The notes under the pieces: generated by a model
Told to the model about the DNA's origin: nothing
What the model saw: the letters and a program-made list of their open reading frames with translations, nothing else
The model's database searches: none
In this document: positions 1 through 64,000 of the stretch, piece after piece
Layout: each line of letters opens with the position of its first letter
Numbering within the stretch: the first letter of the stretch is position 1
From: an uncultured candidatus Porisulfidus sp.
Lineage (GTDB): Bacteria; Pseudomonadota; Gammaproteobacteria; Poriferisulfidales; Poriferisulfidaceae
DNA: 64,000 bases
Assembly (NCBI GenBank): GCA_963668445.1
Contig: OY764335.1
Span: forward strand, 1,022,083 to 1,086,082
Direction of reading: 5' to 3'
Program-made: the position numbers and the translations under genes

Positions 1-311
1 CGATAGTACGCACCCGCCAGCGGCGCCGCCAGCAGCAGAGTCCCGATGTTCGTGTTGCAGCCGACGACTTCCCAAGTTGCTTCCGCAGCCTTCCGCACCC
101 GCTTCCCCAGCGGCCAGTCAGGATGGCACACAAGTTCGGCCGAGGCTTGGGCGCTCTGGCGGTAGTCGCGGCAGGTCTTGCCATGCCCGTCCGCATGCAG
201 TCCGACATTGCCGGGCTTGAGGGCCTGCACATCCAGCAGGCAAGCGTACAGGAACTGGCGGGACGCGAAGCGCCAAGCCGGCCGGTAGTAGGCGCGCAGA
301 TGGCGGAGCAT
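1..311 (-). CDS. CitG-like triphosphoribosyl-dephospho-CoA synthase family protein (orf7 of H4MPT clusters), truncated by the window edge
   Basis: Manual translation from ATG 311: MLRHLRAYY...LLDVQALKPGNVGLHADGHG...EVVGCNTNIGTLLL. KPGNV and NTNxG motifs are CitG family; position matches orf7 after orf5. Confidence 0.8.
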   Translation of the reverse strand, partial: MLRHLRAYYRPAWRFASRQFLYACLLDVQALKPGNVGLHADGHGKTCRDYRQSAQASAELVCHPDWPLGKRVRKAAEATWEVVGCNTNIGTLLLAAPLAGAYY

Positions 312-323
312 AGAGGCCTCCGT

Positions 324-1220
324 TCAGGATGTCCCGCGGCAATGTTCCAGAAAGCCGGCAATGAGCAGTTCCGCAATCTGCATTTCGCAGACCTGCTGCA
401 GGCCACGCCAAGCCGGAATGCTGTTGATCTCGGTCACCCAGGTCCGCCCCTCCCGGTCGCGCATCAGATCCACGCCGGCATACGGCATGGCCACGGCCCG
501 CGTCGCCCGTTCCGCCAGCTCCGCCAATTCCGGTTCCAGAGCCGCCGGATTGCCGCGCCCGCCGTTCGCAATATTGCTGATCCAGCCTTCGCCCTCCCGG
601 CGCATGGCTGCCGCCGCCTGGCCGCCGACCACCAGCACGCGCCAATCGTAACTGCCGCCTGCATCCGGCTCAATGTATTCTTGCAAGTAGTACACGCCGT
701 GGTACGCGTCGTAGTCTGGATGCGGAGCGTCCCGCGACAGGCGCATCAGACCCTTGCCCTGCGAGCCGAAGATCGGCTTGGCCACGAGATACCGGTGATG
801 TTCCAGCCAATGCTGCGCAAACGTTCGGGCCTGCCGCAGATTCCGTGCGGCGAATGTGCGCGGCGTCGGCACGCCATGGCGGGCGAACAGGAAACTGGCC
901 CGAACCTTGTCCACGCTGCGCTCCACGGCGCCCGCATCGTTGTAGACTCCCACCCCCAATGCTTCAAGCGCATGCAGGATATCCAGATAGAAGACGACTT
1001 CCTCCAAACTTCCGCCCGGAACCTCGCGTACGAACACGCCTGCCGGAAGGCCGTCTTCGAAGCCCGGCATGACCACGTCGGCCGCATCGGCGCCGACTTC
1101 CAAGCGGCAGTCTTGCAGGCGTACGAACCGGCTGTCCAGACCGCGCTTCGCCAGAGCCTGACGCAACTGGGTGCCATGCCATCCCGGCTGATCGGCCACG
1201 ATGGCATAGCGCACGGTCAT
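324..1220 (-). CDS. RimK-family ATP-grasp ligase (orf5; H4MPT:glutamate ligase-like)
   Basis: VAKPIFGSQGKG, YLQEYI, DWRVLVVG, WISNIANGG, EINSIPAW ATP-grasp motifs; ATGA overlap with mch stop. Confidence 0.85.
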   Translation of the reverse strand: MTVRYAIVADQPGWHGTQLRQALAKRGLDSRFVRLQDCRLEVGADAADVVMPGFEDGLPAGVFVREVPGGSLEEVVFYLDILHALEALGVGVYNDAGAVERSVDKVRASFLFARHGVPTPRTFAARNLRQARTFAQHWLEHHRYLVAKPIFGSQGKGLMRLSRDAPHPDYDAYHGVYYLQEYIEPDAGGSYDWRVLVVGGQAAAAMRREGEGWISNIANGGRGNPAALEPELAELAERATRAVAMPYAGVDLMRDREGRTWVTEINSIPAWRGLQQVCEMQIAELLIAGFLEHCRGTS

Positions 1221-2176
1221 TCCTTGAAGGATTGCTCCAGAAGGTCAGAATTGATGGCACCGGAAGCGAACGAGCGCCCAGTCTCGATGTTGTTGACCAG
1301 CACCCTGGCCGGGCTGAACAGCATCGGGTCGACTTTGAAGAAGTCGTACTCGTAGTCCTTGAACACCTGCGCGAACGGCCGGCCGTAGTCGCGGGAGCTG
1401 CTGCTCGGCAGCATGGTAGCCAGACGCTCGGCCTCCTCGTCGCTGGATTTCACAAACAGTTTGATTTGTCCGCCGAACAGGATCGCATCGTTGGTGCGGC
1501 CCATCATCTGCACCAAGTCCGTCTGATTGAGCGGTGGGATTGGAGCGCTGCCGATGCCATCCACGACATGATTTAGGTCGAAGCCCAGTTCGTGCGCCTT
1601 GTGCAGCGCCACTTCCAACACCCGGCCCACGACCTGCACGACTCCGGCCAGACTGGTCGTCGGCGTCAGGATCAGCATCAGATTGGAAGGCTCGACGGCG
1701 CAATCGCTCCAGATTTTCTTGCGTACCGCAAGCGGCGGCACCCGATCAACCTCCATCACCAGTGCCGTCGCAACGTAGGCATCCTTGTAACCGATCTTCT
1801 CGAACAATTCCTCCTTCTGCGCCATGCTGCGGGCCGGGCCGGAGCCCAGCGCGTGGAATTTGCTCGCCGCATCGCCGAGGCTCCAGCCGGCGTATTGGCT
1901 GGCCAGGCAGGCCAGCACCGGATGCTGCGTATGCACATGAATGAGCAGCGGCCAGTCGCCCGAGCCGTCGTACGTCAAGGTCGCCTGCCCCAATCCGCCC
2001 ATGCATATCTCGGCGATCTGACGGCCCGCCTCGATGCCTCCGACCGTTTCGATTCCAGCATCGACAATGCATACGCCCTCTTCGGTTCGGTACTCGTTGA
2101 TGCGAAGATTTCGAGCCTGTTCGGACAGATTGCGCACGAGCGGCTCGACTAGGCGATTGACGCTAATGGGCTGCAT
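1217..2176 (-). CDS. mch: Methenyltetrahydromethanopterin cyclohydrolase
   Basis: DAGIETVGGIEAG, ACLASQYAGW, ALGSGPAR, MGRTNDAILFGG, FFKVDPMLFSPA; start taken at MQPIS (2176). Confidence 0.95.
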   Translation of the reverse strand: MQPISVNRLVEPLVRNLSEQARNLRINEYRTEEGVCIVDAGIETVGGIEAGRQIAEICMGGLGQATLTYDGSGDWPLLIHVHTQHPVLACLASQYAGWSLGDAASKFHALGSGPARSMAQKEELFEKIGYKDAYVATALVMEVDRVPPLAVRKKIWSDCAVEPSNLMLILTPTTSLAGVVQVVGRVLEVALHKAHELGFDLNHVVDGIGSAPIPPLNQTDLVQMMGRTNDAILFGGQIKLFVKSSDEEAERLATMLPSSSSRDYGRPFAQVFKDYEYDFFKVDPMLFSPARVLVNNIETGRSFASGAINSDLLEQSFKE

Positions 2177-3320
2177 GGGAACCCTCCTGCTCCGACATCG
2201 ATGAAGCATGCACGGCGAATCTCGCCAGCACTTGATCGCGCAAGGTGCGCAGCCCCGCGCAAGCAGCGGCGAAATCCGCGTAGCGGCCGCGCACGGTGCA
2301 CAGCGGCTGCCTCACTTCGACTGCGGCCATGCCGTTCGGCTGGTCGGCTGCCGCATCTGGCCATGCAAAATCTGCACCCGCATACGTCAGTCCGGGAGCG
2401 TACACCACGCTCAAGCCGCGTACGCCGTCACCCGCATCAGATGCCGCCAACGCACGCGCCTCCGTCCGGCCCGTCATGCAAACATCCAGATGCGCATGCA
2501 TGTAACCGTGCGCGAACCGATCCTGATGCAGTTCGCAGGTGGCCGTCAATCTTGGATTTAAATCAACTACTTGCATATTATTATTTTGATCTATAATGAA
2601 GTCGATGCCGCAGAGTCCGAGCAGTTCGAGTTCCCGCGCCACAGTTTGAACGATGCATTGTACTTGGTTGAAAGCTTGCGCCGGCAGCCGTACCGGCCCT
2701 ATGGCGCCTCCCCAAGCGTACGGCGAGATTGCGCCTTCCGCCGGCAGCAAGCGGCTAATCCCAACGATCTGCGCCCTGCCGCCGCCCGCGAGAAACAGCA
2801 CCGAATGCGGTTCTCCATTGCAGCGGCGCTGCCAATAATCGCGGTCGGACTTCCCTGCATACGATGCCGCGGCGCACACATGAGCCCCCCCCGAACGCCC
2901 GCGCCGCTTGACCAGCCAATCGGCCGGCCGGCCGGGAGCGACGGGGCTGGTTTCCGGAACAGGCAGGCCCAGTTCCGTCAAGCGTGTCGCCAACCGCACG
3001 CCATCAGCACATAGCCGTACGACTTCCGGGGTGTTGCCCAGTACCTGGAATTGCCATGCCATTCGCGTCAGCAGTTCCGGATGCGCCTCGAAGCCGGAGC
3101 CGTACGCCAGCCTGCCGCGTGCATGGCTGCACCCTTCCGCGGCCCCTAGAACCTGCTCCGTGAACTGCCCTTCTTCCAGCGGCACCCGTATGCTTTCGTC
3201 CGCTTCAAGGTCTGCGTCCGCAAAGCCGTCGATTGCGACGACCGGGCGACCCAATGACCGGGCCGCATGCGCATGGGCACGCGCCGAAGCCGACAGCAGC
3301 AGCAGCGCGTCGCTACTCAC
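2163..3320 (-). CDS. ATP-grasp protein OrfY of the H4MPT cluster
   Basis: SARAHA..., AIDGFADAD, YGSGFE, WLVKRRGRSGG, GIDFI..DLNPRLTAT; lies between mtdB and mch; GTG start at 3320 overlaps mtdB stop. Confidence 0.8.
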   Translation of the reverse strand: MSSDALLLLSASARAHAHAARSLGRPVVAIDGFADADLEADESIRVPLEEGQFTEQVLGAAEGCSHARGRLAYGSGFEAHPELLTRMAWQFQVLGNTPEVVRLCADGVRLATRLTELGLPVPETSPVAPGRPADWLVKRRGRSGGAHVCAAASYAGKSDRDYWQRRCNGEPHSVLFLAGGGRAQIVGISRLLPAEGAISPYAWGGAIGPVRLPAQAFNQVQCIVQTVARELELLGLCGIDFIIDQNNNMQVVDLNPRLTATCELHQDRFAHGYMHAHLDVCMTGRTEARALAASDAGDGVRGLSVVYAPGLTYAGADFAWPDAAADQPNGMAAVEVRQPLCTVRGRYADFAAACAGLRTLRDQVLARFAVHASSMSEQEGSHAAH

Positions 3321-4212
3321 CGGCGCACTGGCGCGCCACTTCGAAGGCATGCTCGAAATGGTAATAGACCGGCTGGTCGGAATCCCGCATCTGCTTCAAG
3401 AGCCGATGCTGGGTCTGGTATTTGACGTTGCCGATGGCCAGCGCCCCAATGCCGACCGCGCCGCTGCCAGAATCGGAGATCGGCTTCGCATCGTCCATGA
3501 CGTCTAATCCATGGATGCCCGACGGCGGTACGGCATTGACGTCGGCGGCGACTTTCAGCTGGGATGCTCCCGAAATCTGCTCCTTCGACATCAGCTGAAT
3601 GCCGGCTGCGGCCGACGCGAAGATCACATCCGTCTCCCCAAGAAGCGCGTCCAACTGGTCGTTGGCTTCGCCATCAATGGCCGGATCCGCCCCGTACTTC
3701 TCGGTGCACAAGTCCGCCGTCTGATCGCATTTTTCCTTCTTCCGCCCCAAAATAGTGACGCGGGCACCGGCATTGGCAGCGATGACCGCCGCTGCGGAAC
3801 CGACCGGCCCGGTGCCGCCCAGCGCCACGATGCGCTGCCCCGAAAGTTCTGCGTTATGCGCGTCGCACAAGGCCTTCTCCACCTTAGCCACCATGGCCGC
3901 CGCCGTCGTGAAGGCACCGCTGGGATCGGCGAATGCCGAGACCACGAAAGGCGGCACCATGGACTGCTGGCAGACTTCCAGCATCTCCATGGCCTGATGC
4001 ATGTCGCGCCCGCCAATGAACAGGCCTGTACGTTTCACGCCGTTAGGCCCTCGCGAGAAAATGGCGTCTTCCACCAGCCCTTTCGTATCTTCGGTCTCGA
4101 TCTGGATGTAGGGGATGCACGCATCCCAGCCTGCGTCGTACGCCATGTTGGCATCAAACGGGCTTAGGTTCTTCGCCGAAGTGAACATATGCAAAAGGTA
4201 TTTTCTTTCCAT
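3313..4212 (-). CDS. mtdB: NAD(P)-dependent methylene-H4MPT dehydrogenase
   Basis: SPFDANMAYDAG, DAIFSRGP, FIGGRD, ADPSGAFTTAAA, GGTGPVG, DVNAVPPSGI, GALAIGNVKY. Confidence 0.93.
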   Translation of the reverse strand: MERKYLLHMFTSAKNLSPFDANMAYDAGWDACIPYIQIETEDTKGLVEDAIFSRGPNGVKRTGLFIGGRDMHQAMEMLEVCQQSMVPPFVVSAFADPSGAFTTAAAMVAKVEKALCDAHNAELSGQRIVALGGTGPVGSAAAVIAANAGARVTILGRKKEKCDQTADLCTEKYGADPAIDGEANDQLDALLGETDVIFASAAAGIQLMSKEQISGASQLKVAADVNAVPPSGIHGLDVMDDAKPISDSGSGAVGIGALAIGNVKYQTQHRLLKQMRDSDQPVYYHFEHAFEVARQCAGE

Positions 4213-4246
4213 GGGTTTTCCTTAGTTGTTGCCGTATGGTGAATGA

Positions 4247-5242
4247 TCAAGAGGCTTGCCGCTGCAACACGGCTGCTTCCGCCACCCCGTCAGAGGTGAG
4301 TCGATGCCCGTGCCCGGAAGCACGGACAATGTGCGCCGTGACATCCGGCCCCACGGGCTGCAGCTTCCGCAGCAGCGCATGCGCTTGCGTCTCGCTGTCG
4401 GCCAGCACGAAGCCGGTCGGTCCCCAAGAGCTTTGCCCGAGCCCTTCAAAGCCCAATTGCGCAGATTTCTTCAACAGGCGCGCAATGGTCGGATGGGTGA
4501 ATCGCCCGCCTTGCGCCGGCGCGAAATGGTCGCCGACCCGCCATTGGAGTTCGCCGATGCCGCGCGAAAATTCCGGAAAATCCGATTCCAGAAGCGCCGG
4601 CAAAATGCGCATCAAGGTTAGCCGGCACAGATGCGCTGCTTCCGTTGCCGGGAAGTCGGGAAGTTCATTGAAGGCCGTCCGCTCGATTTCGCCGGAGAGA
4701 CCTTCCTCGCCATGTCGCCCCAAGAACAGCACGATGCGCCAATGCTCAGGGAAAGGATGCCGAGCAATAATCTTCGGAAGCTGCGTCCCGTCGCCGCGTC
4801 CGCCGTCGACCAGGAAGCCGCCCTGCTCGAAAGTGCCGACGCCGATGCCGGAACGGGTGCCGCGACCCAGAAGCGCAGCGATTTCATATAGGCCGACATC
4901 CCACTCGAACAGATGCCGAAGGGCTGCTCCGACCGCCAACGCCAATTGCGTACCGGAACCAAGCCCGGCATGGCGCGGGATGGCCTCATGCAAGCGAATG
5001 CGTACGGCACCGGAAGTGCCGAACGCATCCAGAAGCCGTTGCGCGTATTGGCACGCCCGTTCCGAATCCGGGCCTTCCGCGGTGCATATCGCGCTGGGTG
5101 CGCACTCTACCTGCGTTCGAATCGTGTCGAGCGCAATGCCGACCCCGCCGAAGCGCCGCCCCAAGCCGCCGTGCAGGTCCAAAAAGCCTAGATGCAGGCG
5201 GCCTGATGCTGTGACGTGGACGATCTTTTCTACCATAGCCAT
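4247..5242 (-). CDS. mptG: Beta-ribofuranosylaminobenzene 5'-phosphate (beta-RFAP) synthase, GHMP family
   Basis: RLHLGFLDL, FGGVGIAL, IPRHAGLGSGTQLALA, GRGTRSGIG, GGFLVDGG, GQSSWGPT. Confidence 0.92.
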   Translation of the reverse strand: MAMVEKIVHVTASGRLHLGFLDLHGGLGRRFGGVGIALDTIRTQVECAPSAICTAEGPDSERACQYAQRLLDAFGTSGAVRIRLHEAIPRHAGLGSGTQLALAVGAALRHLFEWDVGLYEIAALLGRGTRSGIGVGTFEQGGFLVDGGRGDGTQLPKIIARHPFPEHWRIVLFLGRHGEEGLSGEIERTAFNELPDFPATEAAHLCRLTLMRILPALLESDFPEFSRGIGELQWRVGDHFAPAQGGRFTHPTIARLLKKSAQLGFEGLGQSSWGPTGFVLADSETQAHALLRKLQPVGPDVTAHIVRASGHGHRLTSDGVAEAAVLQRQAS

Positions 5243-5391
5243 CTGGCGGCGATGCCGCCGCCCTGCTGTGCCTGCACCGAAAAGTCAGCGTGTAAAGCCA
5301 TTTCAGGTCGTTCCGCGCAGGCGGAATGTAGAATTATGGTACCACATCCGTCGCCTCAGCCTCTGCTGCTGCGCAATTTCTCCCGGGCGAT

Positions 5392-8300
5392 TCACGCCAC
5401 CCACGCCCGAGCATTTAGGAATAGGCGCGCCCAAGGTCCCGCATCACTCCATTCCGTCGGATGCCAGGAGTGTTGAATCGCACGGAACGCGCGCTCCGGA
5501 TGCGGCATCATGATCGTAACGCGCCCATCCTCGTTCGCGAGTGCCGTCAGGCCGCCAGCCGAACCGTTCGGATTAGCGGGATACGCCTCCGTCGCCATGC
5601 CGCCGGCATCCACAAAGCGCATGCATGCGATCTTTTCCAACGCTTCCGGATCGCATTGCGGGTCGATCCGGCCTTCTCCGTGCGCGACTATGATCGGCAT
5701 GCAGCTGCCCTCCATCCCCTGCAGCAGGATGGACGGCGATCCCAGCACTTCGACTTGACTGAGCCGGGCTTCGAATTGCCCGCTCAGATTCGGCACGAAG
5801 CGCGGCCAATGCGCTGCACCGGGAATGATGCCTTTCAATTGGGACAACATTTGGCAGCCATTGCAAACTCCGAGAACGAACACTTCCTGGCGTTCAAAGA
5901 ATTTATGAAATATATCTCTCAAATTATTATGATACAAGATGTTTTTAGCCCAACCTCCGCCCGCTCCGAGCACATCCCCGTACGAAAAGCCGCCGCATGC
6001 GGCCAAACCTGCGACTCCGTCCAGAAGGTTCGGTTCGTCCTGAAGGTCATTCATGCATACATCGCGGCATGCAAATCCGGCATGGGAAAACGCCGCCGCC
6101 ATTTCGACTTGGCCATTGATGCCCTGCTCGCGCAAAATCGCCACCACCGGCTCTGCACCCGTCTGAATGTACGGCGCAGCCGGATTTTGCGTCAAATCGT
6201 ACGACAGTTGCGCAAACAAGGGCGAGGAACCCCATTCCTGCCCGTATTCGTATTCGCTTCGGGCACATGCTTCATGATCCCGACGCCGAGCGATTTCGTA
6301 ACTGGTTCGGCTCCATAGCTGATGCAACTCAAGCAGCGACCAATCCCGCATGACCTCCCCCGCGCAGCGCAGCCTGAGTTCCGGTTCCTGCATCACCGTA
6401 CCCACGCGGTCGCACTTCAGCCCGGCTTTCTGAAAACGTTCGATAATCGCGTCGGCCTGCGCGCTGCGAACCTGCAGGACTGCGCCCGGCTCCTCGTTGA
6501 ACAGGTAGTTCAACGCATCCTGTGACGCAATCGGCACATCCAGCTCCAAACCGAGCCGGCCGGCAAAAGCGCATTCGCACAAGCATGCCAAAGCCCCGCC
6601 GTCGGAGCGGTCGTGATATGCCAAGAGCTCCTCTCCATCCAGAAGGGTCTGCATCAAGTCGAAAAATGCCGCCAACTGCGCCGGGTCATCCACATCCGGC
6701 GTATCCGAGCCCGTCCGCCCGAAGGTCTGCGCAAGTGCAGAACCACCGAGGCGCCACTTCCCATTCAAACTTGCCAATAGCAGTTCCGAATCGGGTACAT
6801 TCTGCAACTGCGGCGTGACATGCCGCCGCACATCGTCCACGGGCGCGAATGCGGAGACGACCAGCGAAACGGGCGATGCAACCCGACCGCCATCCCAAGT
6901 CGCCTGCATGGACAGCGAATCCTTGCCGACCGGGACCGCAATCCCCAACTGCGGGCACAATTCCATGCCGACCGCTTGCACGGCCGCATACAAGTTGCAA
7001 AGCGATTCCGCCGAGGACCCGTCGGCCATCCAGTTCGCCGACAAGCGGACCTGCCGGCGTCCACGCACACGTACGCCGGCGAGGTTGGTCAATGCCTCCG
7101 CCACGGCCATGCGGGCGGAAGCCGCCGGACGATGGATGGCGAGCAACGGCCGCTCTCCCATCGCCATCGCCTCACCGGAAAACCCCGTAAAACTGCTGGC
7201 CGTCACGGCCACATCCGCCACCGGAACCTGCCATGGGCCGACCATCTGGTCGCGCACGGTAAGGCCGCCGACGGAACGGTCCCCAATCGTGACCAGAAAG
7301 GATTTCGAACCGACGCCCGGAAGCGCAAGCACCCGTTCCACCGCCTCATCGAGCGTCATGCCCGATGTATTGAGCGGCGATTCCAGCAGCTCGGATGATG
7401 CCACTTCAAGATGCATGCGGGATGACTCGCCGAACAGCAGCGGCAACGGCACATCAACCGGCGTTTCCTTCAGCAGACGGTCCGTCACTCGCAATCGTCC
7501 GTCCGCCGTCGCATGTCCGACCACCGCGAACGGGCTGCGTTCCCGTTGGCACAATGCCAAGAACTCGCCCAGCGCCTCGCTTCGAAGCGCCAGCACGTAG
7601 CGTTCCTGGGACTCGTTGCACCATATCTCCCGCGGCGACATGCCGCTTTCCGCGCACGGGATGTCGCGCAACTCCAGCACAGCTCCGCCCGGATCCCCAT
7701 CCACCAATTCCGGAATGGCATTGGACAGACCGCCGGCGCCGACATCGTGGACGGAGAGGATCGGATTATCATCGCCTCGTGCCACGCATTGCTCGATGAC
7801 CTCCTGGGCGCGACGTTGCATTTCGGGGTTGCTGCGCTGCACCGAAGCGAAATCCAAGCCTTCCTCGCCCGCCCCCGTATGCTGCGACGACGACGCGCCG
7901 CCGCCCAGTCCGATCAGCATGGCCGGCCCTCCAAGCACCGCAATGGGCGCACCTTCCGGAATGCGGCTTTTCTGTATGTGGCGCGCCCGGATGCTGCCCA
8001 TGCCGCCGGCCACCATGATCGGCTTGTGGTAACCGAACGCCTGCCGTCCCGAAGCCGCATCCGCTTCGATTTCCAAAGTCCGGAAATAGCCGGCCAGGCA
8101 TGGCCGACCGAACTCGTTGTTGAACGAGGCGGTGCCGACCGGACCCTCGATCATGATTTCCAGCGGCGATGCCATGCGTGGCGGATGCGCCTGTTCGGGG
8201 TTCTCCCACGGCTGCGGCCAATCGTCGAAGTTCAGGTTGGAAACGGTGAAGCCGCACAGACCTGCTTTCGGGCGTCCGCCGCGACCGCACGCCGTCTCAT

Positions 8301-9240
8301 CGCGGATTTCGCCGCCGCTGCCGGTCGCCGCCCCCGGAAACGGCGAAATGCCGGTCGGGTGGTTGTGAGTCTCCACCTTGATGACGATCCCGTATTCATC
8401 CTCGACCGGCTGCCAAAAACGATCTTTCGGGTCGGCTTCCAAACGTGCATAGCGGCCCGCAGCAAGCACTGCGGCGTTGTCCCGATAGGCCGACAGCACA
8501 CCGTCCGGGGATGCGGCATGAGTGTTTCGAATCATCGCAAACAAGCTGTGCTCGGCCGGCCGGCCGTCGATCGTCCAGCACCCATTGAATATCTTGTGGC
8601 GGCAATGCTCCGAATTGACTTGGGCGAACATCATCAGTTCGGCATCGGTCGGCGCCCTGCCCAGCGGCGCATAGGCGCGCAGCAGATATTCGATATCCGC
8701 GTCGGACAAAGCCAGCCCGTACCGCATGTTCGCCGCCTGCAAGGCTACGACTCCATCCGGTTCGAAATCGATGCAGGCCAAAGGTGCCGGCTTCGGATGC
8801 CGGAACAAGTCCTCAAGGCGGCCTGGGTCGGAAAGCACCGACTCGGTCATCCGGTCGTGCAGCATCGAAGCCAGTTCCGGGGATATCCGGTCCGCGCCTT
8901 GAAGGAAGTATTCGATGCCCCGCTCCAGCCGCAGAATGCGCGTCAGACCGCACAGGTGGACGATTTCCGTCGCCTTGCTCGACCACGGCGAAATCGTGCC
9001 GAACCGCGGCACGACCATGACAGGCAATCCGGGGAGAACATCCTTGCATGCTGGCGCGTAATCTAGCAATTTCGCGAGCAAGGTCTCTTCCTCTGGCTCC
9101 AGCATTTGCTCGCACTCGGCAAAATGCAGGAATCTGGCGCCCGTCACGAACCCTAGGCCATCCGCATGCAGCCGCGCATTGAGCCTGTGCCGCGCATGAT
9201 CGGACAGCGCCTCGCCGCCGAAATAGGTGTGAATGGGCAT
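5392..9240 (-). CDS. purL: Phosphoribosylformylglycinamidine synthase (large single-chain type)
   Basis: PRFGTISPWSSKAT, AQVNSEHCRHKIFN, KVETHNHPT, GVCNGCQML and MMPHPER catalytic motifs; start at MPIHTY (9240). Confidence 0.97.
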   Translation of the reverse strand: MPIHTYFGGEALSDHARHRLNARLHADGLGFVTGARFLHFAECEQMLEPEEETLLAKLLDYAPACKDVLPGLPVMVVPRFGTISPWSSKATEIVHLCGLTRILRLERGIEYFLQGADRISPELASMLHDRMTESVLSDPGRLEDLFRHPKPAPLACIDFEPDGVVALQAANMRYGLALSDADIEYLLRAYAPLGRAPTDAELMMFAQVNSEHCRHKIFNGCWTIDGRPAEHSLFAMIRNTHAASPDGVLSAYRDNAAVLAAGRYARLEADPKDRFWQPVEDEYGIVIKVETHNHPTGISPFPGAATGSGGEIRDETACGRGGRPKAGLCGFTVSNLNFDDWPQPWENPEQAHPPRMASPLEIMIEGPVGTASFNNEFGRPCLAGYFRTLEIEADAASGRQAFGYHKPIMVAGGMGSIRARHIQKSRIPEGAPIAVLGGPAMLIGLGGGASSSQHTGAGEEGLDFASVQRSNPEMQRRAQEVIEQCVARGDDNPILSVHDVGAGGLSNAIPELVDGDPGGAVLELRDIPCAESGMSPREIWCNESQERYVLALRSEALGEFLALCQRERSPFAVVGHATADGRLRVTDRLLKETPVDVPLPLLFGESSRMHLEVASSELLESPLNTSGMTLDEAVERVLALPGVGSKSFLVTIGDRSVGGLTVRDQMVGPWQVPVADVAVTASSFTGFSGEAMAMGERPLLAIHRPAASARMAVAEALTNLAGVRVRGRRQVRLSANWMADGSSAESLCNLYAAVQAVGMELCPQLGIAVPVGKDSLSMQATWDGGRVASPVSLVVSAFAPVDDVRRHVTPQLQNVPDSELLLASLNGKWRLGGSALAQTFGRTGSDTPDVDDPAQLAAFFDLMQTLLDGEELLAYHDRSDGGALACLCECAFAGRLGLELDVPIASQDALNYLFNEEPGAVLQVRSAQADAIIERFQKAGLKCDRVGTVMQEPELRLRCAGEVMRDWSLLELHQLWSRTSYEIARRRDHEACARSEYEYGQEWGSSPLFAQLSYDLTQNPAAPYIQTGAEPVVAILREQGINGQVEMAAAFSHAGFACRDVCMNDLQDEPNLLDGVAGLAACGGFSYGDVLGAGGGWAKNILYHNNLRDIFHKFFERQEVFVLGVCNGCQMLSQLKGIIPGAAHWPRFVPNLSGQFEARLSQVEVLGSPSILLQGMEGSCMPIIVAHGEGRIDPQCDPEALEKIACMRFVDAGGMATEAYPANPNGSAGGLTALANEDGRVTIMMPHPERAFRAIQHSWHPTEWSDAGPWARLFLNARAWVA

Positions 9241-9362
9241 GAATCCGGTCTGAATGCCAAAGCCTGAGGCGCATGATAGCAAGGTCTTCGAGGCACGGGC
9301 CTCATCTGCACGATGCTGCGCAGCATATCTCGGGATGCCGACGACCGGCCGCGTGGCGACGA

Positions 9363-9680
9363 TTAGTGCCGCAATTCGGCCTTACTTTCGCCGATGCTCA
9401 GAATCGCCCACGTCTCATAACCGTTGCCCCATTCCATGTTGGCGTACGGATGGATGCCGGCCAGATCGGTCTCCAACTTGCCCGAATCGCCGCCCAGCCT
9501 CTCTTCGACCTCGTAATCCGAGCGACCGCGGCTGTGCGATATTGCCACGCCAGCCACCCAGCGACCGTCGATGCGCCCACCCGGCGCGGTTCCCGACGTT
9601 GCGACGCTCTCCGGCTTCGGTCGCTCCGCTCCCTGCGCTGGAGAGCGGGCTGCGGCCCGGTGCCGTCGCCCACCCCTCAG
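9363..9680 (-). pseudogene. Frameshifted, prematurely terminated fragment of an autotransporter-type beta-barrel gene
   Basis: Frame A ...EAGERRNVGNRAGW joins frame B IDGRWVAGVAISHSRGRSDY...GKLETDLAGIHPYANMEWGNGYETWAILSIGESKAEL*, with alternating beta-strand pattern; no usable start, TAA at 9363. Confidence 0.55.
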
Positions 9681-9785
9681 TCCTGCTAAACTTGTTGAGC
9701 TTGCAATTTGAATCCGGGCAGGTTGAATCCGGAGTCAAAGGTTTTCGGAGGGCTCGCGGAGGCTCCGCTGTCCCTGAAAATGCGT

Positions 9786-9791
9786 TATAAT
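9786..9791 (+). promoter_or_regulatory. -10 element of the ssrA promoter
   Basis: Perfect TATAAT 13 nt upstream of the mature tmRNA 5' end; no clear -35. Confidence 0.55.
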
Positions 9792-9804
9792 AGGGAAGCT
9801 TTTG

Positions 9805-10160
9805 GGGGGTGACTTGGCTTCGACGGCGGTTGCTGAATCCTAGGCGCATGCCGAGGCGGTAACGACCTCGTAAAAAATGGTTGCGAAAAATTAGTTGCCA
9901 ACGACGACAACTACGCACTGGCTGCCTAAACTCAGCTAGTCATCCTTTCGGAAGATGCTTGTGGATTCTGATGGGATGTCGCTTACACAAGCTCGCTGTT
10001 CAGTCGGTCTGGAGCTGAAGGGTTAAATTAAAAATGCAGACTGGCGCTCATCGGGCCCTGTCCGTCGGGTGGTGAACGCAAGATTAAAGACGGTGCTAAG
10101 CATGTAGGGCCGAAGAGGAAGAACTGCTGGACGCGGGTTCGATTCCCGCCACCTCCACCA
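9805..10160 (+). ncRNA. ssrA: tmRNA (one-piece), tag peptide ANDDNYALAA
   Basis: 5' GGGGGTGACTTGGCTTCGACGG; 3' GCGGGTTCGATTCCCGCCACCTCCACCA; acceptor stem with G-U at pair 3; tag ORF GCC AAC GAC GAC AAC TAC GCA CTG GCT GCC TAA at 9897-9929. Confidence 0.97.
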
Positions 10161-10202
10161 CTGCGTCACATAGGCTGCCGCAACGCACCTTGGTCAAGAG
10201 CC

Positions 10203-10526
10203 ATGACTTTCGTCGTCATTGAGGACTGCATCAAGTGCAAGTACACCGACTGCGTGGAAGTCTGCCCGGTCGAATGCTTCCACGAAGGCCCGAATTTCCT
10301 AGTCATCGACCCTGAGGAATGCATCGACTGCGCCCTGTGCGTTCCGGAATGCCCAATTGATGCCATCGTGCCAGAGAAGGATCTTCCCGAAGGCCAGCGG
10401 GACTTCCTAAAGATCAACGCCGCCCTCGCCAAGGAATGGCCGCTGATTGCGCTGCAGAAGCCGCCACCGCCCGATGCGGACGACTGGCGCGGAAAGCCCG
10501 GCAAGAAAGCTCTGCTTGAAACTTGA
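10203..10526 (+). CDS. fdxA: 7Fe ferredoxin ([3Fe-4S][4Fe-4S], Azotobacter FdI type)
   Basis: [17 protein letters not shown] and [12 protein letters not shown] motifs; 107 aa. Confidence 0.93.
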
Positions 10527-13334
10527 ATGGAACTGGTCGCCTGCCCTTTGCACGAACCGCTGGGCGCCTATTGCGCCCGGATCATTCTAGAACGCCACCG
10601 ACAGGACCTGCCGGACCTGACTGCGCCGGTTGTTCTGGTGCCCGATGCGACAGCCATCCGGGCCTTGCGTTCCGAACTGCTCCGCCAAGCCCAGCACCAC
10701 GGCTTCGACGGGCTGCTGCAGCCCGAGATTCTGACGCTTCATGCATGGGCCTGCCAGCACTATTCCGGCGAGCATGCGGAAAGCCATCTATCCGAACTTC
10801 TGGACCTTGGCCTGGCCTTGCGCGATACTTCCGTGCAACCCCTGAAAAGCCAAGGCAACCCTTGGTCGGTTGCAAGCGAGCTGATGCAATTGTTCGATGA
10901 ATTGGAACTCAGCGGCAATCCGGTCTGCCAGCAGGAGCAAGAACTGGCACAGCAACTGCAGCAAGCTTACGGCATCTCCGGAAAGCCGCCGAAGCAGCTG
11001 GACATGGAGGCCCGCATCGTGCATGCTTTATGGCAGGCTTGGAACCGTACGTCGGGCGTCTCCCTCAGTTCAGGGAGATACTACCGGATGGCTCTGGCCG
11101 AACTGCCGGCGCGCACTGAGGCACAAGCCGTCTATGCTTGCGGCTACGAACAGCTGAAGCCCGCCGAAGTCCGATCGCTTGAGCAGATAAGCGCCTCCGT
11201 GCCGGTCATCGTCGTAACCCGACCCAAACATTTCATCCCTCTGCCAACTGCCTTGCCCAAGGACATCGCCCCGCTTCCGCCATACACTGAAGTTCTGCAA
11301 TGCGCTTTCGATCCATCGGGCGGCAACCTGCCGGACCGCGCCCGTGCCTGTCGCAGCAAATATCCTGAAAATCCTTTCCGAGACAGGCTGCGCACCTTTG
11401 CCGCCGATCAATCTGAATTGCATGCTCGCGCCGTAGAAACCCAAATACGTCTCTGGCTTTTGGAAGGCTGCCGAAATGTCGGGCTGGTCACTGAAGACCG
11501 AAAACTGGCCCGGCGAGTGCGTGCGCTTTTGGAACGTGCTGGCGTATTTCCCACCGATGACGCAGGCTGGGCTTTATCGACCACCAGCGCCGCCAGCGCT
11601 ATCGTGCATTGGCTTGAATGCCTGGAACAGGATTTCTACTATCAGACCTTTCTGGATGTCTTGAAGTCCCCGTTCGTGTGCCCGTTGCAAGATCCTGATG
11701 ACTATCAGGAAAGAATTAACGCGTTGGAAAGGCTCCTGTACCAAACGAATGCGCACAGCGGCTTGAGCCATTACCGGAAGGTCGCAGCCGAGCATCCTGA
11801 GATTCTGGAACTTCTGGATGCGGTCGAACGGGCCGCCCGGCCCTTGCTGAAACTCAAGGACTCCATAGCCGCAGACAAGTATCTGGAGGCTCTGCTGCAC
11901 AGCCTGAAGCAATTGGGCTGCATCACTCGATTGGCGAACGATGAAGTCGGCGACGAGATTCTGGACTTGCTCTCGGAGATGCGTGTCCAGCTCAGCAGCA
12001 ACACCACGCCTCTTGCCAAGCGCCAATGGCCACCGTTAATTCGCCAACTTCTGGAGCGACGGAATTTTAAACCCAAATCCGCGCAGCCTGCCGTCACACT
12101 CGTCAATCTGCGGCAGGCGCATCTGGCGTGTTTCGAACGCCTGATCGTGGCCGGCATGGATGCCCGACATTACCCCGCCCAAAATTCGGCATCAGCGGTC
12201 TTCAACGATGCCGTGCGCGCCGATCTCAACCTGTCCACCGATGCGGCAAGACGGGTGCTGGATCTGCAACGCTTCCTAGCCTTGGTTTTGGCCGCCGATC
12301 AGGTGCTGCTGACCTACCAGAAAAACGAGCAGGACGAACCGCTGCTGCCCAGTGCCTGGTGGGAGCAGATCGTGACATTCCATCAGCTCGCATACCCAGA
12401 AAACGGGCTTGAAGATGCCTCTTTGAGAGCATTGCTGAATCCGCAGGCGAATGCCTGCGTGCGCCTCGCCGGCCGGCCCGTACGCCCCAATGCCCGGGCA
12501 GCCATGCCCCATCCGCCGGCACGCCCGGAACTTCTGCCGGCCAAAATTTCGGCGGGAGGCCATCAGGATCTGATCGACTGCCCCTACCGCTTTTATGTGC
12601 GAAGGATGCTCGGCCTGCACGCCATCAATCCCATTAATGAGGAAATGGGCAATGTGGATTTCGGACAGTTCGTACACGAATGCCTGGAAGCCTTCCATGC
12701 CGATGTCCCAAGCCTGCCCGGACCGTGGGAGGGCCGATTGGCCCGGAATGAGCGCGGCGCCTTGGATCTGCTGGACGAAATTGGAGAAGCACTTATGGCG
12801 CGCTTGGGCGACGGATTTGCGAATCGGGTCTTCAGCGAACGCTGGAGCCGCGTAGCCCGGCGTTATGTCAAAATGCAAAAGGTTCTGGAATCGGACCGGG
12901 AAATCATCCAAACGGAATGCACTAGCGAGGTCGGCATGGATGCCGAACTGACGCTACATGGCCGTATCGACCGCATCGACCGCACGCACAGCGGTCAGCA
13001 TGTCGTCATCGACTATAAAACCGGCACCCAGTCCATTTCGGAGAAGGACATCCAAAGCGGCGAACAGGTCCAGCTGACCAGTTATGCTCTGCTGCTGGAA
13101 GCTATGGCACAAATCGAATACTGGTGGCTGAATCAAAGCCATAGGGAACGGACCTGTCTGAGTGGCGAGGAACTCATCCAAGTGCGCGACAAAGTGCGCC
13201 AGCGGCTCATTCTCACGTTTAGGCGCTTGCGCCAGCAAGCCGAATTGCCGGCCCACGGCGACGAAAAAACCTGTGCATACTGCGATGCGCAGGGCATCTG
13301 CCGCAAAGAGGCTTGGGCGGAAGCCCGGGCGTAG
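10527..13334 (+). CDS. addB: AddB-like PD-(D/E)XK nuclease subunit with Fe-S staple
   Basis: N-terminal degenerate helicase-like region (LARRVRALLERAG, DDAGWALSTT); C-terminal DCPYRFY, HGRIDRID, VIDYKTG, CAYCDAQGIC. Confidence 0.7.
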   Translation: MELVACPLHEPLGAYCARIILERHRQDLPDLTAPVVLVPDATAIRALRSELLRQAQHHGFDGLLQPEILTLHAWACQHYSGEHAESHLSELLDLGLALRDTSVQPLKSQGNPWSVASELMQLFDELELSGNPVCQQEQELAQQLQQAYGISGKPPKQLDMEARIVHALWQAWNRTSGVSLSSGRYYRMALAELPARTEAQAVYACGYEQLKPAEVRSLEQISASVPVIVVTRPKHFIPLPTALPKDIAPLPPYTEVLQCAFDPSGGNLPDRARACRSKYPENPFRDRLRTFAADQSELHARAVETQIRLWLLEGCRNVGLVTEDRKLARRVRALLERAGVFPTDDAGWALSTTSAASAIVHWLECLEQDFYYQTFLDVLKSPFVCPLQDPDDYQERINALERLLYQTNAHSGLSHYRKVAAEHPEILELLDAVERAARPLLKLKDSIAADKYLEALLHSLKQLGCITRLANDEVGDEILDLLSEMRVQLSSNTTPLAKRQWPPLIRQLLERRNFKPKSAQPAVTLVNLRQAHLACFERLIVAGMDARHYPAQNSASAVFNDAVRADLNLSTDAARRVLDLQRFLALVLAADQVLLTYQKNEQDEPLLPSAWWEQIVTFHQLAYPENGLEDASLRALLNPQANACVRLAGRPVRPNARAAMPHPPARPELLPAKISAGGHQDLIDCPYRFYVRRMLGLHAINPINEEMGNVDFGQFVHECLEAFHADVPSLPGPWEGRLARNERGALDLLDEIGEALMARLGDGFANRVFSERWSRVARRYVKMQKVLESDREIIQTECTSEVGMDAELTLHGRIDRIDRTHSGQHVVIDYKTGTQSISEKDIQSGEQVQLTSYALLLEAMAQIEYWWLNQSHRERTCLSGEELIQVRDKVRQRLILTFRRLRQQAELPAHGDEKTCAYCDAQGICRKEAWAEARA

Positions 13335-13351
13335 GCGCAACCCCTGCCGCG

Positions 13352-14137
13352 CTATTCTGAAGATTCAGGCCGGGCTTGCAAGCCCACCATCACGTCGCAC
13401 AGGAACAGCAAATCCTGGAACGATTGGGCCTTGTTCTTAGGGCTGCGCAGAAGGTACGCCGGATGGTACGTGGGAACAACCGGGATATCCGATCCGAGCA
13501 GCTTATGCGTACTTCCGCGCAATTTCCCGATGGGCGTCTCGACACCGAGCAGGTTGTGCGCCGCGACGGCGCCTAGCGCAAGGATGACCTGCGGCTGAAT
13601 CAGTTCGATCTGGCGGTCCAGATAGCCGCGGCATTCGCCGGCCTGTTCGGGCGTAGGGTTCGTATTGCCCGGCGGGCGGCATTTCAGAATGTTGGCGATG
13701 AAGACCTGCTCGCGATCCAGTCCGATGGCTTGCAGCATGCTGTCGAGCAGTTTCCCAGCCCGGCCTACGAAAGGCTCTCCCTGTGCGTCCTCGTCCGCTC
13801 CCGGAGCTTCTCCGACCAGCATCAGCCGGGCACTTTCGCTCCCCACTCCAAACACCGTATTCTTCCGCTCCCGGTGCAATTCGCAGCGGGTACAGCCTTC
13901 CACCTCTTTGCGCAGCTTGCGCCATTTGTGCATGTGCACAGCCTGCGGATCTAATGTCAGCGTGCTCTCCGACCGCCCGTTCCCCGCATCCTGCAACGCC
14001 TCTTGAGAAACCGGTTCCTCCGTGGCCTGCATTCGATTTTGCTCCGTTTGCTCGTCGTCGCCATCGCGCCGCTTCCAGCGTCTCAGACCCAACTCGCCGA
14101 GATGCGCATCGGAAGGCGGCGATTTGGCGCCCGTCAT
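13352..14137 (-). CDS. Family-4 (Fe-S) uracil-DNA glycosylase
   Basis: [50 protein letters not shown]. Confidence 0.9.
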
Positions 14138-14146
14138 GCCGTTCTT

Positions 14147-15685
14147 CTAAATGTGGTCCAGTTGCGGATGCGTCCGCGCCGGTTGGCGCGCCAATTTGCC
14201 CACGGCATTCAGGTAGGCTTGCACCGAAGCGATGACAATATCGGTGTGGGCGCCATGCCCGTTAACAATGGCGCCATCTTTTTCCAGGCGCACCGTCACT
14301 TCGCCCTGCGCATCGGTGCCGGTCGTGATGTTGTTCACCGAATACAGCTGCAGTTCCGACTCGGAGCACACGATGCCTTCGATGGCTTTGAACGAAGCAT
14401 CGACCGGCCCGCCTCCCGAGGCTTCTCCGCGGTACTGCTCTCCGCCCCGTTCCAAGGTCACGTGTGCGACCGGCGTCGCGCCTACTTTGGAAGTGACTTC
14501 CAAGTCCGCCAGGCTATAGACTTCCTGGTCGGCCGTTTCCGCCCCCTGCAACGCCAAGCTACGCAGATCTTCATCATAGATCTCGTGCTTGCGATCCGCC
14601 AGTTCCTTGAAGTCGTCGAAGAACTGGTCCCACTCTTCTTCCGCGATGCGAATACCGAGCTTCTGGATGCGATCCATGATGGCACGACGGCCAGAGTGCT
14701 TGCCCAGAACGATCCGGTTGTCGGACCAGCCCACATCCTGTGCCCGCATGATTTCGTAGGTTTCCCGATACTTCAGCACGCCGTCCTGATGGATGCCGGA
14801 TTCGTGCGCGAAGGCATTCGCACCGACGATGGCCTTATTCGGCTGGACCGGAAAGCCGGTCACGCTTGCCACCAGCCGCGAAGTCGGCACGATTTGCGTA
14901 GCATCCACCGTCGTATCGCAATCGAACGTATCCTGCCGCGTCCGCACGGCCATGACGATTTCCTCGAGCGAAGCATTGCCGGCCCGCTCGCCCAAGCCAT
15001 TAATCGTGCATTCCACCTGCCGTGCGCCATGCGCTACTGCCTCCAGCGAGTTGGCGACCGCCAGCCCCAAATCGTTGTGGCAATGCACGGAGAAGACCGC
15101 TTGATCGGAATTCGGGATGCGCTCGATCAACTGTCCGATCCGCTCGCCGAACTGGGCTGGCAGGCTGTAGCCCACTGTATCCGGCACATTGATGGTGCCG
15201 GCGCCGGCCGCAATGACCGCTTCGATGATCCGGCACAAGAAATCCATGTCCGAGCGCCCGGCATCTTCTGGAGAAAATTCGACATCATCGGTATGGCGCC
15301 GTGCCCGCTTCACGGCGGCGACCGCATGCTCCAGCACTTGATCGGGCTGCATGCGCAGCTTCTGCTCCATATGAATCGGAGACGTCGCAATGAAGGTATG
15401 GATGCGGGCGCGCGCTGCAGGCTTGAGCGCTTCGGCCGCCCGATCGATGTCCTTGTCCAGAGCGCGAGCCAAACCGCAAATCGCGCTGTCTTGGATCGCC
15501 TTGCCGATCTCCCGAACCGCCTCGAACTCGTCCGGGCTTGCAATCGGGAAGCCCGCCTCGATCACGTCGATGCGCATCCTCTCCAGCGCACGAGCAACAT
15601 TCAGTTTTTCTTCCCGCGTCATCGATGCGCCGGGGCTCTGCTCGCCATCCCGAAGCGTCGTATCAAAAATTATCAGCTTGTCCAT
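14147..15685 (-). CDS. leuA: 2-isopropylmalate synthase
   Basis: [46 protein letters not shown]-terminal regulatory domain. Confidence 0.97.
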
Positions 15686-15789
15686 TGGTGGTTTCCCATC
15701 AAGCCACGGCCGCAGGAACGGAACATGGCGTCAATTCGTCGTGTTGGGCGCTTGGGTGCGCCAACCCATGGTGTCTTGAATGATGTCTT

Positions 15790-15894
15790 CTATGCCGCCC
15801 GCCGCGGCAGGAGACCTCCGGCCAAGGTAAGGTTCAGCACGACGGAGCCAACAGCCGCCGTCAAGGGATCAAAGAAAATACGCTGCCGCATCAT
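15790..15894 (-). CDS. Candidate 34-aa leader peptide of leuA (MMRQRIFFDPLTAAVGSVVLNLTLAGGLLPRRAA)
   Basis: Short ORF between a sigma70-like promoter and leuA; 6 Leu, 3 Val, 1 Ile; not in the ORF track because of its size. Confidence 0.35.
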   Translation of the reverse strand: MMRQRIFFDPLTAAVGSVVLNLTLAGGLLPRRAA

Positions 15895-15930
15895 GGCGTT
15901 TCTCGTGCCGCCAACGGGCGACCGATGCAT

Positions 15931-15959
15931 AGGATACCGCATTTCTCCGTTTTTGCCTA
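15931..15959 (-). promoter_or_regulatory. Candidate sigma70 promoter for the leader-leuA transcript
   Basis: TAGGCA-N17-TATCCT on the minus strand (4/6 and 4/6 to consensus, canonical spacing). Confidence 0.4.
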
Positions 15960-16067
15960 GTCAGGAGCGCCGGAAGCCTTCTCGGCCCGGATTTCCTCCT
16001 CTTGTGCCATGATGCGCGAACGAATAGCCAGACGGATGCACATCTGGCAATGTATGCCGCTGGCGCG

Positions 16068-17021
16068 TCACTGAATGAACACCCTCTCGACCTCATAGCC
16101 GCCGAACAGCGGCTGGCCGAGCAGCGCGAGGACGCCATTCTTGCCGTACAGATGCAAGGCGCCGATCGCGATGAAAGCATTGCCCTCTCGAAGAAACGCC
16201 TGATTCATGTAGTGCGCCATAACCGTGCTCCGAACATCGATCGCGTGCTTCAGATATGCCCGGCGGTGTACCCGCTTCGCCGGATCCTTGCCGATGAAAT
16301 CCGTCGACAGATTCATCATCCCTTGCAAATCTTCCCGCTCATATGCCTGCACGATGTCTTCCATCGTGTGGTGCAGTTCCGGGTAGGAGCGCAACTTGTC
16401 CTTCAACAGAGATACTTGGGAGTCCATGGGCATGGCATAGAACGCCGCCAGAAGTTCTTCCGGACTTTCGATCTGGTACAGTTCCTTGCCCTGCAGCACC
16501 GCCAGATCCAGCAGCTTCTGATCCACGATCGGGCCAGTATGCTCCGACTTGATCGCCAAACTGTGGATGGCGGCCCAGGGCTTGACGCGGCGGGCAAAAT
16601 CCTCATCCGTCTGGTTGCGCATGAGAATAGCGAACACCTCGTCCGCAACTTCCTCTCCGGCTACATCCGCCAGCATCTTCCCGTCTTCCAGCATCATCCG
16701 CCCGCGGATGCTCTGATAGCCGTGGTACGGGTTCCACAGTTCGCTTCCGGGGAAGGCTTCGATCGCATATCCGGCGGATTGCGAAAAAACCTGCATCACG
16801 GTTTCGGGAATGCGCGTGACCCGTTCGTCGTTGCTATGGACCGTGCCCAAGACATGCCCGACGATCTGCCCGTTCTTGCTCACCTGCCAGAAAATGCCTT
16901 CCGAAAACGGCATCGGTTTGAACGCCGCATGGACGAATCCGGCCAGCAGGATGGCCAGCACACCGATAACGGCATACGGGGTGAAGCGGTCCGGCACGGA
17001 AATATAGCGAGCGAATGCCAT
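16068..17021 (-). CDS. TraB/GumN (TIKI-like) family protein with N-terminal membrane anchor
   Basis: VLGTVHS, YAIEA, YQIESPEE, AFIAIGALHLYG; start at MAFARY (17021). Confidence 0.8.
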   Translation of the reverse strand: MAFARYISVPDRFTPYAVIGVLAILLAGFVHAAFKPMPFSEGIFWQVSKNGQIVGHVLGTVHSNDERVTRIPETVMQVFSQSAGYAIEAFPGSELWNPYHGYQSIRGRMMLEDGKMLADVAGEEVADEVFAILMRNQTDEDFARRVKPWAAIHSLAIKSEHTGPIVDQKLLDLAVLQGKELYQIESPEELLAAFYAMPMDSQVSLLKDKLRSYPELHHTMEDIVQAYEREDLQGMMNLSTDFIGKDPAKRVHRRAYLKHAIDVRSTVMAHYMNQAFLREGNAFIAIGALHLYGKNGVLALLGQPLFGGYEVERVFIQ

Positions 17022-17087
17022 CCGATCTCGGCTCGACCGAAGGATTCGGGGAGAACCTAGCCGCATGCCTGGGCCGATGCGGCCGTG

Positions 17088-17891
17088 TCAGGCAAAGGAT
17101 GGCCGGCGTCGATGGTAATGCTTCACATCGCGGAAACTCATACCGGTCACCGCGCCGCTGCCCAAGTACAGCTCCTTAATGTCCGACCGCCCCTCCAGTT
17201 CCTCGGCCGTGCCGTGCAGCATCACGCGCCCGTTTTCCACCACGTAGCCTTCAGTGGCGTATTTGAGCGCAATCATGGCATTCTGCTCCGCCACGAGGAA
17301 ACTCACGCCTTCCTTCTGGTTCAGGTTGCGTACGATTTCGAACACTTCCTCGACCAGCTGCGGCGCGATGCCCATGGAAGGCTCGTCGAGCAGAATCAGT
17401 TTCGGGCGCGACATCAGGGCGCGGCCCAGCGCAATCATCTGCTGCTCGCCGCCGGAGGTGAAACCGGCTTGGCTTCTTCGGCGCACCTTGATGCGCGGAA
17501 AATATTCGTAGATCATTTCCAGATCCTGCTTGGCTACTGCCCGGTTCTCATGGATGAAGGAGCCGGTCAGAAGGTTCTCCTCGACCGTCAAATGCGCAAA
17601 GCAGTGCCGCCCTTCGAGCACTTGAACCATGCCGCTCTTCACCAGATCGTAGGCGTTCATGCCGGCGATGTCTTCGCCCATGAATTCGATGGAGCCTTTG
17701 CTGATCTGGCCGCGTTCCGCCGGAAGCAGATTGGAGCATGCCTTGAGCGTGGTGGTTTTGCCAGCGCCGTTCGCGCCCAAAATCGACACGACCGCGCCTT
17801 GCTTGATATGCAGGCTGATGCCGCGCAATGCCAGAATGACGCGGTTGTACGTCACTTCAATGTTGTTGATGGACAGCAGTGTATCGCTCAT
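17088..17891 (-). CDS. LivF-like ABC ATP-binding subunit
   Basis: GANGAGKTT, TSGGEQQM, LLDEPSMG; start at MSDTLL. Confidence 0.9.
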   Translation of the reverse strand: MSDTLLSINNIEVTYNRVILALRGISLHIKQGAVVSILGANGAGKTTTLKACSNLLPAERGQISKGSIEFMGEDIAGMNAYDLVKSGMVQVLEGRHCFAHLTVEENLLTGSFIHENRAVAKQDLEMIYEYFPRIKVRRRSQAGFTSGGEQQMIALGRALMSRPKLILLDEPSMGIAPQLVEEVFEIVRNLNQKEGVSFLVAEQNAMIALKYATEGYVVENGRVMLHGTAEELEGRSDIKELYLGSGAVTGMSFRDVKHYHRRRPSFA

Positions 17892-17999
17892 GAGCTTGTG
17901 ACATTCGGGCCAAGTGGATCGAGTCTGAGGCGAAGCGGGATGCGCTTGGCGTCGGAGACCATCCGTTTCCTTTGAGTTCCTCCTGTGCTGAAAAAGGTT

Positions 18000-18022
18000 C
18001 GGCGGGAGATGAACTCCCGCCG
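18000..18022 (-). terminator. GC stem-loop after the substrate-binding gene (partial terminator or mRNA stabiliser)
   Basis: CGGCGGGAG-ATGAA-CTCCCGCCG 9-bp inverted repeat followed on the minus strand by AACCTTTTT. Confidence 0.5.
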
Positions 18023-18060
18023 TTCCTTTCAACTTCTTCCAGTTGCGCTAGCGACGAAAA

Positions 18061-19407
18061 TCAGAGATCGAAGTCGTCGCGCTGAGCCGGATCGTTGCAG
18101 TCACGCGGGGTGATGCCTTCGTTCTCAACAGCTTTTTCGGCTTTCGCGTCAATGATAGACTGCGAAAGTTCGACGTCGCCATCGATCCAGTCGGTCACGA
18201 CCTTCCACTGCGTGTCGGCATAGACCCACTGAATGAACTTAGCCTGATGGCCGCCCACGTGGTCCATGCAATTGGTCTTGATTTCCGGAACCAGGCCGTT
18301 GGCGCCCAACTCGGTCAGGCGTGCGGTATCCAGATTCAGGTTCTCAAAGCCCCAGCGCACCTGCGCGGAGTTGACGTCAGGACCAAAGCGTTCCTGAGCG
18401 ACGCGCACCGCCTCGAGGTGGATAACGCCTGCCATCACGCCCAGGTTCCAGTAGTTGGAACCGATGCGGGACTTGTCCTGCAGGTCGCCTTTGCCAGCAC
18501 CGTAGACCTTCTCAACGATCTCATCGATCACCGGAGCCACGCGGCCCGTCGGGTGCGTGGTGATGGCATGGTAGCCGTTGGCCGAAGAGCCAGCCGGCTT
18601 CACGTCGCCATCGTCGTTGCTCCAGATGTTGCCGATCAGGTTGCTGATCGGGAAGCCCATGCGCACACCGGTCTGCATGGCCACCGGGTTCATGACGCCC
18701 CAGCCGCGCAGCACCACGTAGTCAGGCTTCGAGCGGCGGATTTTCAGCCACTGTGAAGTCTGCTCGTTGCCCGGATGCGGAACCTCGATAGCCTCCGACT
18801 CGCAGTTGTGCTTTTCGCACAGCATGTGCGTGATGTCGATGGCCTCGCGACCGTAGGTGGAACCGTGGTACAGCAGTACGATCTTCTTGCCGGCCAAGTT
18901 CTCCATGCCGCCTTCCAACTCGCCGATGAAGGCTGTAATGATGGAATGCTCGTCATAGGTGTTGATGCCAGGCATGAAGTAGTACGGGAATACGTCCCCG
19001 CGCTGACCTTCGGTGCGGCCATGGTTCACGGCAATGATCGAAATCTTATCCTTGCGGCCCTGAGCGACCAAGGAAGTAGAGATGCCCACCGACAGCGGAT
19101 CGAAGAACAAGGCTTCCTTGCCTTCGTACTCCTTCATGCGGTGATAGCACTCAACGCCCTGCTGGTCGTTGTATTGGGTTTCGCATTCGTTCCAGATAAT
19201 CTTCCGACCACCAATACCGCCGTGCTCCATGTTTTGCAGGTTGTAGTAATCGATGATGCCACCGAAGTAGCCCGTGCCACCCGTTGCGTACGGCCCAATG
19301 CGATAGACCGGCATCGGGATATAGACTTCCCCTTCGGCCATCACGGGGGCAGTCGCAGACATGGCTACGGCCATCGCTACACCTGTTACCCAAAGTTTTG
19401 TTTTCAT
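18061..19407 (-). CDS. LivK-like periplasmic substrate-binding protein
   Basis: Signal peptide MKTKLWVTGVAMAVAMSATAPVMA; YRIGPYA, ECETQYN, LRGWGVMN typical of the acyl-CoA-synthetase-linked SBP group; strong RBS AGGAGG. Confidence 0.85.
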   Translation of the reverse strand: MKTKLWVTGVAMAVAMSATAPVMAEGEVYIPMPVYRIGPYATGGTGYFGGIIDYYNLQNMEHGGIGGRKIIWNECETQYNDQQGVECYHRMKEYEGKEALFFDPLSVGISTSLVAQGRKDKISIIAVNHGRTEGQRGDVFPYYFMPGINTYDEHSIITAFIGELEGGMENLAGKKIVLLYHGSTYGREAIDITHMLCEKHNCESEAIEVPHPGNEQTSQWLKIRRSKPDYVVLRGWGVMNPVAMQTGVRMGFPISNLIGNIWSNDDGDVKPAGSSANGYHAITTHPTGRVAPVIDEIVEKVYGAGKGDLQDKSRIGSNYWNLGVMAGVIHLEAVRVAQERFGPDVNSAQVRWGFENLNLDTARLTELGANGLVPEIKTNCMDHVGGHQAKFIQWVYADTQWKVVTDWIDGDVELSQSIIDAKAEKAVENEGITPRDCNDPAQRDDFDL

Positions 19408-19443
19408 AATTTTAATGCCCTCCTATAAGAGGCTTTTTGATTT

Positions 19444-19476
19444 AGACTTGCAGTTAACTGCTTTATCAGCAAGTCT
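19444..19476. promoter_or_regulatory. Nested inverted repeats upstream of the SBP gene
   Basis: AGACTTGC...GCAAGTCT (8-bp arms) overlapping the perfect palindrome GCAGTTAACTGC (19450-19461) in an AT-rich spacer. Confidence 0.4.
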
Positions 19477-19563
19477 CTTTTTACACCCAAAATCGCCTTT
19501 TTGCAAGACGCACCCTAGACGACTTTGAGAGTATTCTTTATAAATCATTGGTTTTCAATGTAA

Positions 19564-20661
19564 TTAATGAGGGAACGGCCATATGCGCAGCTTCTGCTTG
19601 GTAGTCAGCCACAGTGCTGCCAGTCCGCCAGGTTCGCGAATCAGCAACGCGATGATCAGAATGCCGTAGATGATCTTGGCCACGTTCTGCACGACGGCAG
19701 TATCGAATGCCCCCGCGAACACGTAGTCGCCGATCCAAGAGAAGAAGATCGGGAACTCGTACACCAGAATCGTGCCGTAGAACGTCCCGGCGATCGAGCC
19801 CAAGCCGCCGATGATGACCATGAACAGCACCTCGAACGAGCGGTTCATTTCGAATGTGCGGATGCCCAGCACCTGCAGATAGCAGAAGCAGAACAGTGCG
19901 CCGCCCACGCCGCAATAGAAGCAGCTGACGAAGAACGCCAGCATCTTGGTGCGCACCACCGGAATGCCGATGACGGACGCTGCAATGTCCATATCGCGCA
20001 CGGCCATGAAGTTGCGCCCGGTATTGCTGCGCATGAGATTCTTGGCGAACAGCGTCAGCACCCCGACGATGCCCAGCGACAGCAGGTATTTGGCTTCGGG
20101 ACTAGCCATGTCTTCAATGCCGAAGGTGTCGCCGATGTAGAAGTAGTCGAACATGTGGTCCGGCAGGGTCACGGTGGCGGTGGCGTAATTCAGGAAATAC
20201 GGATAGGATCGGAAGAACCACAGCGCGAAATACTGCGCGGCCAGCGTCGACACCAGCAGATAGAAGCCCTTGATGCGGATGCTCGGCAAGCCGAAGACCA
20301 AGCCGATCAGGCCGGTGGCTACGCCGCCCAGCATCATCGCCACCGGAAGACTCATCCAACCTTCCGGGGTGCGCAGCATGATGTTGAATGTGAAGAATGC
20401 GCCGAAGCACATGAATCCTGCGGTGCCCAGCGATAGCTGCCCGGTCATGCCGGTCAGGAGGTTCAGGCCGAGCGCCGCGCAGCCGAAGGCCAGAATCGGG
20501 ATCAGATGGGCCGCCAGCCAGTAGTCGCTCGCAATGAGCGGCACGACGAAGACCATGAAGACCAGAAATACAACGATGCCCCACTTGTCGAAAGGAATCG
20601 GAAACAGCTTCCGATCTTCCAGATAGTTGACGCTGTAGGTGCCGGTTTCGCGGTAAAACAT
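19564..20661 (-). CDS. LivM-like ABC permease
   Basis: GLNLLTGMTGQLSLG, GLPSIRIKGFYL, GRNFMAVRD, IIGGLGS. Confidence 0.9.
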   Translation of the reverse strand: MFYRETGTYSVNYLEDRKLFPIPFDKWGIVVFLVFMVFVVPLIASDYWLAAHLIPILAFGCAALGLNLLTGMTGQLSLGTAGFMCFGAFFTFNIMLRTPEGWMSLPVAMMLGGVATGLIGLVFGLPSIRIKGFYLLVSTLAAQYFALWFFRSYPYFLNYATATVTLPDHMFDYFYIGDTFGIEDMASPEAKYLLSLGIVGVLTLFAKNLMRSNTGRNFMAVRDMDIAASVIGIPVVRTKMLAFFVSCFYCGVGGALFCFCYLQVLGIRTFEMNRSFEVLFMVIIGGLGSIAGTFYGTILVYEFPIFFSWIGDYVFAGAFDTAVVQNVAKIIYGILIIALLIREPGGLAALWLTTKQKLRIWPFPH

Positions 20662-20663
20662 GG

Positions 20664-21605
20664 CTAGACCCTCTCAATGTCCTTCAGTCCGAACAGGCCG
20701 GATGGCCGGAACAGCAGGAAAACCAGAGCGATGAAATAGGCGAACCAGCCTTCGATCCCTTGAACGCCGAACAGGTCGCCGACATAGATCTCGCCGAACT
20801 TCTCGCCGACGCCGATGACCAGTCCGCCGACGATGGCGCCGGGGATCGACGTCAGTCCGCCGATCAGGATCACCGGCAGCGCCTTGAGCACCGCTTCCAC
20901 CAGCGTGAACGAAACGCTGACGCGCTCGGCCCACAGGAGGCCTGCGATCAAAGCGATCACGCCGGTCACCGCCCATACCAGCGCCCACACTCGGGACAGC
21001 GGAATGCCTACCGCCATGGCGGCCATGTGGTCGTCCGAAACCGCCCGCAGGGACATGCCGGTGCGCGTCTTCTGGAAGAAGAGGGCCAGGATCAGAATCA
21101 TCGAGCCCGCCACGATGGTGGCGAAGATGTCGAATTTGGAGATCAGGATATCAAGCCACGCGATGTAGTCGGAGACGAAAATGGTCATGTTGACCGGGTC
21201 CAGAAGCGCCAGATCCAAGAAGTCGGCCATCTGCAGGCCGTGGATGGCGGAATCCCATACGTACTGGGCCATGCCCTCGATCAGCGTGGCCAAGCCGACC
21301 GTCGCCATGAACAGCGACAGCAGCGATTGGTTCGCGAGCGGGCGCATCATGAAGCGTTCGACCAGAATGCCGAACACCACCATGGTCGCCATGGTAATCA
21401 GCAGCGCCACCCAGAAGTTGACGCTGCCTTCCGTCAGCTTGACGAACGTCAGGGACGCGAACAGCAGCATCGTGCCCTGCGCAAAGTTGAAGATGCCGGA
21501 TGATTTGTAGATCAGCACGAAGCCGATGGCCACCAGCGAATACATGACGCCGGACATCAGGCCGCCGAGGACCACTTCAATGAAAAAGACCCAATCGAAT
21601 CCCAT
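20664..21605 (-). CDS. LivH-like ABC permease
   Basis: YSLVAIGFVLIYKSSGIFNFAQG, TGMSLRAVSDD, IGGLTSIPGAIVGG. Confidence 0.9.
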   Translation of the reverse strand: MGFDWVFFIEVVLGGLMSGVMYSLVAIGFVLIYKSSGIFNFAQGTMLLFASLTFVKLTEGSVNFWVALLITMATMVVFGILVERFMMRPLANQSLLSLFMATVGLATLIEGMAQYVWDSAIHGLQMADFLDLALLDPVNMTIFVSDYIAWLDILISKFDIFATIVAGSMILILALFFQKTRTGMSLRAVSDDHMAAMAVGIPLSRVWALVWAVTGVIALIAGLLWAERVSVSFTLVEAVLKALPVILIGGLTSIPGAIVGGLVIGVGEKFGEIYVGDLFGVQGIEGWFAYFIALVFLLFRPSGLFGLKDIERV

Positions 21606-21618
21606 GCCCGCCTCCGCG

Positions 21619-22407
21619 TCAGTGGCTCACGCCCAGATAGGCGTCGATCACCTTCTGGTTGCTCTTGACTTCATCCGGCGTGCCGTCGCCGATTTTTTCG
21701 CCGTAGTCCAGCACCACGACATGATCGGAAATATCCATCACCACGCTCATGTCGTGCTCGATCAGCACGATGGTCGTGCCGAACTCGCGGTTGACTTCGA
21801 GCGCGAAGCAGGACATGTCCTTCTTCTCTTCCAAATTCATGCCGGTCATCGGCTCGTCCTGCAGCAGCATGGACGGCTCCGCAACCAGCGCGCGCGCCAA
21901 TTCGACGCGCTTCTGCAGGCCGTACGGCAGCTTGCTGACCGGCGTCTTGCGGATGCCTTGCAGGTGCAGGAACTCAATGACCTCTTCGGCGGCCCGGCGG
22001 TTCTCGATCTCCTCGCGCCGCGCCCGTCCGATGTTCAGCCCCTGCTCGACCCATGTGGAGCGGATCTTCAGGTTGCGGCCGGTCATGATGTTCTCGAGCA
22101 CGGTCATGCCTTGGAACAGCGCAATGTTCTGGAAGGTGCGCGCCATGCCCATCTGGGCGATCTGGCGCGGCCGCATGCGGGTGCATTCCTGGCCCTTGAA
22201 CTCGACGCGACCCTTCTGCGGGATGTACACGCCGTTGATGACGTTCAGCATGGAGCTCTTGCCGGCGCCATTCGGCCCGATGACCGCGCAAATTTCGCCC
22301 TGCTTCACGTTGAAGCTGATGCCGTCGAGGGCAACCACGCCGCCGAACGACAGCGTGATATCTTCAACGCGCAGGATCTGGTCGTCGTCAGGCATAGTCC
22401 TTGTCAT
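21619..22407 (-). CDS. LivG-like ABC ATP-binding subunit
   Basis: GPNGAGKSS, ARTFQNIALF, LPYGLQKRVELARAL; alternative start at 22395. Confidence 0.9.
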   Translation of the reverse strand: MTRTMPDDDQILRVEDITLSFGGVVALDGISFNVKQGEICAVIGPNGAGKSSMLNVINGVYIPQKGRVEFKGQECTRMRPRQIAQMGMARTFQNIALFQGMTVLENIMTGRNLKIRSTWVEQGLNIGRARREEIENRRAAEEVIEFLHLQGIRKTPVSKLPYGLQKRVELARALVAEPSMLLQDEPMTGMNLEEKKDMSCFALEVNREFGTTIVLIEHDMSVVMDISDHVVVLDYGEKIGDGTPDEVKSNQKVIDAYLGVSH

Positions 22408-22412
22408 CCTCT

Positions 22413-24281
22413 TCAGTCCGCCCGGGCTACGTCATCCATCGGCAGCGTGTAGGAGCGGTTGTCCGCGGTGTCCGTGTAAGTGTACTCCATGGCGCCGTTG
22501 TACAGGGCCTCGATCAGCCCTTGGTGCCGTTCGGCGATCGCGGTCCAACGCAATTTGCGCGTCGAGGTGACCTCGCCGGCGGAAGCCATGAACTCGCGGT
22601 TCATGATCGCGAAACGGCGCAATTGAAAGCCGGATTCCGCCGCCTCCTGGGCCAGTTGCGCGTTGGCGTTCTGCAAGCACTCGCGCACCAGTTCGCGCAG
22701 TTGGGGATGCACGGCCAGATCCGCATAGCCGGTATAGCGCAGGTTGCGACGGTCGGCCCAAGTGCGGCAGATGGTGCCGTCGATTGTGATGATGGCGGCC
22801 GGGTAGTCGCGCCCATCGCCAATCACGAGGGCCTGCTTGATGTATTCGGAGGAATGCAGGTGGAGCTCGGCTCGGTACGGTTTGAACGGGCTGCCGTCGC
22901 GCAGCTGCCCCGTTCGAGCAATTTGCCCGTGCACGTGCAGACGGCCTTCCGCATCGATCTCACCGGTATCGTACGTGCGCACCCAGCCGTCCTTGATGCG
23001 CTCGGCCGTCGCTTCCGGGTTCTTGTAGATGCCGCGCATTTGCCCAGGGCCGCGGAACCAGATTTCGCCACTGTCGACACGCAGCTCCGTATCGTCGAGC
23101 GGCGGGCCGACGGAATCCGAATTCCAGTCCGCATCCGATTGCAGAGTCACGCAGCCGCAGCCTTCCGCCAAGCCGTAGGTCTCACGCAATTCGATGCCGA
23201 TCGCCCGGAAGAAGAGGAAGACGTTCGGCGGGATGGCCTCGCCGCCGCACAGCGCCAAGCGGACGCGGCTCAGTCCGTAGACATTGCGCACCGGCGCAAA
23301 CGTGGTGAGCAGCGCGAACTTGGAGCGCAGCCAAGTTGCCGGCGGCACGGTCTTGCCGTCCATCCGGTACTGCGCCGCCTTCATCGCGGCGCGCAAGGCG
23401 CGGTTGTACAGCCGGGTGTCCATGCCGGTGCCGCTCTCGACCCGGTTGGCGGCATGGGTATATATGTATTTGTAGACGTAGGAGGGCCCGTACAGGATGC
23501 TGGGGCCGATTTCCTGAATGTTCTCCAGCACCGTGTCGTCGCTTTCCGGACAGTTCACGGAGCACCCGGACGCTAGGGTCATGGCGTAGGCGAACAGCAT
23601 GTCGCTGACGGACGCCAGCGGCAGATAGGCCATCAGGTTGTCGCGGGGGGTGATGTTCTTACGCACGACCACACTGCGGGCCGTTGCGATCAAGGCTCCT
23701 TGGGACAGTTCGACCAACTGTGCTTCGCCGCCAGTGCCGGACGTTGCCATGATGGCGGCAATATCGTCGGGACTGCCCTGCCCTTGCAGTTCCTCCAGAT
23801 AGCTGGCCGACGGCTCGATGCCTTCCAGCACCGTCTCGAGCCGCACCATTTCCTGATGCTCGTAGGTTCCCATGCCGCGATCGTTGATGTAGATGATTTC
23901 GCGCACGCAGGTCTGGCCGCACTCCAGAAGCGCATCAATGTGCTGCTGCTCCACGGCGAACACGAATTCCACGTCGGCGCCGTGCACCAGATCCCGAAGC
24001 CCGTCCCCATAGGTGTTGGTGCCGATCGGCACCACCGAGGCGCCGAGACTGTGCGCGGCCGTGTAGGCCAAGTACATGTCGGTGCTGTTCGGGCCGAATA
24101 CGCCGAGCTTGGCACCTTTGCCGATGCCGCGCCGGCTAAGCCCTTGGGCCAGCATCGAGGTCCGGTCGCGCAGCTGCGCCCATGTCGTCACATCCCAAAT
24201 GCCGAGCTGCTTGTTACGGATGGCAACGCCGTCCGGCCGACTTTCAGCCCGCTCTAGCAGCAAGGAAAGAAACATATCCAT
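22413..24281 (-). CDS. Long-chain acyl-CoA synthetase-like AMP-binding protein with degenerate motifs
   Basis: RNKQLGIW, AYLPLA, LCGGEAI, TYGLAEG, GEIWFRGP, GEVTSTRKLR; P-loop reads ATSGTGGEAQ. Confidence 0.8.
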   Translation of the reverse strand: MDMFLSLLLERAESRPDGVAIRNKQLGIWDVTTWAQLRDRTSMLAQGLSRRGIGKGAKLGVFGPNSTDMYLAYTAAHSLGASVVPIGTNTYGDGLRDLVHGADVEFVFAVEQQHIDALLECGQTCVREIIYINDRGMGTYEHQEMVRLETVLEGIEPSASYLEELQGQGSPDDIAAIMATSGTGGEAQLVELSQGALIATARSVVVRKNITPRDNLMAYLPLASVSDMLFAYAMTLASGCSVNCPESDDTVLENIQEIGPSILYGPSYVYKYIYTHAANRVESGTGMDTRLYNRALRAAMKAAQYRMDGKTVPPATWLRSKFALLTTFAPVRNVYGLSRVRLALCGGEAIPPNVFLFFRAIGIELRETYGLAEGCGCVTLQSDADWNSDSVGPPLDDTELRVDSGEIWFRGPGQMRGIYKNPEATAERIKDGWVRTYDTGEIDAEGRLHVHGQIARTGQLRDGSPFKPYRAELHLHSSEYIKQALVIGDGRDYPAAIITIDGTICRTWADRRNLRYTGYADLAVHPQLRELVRECLQNANAQLAQEAAESGFQLRRFAIMNREFMASAGEVTSTRKLRWTAIAERHQGLIEALYNGAMEYTYTDTADNRSYTLPMDDVARAD

Positions 24282-24388
24282 GATTGAATTTTAATCCATT
24301 GGCCTCAGTCGGCGGCGGTCTCCCCCAAGCGGTCTTCGGCGCATGTCCGAATTCCGTGATGGGGCGCATTATACCCGAAAGTCGACGG

Positions 24389-24853
24389 TCATGACTCCCG
24401 TCGCGCCTGAAAGAAATTTCGCAGCCGCGCGCCGCAAGGTTCCGCGCAAATGCCCCCTGCAACCGCGAAACGGTGGTTCAGGCAGGACAGGGCCGTCGCA
24501 TCGAAAGCGCCGCCCAAACCGCCAGCCTTGGGATCGGGCGCGCCGAACACCAGACGCGCCAATCGTGCCGCCACGGCCGCGCCGACGCACATCAGGCACG
24601 GCTCCAGCGTCACGTACAAGGTCGCGCCAGGCAGGCGGTAGTTGCCGAGCTTGGCGGCGGCCTCGCGCAGCGCCACGATTTCGGCGTGCGCGCTCGGGTC
24701 ATGCGTCCGGATGCTGCGGTTGAAGCCGGTGCCGATCAGATCGCCGTCCAGCGTCACCAGCGCCCCCACCGGCACTTCGCCGGCGGCGGCGGCCCGGTCC
24801 GCCAGTTCCAGCGCCTTGCGCATCCAGCGTTCGTCCTCGGGCGGTTCGCTCAT
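24389..24853 (-). CDS. tadA: tRNA adenosine(34) deaminase
   Basis: [22 protein letters not shown]; ATGA overlap with guaA stop. Confidence 0.93.
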
Positions 24854-26406
24854 TCCCATTCCACGGTCGCCGGCGGCTTGCTGGAAATGTCGTAGCACAC
24901 GCGGGCGATGCCATCGACTTCGTTGATGATGCGCCGGGCGCACCGTTCCAGGAACTCGCCCGGCAGCCGCGCCCATCCGGCGGTCATGAAGTCTTGCGTC
25001 TCGACCGCGCGCAAACTGACGACGTAGTCGTAGCGGCGCCCGTCGCCCATCACGCCGACCGCGCGCACCGGCAGGAACACGACGAACGCCTGCGCCACCC
25101 GGTCGTACAAGTCCCAAGCCCGAAGCTCCTCGATGAAAATATGGTCGGCTGCGCGCAGCAGGTCGGCGTATTCGCGCCGCACTTCGCCCAAGATGCGCAC
25201 GGCCAGCCCCGGTCCCGGAAACGGATGGCGGCCGATTCGCTCGGTCGACAGGCCGAGCACTCGACCGACCTCGCGCACCTCGTCCTTGAACAGTTCTCGC
25301 AACGGCTCCACCAGCTGCAGATGCAGGGTCTCCGGCAGCCCTCCCACGTTGTGGTGCGATTTGATCAGGTGCGCCTTATTGGTGGCGGCGGCGGCCGACT
25401 CGATGACGTCCGGGTAGATGGTGCCCTGCGCCAGCCAGCGCACATTCGGCAATTGCTGCGCCTCTTCTTGGAAGACATGGATGAATTCGCGGCCGATGAT
25501 GCGGCGCTTTTCTTCCGGATCCGCGACGCCGGCCAGCGCATTCAGGAAGCGGTCCTGCGCCTCGATGCGCCGTACGCGCACGCCGAGTTCGCCGAACGCC
25601 TCCATCACCTGGTCCGCCTCGTACAGCCGCAGCAGCCCGTTGTCGACGAAGATACAGGTCAGCTGTTCGCCGATCGCCCGGGCCAACAACGCTGCCACCA
25701 CGGAGGAGTCCACGCCGCCGGACAGCGCCAGCACCACGCCGTCGCCGCCCACCTGCTTCCGCACCGCCGCAATGCGATCTTCGACGATGGCGGCCGGGCT
25801 CCACAGCCCGTGGCAGCGGCACTGCTCGCGCACGAAGCATTCCAGCAGCCGCTGGCCGCCCGGCGTATGCGTCACTTCCGGATGAAACTGCAGACCGAAC
25901 CAAGGCTTCGACTCGTGCGCGATCGCCGCGATCGGGACGTTTTCGGTAGAGGCCAGCACGGCGAAGCCGTCCGGTGCCGTATCCACGTGGTCGCCGTGCG
26001 ACATCCAGACGGAGGCTTCGGCGCCGTGGCCCAGCGCCTCCAGCAGCGCGTGGGCGCCGTGGCCCCGCAGCACAGCGTGCCCGAATTCGCGACGCTGCCC
26101 GGCATGGACGGTCGCGCCGAAGCGCCGTGCCAACGCCTGCATGCCGTAGCAGATGCCGAGCACCGGGACATCGAGTTCCAGCACGGCTTCCGGCACGGGC
26201 GGATGCGCTTCGAGGGTGGCGGACTCCGGGCCGCCCGACAGGATGATGCCGCACGGCGCAAACGCCCGGATGCGCTCGTCGCCGGCATCGCAGGGATAGA
26301 TTTCGCAGTAGCAGCCTGCTTCGCGCACGCGCCGCGCAATCAGTTGGGCGTATTGCGAGCCGAAATCCAGCACTAGGATCCGCTCGGCGTGAATGTCCGC
26401 GGACAC
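24850..26406 (-). CDS. guaA: GMP synthase (glutamine-hydrolysing)
   Basis: [50 protein letters not shown]. Confidence 0.97.
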
Positions 26407-26409
26407 GGG

Positions 26410-27876
26410 CTAGATCTCGGTGCGGTAGTTCGGCGCCTCTTTGGTGATCACCACATCGTGCGCATGGCCTTCCCGCAGGCCGGCCAGCGTGACGCGAATC
26501 AGTCGCGCGCGCCGGTGCAGTTCGTCCAGCGTGCCGGCGCCGACGTAGCCCATGCCGGAACGCACGCCGCCGATCAACTGATGCGCCACGGCCGACAGCG
26601 GCCCCTTGTACGGCACGCGCCCCTCGATGCCTTCCGGCACCAGCTTGCTGCGCTCCTCTTGCCCACTCTGGAAATAGCGCTCCTTCGAACCTTGCTGCAT
26701 CGCGGCCAGCGAGCCCATGCCGCGGTACATTTTGTACGAGCGGCCCTGGTACAGTTCCACGTCGCCCGGCGCCTCGCTCACACCGGCGAACAGGCTGCCA
26801 ATCATGACCGTCGAAGCACCGGCTGCCAACGCCTTGACCGCATCGCCGGAGTAGCGGATGCCGCCGTCCGCGATGATCGGCACGCCGCGTTCCTGCAGGG
26901 CCGCGCTGGCTTGCAGGATGGCCGTGATCTGCGGCACGCCGACGCCGGCCACCACGCGGGTCGTGCAAATGGACCCGGGGCCGACGCCGACCTTGACGGC
27001 GCTCGCGCCGGCATCGGCCAGCGCCAAAGCGCCTTCCCCTGTCGCCACGTTGCCGGCCATGAGCGCCAATCCCGGGTGGACGGCGCGAATCTCCCGCACC
27101 CGCTGCAGGACGCCTTCGGCATGCCCGTGCGCGCTGTCCAGAGCCACCACATCCGCACCGGCCGCGACCAGCGCCTCGACCCGCGCCATGCCGTCCGCCT
27201 CGGCGCCGACCGCGCCGCCCACGCGCAGACGCCCGTGCTCGTCCTTGCACGAATTCGGGTAGTCGGTCGCCTTCTGAATGTCCTTCACCGTAACCATGCC
27301 GCGCAAATGGAAGGCCTCGTCTACGATCAGCAGCTTCTCAATGCGGTGCTCGCGCAACAGCTCCTGCACGACATCCAGTGCCGTGCCTTCGGGCGCCGTC
27401 ACCAAGCGTTCCCTCGGCGTCATGACAGTGGCGACGGTCGCGTCCAAATGCGTTTCGAAGCGCAGGTCGCGATGGGTGACGATGCCGACCAGATCGTCGC
27501 CATCCACCACCGGCACGCCGGAAATGTTGTGCGCCCGCGTCAGTTCCAGCACTTCGCCGACCGTGGCGGCGGAATGGATGGTCAACGGTTCGCGAATGAC
27601 GCCGCTTTCGTATTTCTTGACCCGCCGCACCTGCGCGGCCTGCGCCTCGATGCTCTGATTCTTGTGGACGATGCCCAGTCCGCCTTCCTGTGCCATGGCG
27701 ATGGCCAATTCCGCTTCGGTCACGGTGTCCATGGCGGCCGACACGAACGGGATGCGCAACTGGATGTCGGCGGTGAGCGGCGCCGCCAAGTCCACCTCCC
27801 GCGGCAGCACCTCGGAATGGCCCGGCACCAGCAGCACATCGTCGAAGGTCAACGCTTCTTCGACCGCAACGGCCAT
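26410..27876 (-). CDS. guaB: IMP dehydrogenase with CBS pair
   Basis: [51 protein letters not shown]. Confidence 0.97.
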
Positions 27877-28081
27877 CACTCGAACCCGCGAAAGTGCCAC
27901 ATCAGGCCGCTATCATAATGTATGGCGCTCCCGGCGCGCGACTCTCCCTGGCGGCGCACGCTTGCATTCGCCCAGAGGCACGGCGCCATGCGTGCCCTTC
28001 AAAGGCGCAGCAGAGGCCAGACCAAGCCGCCGAAGCGTCTTCGTTCATGGGTCCCAAGGGTTCACAGCGGATTCCATAAAA

Positions 28082-30163
28082 CTATGGCTGCAAGGGGCTG
28101 AAGTTCAAAAAATGCGATGGGCGGGCCGGCTTCGCCTTGACATTCCGCAACCGGGCGATGGCCTTGAAGGCATCGTTGTCGGGATGCGGGTTGACGGCCC
28201 GGGATTTGCGGTACAAATGCATGGCGGCCTTCTCGCGGCCGCGCCGTTCGGCCAGCAGCCCGTTCAGATAGAACCGGGCAGCCATCTCCTTCTTGAACAA
28301 GGCTTCATGCTTCAGCGTCTCCAACTGCGGCAGCCACTGCCCGGCCAAGTCCCAGTGGTGTGCCTCGCCATGCTCCAGCAGCACGGACGTGATGCCGGTG
28401 ATGCAGTGGTAGTTCCGGCCCACATGCCCGTACAACGGCTGCATGGGCTCCAGCATGATCGGGTTGTCGGTCAATCGAACATAGCCCAAATAGCGGCAGT
28501 ACTGGTGCAGCAGGCCGTTGCGCCCGGCGCGCTCCCAGAGATCCGCGTATTGGGCGTCCATCAGATGCAGGAAATACTTCTCCCCGGCCGGGTCGCGCGT
28601 AAGCTCCATGTTGTCTTTGCCGGATGCGGCGAAGATGCGCATCAGGAACCCGGACAGGCGGCCCTTGCGCTCACGCGGGAACAGATCCGCATCGAAATTC
28701 ATCGGCAGGAAGACCGGGTGTTCGGACGCATCGATGAATGCCTCGAGCACATCGCGCCTTTCAGACGTCGGCAGCAGAGGATCGAATAGGCGATTGCCGT
28801 AGGCAAGTCCCGACAGGCTCAACAATTGCACGTCCGGGCGGCGTTGCGCCACGAAATGGTGGTAGCCCAGAGTGCCGGTTTCAATGTCGGAGAAGGCGAA
28901 CAGCACCGCATTCGGCGGCAGGCCGTCCAGCATGTATGCGGCGAAGTGCTCCGCGAAATCGCTCTCGGCACGGCCGTTCGTCTCCCAATGAGCTTGTACG
29001 GAACTGCCGACCATCAGCAACCCGGCCAAGGCCGCGAGCCCCGATGCAGGCCAGCGGCTGGGAAAGCGCATGCCGGCCAAGCGCGAAGGGCACCGCTCCA
29101 TGAGGAACTGGACGCCGACCGCCAGCCACATCGCAAGCACGCCGAAGCATACCAGCGGGTACGGCCGAAACACCGCGGTCCAAAACGGATCGAAGTCGAA
29201 GTTGAGCAGCAGAATCAGCGCGAAGCCGTTGCCGGCGAACACCAGAAGGCCAGAGGCGGCCGCCGCAAGCTGGCGGCGGCGCAACAGTACCAGCAGGCCC
29301 AACAGGCCCAGCACGAATCCGGGCAGCGTCAACTGCCAAACGATTTCGTGGCCGAACCATTGCAGGTATGCGAAGCGGTCGGCCCATCCGGCACTGGCGC
29401 TGGCATCCACGCTCGCGTAGCCTTGGCGGCTCAGATAGAACCAGAACCGATCCCAGTTGTCGATGGCACCATAGAAGCTGAACAGCGGCGCCTGCTGAGA
29501 ACGCCAGACCAGCCAAGCATACGGCAGCACGGCGCAAGGCAGCGCAATGCCCAGCAGCATCGGCAGCCGTTTGAGGATGCGACGCCGCGCCGGCAGGGCT
29601 GCCGCCAGCAAACCTGGCGTCGCCAATGCCATGAGCGGCCAATGGTTGGCCATGCTCAGCCCGTACACGGCCGCAGCAGTCAGCCACGGCCAGATGCGTT
29701 CCGGACTCCGGACGGCATGCAAAGCCAGCGTATAGACGGCAAAGAACAGCAGCGCATTGAGGGCGTAGACTTCCGTGATGACGGCTTGCGACCAAAAGCA
29801 TTCCGAAGCGCCAAACAGCCATGCGGCCATCACGGCCGGAAGCGTCGAGGCTCCCAGAAGCCGTGCGCCCCAGAACACGAAACCGCAGGCCAAAGCGCCA
29901 AGCACGGCGCTGGACAGATGCCCGAGCAACGCGGGCGTGCCGAACGGCAATTGCATGAACGCATGGCAGACCCACGTGTGCAATGGATAGCCAGGCGGAT
30001 GCGCAATGCCCAAATGCTGCCCGGCCATTAGGAACAGGCCGTCGTCCTCCAGCACGACATCGTGCGGCAGGGACAGCGCATACAGCACGAACGGCCCGCC
30101 GGTGGCAGCCATCCATGCCAGCACGCCCGGCATGGAACGCGCGAACGGAGACACCATCACCAT
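28082..30163 (-). CDS. DUF2723 / TMEM260-like GT-C membrane glycosyltransferase with C-terminal TPR-like helices
   Basis: [52 protein letters not shown]; many TM segments. Confidence 0.75.
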
Positions 30164-30549
30164 GGCTGGCGTACGGCTCCGGAGAGCCCCATGCAAAACC
30201 TTCTGCCCGACCCGCAACGGCCCGGCTTCGGCCAGCTACATTCCACCTGCACCCCCTTGATTACGCACATCCAGACGCGTTGCAGCATCGGCAGCCATGC
30301 CGACGAGCCGCCGCCGCACGCCACGCCTCCCGTACCGGGATAAGGCCTGTACGCGCCAACACGCGGTGCCGGCACGCGGATGTGCACTTGCATCAAGCCA
30401 GTCTTTCTGCGCGCCTGCCAGCGCTGCATATTTTAGAGACCTCAGGATTCTGCGTGGAACGCGCCCATGCGCAAGCAAAGCCTGCATCCGCCGAAAGCCG
30501 CCGTTGCCGGGCCACAAAGCGGCATCGGCTCCCGGCATCATGCTTCTTG

Positions 30550-30577
30550 GGAACTTGCGCGTGGCGCGCCTGACTAA
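30550..30577 (+). promoter_or_regulatory. Candidate ECF (RpoE-like) promoter upstream of the bufferin precursor
   Basis: GGAACTT-N15-GACTAA, about 76 nt before the ATG. Confidence 0.3.
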
Positions 30578-30653
30578 ACAATGCCGCTCCGTCCAGAATG
30601 GAGCGCGACCGGCAATGCTTGCCATTTCCTATCCCTACCGAGGACTCTCCAAA

Positions 30654-30938
30654 ATGAAACAATCCCAACCCTTGACCACCGGCCTGCTCGCATTGGCACT
30701 GAGTTCCGGCTTGGCCAGCACCGCGGCGCTGGCTGTTCCGGATGCCCCCAAAAACTGGGAGAAGTGCACCGGCATCGCCAAGGCCGGCATGAACGACTGC
30801 GGCGCCACCGACGGCGCCCACAGGTGTGCCGGAGCCGCTCCGGAAGACGGCATGGAAACCGAGTGGGTCTATGTCCCTGAAGGCACCTGCGAGAAGATCG
30901 TCGGCGGCACGGTGCATGCCGTCAAACCGGCCAAGTAA
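30654..30938 (+). CDS. bufA1: DUF2282 / BufA1-type RiPP precursor (signal peptide, 4 Cys)
   Basis: Sec signal; [31 protein letters not shown]; RBS GAGGA. Confidence 0.85.
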
Positions 30939-30948
30939 GCTCCTCTTC

Positions 30949-31776
30949 ATGGCGCCGGACGCGCCCCTGACCGGACTGGGGGTCGGCCTGCGCGGCCCCC
31001 ATGTCCCCGACATCCTCGCGCAGCAGCCCCCCATTCCCTGGTTCGAACTGCTGACCGACAACCATCTGAGCGCCGGAGGCGCCTTGCGGCACCAAGCTGA
31101 AGCCGTCGCCGAACGGTACCCGGTCGCCCTGCATGGCGTCAACCTATCGCTGGGCGGCACCGACCCGCTGGACCTCGACTATCTGGGCCGCGTGCAGGAA
31201 CTCGCACGCCGCGTCCGCGCCCGGCACATTTCGGAGCACCTCGCCTTCACGTCCTGCCATGGCCTCCATAGCCACGATCTGCTGCCCCTGCCCTGGACGG
31301 AAGAAGCACTGCAGCATGTCACCGACAGGGTTCGGCGGACCCAGGATTTCCTGGGCCGGCGCATCCTGGTGGAAAACATCTCCACCTACCTCGAATACCG
31401 GCATTCCAGCATGAGCGAGGGAGACTTCCTGCGGGAACTCTGCCGTCGCACTGGCTGCGGATTGCTTCTGGACCTCAACAACATCCACGTCAATGCCGTC
31501 AACCACGGCCACGACCCTGTCGCGCAGCTGGACACCATGCCTCTGGAACATGTCGGCGAAATCCATCTGGCGGGATACGAGGCCCGCGGCAACCTCCTCA
31601 TCGACACGCATGGCGGCACGGTGGCCGATGCGGTGCTGGACCTGTTCGCCCGTGCCGCGCCGCGCCTGCCCGAAATTCCAGTGCTGTTCGAGTGGGACAC
31701 GAATCTGCCTCCTTGGTCCGCGGTCTGGCAGGAATTCCAGCGCCTTGCGCAAGCGCACCAACAGGCGCTCGCATGA
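30949..31776 (+). CDS. bufB: DUF692 multinuclear non-heme iron oxidative enzyme (MNIO)
   Basis: GVGLRGPH, ELLTDN, HGVNLSLG, ISEHL, LLPLP, LVENI, LLDLNNIHVN, EIHLAG, IDTHG, LFEWD. Confidence 0.9.
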   Translation: MAPDAPLTGLGVGLRGPHVPDILAQQPPIPWFELLTDNHLSAGGALRHQAEAVAERYPVALHGVNLSLGGTDPLDLDYLGRVQELARRVRARHISEHLAFTSCHGLHSHDLLPLPWTEEALQHVTDRVRRTQDFLGRRILVENISTYLEYRHSSMSEGDFLRELCRRTGCGLLLDLNNIHVNAVNHGHDPVAQLDTMPLEHVGEIHLAGYEARGNLLIDTHGGTVADAVLDLFARAAPRLPEIPVLFEWDTNLPPWSAVWQEFQRLAQAHQQALA

Positions 31777-32552
31777 ACCTCGCGCAGCTGCAGGCCCTCA
31801 TGCTGGAGACCGTCACCCATACCGGCTCTGCCGCCGGCCCGCTCGCCGCGCTGATCCGGCCGGCCCAAGGCATCCCTCCGGAAGACCGGCTGGATGCCTA
31901 CCGGTCCAATATCCGCGGCGCCCACCTGAAAGCCCTCCATGCCGCCTATCCGGTCACGCGCGAAGTGCTGGGAGAACGCTATTGGCAGCAATTGCTCGTA
32001 CAGGAAATTCCGGCTTTCGGCTCCGCCTCGGCGGATCTGCATGAGTATGGCGGCTTCATGCCGGAATTGCTGGCCCGTGCCCAGCAATCCCGCCCGGAAC
32101 TAGCGGACTTCAACTATTTGCATGAACTCGCGCAACTCGAATGGGCCCTGCACGAAACGCTGTCCATGCCCGCCGAGCCGGAGTTCGATTGGGCCGCCTT
32201 CCAGACGCTCGAACCCGAACGCCAAGCGCAGCTGCAATTCATCTTGAGCCGAGCATTGCAGGATCTGCACTTCGTCCACCCGGTCGATGCCTTGTGGCAT
32301 GCCCATCGCGGGAATGCCGAATCGTTTCCGCCGCAATCCCCGGTCACCTGCTGCGTGCATCGCCAAGGCGCATTCAAGGCCACCGTCGCCCGCCTGAGCG
32401 AGCGCGACTGGAATCTGCTCAATGCGCTGCGCGCGCAACTGCCGTGCGACGCGCTGCCTGCGGAGAGCCGGCAGGCTCTTCTCCAGACCCTCCACGACTG
32501 GATCGGGCGCGGCTGGATCGTCGGCTTCCAGACAGAGCCGGACGGCCCTTGA
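31773..32552 (+). CDS. bufC: DUF2063 MNIO partner protein (HvfC/BufC-like)
   Basis: RLDAYRSN, ALHAAYPVTREVLG, LHEYGGFMP, ELAQLEWALH; ATGA overlap with DUF692. Confidence 0.85.
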   Translation: MNLAQLQALMLETVTHTGSAAGPLAALIRPAQGIPPEDRLDAYRSNIRGAHLKALHAAYPVTREVLGERYWQQLLVQEIPAFGSASADLHEYGGFMPELLARAQQSRPELADFNYLHELAQLEWALHETLSMPAEPEFDWAAFQTLEPERQAQLQFILSRALQDLHFVHPVDALWHAHRGNAESFPPQSPVTCCVHRQGAFKATVARLSERDWNLLNALRAQLPCDALPAESRQALLQTLHDWIGRGWIVGFQTEPDGP

Positions 32553-32555
32553 GCG

Positions 32556-33752
32556 CTACTTCGGAAGCACGCGCACCCGCGCGATGCGCCGACGGCCCAC
32601 TTGCAGCACGACGGGCCGGTCCATTGGCAATTCGCACTTCGGGTCGCCGACCTTCTGCTGGTCGATGCGGACCGCGCCCGCCGCGATCATGCGCCGCGCC
32701 TCCGACGTCGAAGCGCACAGCCGCGCCTGCAGCAAGGCATTCGGCAGCGGCATGACGCCCGCCGCGCGCACCGTGACCTCCTCCAGTGCGTCCGGCAGCT
32801 GGCGGTCGCGAAAGCGTTTCGTAAAGTCCTCCTGCGCCCGCACGGCGGCCGCGTCGCCATGGAACCGGGCCACCAGCTCGCTCGCCAGTTCCAGCTTCGC
32901 ATCCCGCGGGTTGCCACCCTCCTCCTCGGTGCGCTGCCGCAAGGCGGCAAGCTCCTGCTCGTCGCGCAGGCTCAGCAGGTCGAAATACCGCCACATCATC
33001 GGATCCGACAGCGACATCAGCTTGCCGAACACCTGCTCCGGCGCTTCATGGATGCCAATGGCATTGTCATAGGATTTGGACATCTTGCGCACTCCGTCCG
33101 TGCCCTCCAGCAGGGGCATCGTCATCACGATCTGAGGCGGCTGACCGCGCCGCTTCTGCAATTCGCGTCCGACCAGCAGGTTGAAAGTCTGATCCGTGCC
33201 GCCCAATTCCACATCCGCCTCCAGCATGACCGAATCGTAGCCCTGAATGAGCGGATACAGGAATTCATGCACGGCAATCGGCCGGCCGGCCGCATAGCGC
33301 TTCGCGAAATCGTCGCGCTCCAGCATGCGGGCGACCGTATGCTCCGATGCCAAGCGCACCAGATCGTCCAGCGTCATTCGATCCATCCATTCGGAATTGA
33401 AGCGCACCTCCGTGCGTTCCCGGTCCAAGATTTTGAAAGCCTGCTCCAGGTACGTCTCCTGGTTAGCTCGCAGCTCCTGCGCGGTCAGCATCGGGCGCGT
33501 GGCCTTGCGGTTGGAAGGGTCGCCGATGCGCCCGGTGAAATCGCCGATCAGGAATACCACTTGATGGCCCAGTTCTTGGAACTGGCGCATCTTGTGCATC
33601 AACACCGTATGGCCCAGATGCAGGTCCGGAGCCGTCGGGTCGAAACCGGCCTTCACGCGCAGCGGCCGGCCCTCCTGCAGGCGCTTGTCCAAATCCTCTT
33701 CGTGGAGCACCTGCTCCGCACCCCTGAGCAGCGTGGCGAGAACGGCGTTCAT
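32556..33752 (-). CDS. tyrS: Tyrosine--tRNA ligase
   Basis: [35 protein letters not shown]-terminal S4 domain. Confidence 0.97.
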
Positions 33753-33975
33753 GGATGCGGGACAGCCTCGTTTCAAGCGGAACAAAAAGATAATATACCT
33801 GTTGTGCAGAAAAAGGGCAGACATTCCAGCCTGCGTTGTCAAACCAAAGCCCGCCGGAAGACCTCGCCTTTCGGAATGCCGGTGCGATCGTGCCCGTGCG
33901 AAAATCGGCATATAATGCACTGGCGCTGGCGAAGTTCCTGCCGGGTCGGCACCGTGCCGGACGCGACTTCGCAAG

Positions 33976-35307
33976 ATGCGCCGCGAACTGGCCAGCCTCC
34001 CTATCCGCATTACGATGCCCGCATTCCTCCGCAGCCGGCGATGGCGACTCTTTTTGGCCGTGGCGCTGCTGGCAGCCATTCTGGCGAATCCGCTGCAATT
34101 GACCGCAGAGCGCACCGCTCTGCAAACGGCCCTCATAGATGCGCCCCCGCCGCATACGCCGCCCGCACCTGCGGCGCAGCCGCGTCCGAAGCATCCCGCC
34201 CCGCCTGCATGGGATATCGAAATCACCGTCCGCGACGGCGACACCTTGTCGTCCATTCTCCAGCGCCTGAACATAGGCGTATCGCTGCCGGCCCTGCTGC
34301 GCCACGATGCCACGCCTTCTCTGCACCAGCTTCACCCGAAGCAAATCCTGCGCCTCCGTCAGGATGCCCAGGGCCTGAGCCATCTCGCGCATCAGACGGA
34401 TCCTGTCACCGAAATCCATTACCGGCGCGCACCAGACGGCACTTATACGGCCGAGCGCGTGAAACTTCCGGTCGAACTGCGCCGCCGAACCGTGCAGCAT
34501 ACCATTGAGCGGAACCTCTTTCGGGCCGGACTGGCTGCAGGATTAAGCTCCGCCAAAATTCTGGAACTTGCCAACATCTTCCATTGGGATATCGACTTCG
34601 CGCTTGGCATCCGCAAGGGCGACCTCTTCAAACTGGTCTGGAACGAACGCTGGGCCCACGGCCGCCATATCCTGGACGGCCCCATTCTGGTGGCGGAATT
34701 CGTCAACCGCGGCCGGACCTACCGGGCGCTACGCTATGTGAACCCGGACGGGCAAGCGCGCTATCACGCGCCCGACGGCCAGCCGATGCGCAAACTGTTC
34801 CTACGCACGCCGACAGACTTCACCCGCATCAGTTCGTACTTCAATCCGCACCGCTTGCATCCGATTCTGAAGGTCGTCCGTCCTCATCGGGGCATCGACT
34901 ATGCCGCCCCGACCGGCACCGCCGTCTACGCCGCCGGCGATGGCACCATCACATACCGCGGCTGGCTCGGAAATTACGGCCGCGTCATCTTCATCCAGCA
35001 CGGCTCCCGCTACACCACCGTCTATGCCCACCTCTCGAAGTACGCACCCGGACTGCGTTCCGGAAGCCGGGTCACCCAAGGGCAGCGCATCGGCCGCGTC
35101 GGCCAAACCGGCATGGCGACCGGCCCGCACCTGCATTACGAGTTCCGCGTCGACGGCGTGCATCGCAATCCGATGACGGTCTCGCTGCCGCCCTCGACCC
35201 CGCTGCCGCGCGCCGAGCAAGCAGAGTTCCGGCGCCAAGCCCGGCCCCTGCTCGATGCCTTAAGCCTGCCTGCCGACCCCCCTGCAGCAACGGCCGCAGC
35301 CCCATGA
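33976..35307 (+). CDS. M23 murein DD-endopeptidase (MepM/OapA-like)
   Basis: TM anchor, LysM-like [19 protein letters not shown] and GPHLHYE; start may be 34015. Confidence 0.88.
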
Positions 35308-36398
35308 CCGAACTGTACCTCGGCGCCCTGACCGGCACTAGCATGAACTCCTTGGATGCCGCCATCTTCGATTTCCAGTCCGACCGTCCCGAACTCGTGG
35401 CCCGGCATGCCGCGCCGTTCCCGCCCACCCTGCGGGACAAACTGCACCATCTCGCCGTCAACCCGCATCCGCTACGCGAATACGCACTGACGGAGCATGC
35501 CTTCAGCCGATGCCTTGCGCAATGCATTCGCGATCTTTTGGATGCCAGTGCCCTGCCGCCGGCGCGCATCCGAGCTGCCGGCGTCCACGGCCAGACCCTA
35601 CTCCATCAGACCGGCTCCGATCCATCCCTCACGCTGCAGCTGCTGGATCCCAACCTCGTCAGTTCCCAATGCGGCATTCCGGTGGTCAGCGATTTCCGCC
35701 GCCGCGATTTGGCCGAAGGAGGCGAAGGCGCGCCGCTCGCGCCGCTGGTTCACCAGCTACTGTTCGGCACCGACGCGGAACACCGCGCCATTGTCAATCT
35801 CGGCGGCATCGCCAACGTCACGCTGCTGCCGCCGGGCGGACCTGTGCGCGGCTTCGACAGCGGCCCGGGCGGCGGCTTGCTCGACGAGTGGTGCCAACTG
35901 CACCAGAGCCAAGACTTCGACCGCGACGGCCAATGGGGCCGGACCGGCACGGTGCAGGAACGCCTGCTCGAAACCATGCTGGCCGACCCGTACTTCGCCC
36001 AGCCGCCGCCCAAAAGCACCAGCCGCGAATACTTCGACCGCTCTTGGCTCGAAAGTCTGATCGCCGAGCATCCGGCTAGCCCCGAAGACGTGCAGGCGAC
36101 CCTGACGGAACTGACGGCCCGCAGCATTGCGCTGGCACTGCGGCATGCGGATCCGCCTTGCCAACGCGTGCTCCTGTGCGGCGGCGGCGCCCGCAACACG
36201 TACCTGACCGAACGCCTGGCCGCACAAGCGGAACTCCCCGTCGCGGCGACAGATGCGTACGGCATGGAGGCCGAATGGGTCGAATGCTGCCTGTTCGCGC
36301 TGCTGGCCCGCCGCCATCAGCAAGGCGAAGCCACCGACCTGACCGGCATCACTGGCAGCCGCATGGCTGCCGTGCTGGGCGCAACTTGGGCCGCTTGA
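35304..36398 (+). CDS. anmK: Anhydro-N-acetylmuramic acid kinase
   Basis: GVHGQT, VSDFRRRD..GGEGAPL, NLGGIANVT, GFDSGPG, PKSTSRE, LCGGGARN; usual tyrS/M23/anmK/erpA context. Confidence 0.9.
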   Translation: MTELYLGALTGTSMNSLDAAIFDFQSDRPELVARHAAPFPPTLRDKLHHLAVNPHPLREYALTEHAFSRCLAQCIRDLLDASALPPARIRAAGVHGQTLLHQTGSDPSLTLQLLDPNLVSSQCGIPVVSDFRRRDLAEGGEGAPLAPLVHQLLFGTDAEHRAIVNLGGIANVTLLPPGGPVRGFDSGPGGGLLDEWCQLHQSQDFDRDGQWGRTGTVQERLLETMLADPYFAQPPPKSTSREYFDRSWLESLIAEHPASPEDVQATLTELTARSIALALRHADPPCQRVLLCGGGARNTYLTERLAAQAELPVAATDAYGMEAEWVECCLFALLARRHQQGEATDLTGITGSRMAAVLGATWAA

Positions 36399-36401
36399 GC
36401 G

Positions 36402-36767
36402 CTACGGCGAAAACGAAGAGCCGCAGCCGCAGGTCGTGGTGGCGTTCGGATTCCGGATGACAAACTGCGCCCCTTCCAAGCCTTCCGTGTAATCGATCTC
36501 GGCGCCGACCAGATACTGGAAGCTCATCGGATCGATCAGCAGCGTCACCCCGGCATTCTCAACCTGGGTGTCGCCATCCTGCACCGTCTCATCGAACGTG
36601 AAGCCGTACTGGAAGCCGGAGCAACCGCCGCCGCTCACGAACACGCGCAACTTGAGCGCGTCATTCTTCTCTTCGTCAATCAGTTGCTTCACCTTGCCGG
36701 CCGCCGCATCGGTGAAGATCAGCGGCGCCGCCTCGGCGGCCTCAGGAGCGGAGATTGCCTCGCTCAT
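36402..36767 (-). CDS. erpA: A-type Fe-S carrier
   Basis: [25 protein letters not shown]. Confidence 0.95.
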
Positions 36768-36947
36768 CGGTGCCCTCCTATCGGGTTGCCACGCCACTCA
36801 TGATACCACGTTCCGTCCGTGCAGGGCACCCGGGCGGCCGCCATCGGGCATGGGCCTGCGCCTTGCCGCCGAACTTCCCGGGGCCCGCCGGAGCCGCCGC
36901 TCCGAATGCGGATCCGGCGCCGCCGCCGGGAGGAGTTCGCCGCCGTA

Positions 36948-36976
36948 TTGAAATATTGCTCGAAAAAGATTACAAT
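36948..36976 (+). promoter_or_regulatory. Near-consensus sigma70 promoter of the lipoprotein gene
   Basis: TTGAAA-N17-TACAAT (5/6 and 5/6), 100 nt upstream of ATG 37077. Confidence 0.7.
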
Positions 36977-37076
36977 CCCCCCTCACGGTGCGCAATGCCC
37001 GGCTTGTGGCTGGCGGCGTGCGTCGTTATAAGTGCACTGAAAAACCAACAACCACAACAACTCTGGAGTTTTACTT

Positions 37077-37373
37077 ATGGACAACAAAGCAAAGGTGATG
37101 GCCTTGAGTGCCATTTTCGGCGCAACCATGCTAGCCGGATGCGGCGTACCGCAAGCGGTCAAGGACCATCTGGCCACGCTGGACGGGCAGGTCGCAGCAG
37201 CGCAATCCACCGCGGATGAAGCACTGCGCATGGCCAAGGCAGCAGACCATATCGCGTTCCAAGCCAAGGAAGCCGCCGCAACGGCGGACGAACTGGCTCG
37301 CATGGCGATCGCCTGCTGCGATGCGAACTCGCATCGGCTCAACACGATGATCCACGACATGCAGAAGAAATAA
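37077..37373 (+). CDS. Lpp/OprI-like alanine-zipper outer-membrane lipoprotein
   Basis: Lipobox LAGC (Cys22), Ala-rich heptads, C-terminal KK, own promoter, RBS and terminator. Confidence 0.85.
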   Translation: MDNKAKVMALSAIFGATMLAGCGVPQAVKDHLATLDGQVAAAQSTADEALRMAKAADHIAFQAKEAAATADELARMAIACCDANSHRLNTMIHDMQKK

Positions 37374-37395
37374 TCCCTTTGCATTTTTGTGGCAT

Positions 37396-37430
37396 CAAGA
37401 AAAAGAGCCTGTTTCAGGCTCTTTTTCTTG
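37396..37430. terminator. Bidirectional Rho-independent terminator
   Basis: Perfect 16-bp inverted repeat CAAGAAAAAGAGCCTG-TTT-CAGGCTCTTTTTCTTG between convergent genes. Confidence 0.9.
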
Positions 37431-37510
37431 TACGGCTCGAACGCGGCATTCCAGCCGCCGACGAACCGCCCCGGCATAGGCATGCCGAGTCTTGAGATAT
37501 TGACCCGAAC

Positions 37511-38530
37511 CTAACCCGAGCCGCCCGGCTTGCGCAAGCGCCAGCGCAATTCCGGCCGGTGCCCCGGCGGCGGCGCGAAATCCTCCCGCCACCCTACCGC
37601 CGTTGGCACGCCAGCTTGCCAGCGCGCCACTTCCATCACCTGATCCCAGAAAATCACGTAGTCGCCCGGCTGCAACTGCGCTTCCAAAGCCGCCACTGGC
37701 GCCATCAACTCGAACCCCTCGAACTCCGGATTCTTTTCCGCCATCGGGAACTCCTCGAGCGGCCGTGCATGCGCTTCCATGTACACGATGCCCCCCAGCA
37801 GCCCTACCTTGATCGGCATCGACACGATCTGGACCGGCGTCCCAAGCGGCACGCGGTAGATCAATTCGGCAATGTCGGCCGGGCGCAGCCGAATGCAGCC
37901 GTGGGTCACCCGCATGCCGATGCCCTCATTGCGGTTGGTGCCATGGATGAAGTAGCCTTCCATCCCCAGCATCAGGGCATAGCGCCCCAACGGATTGTCC
38001 GGACCCGGCGGCACCACGCGCGGCAATTCCTCACCCATCGCCCGATGCTCCACCCGCACGGATTCCGGCGGATACCAGTTGGGGTGTTCCAGCCGGTCGA
38101 TCACTTCCGTCGCGCCCAGCGGCGTCACCCAGTCGATCCGCCCGGCACTGACAGGATAAGTGCGCACCCGCGTCGCTCCGTCCTCTCCAGCCTCGTAGTA
38201 GTACAAGCGCAATTCGGCAAGATTGAGTACGATCCCTTGGCGCCGCGTGCCCGGTAGAATGTATTGCCTTGGAATGCGAACCTGAACGCTTTCCCCCGGC
38301 ATCCAAGGATGGATGTTCGGGTTGGCCCACAGCATCTCATGAAAGCCGACCTGATGCGCATCAGCCAAATCCGGGACCGTCTCTCCGTAGCGCGTCGTGA
38401 TGCTGTAGGAAGCGCCCACGACGGAATCGCCAGACATCGGCAGTTCCAACAATTCCGCATGCGCCGGCATCAGAGCCAAGACAAGCGCCGCGCCGCCCAC
38501 GCAGTTCCATCCATAATGGTCATGCAGCAT
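37511..38530 (-). CDS. L,D-transpeptidase (ErfK/YcfS/YnhG type, LysM + YkuD)
   Basis: GIVLNLAELRLYYY, PPGPDNPLG, FIHGTN, THGCIRL. Confidence 0.9.
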   Translation of the reverse strand: MLHDHYGWNCVGGAALVLALMPAHAELLELPMSGDSVVGASYSITTRYGETVPDLADAHQVGFHEMLWANPNIHPWMPGESVQVRIPRQYILPGTRRQGIVLNLAELRLYYYEAGEDGATRVRTYPVSAGRIDWVTPLGATEVIDRLEHPNWYPPESVRVEHRAMGEELPRVVPPGPDNPLGRYALMLGMEGYFIHGTNRNEGIGMRVTHGCIRLRPADIAELIYRVPLGTPVQIVSMPIKVGLLGGIVYMEAHARPLEEFPMAEKNPEFEGFELMAPVAALEAQLQPGDYVIFWDQVMEVARWQAGVPTAVGWREDFAPPPGHRPELRWRLRKPGGSG

Positions 38531-38582
38531 AATCAGCCGCCCGGCAATCGCGCCCCAGCTTCAACGGGCACAAGTATATGGG

Positions 38583-39809
38583 ATGCGCCCCCATGCTTGC
38601 CGAATCCTGATTGCCCGCCGCCTTCTCCCTGCCGTGTCGTACGCCGAACTGTTTGAACTGGATCCGCAGCTGGTTCATTTGAATCATGCCGGCATCGCTC
38701 CGTGGCCGCGCTGCACCGTGCAGGCCGTCACCCGATTCGCGTATGAAAACGCCCGCTGGAGCGCACGCCACTACGCTCGCTGGCTGGAGGAGGAACAGGC
38801 CCTGCGCGAACATGCGCGCTGGCTTGTGGATGCCGAATCGAGCGACGAAATCGCCTTGCTCAAAAACACTTCCGAAGGCCTTTCCGCCGTCGCTCTGGGT
38901 CTCGACTGGAAGGCCGGCGACAATCTCGTGCTGGCCCGCGAGGAATTTCCCTCCAACCGCATCCCTTGGGAAGCGGCCGCCGCGCGCTACGACCTGCGCA
39001 TCCGCTGGGTCGATGCCACGACTGCGAACGACCCCGAAGCCGCGCTCCTCGAGCAGGTCGATGCCCGCACCCGTGTTCTGGCCACCAGTTCCGTGCACTA
39101 CGCCACCGGCCTCAAGATGGATCTGCCGCGGCTTGGCGCCGCCTTGGACAGCACGCCGACCCTGTTCTGCGTGGACGCCATCCAAAGCCTAGGGGCGCAT
39201 GCCCTCAGCGTGCGCGACAGCCGCATCGATTTCTTGGCGGCCAGCGCCCATAAATGGATGCTGGGCCCGGAAGGCATCGCTTTGTTCTGGGTGCGGCCGG
39301 AACATTACGAACGCCTGCAGCTGACGCAATACGGCTGGCATGGCATCGCACAGGCCGGACGCTACGAAGAGACGGTCTGGGACCTCGCGACGCGAGCGCA
39401 GCGCTTCGAATGCGGCAGCCCCAACACAATTGGCATGTACGCCTTGCGCGCCAGCCTCGACCTGCTGCACGGCATCGGCCTGTCCGAGATCGAGGAACGC
39501 ATCGCGGACCGCATCGGCCAACTGGAACAGGCCCTGAAGATTCTGGGCTGCCGCATTCTGACGCCTGCCGCGCCAGAGCGCCGGGCCGGCATCCTCACGT
39601 TCGCTCCGCCGCACGGCGCCAGTCCCGATATCTGCAAGCAGCTGAATGCACGAAACGTCCTGTGCGCCGCACGGGGCGGCGGCATACGCTTTTCGCCACA
39701 CTTCTATACGCCAGCACACTCCCTGCAGCAGGCTCTGGAAACGCTGGAAAATATCTTGGACCAAGGAGCAAGACAAAAGACTGGTAAACTGAAGCACCCT
39801 GAAGCCTAA
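38583..39809 (+). CDS. Class-V PLP-dependent enzyme (cysteine desulfurase/C-S lyase fold)
   Basis: HLNHAG, VDAIQSLG, ASAHKWMLGPEG, FECGSPN, IRFSPHFY; true start uncertain. Confidence 0.85.
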   Translation: MRPHACRILIARRLLPAVSYAELFELDPQLVHLNHAGIAPWPRCTVQAVTRFAYENARWSARHYARWLEEEQALREHARWLVDAESSDEIALLKNTSEGLSAVALGLDWKAGDNLVLAREEFPSNRIPWEAAAARYDLRIRWVDATTANDPEAALLEQVDARTRVLATSSVHYATGLKMDLPRLGAALDSTPTLFCVDAIQSLGAHALSVRDSRIDFLAASAHKWMLGPEGIALFWVRPEHYERLQLTQYGWHGIAQAGRYEETVWDLATRAQRFECGSPNTIGMYALRASLDLLHGIGLSEIEERIADRIGQLEQALKILGCRILTPAAPERRAGILTFAPPHGASPDICKQLNARNVLCAARGGGIRFSPHFYTPAHSLQQALETLENILDQGARQKTGKLKHPEA

Positions 39810-39848
39810 ACCGCTTCCATGCCTCCGGAATAATCCATGATCCACTCT

Positions 39849-39900
39849 TATAAATATAGTATTAATATATAATAAATATAGTTTTTTATGATTATAAACT
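39849..39900. promoter_or_regulatory. Extreme AT-rich element with an 11-bp direct repeat
   Basis: ATAAATATAGT at 39850-39860 and 39872-39882 (22-bp period), immediately upstream of the DUF6580 gene. Confidence 0.6.
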
Positions 39901-40427
39901 CATTGCGGAACCCGGCGGCATGGGGAACAGTCGCCATGATCATGCTGGCTGCCGCCACGCGGTTGCTGCCGCATCCGCCCAATTTCACGGCCGTGCTGGC
40001 CGTCGCAATGTTCGCCGGCGCCCTGTACGCCCGCCCTTACAGCGCCCTCCTCGTGCCATGGCTGGCCATGGCTGCCAGCGACCTCGTGCTCGGCTGGCAT
40101 GCAACACTATGGGCCGTCTATCTGGCCGTCGCCTTGAGCGTCGGCTGCGGTCGCTGGATGCTGGAACGCTTCCACACCTCCGGCCTGCTGGTCGCCGGCA
40201 TATCCAGTTCCGCCCTGTTCTTCATCACGACCAACTTCGCGGTCTGGGCGCACGGCGAGTTGTACCCGCCAACCGTGGCCGGACTGCTGGCCTGCTACAT
40301 CGCCGCCATCCCATTCTTCCACCATACCTTGCTATCGACGCTTCTGTATGGCGCCGGGCTGCTGACCGTCGTCCGGTACGCTTCCAACCGCAATTGCCTG
40401 GACGCGCTTTCCACGAGGCATGCCTGA
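39888..40427 (+). CDS. DUF6580-like small membrane protein (putative transporter, S-component size)
   Basis: RLLPHPPNFTAV, SDLVLG, FFITTNFAVW, CYIAAIPFF; 179 aa, about 5-6 TM segments. Confidence 0.75.
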   Translation: MIINSLRNPAAWGTVAMIMLAAATRLLPHPPNFTAVLAVAMFAGALYARPYSALLVPWLAMAASDLVLGWHATLWAVYLAVALSVGCGRWMLERFHTSGLLVAGISSSALFFITTNFAVWAHGELYPPTVAGLLACYIAAIPFFHHTLLSTLLYGAGLLTVVRYASNRNCLDALSTRHA

Positions 40428-41149
40428 TGGCAACGCGGCTCTTCTTCGGACTCTGGCTCCTGCTCGGATTAGGCATGCCCGCCATAGCCGACAAGGCGAC
40501 CCCGCAAATCCTTGATGGACTTTGGCGCGGCACATTCGATATCAATAATCAAGGACGCTACGACTTCACGGCCTTGTACGTCGGCGGGCAAGTCGCCGCC
40601 TACAGCGTGGACTCCAACGTGGTCTACCGCGGCACCGTCATCGGCGACGACAAGACCTACCAGTCGAACATGTCCATGTTCATCCGAGACGGCTCCATGT
40701 TTGCCACGGTGCAACTGGAAGGCACCGTCGGCAATCAAACCCGGTCCATTGTTGCACGCTACCGCACGAGCGCCGACGATACCGGCTCGCTAGGCCTCGT
40801 CTACGACCCCGGCTTCGAACGCCCTGTCGCCCTAAACACGCTGGAAGGACTCTGGGAATTCTCGTACAAGAAAGGCAGCATCAGCATCAATATCAACGCT
40901 ATCGGAGAAATCAAAGGCACAGACAGCGAAGGCTGCAACCACTACGGCACCTTACAACCTGCCCGCCCAGGCATCAATGCCCTCGCCATCCAAGTGGAAC
41001 TGGCGTCATGCGGCACTGCGGACGGCCAATACGCGGGCATGGCTTACATTGCCGACGGGCAGGCCACCGGCGACACGCTGCACTGGAACGTTACGGGCAC
41101 GCATTTCGGCATGTACTACCCGCTGCGGCGGGTCGCGTCAGCGCCCTAG
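40427..41149 (+). CDS. Hypothetical secreted protein, two tandem beta-rich domains
   Basis: TGATG coupling to DUF6580; signal peptide MATRLFFGLWLLLGLGMPAIA; LDGLWRG and LEGLWEF repeats; Cys pair GCN/SCG. Confidence 0.75.
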   Translation: MATRLFFGLWLLLGLGMPAIADKATPQILDGLWRGTFDINNQGRYDFTALYVGGQVAAYSVDSNVVYRGTVIGDDKTYQSNMSMFIRDGSMFATVQLEGTVGNQTRSIVARYRTSADDTGSLGLVYDPGFERPVALNTLEGLWEFSYKKGSISININAIGEIKGTDSEGCNHYGTLQPARPGINALAIQVELASCGTADGQYAGMAYIADGQATGDTLHWNVTGTHFGMYYPLRRVASAP

Positions 41150-41923
41150 CTGCTGCCGGAAGAATTCGTGTGCCTGCCGCACCGCCGCTTGCGCGGCGCG
41201 GGCATTGTGCTCCACACGGTTGTTCAGATAAATGCCCTGTACGCCCGGCGCATCGAAACTGTGATAAGCCCCTTCGTACACCACCAGCTGCACGCGCTCC
41301 GGGCGCACTTGCGTCATGACCTCGCAGCGATGCGCCGGCGTCCACGAATCCAAATCTCCGATCAGGATCAACAAATCGGTATGCGAATTGCGCAGCGTAT
41401 CCAAGCACCATGGCGAGATTGCGATGGCGCCGGCAAACGGCGCCTCTTCGTTCAGTTCGTCGTCCAGCGCCAACAGGACCGTCGTCGCCCCATGCGAAAA
41501 GCCTGTCAGATAAATCTGTTGCGGCTGCACCCATGTCTGCTGCGCCAGCCAGCGCTTCGCGCCATGCGCATCGCGCGCCCGGTGCCAAGTCGGCACCGCG
41601 AACAGGCTGCCGCATATATTGCTGAAGCCGCGCGGCTCGAAACTGTCGACCTGCAGCACGGCCATCCCCCATTCCAGATAATGCCCGACCCATGGCTTCG
41701 AGCGCACCGGCCAGATGCCGTTGCAACCATGCAAATCGACAATGGCCGGATACGGCCCCACGCCTTCGGGCCGGTACAGATACGCCACCAATTCGATGGT
41801 CGCATCGGATTCGTAAACCGGCACGCGGAGCGTCACCGTTTCCGGAGGCGGCAAGGCGACGGCGGCCGCCGCCTGCATGCCAAGCGCGACCGCCAGCAGG
41901 AACGAAGCCTTACGGACACACAT
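41138..41923 (-). CDS. Secreted dienelactone-hydrolase-family alpha/beta hydrolase
   Basis: Signal peptide, DLHGCNG, GFSHGA nucleophile elbow, IGDLDSW, YHSFD. Confidence 0.85.
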   Translation of the reverse strand: MCVRKASFLLAVALGMQAAAAVALPPPETVTLRVPVYESDATIELVAYLYRPEGVGPYPAIVDLHGCNGIWPVRSKPWVGHYLEWGMAVLQVDSFEPRGFSNICGSLFAVPTWHRARDAHGAKRWLAQQTWVQPQQIYLTGFSHGATTVLLALDDELNEEAPFAGAIAISPWCLDTLRNSHTDLLILIGDLDSWTPAHRCEVMTQVRPERVQLVVYEGAYHSFDAPGVQGIYLNNRVEHNARAAQAAVRQAHEFFRQQLGR

Positions 41924-42455
41924 GGCGAGCGAAGCGCCGATGCCAGTGCTGCAGGTCGGCCAGCGAATAGGCGGCATTGGCGGGACTGGGATTCGGCGTC
42001 ACGAAAATCCGCGTCGGCTTCACGACGCGCCGCTGCACGCCCCAGCGGATTTGCTCCGGCGCTTCATCCAGCGCGTATTTCAAAAAACTGCGGTACGCCT
42101 GCTTGCCATGAAACCACGCCCATTGCGGCCGGCAATCCTGCAGCAGCTGCAGCAGCCGCGGCGCATCGCGCCGAAAGTCTGCGGCCCGCAGTTCGTGTCC
42201 TTGGCGACTGGGCCGTTTGGCAACATCCGTAAAGCCGATGCGATCATGCCGCAAAAGCACCCGATGGTACCCCGGCGACGGCTCGCCGGAAGAATCGGCC
42301 AATCCAGAATCCGCAAAGGCCCGCCAGAAGCGATTGCGCGGATTGGCGAAATAGAAGCCCGCCCGCACCGACGGCACGGAGGGATTCAAGCCGACGGACA
42401 GGACGCGCAGATTAGCGGCCACGTAATCCGGTAGCGTCTCAGGTATGTCTTCCAT
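41910..42455 (-). CDS. mug: Mismatch-specific uracil/thymine DNA glycosylase (family 2)
   Basis: VGLNPS, YFANPRNRFW, IGFTDV, FHGKQAY, PNPSPAN. Confidence 0.88.
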   Translation of the reverse strand: MEDIPETLPDYVAANLRVLSVGLNPSVPSVRAGFYFANPRNRFWRAFADSGLADSSGEPSPGYHRVLLRHDRIGFTDVAKRPSRQGHELRAADFRRDAPRLLQLLQDCRPQWAWFHGKQAYRSFLKYALDEAPEQIRWGVQRRVVKPTRIFVTPNPSPANAAYSLADLQHWHRRFARHVCP

Positions 42456-43545
42456 GGCGTTGCGCTTCGTCCGGCTCAAACAAATCCGGTTGCGCGGAGG
42501 ACGCATGGAAGAGGTCGGTGCGCAGCGGCGCACGTTGCCGGTTCAATCCATGGCGTCGGCAGGCCAGCACAAAACGCTGCCGCAACAGTTGCGCGAATTC
42601 GCCCTGCCCGCTCAAGCGCCGCCCGAATTCCGGATCGTAGTCGGCGCCGCCATGCAGGCTGCGTACCGTGCGCATGATGCGTTCGGCACGATCGGGCACA
42701 TGCTGCTCCAGCCATTCGTGAAACAGCCGCTTGAGTTCATGCGGCAAACGCAGCACCACATAGCCGGCGCAACCCGCCCCCCGCTCTGCCACAGCCTCCA
42801 GAATCGATTCCAGTTCCACATCGTTCAAGAACGGAATCACCGGCGCCACCAAGACGCCGACGGGAATACCCGCCTGCGCCAGCGTCTGCACCAGCGCCAA
42901 GCGTGCGTGCGGAGCCCCGGCCCGAGGCTCGAGAATGCGGCTCAGCTTGGCATCCAGCGTGGTGACCGACACGACGACCTCCGCCAAGCCGTCTTGCGCC
43001 AGTTCCTCAAGGATGTCCCTGTCCCGCTCCAATAGTGGCGATTTCGTTATGGCCGAAACCGGGTGGCGGAACTGGCGCATGACATCGAGGATGGAGCGCG
43101 TAATCTTGAGTTGCCGCTCGATGGGCTGATATGCATCCGTGTTGTACCCCAATCCAATGGTGCGGCACGCATACCTCGGGGCGGCAAGTTCTGCGGCCAA
43201 AACCTCCGCCGCATTGACTTTACAGAAGATGCGCGTCTCGAAATCCAACCCGGGCGACAAGCCCAGATAGGCATGGTTGGGCCGCGCAAAGCAGTACACG
43301 CAACCATGTTCGCAGCCCCGGTAGGGATTGATGGAACGATCCAGTGCGATATCCGGAGATCGGTTGTAGCTGATCAAACTCTTCGCAGGCGCAGCAAAGT
43401 AGCGCGTCTCGCACGGCTCGTCTTCCCATTCGCGCCCGTCGTGCTGCAGTTCGATTTCCTCCGATTCGTAGCGCCCGGGCGGATTGCTGATGGCGCCGCG
43501 CCCTTTACGCGGCTTCCATTGGACGGGGTTCTCGGTAACATCCAT
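42439..43545 (-). CDS. PA0069/Rv2578c-family radical SAM protein (SplB-like)
   Basis: KGRGAISN, SINPYRGCEHGCVYCFARP, NTDAYQPIE, VAPVIPFLND. Confidence 0.88.
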   Translation of the reverse strand: MDVTENPVQWKPRKGRGAISNPPGRYESEEIELQHDGREWEDEPCETRYFAAPAKSLISYNRSPDIALDRSINPYRGCEHGCVYCFARPNHAYLGLSPGLDFETRIFCKVNAAEVLAAELAAPRYACRTIGLGYNTDAYQPIERQLKITRSILDVMRQFRHPVSAITKSPLLERDRDILEELAQDGLAEVVVSVTTLDAKLSRILEPRAGAPHARLALVQTLAQAGIPVGVLVAPVIPFLNDVELESILEAVAERGAGCAGYVVLRLPHELKRLFHEWLEQHVPDRAERIMRTVRSLHGGADYDPEFGRRLSGQGEFAQLLRQRFVLACRRHGLNRQRAPLRTDLFHASSAQPDLFEPDEAQRHGRHT

Positions 43546-43576
43546 GATTGTGCCTTCAGCCGATCGCGCAGGTGCA

Positions 43577-44050
43577 CTAAACGAAGCCGATTGCCCACTC
43601 GGCTGCCGCCAATGCAACGAGCGTCAGCACACCTGCCAAAACATCATCCATCATGATGCCAAAACCGCCGGAGAAGCGCCTCTCTGCCCAACCGACAGGT
43701 CCCGGCTTGGCAATGTCCAAGGCACGGAACAGCACGAATCCGGCCACCGCCCAAACCCAGCCGCGCGGCGCCGCCGTCATCGCCACCAAATAGCCGACCA
43801 TCTCATCCCAGACAACTTCCTTCGGGTCAACCGCATGCAGCATCGCGGCCGCCCGATGACAGATCCAGATGCCTGCGACCATCATGCCCCCGACGACCAG
43901 TACATAGACCGACCAAGCATACGCGGAAAGCCCGAAATACAGTACCGCCCCCAGCAGCGTTCCTGCCGTGCCCGGCGCTTTCGGGAAGTAGCCCGTCCCG
44001 AAGCCGGTCGCCAGCGTCAAAATCAGGAGGCGCGTGGCGGCTCGCATCAT
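43577..44050 (-). CDS. pgpA: Phosphatidylglycerophosphatase A
   Basis: GFGTGYFPKAPGT, VVWDEMVG, FRALDIAKP, GIMMDDVLAG. Confidence 0.93.
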   Translation of the reverse strand: MMRAATRLLILTLATGFGTGYFPKAPGTAGTLLGAVLYFGLSAYAWSVYVLVVGGMMVAGIWICHRAAAMLHAVDPKEVVWDEMVGYLVAMTAAPRGWVWAVAGFVLFRALDIAKPGPVGWAERRFSGGFGIMMDDVLAGVLTLVALAAAEWAIGFV

Positions 44051-44997
44051 CCCGGATTCGTAAAATGGTCGTGGCCCAGTTCCGCGGGCAGGGCCACGGC
44101 CGCGCCGTCGTGCGTCACATGCAGTTCGGAACCGGCAATGACCGACCCAATGCGGGCCACCGGAAGATCCAGCGACGCAGCCGCCGCCTGAACGGCATCC
44201 CATGCGTGCTCCGGCGCGGTGAAGACCAATTCGTAATCTTCGCCGCCGCCCAAGATCTCGAACCAGTTCCCGTGCTGCGACAGTTCGGCCGCGACCGGTG
44301 CGGACAACGGCACCTGCGCCAGTTCCACGCGGGCACCCACCCGGCTCGCTTGCAGCAACCGCCGCAAATCCAAAAGCACTCCGTCCGACACGTCCATCGC
44401 CGCATGCGCATGCCCGCGAAGACGACGCCCGAAGGCAATTCTCGGTTCAGGCCGCTGCAAGCGCGCCACGCAGGATTCGATCCCGGCACGATCCGGAAAC
44501 AGCCGCGCCAGCCGCGCATCGCCCAAGGTGCCCGTCACGCCGACCGCATCGTCGACTTGCGCCGCATCGCGGCGCAATGCCGAAGCCTCGCCTTCCAAAG
44601 TGCCCAGCACGGTAATCGTTGCCGCCAACGCCCCGCACGACAGGTCGCCTCCGGCCAAGGCGATGCCGTAGCGCTGCGCCAACCCCTGCAGGCCGCGGCT
44701 GAAGCCCGCAAGCCACGGCTCGTCAATGCGCGGCATGGCCAGCGCCAACGTAAAGCAGACGGGCGACGCGCCCATCGCAGCCAAATCGCTCAGATTGACC
44801 GCCAGCGCCTTGAATCCGACATCTTCCGGATCCGTGTTCGAGTCGAAATGGGCGCCCTGCAAAAAAAGATCCGTACTGATGGCGCAAACGCCCGGCGGCA
44901 GCCGCAGCAGAGCCGCATCATCTCCAGGACCAAGAATCAGAGCTGAAGCATTCGCATCGAAGCTGAAGTATTTCCGAATCAGCGCATCTTCGCTCAT
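44047..44997 (-). CDS. thiL: Thiamine-monophosphate kinase
   Basis: GPGDDAA, KALAVNLSDLAAMGA, GGDL, MDVSDG, GGEDYEL. Confidence 0.95.
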   Translation of the reverse strand: MSEDALIRKYFSFDANASALILGPGDDAALLRLPPGVCAISTDLFLQGAHFDSNTDPEDVGFKALAVNLSDLAAMGASPVCFTLALAMPRIDEPWLAGFSRGLQGLAQRYGIALAGGDLSCGALAATITVLGTLEGEASALRRDAAQVDDAVGVTGTLGDARLARLFPDRAGIESCVARLQRPEPRIAFGRRLRGHAHAAMDVSDGVLLDLRRLLQASRVGARVELAQVPLSAPVAAELSQHGNWFEILGGGEDYELVFTAPEHAWDAVQAAAASLDLPVARIGSVIAGSELHVTHDGAAVALPAELGHDHFTNPG

Positions 44998-45056
44998 GGC
45001 ATCATGCGCGGCCTTGCGGACTTGCAGCGCACTGGCCCGAAACAGCCTCTGCGCGG

Positions 45057-45527
45057 CTATGCGGCATGCGGCCCGCGCAGAGTTCCAGCCACCTTGTCGA
45101 GCACCGCATTGACGTATTTGCTGCCTTTTTCCGTGCCGAACTGGCCGGCAAGCTGCGTTGCTTCCGCGAGCACCACCGCAAGCGGCACATTCGGGCAGTG
45201 CCGGAATTCATAGCAAGCGATGCGCAGCACGGCGCGTTCCACCGGATCAATCCGCTCCAGAGACCGGTCGAGGACGGGAAGCAGAGGCTCCTGCAATTCG
45301 TCCTTATGCGCCAGAACGCCGCAAACCAGCTGCTTGAAATATTCGGCATCGGCGCGCTCGGCATCCTGGATGCCCAGAAACTGTTCCAGCAGACCCTCGG
45401 CATCCTCTCCGGATACGTCCCATTGGTAGAGCGCTTGCAGGGCCAGCCTGCGCGCCCAATGCTTGGCGCGATGCTCCGCATGCTGCGACTCGCGAGATTC
45501 ATCCGTTTCAGTCGTCGTCGTCGTCAT
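45057..45527 (-). CDS. nusB: Transcription antitermination factor
   Basis: ARRLALQALYQW, ERAVLRIACYE, KYVNAVLD. Confidence 0.93.
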   Translation of the reverse strand: MTTTTTETDESRESQHAEHRAKHWARRLALQALYQWDVSGEDAEGLLEQFLGIQDAERADAEYFKQLVCGVLAHKDELQEPLLPVLDRSLERIDPVERAVLRIACYEFRHCPNVPLAVVLAEATQLAGQFGTEKGSKYVNAVLDKVAGTLRGPHAA

Positions 45528-46089
45528 CGTCGTCAAGCCAATCATCGAACACTTCAATCATCTCCAGAGCGGCGATAGCGGCTTCGGCCCCCTTGTTGCT
45601 GCGCCTCCTCTCGGCACTGCTGCCAGTCCCGTGCGGCCGGCGCTCTGCATCCTCCCAATCATCCAGAATCACCGAACGATCTTCTGCCTGCTGCGCATCA
45701 TCGGCCGTCAACACGCCGAAAATCACCGGGATGTCCGAGTTCCGCGCCAGTTCCGCAATGCCCCGAGCGCATTCGCCGGCCACGTAATCGAAATGCGGGG
45801 TCTGCCCGCGAATCACGCAGCCGAGGACGATGACCGCATCGAACGAGCGCGACTCGACGCACAGCCGCGCAGCCGCAGGCAATTCGAAAGCACCCGGAAC
45901 CCGAACCAGTTCGATATTGCCGAGTACCGCGCCGCGCCCTGCCAGCACCGCCGCCGCGCCTTCGACCAGCCGGTCCACGACCGCCTCATTGAAGCGCGCC
46001 GCCACGATGGCAAAATCCATGCCCCGGTCGGCCAGCGCCCGCATTTCGTCCGGCTCGCGAAGCTTTTTCAGAAAGGTGAGCTTCGTCAT
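45508..46089 (-). CDS. ribH: Lumazine synthase with loop insertion and poly-Asp tail (193 aa)
   Basis: ARFNE, VPGAFELP, LGCVIRGQTPHFDYV, FGVLT, NKGAEAA. Confidence 0.93.
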   Translation of the reverse strand: MTKLTFLKKLREPDEMRALADRGMDFAIVAARFNEAVVDRLVEGAAAVLAGRGAVLGNIELVRVPGAFELPAAARLCVESRSFDAVIVLGCVIRGQTPHFDYVAGECARGIAELARNSDIPVIFGVLTADDAQQAEDRSVILDDWEDAERRPHGTGSSAERRRSNKGAEAAIAALEMIEVFDDWLDDDDDDDD

Positions 46090-47189
46090 TGTTCGATGTA
46101 TTCCTCCACTTCCAAGCCAAAGCCGCCCAAGCCATGCAGTACTTGCGGCGCACTCATGAGCCGCATCCGGCATACGCCGAGGTCGACCAGAATCTGCGAT
46201 CCAGTGCCCAGCACCCGCCGGTCGGTCGGCGTGCTTCGGGAACGCGGCGCAACGGGGTCATTGTGCAACATTCGGACGCGTTCGATCAATCGCGCCGGAG
46301 CTTCCGGCCAACGCAGGATCACGGCTACTCCGGTGCCTTCCTCAGCAATGCGCCGCAATGCCGCACGCAACGGCCATCCGAGATTCGGATCGGTTCCAAG
46401 TGCCGCATCGCTGAGCGTATTTTGCACATGCACGCGCACCAAGGTCGCCGCATCGGGCTGCACGTCTCCTGCCACCAGCGCCAAGTGCACGGTCTCCGCA
46501 GTCAGGTCTTCATACGCCACCAGTTCGAATTCTCCGTAATCCGTCGGCAAGCGGCAACTGGCACTGCGGCGCACGGTCGGTTCAATTTCCATGCGGTAGC
46601 GGATCAGATCTTCGATGGTGCCGATTTTGAGGTCATGCTCCTGCGCCAGCTTCTCCAGTTGCGGGCGCCGCGCCATGGTGCCGTCCTCATTCAGGATCTC
46701 CACGATGACTGCGGCCGGCTCCAAACCAGCCAAACGCGCCAGGTCGCAACCGCCTTCCGTATGGCCGGCCCGTGTCAGCACGCCGCCGGGCTGCTGCATG
46801 AGGCACTGCAGATGCCCCGGCTGCAGAATATCGGAGGCGTTCGCCTCCGCAGCAACGGCGGCCCGAATCGTGGCTGCCCTGTCATGCGCCGACACGCCGG
46901 TCGCGATGCCTTTGCGCGCATCGATGGTGAAAGTGAAATTGGTGCGGTGCGCCTCATCCGTCGACGAATCCATCAGCGGCAGCCGCAGCCGCTCGCAACG
47001 CTCCTGAGTCAGTGCCAAGCACAGAAGCCCGCGGCCGTGCTGGATCATGAAATTGATATGCTCCGGCGTTGCCAGAGCGGCGGCCACCACCAGATCGCCT
47101 TCGTTTTCGCGCGCTTCGTCATCGGCCAGCACAATCATGCGCCCGGCGCGCAGCTCCCGGATGAGTTCTTCCGTCGTATTGAAGTTCAT
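46086..47189 (-). CDS. ribB: DHBP synthase fused to a degenerate GTP cyclohydrolase II domain (RibBX type)
   Basis: DDEARENEGDL, TNFTFTID, RAGHTEG; C-domain RVHVQNTLSD lacks the Zn-binding Cys residues. Confidence 0.9.
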   Translation of the reverse strand: MNFNTTEELIRELRAGRMIVLADDEARENEGDLVVAAALATPEHINFMIQHGRGLLCLALTQERCERLRLPLMDSSTDEAHRTNFTFTIDARKGIATGVSAHDRAATIRAAVAAEANASDILQPGHLQCLMQQPGGVLTRAGHTEGGCDLARLAGLEPAAVIVEILNEDGTMARRPQLEKLAQEHDLKIGTIEDLIRYRMEIEPTVRRSASCRLPTDYGEFELVAYEDLTAETVHLALVAGDVQPDAATLVRVHVQNTLSDAALGTDPNLGWPLRAALRRIAEEGTGVAVILRWPEAPARLIERVRMLHNDPVAPRSRSTPTDRRVLGTGSQILVDLGVCRMRLMSAPQVLHGLGGFGLEVEEYIEQ

Positions 47190-47800
47190 GAGGCGTGCCT
47201 CTCCTCCAGCAATTGCTCCATGTACCGGGCCAGAAGATCCACTTCCAGATTGACCCGCTGCTGCGGCTGGTAATCCCCGGCGATCGTAATCGCGCACGTA
47301 TGCGGAATCAGCATCGCCCTGAAGCCTTCTTCGCGCACTTCGGCAATCGTCAGGCTGATGCCGTCCACGCACACCGACCCGCGCGGAGCCAAATAGCGGC
47401 GCAACTGCGCCGGCGGCCTGATCTCGAGTTCGCGGCTTTCGCCACGCTGCTTAATATACGTAATGGCGGCCGTGGCGTCCACATGCCCGCTCACCAGATG
47501 CCCGCCCATCGGATCGCCCGCACGCAAGGCCGGCTCCAAATTCACCTTGGCGCTCATCGGCACCAGCGACATCAGCGTGGTACGCGCCATGGTGGCCGTG
47601 CCCAAATCCACGCAGAACGAGCCGGACTCGACCTCGCAGGCGGTCAGGCATACGCCATTGACGGCGATGCTGTCGCCCACGCGAACGGCCTGCAGCCGTC
47701 CTGTTTCCGGATGTTCGATGCGCAAGCGCATGACTTGCTGCGCGTCGCGCATTTCGCTGTCGGCGATGCGGCCGCAAGCTTCGACGATGCCCGTGAACAC
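47186..47800 (-). CDS. ribE: Riboflavin synthase (alpha chain)
   Basis: GTG start MFTGIVE, GDSIAVNGVCLT, GGHLVSGHVD, VNLEVD. Confidence 0.93.
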   Translation of the reverse strand: MFTGIVEACGRIADSEMRDAQQVMRLRIEHPETGRLQAVRVGDSIAVNGVCLTACEVESGSFCVDLGTATMARTTLMSLVPMSAKVNLEPALRAGDPMGGHLVSGHVDATAAITYIKQRGESRELEIRPPAQLRRYLAPRGSVCVDGISLTIAEVREEGFRAMLIPHTCAITIAGDYQPQQRVNLEVDLLARYMEQLLEERHAS

Positions 47801-47801
47801 T

Positions 47802-48917
47802 TCAAGATTCCCGGTAATAGCGCACGCGCGCATCCGGCCCCATGGCGCACACGTCCTGCAGCACCCAATCCAGATGCTCCGGCAAGTCCGAAGCCGGCGG
47901 CAGATGCGCCAGCGGCGCCGCCTCCGAACCCAAAAGCCGCGGCGCAATATAGACAATCATTTCATCCACCAGCTTCTGGCGCAGCAGCGCGCCCACGAAT
48001 TTCGCGCCCGCCTCGACCAGCACATCGTTCACTTCGCGCTCCTGCGCAAGATGCTCCAGCAACTGCGCCAGATTCAACCCGCGCCCTTCCGGCGCGATCA
48101 CGGCAAACTCCGTTTCGGACGGCAAGGCACGGCGCAGTTTGCCGACATGCTCGTCCAGCGTGCACACTAGGCACGGGCCCGACTCCCTCCACAGCACCAT
48201 GTCTCGGGTCAGTTCGCCGCGCCGGTCCAAGATCACGCGCCACGGCTGGCGCACCCGGTCCACTCCCAGTTCGGCCGCATCCATCCGCACATTGAGCCGG
48301 GCATCGTCGCGGATAACGGTGGCTGCCGTCGACAGTACGGCGCCGCTTTGCGCCCGCCAACGCTGCACGTCGGTGCGGGCTTCGCTGCCAGTGATCCATT
48401 GGCTGCGCCCATCGGCCAGCGCAGTGCCGCCATCCAAGCTCATGGCCTGCTTGACACGCACCCATGGGCGCCCGGCCGCCATGCGCCGCCAGAAGCCGCG
48501 GTTCAAATCCCGGGTGCGTTCCGCGCCCACACCAGTCGAGCATTTGATGCCCGCCTCCCGCAAGGCGGCATGCCCATGCCCGGAGACTTTCGGATTCGGA
48601 TCCTCGGAAGCCGACACCACCCGGGCGATGCCGGCGGCGATGACGGCGGGAGTGCAAGCGGGCGTCCGACCCTGATGCACGCATGGCTCCAGCGTGACGT
48701 ACAAGGTCGCGCCCTGCGCCTGAGCGCCCGCCTGCACCAAAGCAAGCGACTCCGCATGCGGTTCACCGGCGCGTCGATGGAAGCCGCGACCGACCGGAAT
48801 GCCATCAGCCACCACGAGGCAGCCGACACATGGGTTGGGAGCTGCAGTATAGCGGCCCCGCTCCGCCAATTCCAAAGCCTCGTCCATGAACCGGGCATCC
48901 GCATCCGGCACCTTCAT
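47802..48917 (-). CDS. ribD: Bifunctional pyrimidine deaminase/reductase
   Basis: PNPCVG, HAE, TLEPCVHQGRTPAC, SLDG, LVEAG. Confidence 0.95.
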   Translation of the reverse strand: MKVPDADARFMDEALELAERGRYTAAPNPCVGCLVVADGIPVGRGFHRRAGEPHAESLALVQAGAQAQGATLYVTLEPCVHQGRTPACTPAVIAAGIARVVSASEDPNPKVSGHGHAALREAGIKCSTGVGAERTRDLNRGFWRRMAAGRPWVRVKQAMSLDGGTALADGRSQWITGSEARTDVQRWRAQSGAVLSTAATVIRDDARLNVRMDAAELGVDRVRQPWRVILDRRGELTRDMVLWRESGPCLVCTLDEHVGKLRRALPSETEFAVIAPEGRGLNLAQLLEHLAQEREVNDVLVEAGAKFVGALLRQKLVDEMIVYIAPRLLGSEAAPLAHLPPASDLPEHLDWVLQDVCAMGPDARVRYYRES

Positions 48918-49435
48918 GACGCACGATCGTCCGGAGGACTGAACAGCAGAATCTGCCTCTCCCGTTCGGATTCGGGCAACGCCTGCTCCTCCCGCTCCAG
49001 AAGTTCGCGCCATTCGCGAATCGTGGCCACCTTCTCGAACACCGTGGCGTACAGAATGCACGCGATCTGATCCCGCTCCCGCAATTCGCTCAGCACCCAA
49101 TGGCCGATCATGCGGCTCGGCACCGTGCTTTGCGGATGCGCCTGCGCCCGGTTGGCGACCTGCTGGTACGCCTCGTCCAGAATGGCGGCGCTGTTCGGGC
49201 GGTTCTGCAAGGCCAGCTGCATGCTCCGCTGCAGCTTCCCTTCATCGAAAGCGACGCGCGTGCCGGTGCTCTTGACGACGTCCGGTAATTTCAAGCGCGG
49301 CTGCTCGTAGGTCGTGAAGCGCTGCGCGCAATTCGGATCCAGACACTCGCGCCGCCGGCGCACTCTGCCGCCACTCTCAACAAGGCGGGAATCGAGAACC
49401 TTCGTGTCGGCCGACTTGCAGAATGGGCATTGCAC
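48914..49435 (-). CDS. nrdR: Transcriptional repressor of ribonucleotide reductases
   Basis: CPFC..DTKVLDSR, RRRRECL..C..RFTTYE, ATP-cone. Confidence 0.95.
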   Translation of the reverse strand: MQCPFCKSADTKVLDSRLVESGGRVRRRRECLDPNCAQRFTTYEQPRLKLPDVVKSTGTRVAFDEGKLQRSMQLALQNRPNSAAILDEAYQQVANRAQAHPQSTVPSRMIGHWVLSELRERDQIACILYATVFEKVATIREWRELLEREEQALPESERERQILLFSPPDDRAS

Positions 49436-49465
49436 GGGAAACTCGGCACCGCTCGCCGGGGCAGA

Positions 49466-50725
49466 TCAGCTGCCTTCGTATACGGGATGGCGCCGGCAGA
49501 TTTCCAGTACGGCCTCGCGCACCCGATTCACGACCGCTTCGTCATCCATCGCATCGATAATGTCGCACATCCAGCCGGCCAGCGTACGGCAGTCGTCTTC
49601 GACGAAGCCGCGCGTCGTCACCGCCGGCGTGCCGACCCGGATACCGCTGGTCACGAACGGCGAGTTCGGATCGTTGGGTACGGTATTCTTGTTCACCGTG
49701 ATGTTGGCCCGTCCCAGTGCGGCATCCACATCCTTGCCGGTGTAGCCCTGCTCAATGAAATCGACCAGAAACAGATGGTCGTCGGTGCCACCGGATACGA
49801 CCTTGTACTGCCGCTCCATGAAGACTTGCACCATCACCTTGGCATTCGCCAGCACCTGGAGCTGATAATCCTTGAATTCCGGCCGGGCCGCTTCGCGGAA
49901 GGCCACGGCCTTCGCGGCAATGACATGCATCAGCGGACCGCCCTGCATGCCCGGAAACACCATGGAATTGATCTTCTTCGTCACTTCCTCGTTTTCGCGG
50001 GCGATGACGAAGCCGCTACGCGGGCCGCGCAGGGTCTTGTGGGTCGTGGACGTCACCACATCGGCGATGGCCACCGGGCTGGAGTACAGCCCTGCCGCGA
50101 TGAGCCCCGACACATGCGCCATGTCCACCATCAGCAAAGCCCCAACCGAATCGCAGATGTCGCGGAAGCGCTGCCAGTCCATCACGCGCGAATAGGCGGA
50201 GAATCCCGCCACGATCATTTTCGGGCGATGCTCGTCCGCCAGTTGCGCGACCTGTTCGTAATCGACCTCGCCCGTCTCCGGATCGAGTCCGTACTGCACC
50301 GCGTTGTAGATCTTGCCGGAAAAATTGACGGAAGCCCCGTGCGTCAAGTGTCCGCCGTGCGCCAAGCTCATGCCCAGAATGGTGTCGCCGGGCTTGAGCA
50401 GTGCGCCATAGACGGCCGCATTCGCCTGCGAGCCCGAATGCGGCTGCACATTGGCGTAATCGGCCCCGTACAAGGCGCAGGCCCGGTCGATCGCCAACTG
50501 CTCCACGACATCCACATGCTCGCAACCGCCGTAATAGCGCTTGGCCGGATAGCCTTCGGCGTATTTGTTGGTCAGCACCGAACCCTGGGCCTCCAGCACG
50601 CGCGGGCTGGTGTAGTTCTCCGAGGCAATCAGTTCAATGTGCTCTTCTTGGCGTCGGCGCTCATCGGCAATGGCGGCGGCCACCTCCGGGTCGAATCCGG
50701 CGATGGTCATATTCTTTTCGAACAT
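49466..50725 (-). CDS. glyA: Serine hydroxymethyltransferase
   Basis: [31 protein letters not shown]. Confidence 0.98.
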
Positions 50726-50760
50726 GGAGCAATCCTGGCAATCGATGAATCAAGACGCCC

Positions 50761-50766
50761 ATTATA
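50761..50766 (-). promoter_or_regulatory. -10 element upstream of glyA
   Basis: GCGTTATAAT on the minus strand, 35 nt from the ATG; same GCGTTATAAT context as the ssrA promoter. Confidence 0.5.
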
Positions 50767-50921
50767 ACGCCCGCAGTCCGAGGTCGGGCTCCCAGATACG
50801 AGCCATGGCCTCTGCGTGTCGATTCTCGCACAAGATAGGCGAGGCCGACCGTCTTATGGAGGCACGGGTTCGAGCGGTCCGAGAGCCCGTCCGGCGAATC
50901 AGCGCGAATCGGCGGCTTGGC

Positions 50922-51299
50922 CTATTGCCGCTCCGCCAATGCCAGCAGCATCTTCGGCAGTTGCGGTTCCATTCCCAGATACGGACGCACATTGATCCGA
51001 ACTTCCGGATGGCGCTCACGCGCCTTCGCGACGATCGCCGGAATATCGTCGCGGACATGCTTCCCTGCCGCCAGAAAATACGGCAAGACATCCAATCGCT
51101 CGGCTCCTTGCGCAACGCATGCGTCGATGCCCGCCGGAATGTCGGGTTCCGCAATCTCCAGAAAGGCGTGCGCAATGATCGCGTAACGGTCGCCGGCCTC
51201 CTGCCGCAGGCGCTGCGCCAATCGGGCGACCTCCGCATTGGCATCGGGCAGACGCGAACCATGCGCAACCAGCAGCAAGGCGCACGGGCCGCCGCTCAC
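50922..51299 (-). CDS. Short CbiX/SirB-type (CbiX-S-like) class II chelatase, 125 aa
   Basis: LVAHGSR, AFLEIAEP, LPYFLAAGKHVRDDIP; GTGA overlap with kdsB stop. Confidence 0.85.
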   Translation of the reverse strand: MSGGPCALLLVAHGSRLPDANAEVARLAQRLRQEAGDRYAIIAHAFLEIAEPDIPAGIDACVAQGAERLDVLPYFLAAGKHVRDDIPAIVAKARERHPEVRINVRPYLGMEPQLPKMLLALAERQ

Positions 51300-52024
51300 G
51301 ACTCCGCCTCCGCTGCGGCGCGCACCCGCGCCAAATCTTCCGGCGTATCCACGCCGCCCGGCGTGCCTGCGGCGATCTCCGCCACATGGATGCGGAGCCC
51401 ATGGTGCAGCAGGCGCCACTGCTCCAGGGATTCGCGCTGCTCCAGCGGCGCGGCCGGCAAGCTTGCGTACTGCCTCAGCCCGGCGCCTCGGTACGCATAA
51501 ATGCCCAGATGGCGTCGGCAGTCCTGTTCCGGCACGCCCTGCGGCCGGCGCCCGAAGCCAAGGGCGTAATCGTGTTCGTCGCGCCACACCTTGACGACAT
51601 GAGCGCGGCTCCAGTCGCCTTTCGCGAGCGGCTCGCACAGGGTCGCCGCGAAAGCCTCATGCCGTGCGGCAAGATTGGCCGCCACTTGGGCCATGAGCGC
51701 AGGCGGCAGCAGCGGCTCGTCCGCTTGGACGTTGACCACGACCGCATCCTCGTCCCAGCCGGTACGCTCCACCAGTTCGGCCAGCCGCGCCGTGCCATTC
51801 GGATGGTCGACCCGCGTTCGCCAGACCGGTGCCGCGAACGACCGGGCACAAGCTTCCACATCCGGGTCGCCGGCCGCGATGGCCACGGCCGCGGCGCCGC
51901 TTTCGCGGGCATGCTCATAAACCCATTGCAGCATCGGCCGTCCTGAGATCTCAAGCAACGGCTTGTTCGGCAGACGCGTGGAAGCGCAGCGGGCTGGAAT
52001 CGCCACGTAGAACGGCGCGTTCAT
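51296..52024 (-). CDS. kdsB: CMP-Kdo synthetase
   Basis: [38 protein letters not shown]. Confidence 0.9.
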
Positions 52025-52218
52025 GTGCGCTGGCGGTGCGCCTGGTATTCTTCGTCCGTCAATTCGCGGGCTTCGTCCTCCAGCAGGACGGGAATCTCGT
52101 CGCGAATGGGGTAGGCCAGCCGAGCCGATAGCGACACCAGTTCCTGATGCTCGCGGTCGTAGATCAGCGGGCCTTTGGTCACCGGGCAGACCAGAATGCT
52201 CAATAGTTCAGGTTCCAT
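52021..52218 (-). CDS. ycaR: Trm112/YcaR family protein
   Basis: [25 protein letters not shown]; usual position between lpxK and kdsB. Confidence 0.9.
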
Positions 52219-55036
52219 GCGTGGCTCCGTAAGCGTCGATCGTGCGTCGCAGGCTCTGGACGAGTTGTTCGGAAACCTCACGCGCCAGCACCACTTCGAC
52301 TTCCAAAGAATACCACCGATTGCGGGCGAAGCGTTCGCACTTCACCGCATCCTTAGGCGTCATGACGACGGCATGGCCGTCCTCAAAGTCCACATCCTCC
52401 AGCCGAAAGCGGTAGTGGTCCTCGTACACATGCGGAATGACATCGATGCCGGCCGCGGACAGCGATTCGAGGAAGCGGCGCGGATTGCCGACGCCGCAGA
52501 CGGCGTGCACGGTCTGGCCGGCCAGTTTCTCCAAAGGCTGGGTCGAGCCATCAACGAGGGTGCGCAAGTGCAGCGCCTGCAAATCGAAGCGATGCTCGCC
52601 GGCCTGCGGCAGGCCGCCGTGCACCAGCGTCCAGTCGGCGCGGCGCGCATAGCGCAGCGGCTCGCGCAGCGGCCCGGCAGGCAGGCAGCGCCGGTTGCCG
52701 TAGCGGCGGGCGCCATCCACCACCAGAATCTCCAACTGCCGCGGCAATGCCAGATGCTGCAATCCATCGTCGGCCAACACGATGTCCACGGCATGCGCTG
52801 CGCAAAGCGCCTGCGCCGCCGCCCGCCGCTGCGGTCCGGCGAATACCGGGCACTGCGTTTGGGCCGCCATCATGACGGCCTCCTCCCCGACCTCGTCCGG
52901 GTCCATGCTAGGCGTCACCTCCCGCGGCCAAGCCTCGCTGACCCCCTTGTAGCCCCGGCAAACGATGCCGGGAGCCACGCCATGCGTCTGCAGCTGGCGC
53001 GCCAGCCAGATCACCAGCGGGGTCTTGCCGGTGCCTCCGACGCTCAGATTGCCGACTACCGCCACCGGAACCGGCAGCGGTGAGGCGCGCCACAGCCAGC
53101 GGTACCAGCCGCGCCGCAGCAAGGCGCCGGCGGCGTACAGCCAACCCAGCGGCACCAGCGGCCATAGCCAGCGACCGTCTCTGTACCAGACGAATTCGGC
53201 ATAACGGGTGAAGATGGACTGGTGCACGGTGCGCTCGCCTTCCAGCAGCATGCCGCGGCGTGGAGCGGCCGGCGGAACATCGTCCGGCGGCGCCTGGAAC
53301 TGGTGCCGGTACAGATCGGCGTACGTCTGCCCGTGCGCCAGCAGCTCCTGATGCGTGCCCTGCTCCGTCACTTGACCGCGCTCCATCACCACGATCCGAT
53401 CGGCGCGTTCGACCGTCGACAGGCGGTGCGCAATGATCAAAGTGGTGGAGAAGCTCATCACCTCGTTGAGCGCCTCCTGCACGTAGCGTTCGGAAGTGCT
53501 GTCCAGCGACGAGGTCGCTTCGTCCAGTATCAGGATCGGCGCATGCTTGTAGAGGGCCCGGGCCAAGGCCAGCCGCTGCCGCTGGCCTCCGGACAACTGC
53601 ACGCCGTCCTCGCCAATGACCGTTTCCAGCCCTTGCGGCAGACGGTCGACGAACTCGTCGACATGGGCGCAGCGCAGCGCCCGGTCCAAATCGTGCGTGC
53701 GGTCCGGGCTGACGCCGTACGTAATGTTGTTGCGCACCGTATCGTTGAACAACACCACGTTCTGCCCGACATAGCTGATCATGCCGCGCAAATCGGACAG
53801 CTGCAACTGCTCTACGGGAATGCCATCGATCCGGATTTCGCCGTGGCTCGGCGCATAGAAGCGCGGCAGCAGATTGGCCAGCGTCGATTTGCCCGCGCCC
53901 GAACGGCCGACCAGCGCGACCGTCTCTCCTCTGCGGATGGTCAGCGAAATTTCATGCAGCGCATCGCGCTCGGCATTCTGATAGCGCACGCTGACTCCGT
54001 CGTATTCGATCCGATCCGTCAATTCCTGCTTGGCGACCTCGCCGCGGTCCGCCTCCACCGGCGCATCCAGAAGCTGGAAAACCTGCTGCCCGGCCGCGAT
54101 GCTTTGCTGCAGGCGGGTGTTGACCTGCACCAGATTGCGGGCCGGGCCCAGCAGCATCAGCATGGCGAACATGAACGACACGAAACCGCCGACCGTGATG
54201 GTCTCCAACACGCCTTCCAGCGTCACCAGATAAATGATGGCGGCCCACGCAATGCCCACCATCAGCATGATGACCGAGGAAATCAGGGCTGTGGCCTGCG
54301 CCGTGCGCACCTGCCGGATGCGGTAATGCTCGGTCGTGGCGTCGAAGCGCGTCCGCTCCATCTTCTCGGCCTGGAAGACCTTGACGATGCGGTAGCCCTG
54401 CAGCGCCTCCTGCACATCGCGCACGGTGCCGCTCATCGCTTCCATGGCGCGATGGCTAAGCTTCCGGACGCGCCGGTTCGTACTAGGAATCCACCAGGCG
54501 AAGATGGGCGCGGCCGCCAGAAACGCGACCGTCAGCATCCAGCTGACGTACAGCATCCAGCCGAGCAGGCCCAGCACCGTCAGCGTGTCCCGTACCAAGA
54601 TGGTCAACCCCTTGGAAGCCGCGCCCGCCACGCCCTCGACATGGTTCGTGATGCGGGCCAGCATGTCGGCGGATGCCGTATGGTCGTGCGCTTCGGCCGG
54701 GAAGTCCAGCAGGCGGGCGAACATCTGGCGGCGCAGATCACGGACCAGCCGCGAGCCGATCTGCGCCATGCCGGACGCGCTCAGGTAGGAGCCGATCGAC
54801 CGCAAGGCGAAAATGCCGACCAGCGCCAGCGGCACCCACTCGATGACCTCCGGCTGCTGCGCCACAATGGCACCGTCCAAAATCGGCTTCATCAGGGCCG
54901 ACAAGCCCGGCCCGCTTGCCGCCACCATGACCATGCCCAGAACCGCATAGCCCAAAGTCGCCGCTTGGCCGTCCAAGGCCAGACGCAACAGTTGCCGATA
55001 GATATCGACGCCGGTGCGGTGCGGAACCTGGTTCAT
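52208..55036 (-). CDS. msbA-lpxK: Fused lipid A flippase MsbA (about aa 1-580) and tetraacyldisaccharide 4'-kinase LpxK (about aa 610-942)
   Basis: One 942-aa ORF: [34 protein letters not shown], then [35 protein letters not shown]. Confidence 0.9.
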
Positions 55037-55182
55037 GGCCGGCGCTTACCTTTGCGAGGCTGTGCCGGCATGACTCGCGCCGAGATGAAAAGCCACAGGA
55101 TTCGTGCCATCACCCGTCCCCGGTCTGCGCCGGCACCAACAATTGGCGGCCGGGATTTGAAGCGCAGAAACGGGTTCAACGG

Positions 55183-55194
55183 ACAATATATTGT
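55183..55194. promoter_or_regulatory. Perfect palindrome ACAATATATTGT (NrdR-box-like core) in a divergent intergenic region
   Basis: 12-bp palindrome 29 nt upstream of the DUF2062 ATG. Confidence 0.45.
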
Positions 55195-55223
55195 AGAGTA
55201 TCGCTTTGGCCGGGAGATATTCC

Positions 55224-55754
55224 ATGCCACGCAAACTACTGGAAAGGCTGGTGCCGCACCGTCGCGTGCGCGAACACCCCTCGCTGCGCCTGTTCGGCAC
55301 GGCGGCCCTGCATTCGAACCTGTGGCACTTGAATCGGCGTTCGGTGGCCCGCGCCTTTGCCATCGGACTGTTCTGTGCCTTGCTGCCCATTCCCGGACAA
55401 ATGCTCGTCGCGGCCGGCCTCGCCATCCTGTTCGCGTCCAACCTGCCGATCGCAGTGATGCTCGTCTGGGTCACCAACCCCCTGACGATTCCGCCGATCT
55501 TCCTGACATGCTATATGGTAGGTCGATGGATTCTTGGGAGTCCTATACAACCATTTGATTTTAAATGGAGTTTTGAGTGGATTCTTGATCTTCCGGCCAT
55601 TGCTTTGCCGTTGCTCACCGGCTCGTTCGTATGCGGCATCGTGGCCGCTTTCATCGGCTATGTAAGTGCTTCGTCATTCTGGCGCTGGTACGTCGTGCGC
55701 GTCTGGCGGACCCGGCACAAGGACCGCATCAAGCACGCGCTGCACCTGGACTAG
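55224..55754 (+). CDS. DUF2062 membrane protein
   Basis: LWHLNRRSVARAFAIGLF, WVTNPLTIPP, PLLTGS. Confidence 0.88.
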   Translation: MPRKLLERLVPHRRVREHPSLRLFGTAALHSNLWHLNRRSVARAFAIGLFCALLPIPGQMLVAAGLAILFASNLPIAVMLVWVTNPLTIPPIFLTCYMVGRWILGSPIQPFDFKWSFEWILDLPAIALPLLTGSFVCGIVAAFIGYVSASSFWRWYVVRVWRTRHKDRIKHALHLD

Positions 55755-55762
55755 CCGCCGCC

Positions 55763-56410
55763 ATGGCTACCCGGCAAAGCGGCGTGCATGTCGCACCCGG
55801 CCCCGCTTCGCCGTCCCGCCGCCGCCTGCTACGACTGGCGCGAACTTTGCGCCAGTGCCAGACATGCGCGGATGCCTTCCAAGCGCTTGGGCACGCTCCG
55901 CGCCCGGTGGCAAGGCTGTCGGAAACCGCCCGCATCTGCGTGTGCGGCCAAGCGCCGGGCACCCGTGTGCACCGCAGCGGCCTCCCTTTCGACGACGCTT
56001 CCGGCAAGCGCCTTCGCGACTGGATGGGCGTCAGCGCGGAGGAATTCTACGACGGCCGGCGCATAGCCACCGTGCCGATGGCCTTCTGCTTCCCCGGGCA
56101 GGATGCCCGCGGCGGGGATTTGCCGCCGCCCGCCGCCTGCAGCCGCCAATGGCACGCCCGGCTGTTCGGTGCCATGCCGCAGTTCGAACTGCTGCTGCTG
56201 ATCGGCTATCACGCGCAACGCTGGCACTTGCAGGAGCAGTGCCGCAAAACCCTCACCGAAAATGTGGGGGCCTGGCAAGCGCTCCTGCCTGCCGGCAAAA
56301 TCCCCTTGCCGCATCCGTCGTGGCGCAATAACGGCTGGATGAAGCGCCACGCATGGTTTGAAGACGAACTCCTGCCGGTGCTAAAGCGCGAAATCCGTGC
56401 CCGCCTATAG
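55763..56410 (+). CDS. Uracil-DNA-glycosylase-superfamily protein (uncharacterised UDG-like subgroup)
   Basis: CQTC, GQAPGTRVH.SGLPFDDASGKRLRDW, MAFCFPG..GGDLPP, LPHPSWRN. Confidence 0.82.
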   Translation: MATRQSGVHVAPGPASPSRRRLLRLARTLRQCQTCADAFQALGHAPRPVARLSETARICVCGQAPGTRVHRSGLPFDDASGKRLRDWMGVSAEEFYDGRRIATVPMAFCFPGQDARGGDLPPPAACSRQWHARLFGAMPQFELLLLIGYHAQRWHLQEQCRKTLTENVGAWQALLPAGKIPLPHPSWRNNGWMKRHAWFEDELLPVLKREIRARL

Positions 56411-56428
56411 CAGGCGGGAACTCCCGAA

Positions 56429-57109
56429 TCACCATTCGCGAACCGCTTGCCCTTCCTGCAGACGATAGCCGGTCTGCATGGCCTTCGCCAAAGCCTCATC
56501 GTGGGTGACCAGCACTAGGGCCGCCTGGTGCTCGGCGTTCAGTTCCAGCATCAGTTCAAACACGCTGTGCGCGGTGCGGGGGTCCAGATTGCCGGTCGGC
56601 TCGTCCGCCAGCACCACGTCCGGCTGCATGATCAAAGCGCGGCAGACGGCCACCCTTTGGCGTTCGCCCCCCGACAATTCCCCCGGCCGATGCTCCAGAC
56701 GCTCGCTCAACCCGACCCGCTCCAGCAAACGGACCGCCCGCTTCCAGGCTTCCCTTTCCCCGGCAATCAGGCACGGCATGGCGACGTTTTCCACAGCGGT
56801 GAATTCCGGCAGCAAGTGATGCATCTGATAGACGAACCCGAGACGGCGATTGCGCAGGCGGGCCGTCCTGGCATCGTCCAAGGCATCCAGACGCTGCCCG
56901 GCCAGTTCAATGAAGCCGTCGTCCGGCTGGTCCAAGCCTGCCAGCAGGTGCAGCAAGGTGCTTTTGCCGCTGCCGGAAGCGCCAACGACGGCCGCACTTT
57001 CGCCAGGCTGGACATCAAGATCCAGATGCCGTAGCACCTCGACGCGCAATTCGCCGCGTCCGAACGATTTCCCCAAACCGCGGCAACTCAGCGCATACCG
57101 GCTATTCAT
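56429..57109 (-). CDS. lolD: Lipoprotein-releasing ABC ATPase
   Basis: GASGSGKSTLLH, GFVYQMHHLL, LSGGERQR, LADEPTGNLD. Confidence 0.93.
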   Translation of the reverse strand: MNSRYALSCRGLGKSFGRGELRVEVLRHLDLDVQPGESAAVVGASGSGKSTLLHLLAGLDQPDDGFIELAGQRLDALDDARTARLRNRRLGFVYQMHHLLPEFTAVENVAMPCLIAGEREAWKRAVRLLERVGLSERLEHRPGELSGGERQRVAVCRALIMQPDVVLADEPTGNLDPRTAHSVFELMLELNAEHQAALVLVTHDEALAKAMQTGYRLQEGQAVREW

Positions 57110-58349
57110 ACCGCAACACCTCCGCCGGCATGACCTTCAGAGCCTTGCGGGCGGGATAGAGGGCAGCAATCACCGCAAGCAGCAGCGACGCGCCCGCCGC
57201 GACCCCCGCATCCCCCCATGAAAGCTGCGAAGGAATCTCGCTAATGTAATAAACTTCTGGCGAGAAGACTTTGAAATTGAACAAAGTTTCTATGGCTCCC
57301 ACCACAATCTGAAGATTCAGCGACAGTGCCACGCCGCCGGCCACGCCCAGCACGGTCCCAACCACGCCGATCGCGCTGCCTTGCAGCACGAAGATCCGCA
57401 GGATGCCGCTGCGCGGCATGCCAAGCGTACGTAGCACCGCAATGTCCGAACGCTTCTCCAACACCGTCATCAGCAGCGCCGAAACAATATTGAACGCAGC
57501 CACGAGCACGATGAGCATCAGCAAGAGGAACAGCATGGTCTTTTCCATCTGGATGGCCTGAAAGAAGCCGCGATGCCGATCGGACCAATCCAGAATCCAG
57601 TACGAGCCTTGGAGCTCGTCGCGCAGCAGGTCGGCGACCCACGGCGCCAAAAAAAGATCTCGCGTACGCACTTTCAAGCCGCTGACTTCGTCTTCGAACG
57701 CCAGCGCCTGGGCCGCATCGTGCAAATGCATGAAGGCCAGATTTCGGTCGTAGCGGTGCATGTCGAAGCGGAAGATGCCAGCGACCGTCAGCCGGCGCAT
57801 GCGCGGCAGCATGCCCGCGATCGTACTGGTCGCACGCGGCATGACAAGTGTCACATGGTTGCCGATCTGGACGCCAAGGTGGTTCGCCAACTCCTGTCCG
57901 AGCACGATCTGCCAGCCGCCGGGCTGCAGATCCGTCAATCCGCCCTGCGCCATATGCTGTCCGATGCGGGAGACCTGCAGTTCCCGTTCCGGAAGGATGC
58001 CGCGCAAGCCAATGCCGCTGACGCGGTCGCCGCGAATCAGCATGCCCTGTCCTTCGATGAAAGGAGCGCTCGCGACGACTTCCGCATGCGCGTCCAAGCG
58101 TTCGGCCGTCTCTTCCCAACCCTGCAGCTGTCCGCCCGGTCCGCTGACCGTCAAGTGCGACACCATGCCCAGCAGCCGGTCGCGAATTTCGCCGTGGAAG
58201 CCGTTCATCACGGAAGTGACGGCGATGACGGCGGTCAGGCCGAGCGCGATGCCGAGCATCGAGACCATCGAAATGAAGGAGATGAAGCGATGCCGGTGCC
58301 GGGCCCGCAAATAACGCAGGCCAACAAACCAGGCGATGGGCAGGTTCAT
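57102..58349 (-). CDS. Lipoprotein-releasing ABC permease (single LolC/E, LolF-like)
   Basis: RYLRAR...FISFIS, SVMNGF, MEKTMLFLLL, AAFNIVSALL, YYISEIP, YPARKA. Confidence 0.9.
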   Translation of the reverse strand: MNLPIAWFVGLRYLRARHRHRFISFISMVSMLGIALGLTAVIAVTSVMNGFHGEIRDRLLGMVSHLTVSGPGGQLQGWEETAERLDAHAEVVASAPFIEGQGMLIRGDRVSGIGLRGILPERELQVSRIGQHMAQGGLTDLQPGGWQIVLGQELANHLGVQIGNHVTLVMPRATSTIAGMLPRMRRLTVAGIFRFDMHRYDRNLAFMHLHDAAQALAFEDEVSGLKVRTRDLFLAPWVADLLRDELQGSYWILDWSDRHRGFFQAIQMEKTMLFLLLMLIVLVAAFNIVSALLMTVLEKRSDIAVLRTLGMPRSGILRIFVLQGSAIGVVGTVLGVAGGVALSLNLQIVVGAIETLFNFKVFSPEVYYISEIPSQLSWGDAGVAAGASLLLAVIAALYPARKALKVMPAEVLRYE

Positions 58350-59545
58350 GGTATGTGCCGATCGATCACGACCGCCACCGGCACGTCCGCAGCGACGGCC
58401 ACCGGCCCGGCCATGCCCAGCAGATCGCCGCTTTGAGGCTGCGCTTCGCCGCTGGCACTGAGACGTGCCAGCACATCGACTTCGGCAGCACTCGACAAGT
58501 TCATGCCCGGAGCCATCGCCGAGCGGTCGTCCAGCGTCACGTCCAGCGGCAGGTCGGCCGCCCGGCCGCGCCAAATCGCCAGCGGCATCGGCGGCCCCGC
58601 ATGATGCCGCGCATAAACGAACAGCACCGTCTCCGGGTCGAGGCTCTGCGCCAGTTCCGGATCGAGCGTGACCGACACTTTCAGGGACGGGCCTGCTGCC
58701 GTTGCCGGCGCGGAGGCGTCGGCTTCGCCGTCTGCCTCAGCAATCCAGGATTCGACCATGACACGCACCCCTTCCTCCTCGGGCGGCAGCACCGCGAGCA
58801 GCCGCTCCCAATAGGCCACGGCCGTCTCCGTCTGCTGGCGCTGCCAGGCCGCCCAGCCCGCCAGCCACAAGGCTTTCTGATGATCGGGGTCGAGAGCAAG
58901 CGCCTGCGCCAGATAAGCGACGGCCGTCTCGGAAAACCAATCGCCTTCCGCCATGGCCATGGCATCCGCCAAAGATGCCAGCACCGAGGGATCGGAGCCG
59001 TCGCGCAATTCGTTGGCGCGCGCCCAAGCGGAGGCCGCCTCGTCGCCTCGGCCCTGCATGCGGTAGAAGCGGCCCAAATGCATCCAGGCCCCGACATCGT
59101 CCGGATGTTGCGCGGCGTGCGCGCGCAGCCGCTCATGCAGCATCTCGATTTGAGCGGCTTGGTCCGGTGTGCCGCTACGGCCCGCGAATTGCCGCAAGTC
59201 TTCGGACAGCAGAATGATGTTGCCGCTCAGGACGAGCACGACGGCGACCAGCCCGATCGCCATGCCGCGCCGGTTGAAGGTGGCGCCGTCCGCCGGTGCG
59301 GACAGCGTTTGCGCATCGTCCAGCAGGCCACGGTCCAGTTCATTTTCGGCTTCGCCGTACAACTCCGGTGCCAGCCAGCCGATCTCGACGTCTTCCTGCA
59401 ACTCGTCGCGCCGCATGCGGTACGCATCCTTCAGCAGGTCCGGCATGGGCCGGGCGGGAGGGCGCGCTTGCCGCAGCCACGGGTACAGCACGAAGCCCAA
59501 CGCCACAAGCACCAGAGCCAAGCAGCCGAGCAGGAAGCCCCACAT
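58346..59545 (-). CDS. ccmI: Cytochrome c maturation TPR protein CcmI/CycH
   Basis: N-terminal TM, YRMRRDEL, TPR repeats, C-terminal LFVYAR...MPLA...ARLSASG domain. Confidence 0.88.
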   Translation of the reverse strand: MWGFLLGCLALVLVALGFVLYPWLRQARPPARPMPDLLKDAYRMRRDELQEDVEIGWLAPELYGEAENELDRGLLDDAQTLSAPADGATFNRRGMAIGLVAVVLVLSGNIILLSEDLRQFAGRSGTPDQAAQIEMLHERLRAHAAQHPDDVGAWMHLGRFYRMQGRGDEAASAWARANELRDGSDPSVLASLADAMAMAEGDWFSETAVAYLAQALALDPDHQKALWLAGWAAWQRQQTETAVAYWERLLAVLPPEEEGVRVMVESWIAEADGEADASAPATAAGPSLKVSVTLDPELAQSLDPETVLFVYARHHAGPPMPLAIWRGRAADLPLDVTLDDRSAMAPGMNLSSAAEVDVLARLSASGEAQPQSGDLLGMAGPVAVAADVPVAVVIDRHIP

Positions 59546-59982
59546 CAGTCGCGTCCCTCGCCCAAAATATTCCGAAGCCGCCGCTGCTCGGTCTCCGACA
59601 AGCGGTTCGGCGCTTGCGCATGGCTGCGGCGGATCCGCCGCACCAGCAGCCCCGCAGCCAGCAGCAGCAGCAGGAACGGCCCGATCCACAGTGCGGCTGT
59701 GCGCCACGTCAGCGGCGGCCGGTACAGCACGAAATCGCCGTAGCGCGCTTGCAGATGGGCCAGTATCTGCGCGTCGCTCAATCCTTGATCCATCAAGGTC
59801 CGAACGCGGCGGCGCAAGTCGCCCGCCAGTTCGGCGCTGGAATCCGCCAGCGTCTGATTCTGGCAGACCAAGCAGCGTAGTTCGTACAGCAGTGCCCGGT
59901 ACCGCTCGTCGTCCGGCGCCTCGGCGGCGAAGCAAACGCTACCGGCCAGCAGCCAGCAGCCGAGCAGGCGGACGGCATTCAT
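59545..59982 (-). CDS. ccmH: Cytochrome c maturation protein CcmH
   Basis: LRCLVCQNQ, RYGDFVLYRP. Confidence 0.93.
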   Translation of the reverse strand: MNAVRLLGCWLLAGSVCFAAEAPDDERYRALLYELRCLVCQNQTLADSSAELAGDLRRRVRTLMDQGLSDAQILAHLQARYGDFVLYRPPLTWRTAALWIGPFLLLLLAAGLLVRRIRRSHAQAPNRLSETEQRRLRNILGEGRD

Positions 59983-60497
59983 GAGCGCGACCCCCGGATG
60001 CGGGGCAGAATCTCTTCGCGCCAGGCGTCTTCGCTCAAGGCACCAATATGCTTGTAGCGGATGATGCCGTTCGCATCGATCAGGAAGGTTTCGGGGACTT
60101 TGTACACGCCGAGGTCGATGCCCACGTCGCCGTGCGCATCGAAGATGCTGGCGCGATAGGGATTGCCGTGGGCTTGCAGCCAGCGGCGGGCATCCGCCCG
60201 CGCATCGCGATGGTTGATGCCGTACAATGCGATCTGGCCGGACAGGCGCATCAGGAGCGCATGCTCCTCCAGGCAGGTCGTGCACCAACTGGCCCATACG
60301 TTCAGCAACGCCCATTCGCCGCGCAATTGCCCGGAATCGAAGAGCTGCTCCGGCGCGGCCAGCCGCTCGACCCGGAAGCTGGGCACCATGTGCCCAATCA
60401 GAGGCGAACTGACGCGCGACGGGTCGCGGGTCAAGCCGACCGCCAGCACGACGATCAGCAGCCCGAAGAGCCCCGGAGCCAGCCAACTGCGCTTCAT
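59979..60497 (-). CDS. ccmG: Thiol:disulfide oxidoreductase CcmG/DsbE
   Basis: NVWASWCTTC, GVYKVPETF, YKHIG. Confidence 0.93.
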   Translation of the reverse strand: MKRSWLAPGLFGLLIVVLAVGLTRDPSRVSSPLIGHMVPSFRVERLAAPEQLFDSGQLRGEWALLNVWASWCTTCLEEHALLMRLSGQIALYGINHRDARADARRWLQAHGNPYRASIFDAHGDVGIDLGVYKVPETFLIDANGIIRYKHIGALSEDAWREEILPRIRGSRS

Positions 60498-62452
60498 GGC
60501 CGCCTCGCGCTGCGGCGCATGCGGTAGCGCCGGTCCGACAAGGCCAGCAGACCGCCGAAGGCCATTAGCAAGGCGCCGCCCCAGAGCCACTGGATGAACG
60601 GCTTGACGTATAGCCGCACGCCCCAGCGGTCGCCGTCGGCTTGACGGCTGCCCAAAGCCGCATAGGCATCGCGCCATGGTGTGGAATGGATGGCAGCTTC
60701 GGTCATCGGCGCGGTCTGAACGCGGTAGACGCGCTTCTCCGGTCGCAATTCCGCCACGACCTGCCCGTCCTGCATGACGGTGAGGCGCCCCTGCTCGGCC
60801 ACGTAGTTGGGCCCTTCGACCTGCCGCACCCCATGGAACTCGAATTGGTGCGCGGCGAACGCCACCGTATCGCCGGGCTCCATCACCAGCTCCCGCTCGG
60901 TCGAGAAAGCGCTGGTCAGCGCGATGCCGAGCGCGACGATGCCCAAGCCGGAATGGGCGCAGGCCATGCCGATCATATGCCGCGGCAGGCGGCGCAGGCT
61001 GTAGAGGGCGTCCGTGCCGCGGCGCATGCGGGAAAACTGCCGCCATAGCGCCGTCCACACTCCGGCGACGCACCAGACTGCCAGCGCCACGGCGGCCATC
61101 GTGACCGCCGGCGCACGATCGAACAGCGCCAGCGGCAACGCCAGACCCAGCGCCAGCGCCAGCATGCCGGGCACTTGCAAGCGCCGCAGCAGTTCGCGGG
61201 AACGCACCTTCTTCCAGCGTGCGACCGGGCCGGCCGCCGCGAACAGCAGCACCAGTAGCATCAACGGCACAAATACCGTATTGAAATACGGCGGACCGAC
61301 CGACATGGACGGCAGGCCCAGCACATCCACGATCAACGGATACAAAGTACCCAGCAGAATGGCGAAGGTGGCAATCAGCAGCAGCACGTTGTTGAACAGC
61401 AGCAGGGTCTCGCGCGAAAGCAGTTCGAAATGCCCGGCGCTGCGAATGCGGTGCGCCCGCAACGCGTACAAGGTCAGTCCGCCGCCGGACACCAGTGCGA
61501 GGAAGGCCAGAATGAAGACACCGCGCGCCGGATCGTTCGCGAAGGCATGCACCGACACCAGCACCCCGGAACGCACCAGGAAGGTGCCCAGCAGGCTTAG
61601 CGAGAAGGCCAAAAGCGACAGTAGCACGGTCCAGCGCTTGAAAGCGTTGCGCTTTTCCGTGACCGCCAGCGAATGGATCAGCGCCGTGCCCGCCAGCCAT
61701 GGCATGAACGAGGCGTTTTCGACCGGATCCCAGAACCACCAGCCGCCCCAGCCGAGTTCGTGGTAGGCCCACCAGCTGCCTAGGCCGATGCCCAAGGTCA
61801 GGAACATCCAGGCCGCCACCACCCAAGGGCGCGTCCAGCGGGCCCATGCGGCGTGCAAGTCGCCGCTCCATAAGGCCGCAATGGCGAACGCGAAGGCGAC
61901 CGAGAAGCCCACATAGCCCATGTACAGCATGGGCGGATGGATGACGAGGCCCGGATCCTGCAGCAGCGGATTCAGGTCGCTGCCTTGCAAGGCCGGCGGC
62001 ACCAGCCGGTCGAACGGATTGGACGTCGCCAGCATGAAGGCCAGGAAGCCCAAGCTCACGAAGCCCAGTGTCGCCACGACGCGGGCGCGGAATCGCATCG
62101 GCAGCTGGCGGCTCAGCGCCACCACGGCGACCGTCCAGCCGGCCAGCACCAGCGCCCACAGCAGCAGGGAGCCCTCGTGCGCGCCCCACACGCCGGAAAT
62201 GCGGTACGCCAGCGGCAGGTCGAGATTGGAATTGCCGGCGACGTAGCGCACCGAGAAGTCATGCGCCACGAACGCCCACGTCAGGGCCGCATACGCGAGC
62301 AGCACCAGCAGCGCATGGCCAAGCGCCAGCGACAAGGCGCTACGCATGAGGATCGGATCGTTGCGCGCCGCGCCGACGGCCGGCAGAATCGTCTGCAGCC
62401 CGGCCAGCACGCAGGCCAGAATCAAGGCGACATGCCCGAGCGCCGGAATCAC
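60494..62452 (-). CDS. ccmF: Heme lyase CcmF
   Basis: WGAHEGS, HPPMLYMGY, WGGWWFWDPVENAS, SVHAFA. Confidence 0.96.
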   Translation of the reverse strand: MIPALGHVALILACVLAGLQTILPAVGAARNDPILMRSALSLALGHALLVLLAYAALTWAFVAHDFSVRYVAGNSNLDLPLAYRISGVWGAHEGSLLLWALVLAGWTVAVVALSRQLPMRFRARVVATLGFVSLGFLAFMLATSNPFDRLVPPALQGSDLNPLLQDPGLVIHPPMLYMGYVGFSVAFAFAIAALWSGDLHAAWARWTRPWVVAAWMFLTLGIGLGSWWAYHELGWGGWWFWDPVENASFMPWLAGTALIHSLAVTEKRNAFKRWTVLLSLLAFSLSLLGTFLVRSGVLVSVHAFANDPARGVFILAFLALVSGGGLTLYALRAHRIRSAGHFELLSRETLLLFNNVLLLIATFAILLGTLYPLIVDVLGLPSMSVGPPYFNTVFVPLMLLVLLFAAAGPVARWKKVRSRELLRRLQVPGMLALALGLALPLALFDRAPAVTMAAVALAVWCVAGVWTALWRQFSRMRRGTDALYSLRRLPRHMIGMACAHSGLGIVALGIALTSAFSTERELVMEPGDTVAFAAHQFEFHGVRQVEGPNYVAEQGRLTVMQDGQVVAELRPEKRVYRVQTAPMTEAAIHSTPWRDAYAALGSRQADGDRWGVRLYVKPFIQWLWGGALLMAFGGLLALSDRRYRMRRSARRP

Positions 62453-62898
62453 CAGGCAATCCCGAGCGGTCTGCTCTTTGCCTCGCCCAAAGCTTTCGCG
62501 ACTTCCGGCGGCATGTAGTTTTCGTCATGCTTGGCCAGCACTTCCTGCGCCACGAACACGCCGGAGGCATCCAGAGATCCCAGCGCGACGATGCCCTGCC
62601 CTTCGCGGAACAGATCCGGCAGCAGCCCCCGGTAGCGCACTGGCAGCGTATGCGCGTGGTCCGTCAAGGCGAAGCTGACGGCCAAGGAATCTTCGCCCTG
62701 CGCCACGCTGCCCTCCACGACCAGCCCGCCCAGACGGAAAGCGGCGTGCGGCGCGATCGTGCCCTCCGCCACTTGCGACGGAGTGTAGAAGTACAGCAGG
62801 TTCTGCTGGAAGGCGTACAGCATCAGGCCGACGCCGGCCCCCACGCCGGCCACGACGGCGACGGCCAGCCACAGGCGGCGGGTCTGCTGCGCGTTCAT
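62449..62898 (-). CDS. ccmE: Heme chaperone CcmE
   Basis: FRLGGLV, LPDLFREGQG, LAKHDENY. Confidence 0.95.
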   Translation of the reverse strand: MNAQQTRRLWLAVAVVAGVGAGVGLMLYAFQQNLLYFYTPSQVAEGTIAPHAAFRLGGLVVEGSVAQGEDSLAVSFALTDHAHTLPVRYRGLLPDLFREGQGIVALGSLDASGVFVAQEVLAKHDENYMPPEVAKALGEAKSRPLGIAW

Positions 62899-63041
62899 TC
62901 GGGAGCGGGGATTTTGCCGCGCCGCCATTGCCGCCGGCGCAGCCACGGTGCGAGGGCGTTGGCCAGCAGCACCAGCGCGGTCAGGCCGTAGGCACTCCAA
63001 ACATAGAACGCATAGCCGCCCATGTGCAGAAAGTCAGCCAT
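62895..63041 (-). CDS. ccmD: Heme exporter protein CcmD
   Basis: MGGYAFYVWSAYG, single TM, basic tail. Confidence 0.88.
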   Translation of the reverse strand: MADFLHMGGYAFYVWSAYGLTALVLLANALAPWLRRRQWRRGKIPAPE

Positions 63042-63771
63042 GCTGCAACTCCCGGGCCCATTGCCGGTCGGCTTCGCGCTCCAGCAGGCGCATCCGCAGG
63101 CGCGCCAGCAGCACGGTGGCGAAATACAGAAAGTACATGCCGCCCATGAACAGCAGCGGCCACAGCATGCTGGCATGCGCGGAAGGTGCGGAGAACTTGG
63201 CCACCGTCGCCCCTTGGTGCAGCGTGTTCCACCACTCCACGGAATAGTGGACGATCGGGACGTTGACCACGCCGGCCAGCGCCAGCACTGCGGCGACGCG
63301 CGCGGCCTTGCGCGGGTTGGCGATGGCGTTGTGCAGGCCCAGCACGCCGAGGTACAGGAACAGCAGGATCAGTTCCGACACCAGCCGCGCATCGCCCCAT
63401 TGCCACCAGGTGCCCCACATCGGCTTGCCCCACAGCATTCCGGTCGCCAGCGCCAGCGCCGTGAAGGAAGCACCCAGCACGGCGCATTCGTAGACGGCGA
63501 TCTCGGCGAGCTTCACGCGCCAGACGAGCGCCACAGCGCCGGCGCCGGCCATGGCGACATAGACGAACAGCGACAGCCATGCGGCCGGCACATGCACGTA
63601 GATGATGCGGTACGCCTCGCCCTGCTGATAGTCGGGCGGCGCAAGCCGCAAGCCCCAGTACAGGCCCACGGCGAAGCCCAGCGCGGTCAGCGCCGACAGC
63701 CACGGCATCCAAGCCCCGGCAATGGCGTAGAACTGCTGGGGCGAAGCGAGAAAGGCGAAGCGCTGGAACAT
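63034..63771 (-). CDS. ccmC: Heme exporter protein CcmC
   Basis: IIYVHVPAAW, WGKPMWGTWW.WGDAR, VEWWNTLHQ. Confidence 0.95.
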   Translation of the reverse strand: MFQRFAFLASPQQFYAIAGAWMPWLSALTALGFAVGLYWGLRLAPPDYQQGEAYRIIYVHVPAAWLSLFVYVAMAGAGAVALVWRVKLAEIAVYECAVLGASFTALALATGMLWGKPMWGTWWQWGDARLVSELILLFLYLGVLGLHNAIANPRKAARVAAVLALAGVVNVPIVHYSVEWWNTLHQGATVAKFSAPSAHASMLWPLLFMGGMYFLYFATVLLARLRMRLLEREADRQWARELQHG

Positions 63772-63792
63772 TGCGGCCTATTTTAATTTTTT

Positions 63793-64000
63793 TTACTCTT
63801 GCCCGGCGCGCAGCGCCTCGGCGACCGCGAGCGGCGCCAGACTGAACGCCAGGCACGCGAGCCCGCCCAGCAGTGCCAAAGCGCCGCCGGCCGGCCGGCC
63901 CTCCAGCGCCGCATGCACGGCACTCGAGCCGAACAGCAGCACGGGCACGTAGAACGGCAGCACGATCAGGGCCAGCAGCATGCCGCCGCGCGGCAGGCCG
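63793..64000 (-). CDS. ccmB: Heme exporter protein CcmB, C-terminal part
   Basis: GGMLLALIVLPFYVPVLLFG; upstream of ccmC; truncated by the window end. Confidence 0.85.
   Translation of the reverse strand, partial: GLPRGGMLLALIVLPFYVPVLLFGSSAVHAALEGRPAGGALALLGGLACLAFSLAPLAVAEALRAGQE

Follow-up and report, generated by a model that had tools for sequence, protein, structure and literature searches.

A two-gene operon for a DUF6580 membrane protein and an exported protein with two predicted barrels, a candidate locus of corrinoid uptake in candidatus Porisulfidus

The operon and its AT-rich promoter region

We analyzed positions 39810-41149 of a 64,000-nucleotide stretch of the genome of an uncultured candidatus Porisulfidus sp., and the whole stretch is called the window here. 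According to the ORF list and a match to PF20221, the first gene (ORF A; 39888-40427, forward strand) encodes a DUF6580 membrane protein of 179 amino acids. The second gene (ORF B; 40427-41149, forward strand) encodes an exported protein of 240 amino acids, designated B, and is coupled to the DUF6580 gene through the sequence TGATG, in which the start of ORF B shares one base with the stop of ORF A. The two genes form one operon. A first-pass annotation of 39810-41149 had described this coupled pair, and its coordinates and features were confirmed, as was its statement that the ORFs of the operon include no ATPase gene. It had also seen no room for a riboswitch. The intergenic spacer holding the operon promoter (39810..39887, forward strand), which was examined by the GC profile, Rfam and an alignment with the close relatives L126-L128, is 78 bp long, and a riboswitch was excluded because this is too short. 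An Rfam search of 38000-42500 gave no match explaining the spacer, and the cobalamin aptamer (RF00174/RF01689) was not matched upstream of the operon even at E ≤ 10.

The GC content falls to 0.28 per 100 bp in the spacer region. The spacer is the sole island of ≤20% GC per 60 bp within the window; the genome as a whole contains at least 22. The AT-rich tract is conserved in L126-L128. A perfect -10 box, TATAAT (39868..39873, forward strand), is included in the block TATATAATAAATA, which is invariant in 4/4 aligned close relatives. The -35 element is poor here (CTCTTA), and reads TTCTCA or TTTTCA in the close relatives. The start codon of the DUF6580 gene is located 14 nt 3' of the -10 box, with no Shine-Dalgarno sequence, and we infer a transcription start that would leave a leader of about 7-8 nt. 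From these elements, the AT-rich repeat region looks like an ordinary promoter.

The direct repeat with a 22-bp period, noticed earlier in this AT-rich stretch, is present as described. The 11-mer ATAAATATAGT occurs once in the promoter spacer (copy 1; 39850..39860, forward strand) and again, with a period of 22, over the 3' end of the -10 box and the presumed start region (copy 2; 39872..39882, forward strand). The first-pass annotation regarded it as a regulatory element, and its likeness to the NrdR box as a weak sign of a cobalamin or nucleotide link. If a dedicated regulator (NrdR, Fur, Zur or another) bound the repeat as its operator, the operon would be nutrient-regulated at transcription. 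The exact pair is indeed rarer than chance, as 0.2-1% of composition-preserving shuffles gave a non-overlapping 11-bp repeat in this stretch. The two copies fall on the promoter spacer and on the -10/start region, where repressors commonly bind, and an nrdR gene is present in the window. However, no further exact copy of ATAAATATAGT was found in the window or in the 1.757-Mb genome, and a genome search allowing one mismatch gave two single matches, equal to the reversed-pattern control, and no second copy pair. In the close relatives, copy 1 reads ATGAATATTGT or ATGAATATTTC and copy 2 reads ATAAATATATT or ATAAATAAAAC. The two copies match at just 7-8 of the 11 positions in the three closest relatives while TATAAT is kept, and the repeat is missing in 13 congeners, in which the promoter is different and adjoins tRNA-Ala. 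NrdR operators are 16-bp palindromic tandem boxes, about three helical turns apart, that recur before nrd genes; Fur and Zur sites are also palindromic, whereas the repeat here is direct, spaced at 22 bp and unique in the genome. The likeness to the NrdR box is a half-site match in AT-rich DNA without a palindrome, and this genome has many AT-rich islands. An NrdR, Fur or Zur operator was rejected for want of a palindrome and of recurrence in the genome, and a regulon for the 11-mer because the pair is unique. We consider control through this repeat by any dedicated regulator very improbable, and the cobalamin link is unsupported by the NrdR-like box, although such a link arises by another route, from riboswitches, as described below.

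Predicted folds of the two proteins

The product of ORF A matched the DUF6580 model (PF20221) with an E-value of 2.8e-45 and 154.9 bits (cut-off 27), over model positions 5-157 of 162. Its AF2 model (pLDDT 89.6) has six long transmembrane helices. In a Foldseek search against the PDB, the best seven matches were chains of FolT and ThiT (probability 0.72-0.99, TM 0.47-0.60, E 0.3-1.2), headed by FolT 4z7f and ThiT 3rlb and 5edl (probability 0.95-0.99, TM 0.53-0.60). The modeled fold is thus that of an ECF S-component-like protein, with weak structural E-values (0.3), in line with the first-pass proposal of a solitary S-component. No EcfT (PF02361) was found in the genome, which is a single contig of 99.5% completeness, while the control found PF02361 in 11 of 14 reference genomes. 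Since EcfT and an operon ATPase are both missing, the EcfT plus EcfA/A' module of a complete ECF transporter is not present, and no Pfam ECF family matched the DUF6580 protein.

The 40-member profile of the family is marked by the conserved elements RLxPHPPNF, D65, H71, FFxxTNFxVW and C136-Y-x-A-A-I-P-F-F. Cys136, in the last helix, is conserved in at least 90% of the members, and His29 and His71 are also conserved; these positions differ from that of Cys80 in BtuM. The model places the conserved residues towards the periplasmic loops, which is the substrate-binding side of S-components. The family is distributed in Bacteroidota, Ignavibacteriota, Planctomycetota, CPR and other groups. Our literature search found no paper naming DUF6580, and none linking it to B12.

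The N-terminus of protein B is an SPase-I type signal peptide (residues 1-21; 40427..40489, forward strand), read from the sequence as MATRLFFGLWLLLGLGMPAIA followed by DK, with cleavage between AIA and D; the pLDDT of the model is low there. The AF2 model of B (pLDDT 90.4) is all-beta, and DSSP assigned eight strands to each half, giving an N-terminal barrel (residues 31-127; 40517..40807, forward strand) and a C-terminal barrel (residues 141-235; 40847..41131, forward strand). GLW opens each predicted barrel (31-33 and 141-143) and both Trp residues are invariant; at the N-terminal barrel it belongs to the invariant motif G31-L-W33-x-G35-x-F37-D38. Cys170 (40934-40936, forward strand) and Cys195 (41009-41011, forward strand) are invariant in an alignment of 31 homologues, and probably form a disulfide. 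Single barrels of B gave Foldseek matches with TM 0.56-0.72 and E from 1e-3 to 1e-1. Of the earlier description of GxW-initiated repeats with a Cys pair, the GLW motifs, the two barrels and the cysteines therefore stood, but not the sequence repeats, as hhalign of the two halves gave a probability of 1.9% and detected none. The halves are two similar predicted folds rather than repeats of a sequence.

The lipocalin/avidin-like shape anticipated for B was borne out by the model, in which both barrels are eight-stranded and calycin-like. B shares with lipocalins and calycins the up-and-down barrel with G-x-W on the first strand, but has neither a sequence-family match nor the C-terminal helix packed on the barrel; the only helices in the model are two of 4 residues in the inter-barrel linker. 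Nor does B resemble the class III binding proteins of the BtuF type (two Rossmann-like lobes, Peripla_BP_2), being all-beta with no Pfam match. Searches of Pfam and NCBIfam gave nothing at E ≤ 0.1 save one spurious hit, and no PDB sequence matched. The family of B comprises 1543 clusters at 50% identity (E ≤ 1e-3) and has no Pfam model. Its distant members are fused to Ig-like, Big or PKD domains, never to transporters or to DUF6580.

Cobalamin linkage of DUF6580 and its association with B

DUF6580 loci from many phyla, 80 in total, were surveyed. A cobalamin-clan riboswitch lies upstream on the same strand in 36/80 loci, usually with a BtuB-like receptor, and directly before the DUF6580 gene at L098, L107, L108 and L112. 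A TonB-dependent receptor is directly upstream in 32/80 loci, and class II RNR, DUF4430 and the PduO adenosyltransferase also recur as neighbors. No other riboswitch class was found at any of the 80 loci. The cobalamin link guessed in the first-pass annotation thus holds by a different route than the one proposed. In the tree, the clade of this genus is sister to three gammaproteobacterial proteins encoded in riboswitch-receptor-DUF6580 operons (SH-aLRT 98).

The genome has a single RF00174 cobalamin riboswitch (1212021-1212209), located before the gene of a 638-aa BtuB-like receptor, 150 kb from the operon; the DUF6580 gene itself neither adjoins btuB nor has a riboswitch. The trait of BtuM-like proteins, a link to btuB or B12 regulation with no ECF module, is therefore found at the level of the DUF6580 family and not at this locus. 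The genome encodes the PduO adenosyltransferase and the B12-dependent QueG, which is the sole recognized B12 enzyme in this small genome; its RNR is of class Ia, so that class II RNR was rejected as a B12 consumer, and MetH was likewise rejected, being missing from this genome and from 40 of 41 relatives. No FecCD/BtuC-type permease, CobS or PF02310 domain was found in the genome. As judged from its gene content, the genome is unable to make B12 and is without a BtuCD-type pump. DUF6580, the riboswitch and QueG are present in 15/15 congeners. The co-occurrence profile of QueG and DUF6580 carried no information, since almost all of these relatives have QueG. Mutual exclusion of FecCD and DUF6580 in family f3 is real, and was not counted as evidence because the inspected FecCD locus resembles a generic iron-type system.

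The riboswitch linkage of the family, the position of the sister proteins, the presence of QueG, BtuB and PduO, and the absence of a BtuC-type permease and CobS point to the DUF6580 protein as a probable inner-membrane importer of corrinoids (vitamin B12). Its substrate in this genus may instead be another vitamin, a precursor or a metal complex, and B12 would then enter by an unrecognized inner-membrane route. The family may have several substrates, because 44/80 loci have no riboswitch and the DUF6580 genes of a sister family lie in sulfur-oxidation clusters. Consistent with a different substrate, the gene here has no riboswitch and is away from btuB, members in family f2 sit among DsrE, Pyr_redox_2, DUF1641 and AhpC genes, and four f2 genomes have DUF6580 but not QueG. 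However, the genus clade is sister to riboswitch-linked proteins, the survey revealed no competing riboswitch class, and the genome needs B12 for QueG and has a riboswitch-controlled receptor with no FecCD-type permease. We regard a substrate other than B12 as unlikely.

The first-pass annotation treated the two genes as one system. They may act together, given their overlap and a natural fusion, but they lie side by side in a single genus only. Of 17 related loci, 13 retain the one-base overlap, which is conserved across the genus despite divergence of the proteins to 55-65% identity. A natural 418-aa DUF6580::B fusion occurs in four assemblies within this genus; its topology fits a periplasmic B, and a neutral slip of one base where stop and start overlap could have produced it. 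B is present in 37/41 related genomes and DUF6580 in 27/41, and ten related genomes have B without DUF6580. These distributions would also fit B being a passenger, a periplasmic barrel protein that was in this order earlier and has an unrelated function, such as binding of a hydrophobic or envelope ligand. On this account DUF6580 arrived in the ancestor of the genus, landed upstream of B and took over its promoter region, with co-translation but no cooperation, and we give it nearly an even chance. It agrees with the sister family, which keeps the downstream neighborhood of B (the rib-nusB-thiL-pgpA block or DLH) with DUF6580 more than 100 kb away, and with the fusion of the wider B family to Ig-like or PKD domains. 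No B homologue was found within 4 kb of the 80 other DUF6580 loci, none of 16 B loci from 400 sampled Gammaproteobacteria adjoins DUF6580 except in this genus, no B12 riboswitch lies near the B homologues of other families and genera, and no further DUF6580::B fusion was found among distant B homologues. On the other hand, the survival of the overlap at such protein divergence and the persistence of an intact fusion in four assemblies speak against a passenger, as does the occurrence of small extracytoplasmic proteins (DUF4430, DUF5074) beside the carrier at other DUF6580 loci.

The explanation that we consider best, and somewhat more probable than an even chance, is an operon of an ATPase-less, S-component-like B12/corrinoid carrier and a co-translated periplasmic barrel protein under an unsensed promoter. 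The riboswitch-controlled BtuB-like receptor, encoded 150 kb away, would perform the outer-membrane step, and the solitary DUF6580 protein, by analogy with BtuM, would carry vitamin B12 or other corrinoids over the inner membrane without an ATPase. B, with its two eight-stranded barrels and disulfide, would reside in the periplasm at a ratio to the carrier fixed by the TGATG overlap, and we infer that it may hand ligand to the carrier or stabilize it. Transcription would proceed from the AT-rich sigma-70 type promoter with its perfect TATAAT, very short leader and no Shine-Dalgarno sequence. As the operon has no B12 sensor of its own, control by B12 would act only at the outer-membrane receptor gene. 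A stronger version, in which the two proteins form a two-part ATPase-less B12 importer, with B a new corrinoid-binding class of tandem calycin-like barrels relaying B12 from BtuB and the fusion its tethered form, seems doubtful to us.

Comparison with known uptake systems

About half of the B12-dependent bacteria lack the classical BtuCDF pump (PMC6072759). The DUF6580 family would provide a much more widespread candidate B12 carrier, occurring in many phyla and including SAR11-type and CPR genomes. To our knowledge, BtuM and ECF-CbrT are the only systems shown to replace the BtuCDF pump. The present locus adds a riboswitch-free, probably constitutively expressed DUF6580 version in a small genome, together with a lineage-specific periplasmic partner, fused to the carrier in one population. 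The natural fusion is a ready construct for asking if a binding protein serves solitary S-component-like carriers, and the B family, which exceeds 1500 clusters and has no Pfam model, is uncharted.

A small (~20 kDa), solitary, six-helix B12 carrier of S-component-like fold has been described from Thiobacillus denitrificans as BtuM (PDB 6FFV; Rempel et al. 2018; PMC6072759). It occurs in Gram-negatives that have neither an ECF module nor BtuCDF, genes of its family are found together with btuB, and the invariant Cys80 serves as a cobalt ligand (PMC6072759). The DUF6580 protein, whose carrier role is predicted, is like BtuM in being small, solitary, six-helix and S-component-like, and in the co-location with a receptor at the family level. 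However, it has no evident counterpart at the place of Cys80 and no detectable sequence relation: neither a phmmer search with the single protein nor an hmmsearch run of the 40-sequence profile gave any chain at E ≤ 10, BtuM included, from the PDB set, which should include 6FFV. Membership in the BtuM family was thus rejected at the sequence level. FolT (4Z7F) and ThiT (3RLB), the best structural matches, share the six-helix fold of the DUF6580 protein (TM 0.53-0.60). Unlike this protein, which belongs to a genome without EcfT and has no Pfam ECF match, S-components dock on EcfT and two ATPases.

In E. coli, btuB has a riboswitch and btuCED is not known to be regulated by B12. The proposed arrangement is similar, with the sensor on the outer-membrane receptor gene only and the inner-membrane step served from a separate, unsensed promoter, but this step would be performed by a single small protein instead of an ABC pump and its partner BtuF, a binding protein. 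The halves of B resemble lipocalins, nitrophorins, nitrobindin, the TbpB lobe barrels and GrlR in their up-and-down eight-stranded barrel with a G-x-W start, and B differs from calycins in its tandem barrels, the absence of a sequence-family match and the lack of the C-terminal lipocalin helix. DUF4430 is a transcobalamin-like domain (PMC4350170), and our literature search on DUF5074 and DUF4430 gave nothing relevant beyond this link. The DUF4430-DUF6580 and receptor-DUF5074-DUF6580 modules of other phyla are under riboswitch control and contain partners of different fold, whereas B is unrelated to them and accompanies DUF6580 in one genus only; as in the operon described here, they combine the gene of the carrier with that of a small extracytoplasmic protein.

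The two genes and their predicted products

The operon consists of two genes on the forward strand, ORF A (39888-40427, 179 aa, TGA stop), encoding the DUF6580 membrane protein, and ORF B (40427-41149, 240 aa, ATG start), encoding an exported protein designated here as protein B. The two ORFs overlap by a single base, the A shared between the TGA stop of ORF A and the ATG of ORF B. DUF6580 was the sole Pfam match of ORF A, at 154.9 bits. The database gene call starts at Met17 (39936 instead of 39888) and would give a protein of 163 aa lacking most of TM1; the homologues and the Pfam alignment support the ATG at 39888 as the start. The ORFs, their overlap, the spacer and its repeat were confirmed as the first-pass annotation had described them.

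An AlphaFold2 model of the DUF6580 protein, built on 40 homologues, was confident and contained six long helices (pLDDT 89.6, pTM 0.85). The top PDB matches by Foldseek were all ECF S-components (FolT 4Z7F, ThiT 3RLB and 5EDL); the best FolT and ThiT chains gave a probability of 0.95-0.99 and TM of 0.53-0.60, with weak E-values (from 0.3). The S-component fold proposed earlier for this protein is supported by the model. The charge distribution puts both termini in the cytoplasm, and the conserved motifs (RLxPHPPNF, D65, G69-x-H71, W120 and Y126) would therefore lie on the periplasmic face, the side where S-components bind substrate. Because EcfT is absent from the genome, which is a single contig with 99.5% completeness, the protein is solitary.

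Protein B has a classical signal peptide and matched nothing in Pfam, NCBIfam or the PDB sequences. Its AlphaFold model, built on 31 homologues (pLDDT 90.4, pTM 0.85), agrees with the earlier proposal of a barrel protein and predicts two 8-stranded up-and-down barrels (residues 31-127 and 141-235), each with GLW at its start. Cys170 and Cys195 are invariant in the 31 homologues, and no sequence repeat was detectable between the two halves. The Foldseek matches were generic barrels only (TbpB lobes, nitrobindin, nitrophorin, GrlR and designed barrels), with E-values of 1e-3 to 1e-1 and single-barrel TM up to 0.56-0.72. An exhaustive profile search of the family gave 1543 clusters of 50% identity at E<=1e-3 and 532 at 1e-10, and none of 20 sampled members had a Pfam model over the barrel. 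Longer members carry added PKD, Big or Ig-like domains, which are frequent additions in extracytoplasmic proteins.

Cobalamin supply and the DUF6580 family

The only cobalamin riboswitch of the genome lies at 1212021-1212209, and a BtuB-like receptor of 638 aa follows it (L125:1021-3119, corresponding to genome 1212021-1214118). This receptor gene is masked by a longer, spurious ORF read in a different frame of the GC-rich DNA, and a SCO1/SenC-like 201-aa ORF lies 3' of it. A PduO-type adenosyltransferase and QueG, the cobalamin-dependent epoxyqueuosine reductase, are also encoded. The B12-binding domain PF02310 was not found in the genome, which indicates that MetH is lacking; class II ribonucleotide reductase, FecCD/BtuC permease and CobS were not found either, and nrdAB is of class Ia. 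From this gene content (QueG and riboswitch-BtuB, without CobS and FecCD/BtuC), B12 appears to be needed, and the cell appears unable to complete its synthesis. The cell would then possess outer-membrane B12 uptake under riboswitch control with no known inner-membrane route, and DUF6580 is the likely inner-membrane step that fills this gap. DUF6580, the riboswitch and QueG are present in all 15 congeners (other genomes of the genus), and true FecCD is missing in 14 of them. In another family of the order (G017-G040), true FecCD permease was found in 10 of 12 genomes and DUF6580 only in G026 and G038, the two being mutually exclusive; the FecCD locus of G020 has msrPQ and a TonB receptor of 805 aa as neighbours and resembles an iron-type system more than a B12-type one.

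The neighbours of DUF6580 were clustered in 80 loci fetched from named genomes of many phyla. A TonB-dependent receptor of about 650 aa lies directly 5' on the same strand in 32 loci, sometimes with a DUF5074 protein gene in between, and four loci are ordered NrdR, class II ribonucleotide reductase, DUF4430, DUF6580 and PduO adenosyltransferase. A cobalamin-clan riboswitch was detected 5' on the same strand in 36 loci (34 RF00174 and 2 RF01689), a lower bound as several loci end short on the upstream side. The aptamer is immediately 5' of the DUF6580 gene in L098, L107, L108 and L112, and one further locus (L106) has RF01689 just 3' of it. No other riboswitch class was found in the 80 loci by Rfam scans. 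The genus of the window formed a single clade when 90 DUF6580 proteins were placed in a tree, and its sister (SH-aLRT 98) comprised three gammaproteobacterial proteins (L047, L048 and L103), all in riboswitch-receptor-DUF6580 operons. DUF6580 is also encoded on Pelagibacterales (SAR11-type) contigs L083 and L064, and at L083:1473-1651 a 109-bit cobalamin riboswitch precedes a 751-aa ORF and DUF6580. The cobalamin link guessed by the first-pass annotation is supported by these family riboswitches and the genome content, grounds other than those first offered.

In a sister family, the DUF6580 genes are placed elsewhere in the tree and lie in conserved sulfur-metabolism clusters (L038-L041 and L043: DsrE-like, Pyr_redox_2, DUF1641, DUF6580, AhpC and molybdopterin oxidoreductase). 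No cobalamin riboswitch was found anywhere in those genomes, and QueG is missing in four with DUF6580. From this context the DUF6580 family may have more than one substrate, rather than one in common.

The AT-rich spacer

The 78-bp spacer 3' of the class-V aminotransferase gene drops to 28% GC and contains ATAAATATAGT at 39850 and at 39872. No RNA element was found in it by the Rfam scan, even at E<=10. It holds a perfect -10 box (TATAAT, 39868-39873, + strand), and its AT-rich element is read as a putative sigma-70 type promoter. With the transcript start inferred from the sequence, the operon leader would be about 7-8 nt without a Shine-Dalgarno sequence. Three metagenome contigs, with proteins 82-88% identical, have the gene order of the window and keep the AT-rich tract, in which TATATAATAAATA is the sole invariant block; their -35 (TTCTCA or TTTTCA, 17 bp 5' of TATAAT) is better than that of the window. 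In these contigs repeat copy 1 reads ATGAATATTGT or ATGAATATTTC, and copy 2 reads ATAAATATATT or ATAAATAAAAC.

Thirteen congeners have the same two genes behind a spacer quite unlike that of the window. In most species of the genus (e.g., L005 and L132), the operon adjoins a divergent tRNA-Ala(GGC) gene, and the shared spacer carries a TTGACA-N17 promoter serving the tRNA. A TAAAAT box lies about 10 nt 5' of the DUF6580 ATG, and these mRNAs look even nearer to leaderless than that of the window. Since the upstream side differs and the downstream neighbours, DLH hydrolase and UDG, are the same, the spacer of the window marks a rearrangement breakpoint.

The repeat had been proposed as a regulatory element, possibly an NrdR box. 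The exact 11-mer pair was reached by 0.2-1% of shuffles and is rarer than composition alone predicts. The regulatory proposal was not supported, because the 1.757-Mb genome has no second copy pair, the repeat is absent in front of the 13 congener operons, and it is degenerate in the close relatives; single one-mismatch matches (n=2) equalled the reversed control pattern. The NrdR reading found no support. The simplest reading of the exact repeat is that a local duplication occurred recently. An nrdR homologue is located in the window at about 49019-49435 (-) by tblastn, and the class Ia nrdAB genes, at genome 611589-615747, have an AT-rich island just 5'. Short islands with <=20% GC per 60 bp number at least 22 in this 63% GC genome, and only the one at 39826-39913 is inside the window; they look intergenic and many have TATAAT-like boxes. 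AT-rich spacers are thus general here, which suggests that AT-rich promoter islands may be a genome-wide habit.

Relation of DUF6580 to protein B and to known systems

The two proteins may form a joint uptake system. In favour, the one-base overlap is conserved in 13 of 17 related loci, with proteins down to 55-65% identity, and in other operons too DUF6580 is accompanied by a small extracytoplasmic protein, DUF4430 or DUF5074. In one population the two are joined in an intact DUF6580::B fusion of 418 aa, seen in four assemblies with 1-2 residue differences, on contigs up to 1.7 Mb (L129:102-1358, P0164; also P0241-P0243); the DLH gene comes next, as it does in the window. The signal peptide of protein B would become a seventh hydrophobic segment, leaving B periplasmic. 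The fusion may also be a neutral change, provided that cleavage of the signal peptide continues; a one-base slip suffices at an overlapping stop/start, which counts against the fusion as evidence of a system. The distribution of protein B stands against a joint system as well. It is found in 37 of 41 related genomes, 10 of them without DUF6580, and in the order's other families more than 100 kb separates the two genes and B retains its own neighbourhood. No B homologue was near DUF6580 at the 80 other loci, no DUF6580 gene was near B outside the genus among 400 sampled genomes of the class, and no riboswitch was near B elsewhere. Taken together, cooperation of DUF6580 and B seems possible and somewhat doubtful, and specific corrinoid binding by B is unlikely.

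In E. coli the B12 sensor is placed on btuB only, and the layout of this genome resembles it. For the inner-membrane step, the closest functional analogue of DUF6580 would be BtuM (PMC6072759), a lone S-component-like protein that carries B12 in Gram-negative bacteria lacking an ECF module. DUF6580 gave no sequence match to BtuM and conserves different residues, and its identification as BtuM was rejected at the sequence level. No paper naming DUF6580 was found in the literature search. The novelty of this locus lies in a DUF6580 gene set in a context without a riboswitch and in a barrel partner that is coupled to it or fused with it.

Follow-up and report, generated by a model that had tools for sequence, protein, structure and literature searches.

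Does a bacterium that carries msbA and lpxK side by side gain anything by making them as one protein, and is such a protein real? MsbA and LpxK are both essential and both antibiotic targets. In Escherichia coli they are separate polypeptides (582 and 328 aa), whereas in the window (the whole 64,000-nucleotide stretch of DNA analysed here, from an uncultured candidatus Porisulfidus sp.) there is no stop and restart between the two genes. The features of the combined gene are as follows.

52208..55036, minus strand: fused msbA-lpxK gene, 942 codons plus stop; a single ORF with Pfam and NCBIfam matches to both families
53294..54961, minus strand: MsbA module (residues 26-581), made up of a transmembrane domain of six helices and a nucleotide-binding domain (TIGR02203, AF2/Foldseek)
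53216..53293, minus strand: linker, residues 582-607; first half (APPDDVPPA) variable and predicted disordered, second half with the genus-conserved motif RRGxLLExxxTxHQ
53249..53251, minus strand: internal ATG (Met596), pointed out in an earlier note on this DNA
53096..53215, minus strand: LpxK N-terminal helices, residues 608-647, Trp-rich and amphipathic, a likely membrane-interface anchor (AF2, hydropathy, Aquifex alignment)
52211..53095, minus strand: LpxK kinase core, residues 648-942 (PF02606, alignment to 4EHX)
52883..52885, minus strand: codon of Glu718, the counterpart of Asp99 in Aquifex LpxK (alignment to 4EHX)

An uninterrupted frame fixed across the genus

The ORF listing of the window bears out the continuous 942-codon frame described in the earlier note: the minus-strand ORF at 52208..55036 begins with ATG, has zero internal stops and encodes 942 aa, for a predicted product of about 104 kDa. 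Pfam places ABC_membrane (residues 30-298), ABC_tran (360-509) and LpxK (624-929) in this one frame and in that order, with a spacer of 41 residues, counted between two conserved anchors that are the equivalents of L575 and W617. Without stops, the same frame recurs in every one of the 16 genomes of the genus (69-75% identity), each assembled independently, and dozens of cluster members from metagenomes have it as well. A sequencing or assembly error that erased a stop or frameshift between two ordinary genes has only its general possibility in its favour; since the fusion is present in all 16 genomes, such an error is effectively refuted and we give it next to no credence. The MsbA-LpxK fusion is genuine and fixed across the genus.

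Conservation of both halves

The MsbA half scores 641.3 bits against the NCBIfam equivalog MsbA_lipidA (TIGR02203, cut-off 602) over residues 26-581, and falls below the cut-off of the enterobacterial MsbA model NF008381 (519 versus 867), as expected because the lineage is distant from enterobacteria. Its ABC motifs are intact, as had been claimed: Walker A (G377-T385), Q425, the signature (L481-R488), Walker B (D505/E506) and H537 are invariant in 102 homologues. In the AF2 model (pLDDT 88) this part adopts the six-helix exporter fold, shared with E. coli MsbA, and its best Foldseek matches are the MsbA proteins of P. aeruginosa, A. baumannii and E. coli (TM 0.88-0.93 over about 575 columns), with 37-40% identity to solved MsbA structures. 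R79, R149 and R300 align with E. coli MsbA R78, R148 and K299, which we take to be basic residues contacting lipid A phosphates, and R79 is invariant among the 102 fused homologues. The predicted, and most likely, job of this half is the ordinary one of flipping lipid A.

The LpxK half matches PF02606 with 319.5 bits (cut-off 27) and TIGR00682 (lpxK) with 227 bits (cut-off 92) over residues 624-929. It starts with two AF2-predicted helices (residues 608-618 and 622-647), and in the alignment with Aquifex LpxK this 608-647 segment falls on the N-terminal helix; the Kyte-Doolittle value of residues 621-639 is 0.83, under the transmembrane range. The N-terminal amphipathic helix of LpxK is required for both activity and membrane association (PMC6286764). 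Residues 627-921 align with Aquifex aeolicus LpxK (PDB 4EHX, 4ITL, 4LKV), and the core conserves the P-loop G667-T672 (K671/T672), R694, E719, R737, D756/D757, H761 and H874. Kept in the window protein are thus the N-terminal amphipathic helix and the Aquifex residues to which roles have been assigned (PMC6286764): P-loop K51/T52, Mg ligand E100, Walker B D138/D139, proton acceptor H261 and lipid-binding R72, R119 and H143. The Aquifex enzyme has a free N-terminus, whereas that of the window LpxK is tied to an ABC transporter.

The claim that all LpxK motifs are intact fails at one position. Aquifex Asp99, which hydrogen-bonds His261, is replaced by Glu718 in the window protein, and among fused homologues the residue is Glu in all members of the window's clade (P0001-P0021) and in three others, and Asp in the remaining 84. 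Asp99 is the partner of His261, and its mutation affects catalysis, with D99E apparently the mildest of the mutant series, to judge from the 'same trend' wording of a review (PMC6286764). A role for Asp99 as catalytic base was dropped in favour of His261 as proton acceptor and Asp99 as its partner (PMC6286764). Glu718 keeps the carboxylate, and the replacement is common to the whole clade.

With the family cut-offs passed and the catalytic and substrate residues kept, both halves look functional at the level of sequence, as had been proposed. 4'-kinase activity of the LpxK half is expected, because the fused gene is the sole LpxK homologue in a 99.5%-complete genome that also holds WaaA, LpxL and KdsB.

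Linker and spacer

The Pro-rich linker quoted in the earlier note lies at residues 581-606 (about 53216-53298) and contains no stop; about 22 extra residues (585-606) join the usual MsbA tail to the usual LpxK N-terminus. In the full-length AF2 model two confident modules are joined by a disordered segment (pLDDT <50 at residues 582-590; pTM 0.60). This model shows the linker's second half as ordered, whereas a model without MsbA shows residues 576-607 as disordered, a contrast confounded by alignment depth (102 versus 12 sequences). Within the genus, mean pairwise identity is 0.61-0.63 in the linker versus 0.76-0.83 in the domains, and differences in length fall in the first half only and always comprise whole codons, while R594, G595 and T603 are invariant. 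Between separate fused clades the linker sequences are unrelated.

The internal ATG had been described as having no evident Shine-Dalgarno sequence, and no such sequence was found upstream of it in the window. Met596 occurs only in the window species, the position being E, V, K, H, S or Q in other species of the genus, and across 15 genus members the linker holds no conserved ATG, GTG or TTG with a Shine-Dalgarno sequence.

The spacer is at least 30 residues long in all of the approximately 112 fused proteins measured (range 30-79); among the query's relatives it is 36-50, and an independent class-wide sample brought the minimum down to 30. In-frame split pairs would, if joined, have a median spacer of 28, which differs from that of the fused proteins (p = 0.004), with the two distributions overlapping between 30 and 42. 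On the basis of these statistics and of MsbA dimensions rather than model coordinates, the floor fits a minimum tether that lets the LpxK amphipathic helix reach the membrane.

Occurrence and independent origins

The earlier note suspected that the fusion is rare, which the database counts contradict: a search with the LpxK part finds more than 1,400 protein clusters of fused length, with the ABC plus LpxK architecture in almost all of the 120 listed, and 12 of 400 sampled Gammaproteobacteria species (~3%), spread across about 10 families, are fused. A motif scan of genome contigs, keyed on generic Walker motifs, returned mostly unfused ABC exporters, the truly fused cases being L013 and L017 only. 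Some 97% of the sampled species keep msbA and lpxK as separate genes, and about 38 further species of the 400 (~10%) hold them in one frame with one or two stops between, making stop loss the obvious route to fusion. Some families contain both states, for example f89, in which G315 is fused and G125 is a single stop short of fusion. Relatives in the same order are split, some by one in-frame TGA followed two codons on by a GTG start. The argument from a designed-looking linker against the loss of one stop codon stands only in part: in-frame pairs one or two stops apart occur in that tenth of species, sister-family genomes of the order included, and the first half of the linker is variable and predicted to be disordered, but fused spacers are indeed longer than most in-frame split pairs would give.

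In a tree of concatenated MsbA and LpxK (930 columns) the sister group of the window clade consists of split pairs from the same order (support 100/99), and an AU test on this tree rejects a single origin. The fusion arose independently at least three times. Trees of LpxK alone could not reject one fused clade, so that the count of origins is settled only by the concatenated tree: at least four origins read from a quick LpxK-only tree were withdrawn when an AU test found a better-scoring tree with all fusions together, and a careful LpxK-only tree favours many changes with a single fused clade not rejected (p = 0.10). Fusions in SAR86, Pseudomonadales and other uncultured Gammaproteobacteria have an identical domain order, about 920-1000 aa and a similar spacer. 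Those of Pseudomonadales and SAR86 are nevertheless of separate origin, divided from the window clade by a 100/100 branch in the concatenated tree, and differ from it in an unrelated linker and in Asp99 where the window clade has Glu. In databases these fusions are labelled only 'MsbA' or 'tetraacyldisaccharide 4'-kinase'. Genome streamlining is insufficient as a cause, as fused genomes range from 0.9 to 3.9 Mb. No published account of a natural MsbA-LpxK fusion was found in the searchable literature, beyond whose reach lie some 1.7 million PMC articles and most subscription journals, so that absence is unproven.

Neighbouring genes and lipid A pathway

The fused gene is flanked by the following features.

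52021..52218, minus strand: ycaR, Trm112-like, 65 aa (PF03966 and NF008806, with matches that start at residue 22 of the listed ORF); its ATG start lies inside the fusion gene, which gives an overlap of 11 nt with the 3' end of the latter
51296..52024, minus strand: kdsB, CMP-Kdo synthetase (TIGR00466, 185 bits, cut-off 155), overlapping the ycaR stop by 4 nt
55037..55205, no strand: divergent intergenic region of 169 bp upstream of the fusion gene (window sequence)

The order msbA, lpxK, ycaR, kdsB is common to the window and to E. coli (ycaI-msbA-lpxK-ycaQ, then ycaR-kdsB), the latter differing by ycaQ between lpxK and ycaR, which the window lacks there. Genes of the E. coli msbA-lpxK operon are co-transcribed (PMC10328246; PMC3001078). 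A weak AGGT lies 11 nt before the fusion-gene ATG, and no match to the sigma-70 consensus was found in 55037..55205. In the congener L105 a 65-aa ycaR orthologue follows the fusion, and exbB-exbD stands upstream in place of the 169-bp region. The window genome encodes WaaA, an LpxL-type acyltransferase and KdsB, and the ordinary pathway should therefore run between the LpxK and MsbA activities; the suggestion that minimally decorated lipid A is exported is contradicted by these genes. A 754-aa open frame around WaaA, considered as a second fusion, was rejected as a high-GC artefact.

A stop-loss model and its alternatives

We consider it likely that the product is a bifunctional inner-membrane protein that resulted from stop loss, in which each half does its ordinary job and the gain is small. 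An entire MsbA half-transporter (the lipid A-core flippase) would continue at its cytoplasmic C-terminus, through a join of about 26 residues that is part flexible and part genus-conserved, into an entire LpxK (the lipid A 4'-kinase). The fusion was probably born in the ancestor of the genus, when a stop was lost between adjacent, co-oriented and co-transcribed genes, and would have been tolerated since MsbA ends, and LpxK begins, in the cytoplasm, and since the amphipathic helix by which LpxK attaches lies at the membrane interface and does not span the membrane. At the cytoplasmic leaflet LpxK would make lipid IVA; the finished Kdo2-lipid A/core would be flipped by MsbA at a later step. MsbA works as a homodimer, from which two LpxK units per MsbA dimer would follow, as the earlier note had it. 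The gain would lie in fixed 1:1 expression and co-localisation, and the spacer would have to stay at about 30 residues or more for the kinase, attached at the membrane-distal end of the nucleotide-binding domain, to reach the membrane. The Asp99-to-Glu replacement, a change at a catalysis-relevant residue, counts against this explanation.

Could the tether instead set LpxK at a defined spot on MsbA, in an assembly and export complex, as a 4'-phosphate checkpoint or with the kinase tied to the ATPase cycle, the two proteins being physical partners also where their genes are separate? Such functional coupling would be in keeping with at least three independent fixations, the maintained spacer of at least 30 residues, the invariant R594, G595 and T603, the (depth-confounded) ordering of the second half of the linker next to MsbA in AF2 models, and the discussion of LpxK as a second control point of the lipid A pathway (PMC6286764). 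We nevertheless regard it as unlikely, since the steps that separate LpxK from MsbA include WaaA and late acylation, for which the genes are present, and each fused clade has a linker sequence unrelated to those of the others; with a pTM of only 0.60 the domain arrangement is not confidently predicted. Moreover, because some 97% of sampled species stay unfused, including the tenth that are one or two stops from fusing, any advantage would be weak or lineage-specific. A lipid A assembly metabolon is speculation. Also unlikely is a 'Rosetta stone' reading in which MsbA and LpxK form a physical and regulatory unit in Gram-negatives generally, the genus motif RRGxLLExxxTxHQ docking on the nucleotide-binding domain and tying kinase substrate access to the ATPase cycle; if true, it would mean that the flux of lipid A synthesis is matched to export capacity.

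One gene might also yield two proteins, with LpxK mostly separate through internal initiation or linker proteolysis and the fusion purely genetic. With its predicted disorder and its many Pro and acidic residues, the first half of the linker would be open to proteases, and the window species does have an internal ATG. Met596 is, however, unique to that species, with no conserved Shine-Dalgarno-preceded start across the genus members compared, and a linker that stays in frame with conserved residues and whole-codon indels is unlike an untranslated spacer; we hold this to be quite improbable.

Implications

The fusion leaves the picture of lipid A biogenesis unchanged and, being widespread in public data, is on its own a modest finding: a curiosity that is genus-wide, yet found in about 3% of Gammaproteobacteria species and of several origins. 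It supports the topology of LpxK, as the N-terminus must be cytoplasmic and the helix would consequently be interfacial rather than membrane-spanning. Structural studies of the position of LpxK relative to the flippase could use it as a construct provided by nature. In evolutionary terms it is a clean example of one fusion that recurs where two genes are adjacent, with a lower limit on the length of the tether.

A single frame encodes MsbA and LpxK

The msbA-lpxK gene appears in the ORF listing as one ATG-initiated frame of 942 aa without an internal stop, bearing out the continuous 942-codon frame proposed in the earlier note, and is followed on the same strand by two further genes:

52208-55036 (-), msbA-lpxK fusion gene
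52021-52218 (-), ycaR, downstream of the fusion gene
51296-52024 (-), kdsB, downstream of ycaR

This order is the same as that of E. coli msbA, lpxK, (ycaQ), ycaR and kdsB; in E. coli msbA and lpxK are separate, co-transcribed genes within the operon ycaI-msbA-lpxK-ycaQ (PMC3001078, PMC10328246). The three genes form an overlap chain: ycaR starts at an ATG 11 nt before the fusion gene ends (52208-52218), and 4 nt at its stop are shared with kdsB (52021-52024). These overlaps suggest that translation of msbA-lpxK, ycaR and kdsB is coupled. Upstream, a 169-bp gap (55037-55205) separates the fusion gene from a divergent DUF2062-family gene. In a congener (locus L105, 3010-4004) the fusion gene is directly preceded by exbB-exbD, and its start overlaps the stop of exbD, whereas in the window species exbB-exbD are missing at this site and ExbB-type genes are found elsewhere in the genome.

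Pfam places ABC_membrane at residues 30-298, ABC_tran at 360-509 and LpxK at 624-929, with the junction reading [47 protein letters not shown]. The protein scores above cut-off for both NCBIfam equivalogs, namely MsbA TIGR02203 (641 bits against 602, residues 26-581) and lpxK TIGR00682 (227 bits against 92). The full set of ABC motifs is found, without variation across the 102 aligned fused homologues, and the AF2 model (mean pLDDT 88) finds solved MsbA proteins as its top structural matches (TM 0.88-0.93, 37-40% identity). R79, R149 and R300 of the fusion align with E. coli MsbA R78, R148 and K299, which we take to be lipid A-binding residues.

Aligned to Aquifex LpxK (PDB 4EHX), the kinase half keeps all the residues of importance listed in a review of LpxK (K51/T52, R72, E100, R119, D138/D139, H143 and H261; PMC6286764), as K671/T672, R694, E719, R737, D756/D757, H761 and H874. 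The earlier claim of intact motifs thus holds for the ABC motifs, and for LpxK with one exception: Asp99, the hydrogen-bond partner of the proposed proton acceptor His261 (PMC6286764), is replaced in the alignment to 4EHX by Glu718 (52883-52885). The whole of the window's clade (P0001-P0021) has glutamate at this position, as do three fused proteins outside it, and the remaining 84 fused homologues have aspartate; because it is common to the whole clade, we treat Glu718 as a probable lineage trait and not a defect. The fusion gene carries the only LpxK domain of a genome of 99.5% completeness, and from sequence and model both halves look functional.

Distribution of the fused architecture

The uninterrupted fusion occurs in 16/16 genomes of the genus at 69-75% identity. 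In other families of the window's order msbA and lpxK are separate but adjacent, three of these split relatives having both genes in one frame with a single TGA between them. Across the class, sampled as 400 evenly spread species representatives, an uninterrupted fusion occurs in 12 species whose genomes span 0.9-3.9 Mb: two belong to the window's genus and the other ten to about nine further families; in family f89 fused and unfused states both occur. In about 38 more species, ~10% of sampled Gammaproteobacteria (e.g. genomes G334, G204, G184 and G017), only one or two stops interrupt a frame shared by the two genes.

A search over 5.8 billion proteins, scored on the LpxK part only and restricted to sequences as long as a fusion, matched 1,434 clusters, and nearly all clusters among the matches listed have ABC_membrane + ABC_tran + LpxK in 920-1000 aa. 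An unbiased profile search with the LpxK part against 1.84 billion representatives (E <= 1e-10) returned 14,534 homologues, with 5 of the 150 nearest fused. Fused clusters that bear a name are labelled just 'MsbA' or 'tetraacyldisaccharide 4'-kinase'. The literature searched yielded no account of a naturally fused MsbA-LpxK, and no PDB entry spans both modules together. The architecture is already abundant in public databases and apparently unstudied.

Two side observations concern individual homologues. P0024 (706 aa) is a different lipid A fusion, of LpxK with a KdsB-type cytidylyltransferase (PF02606 + PF12804 + PF02348), presumably drawn from the same gene neighbourhood. In the fused gene at locus L109 (G315:C1:2208250-2211350), ambiguous bases (N) give X residues in the linker and kinase P-loop that simple scripts easily misread as stops.

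Origin of the fusion and its linker

The earlier note took the linker as evidence against a single lost stop codon, an argument undercut by the sister-family loci L093 and L095, where the msbA stop TGA is followed two codons on, in the same frame, by the lpxK GTG start. A single point mutation would suffice to fuse such genes, and in-frame arrangements are common in the 400-species sample. The internal ATG (Met596, 53249-53251) is, as noted earlier, preceded by no Shine-Dalgarno-like sequence; it is not conserved in the genus, and no conserved start codon with a ribosome-binding site was found in the linker across it. Mean pairwise identity in the genus falls from 0.82-0.83 in the MsbA domains and 0.76 in the kinase core to 0.61-0.63 in the linker, whose length differs only within the first half (19-22 residues, in whole-codon steps); R594, G595 and T603 are invariant. 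In the full-length AF2 model disorder is confined to linker residues 582-590, and without MsbA all of 576-607 is predicted disordered, a weak hint that the conserved linker half may pack on MsbA, weak because the MsbA-less alignment is shallower (12 vs 102 sequences). The pTM of the fusion model is 0.60, and relative domain positions are therefore not predicted.

Measured between two conserved anchors (equivalents of L575 and W617), the spacer spans 36-57 residues in 102 fused relatives, with one at 79 (median 42), and 30-58 in ten independently sampled fused species (median 36); no fused protein measured has fewer than 30. In separate genes, the MsbA tail extends a median of 9 residues past the first anchor and the LpxK N-terminus 10 before the second. 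The hypothetical spacers of twelve in-frame split pairs are shorter than those of the ten fused species (21-42, median 28; one-sided Mann-Whitney p = 0.004), with overlapping ranges.

As to the number of origins, a count of at least four from a quick LpxK-only tree was dropped when the AU test turned up a better-scoring tree that united every fusion. A thorough LpxK-only search greatly improved the free tree, which requires 9-10 changes; no bootstrap tree unites the fusions, and the AU test did not reject a single fused clade (p = 0.10). We then concatenated both halves without the linker columns (930 columns; 51 fused rows and 18 split rows, the latter being msbA/lpxK pairs each from one genome). 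Here the window's clade (100/100) has as its sister group the split f2 genes from the window's order (100/99), a large Pseudomonadales/SAR86 fused clade lies with split Halomonadaceae and Halieaceae genes across a 100/100 branch, and two more fused lineages are placed apart. Four changes are required, three of them forced by strongly supported branches, and a single clade is rejected (delta-lnL 168.5, AU p far below 0.05). From this placement and rejection we infer that the fusion in the window's genus is its own independent event.

Implications for lipid A assembly

The reading best supported by sequence and model is that of a true bifunctional protein, with each half in its normal role. LpxK requires an N-terminal amphipathic helix for activity, and its lipid site faces the same direction as this helix (PMC6286764). 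The corresponding segment in the fusion is Trp-rich and of only moderate hydrophobicity; the LpxK N-terminus is necessarily cytoplasmic there, which fits an interfacial anchor, and the spacer would need enough length to bridge the distance between the end of the nucleotide-binding domain and the membrane surface. The gain from fusion may lie in stoichiometric co-expression and co-localisation, and a metabolon or checkpoint role is speculation. The genome encodes WaaA, an LpxL-type acyltransferase and KdsB, which contradicts export of minimally decorated lipid A, also suggested earlier. The genes remain separate in ~97% of species, in many of which a single stop is all that prevents fusion, and this speaks for a small benefit. 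Judged from sequence, the window's genus has a genuine, conserved fusion that arose there independently, and it is of modest interest as a further case of an architecture abundant in public databases.
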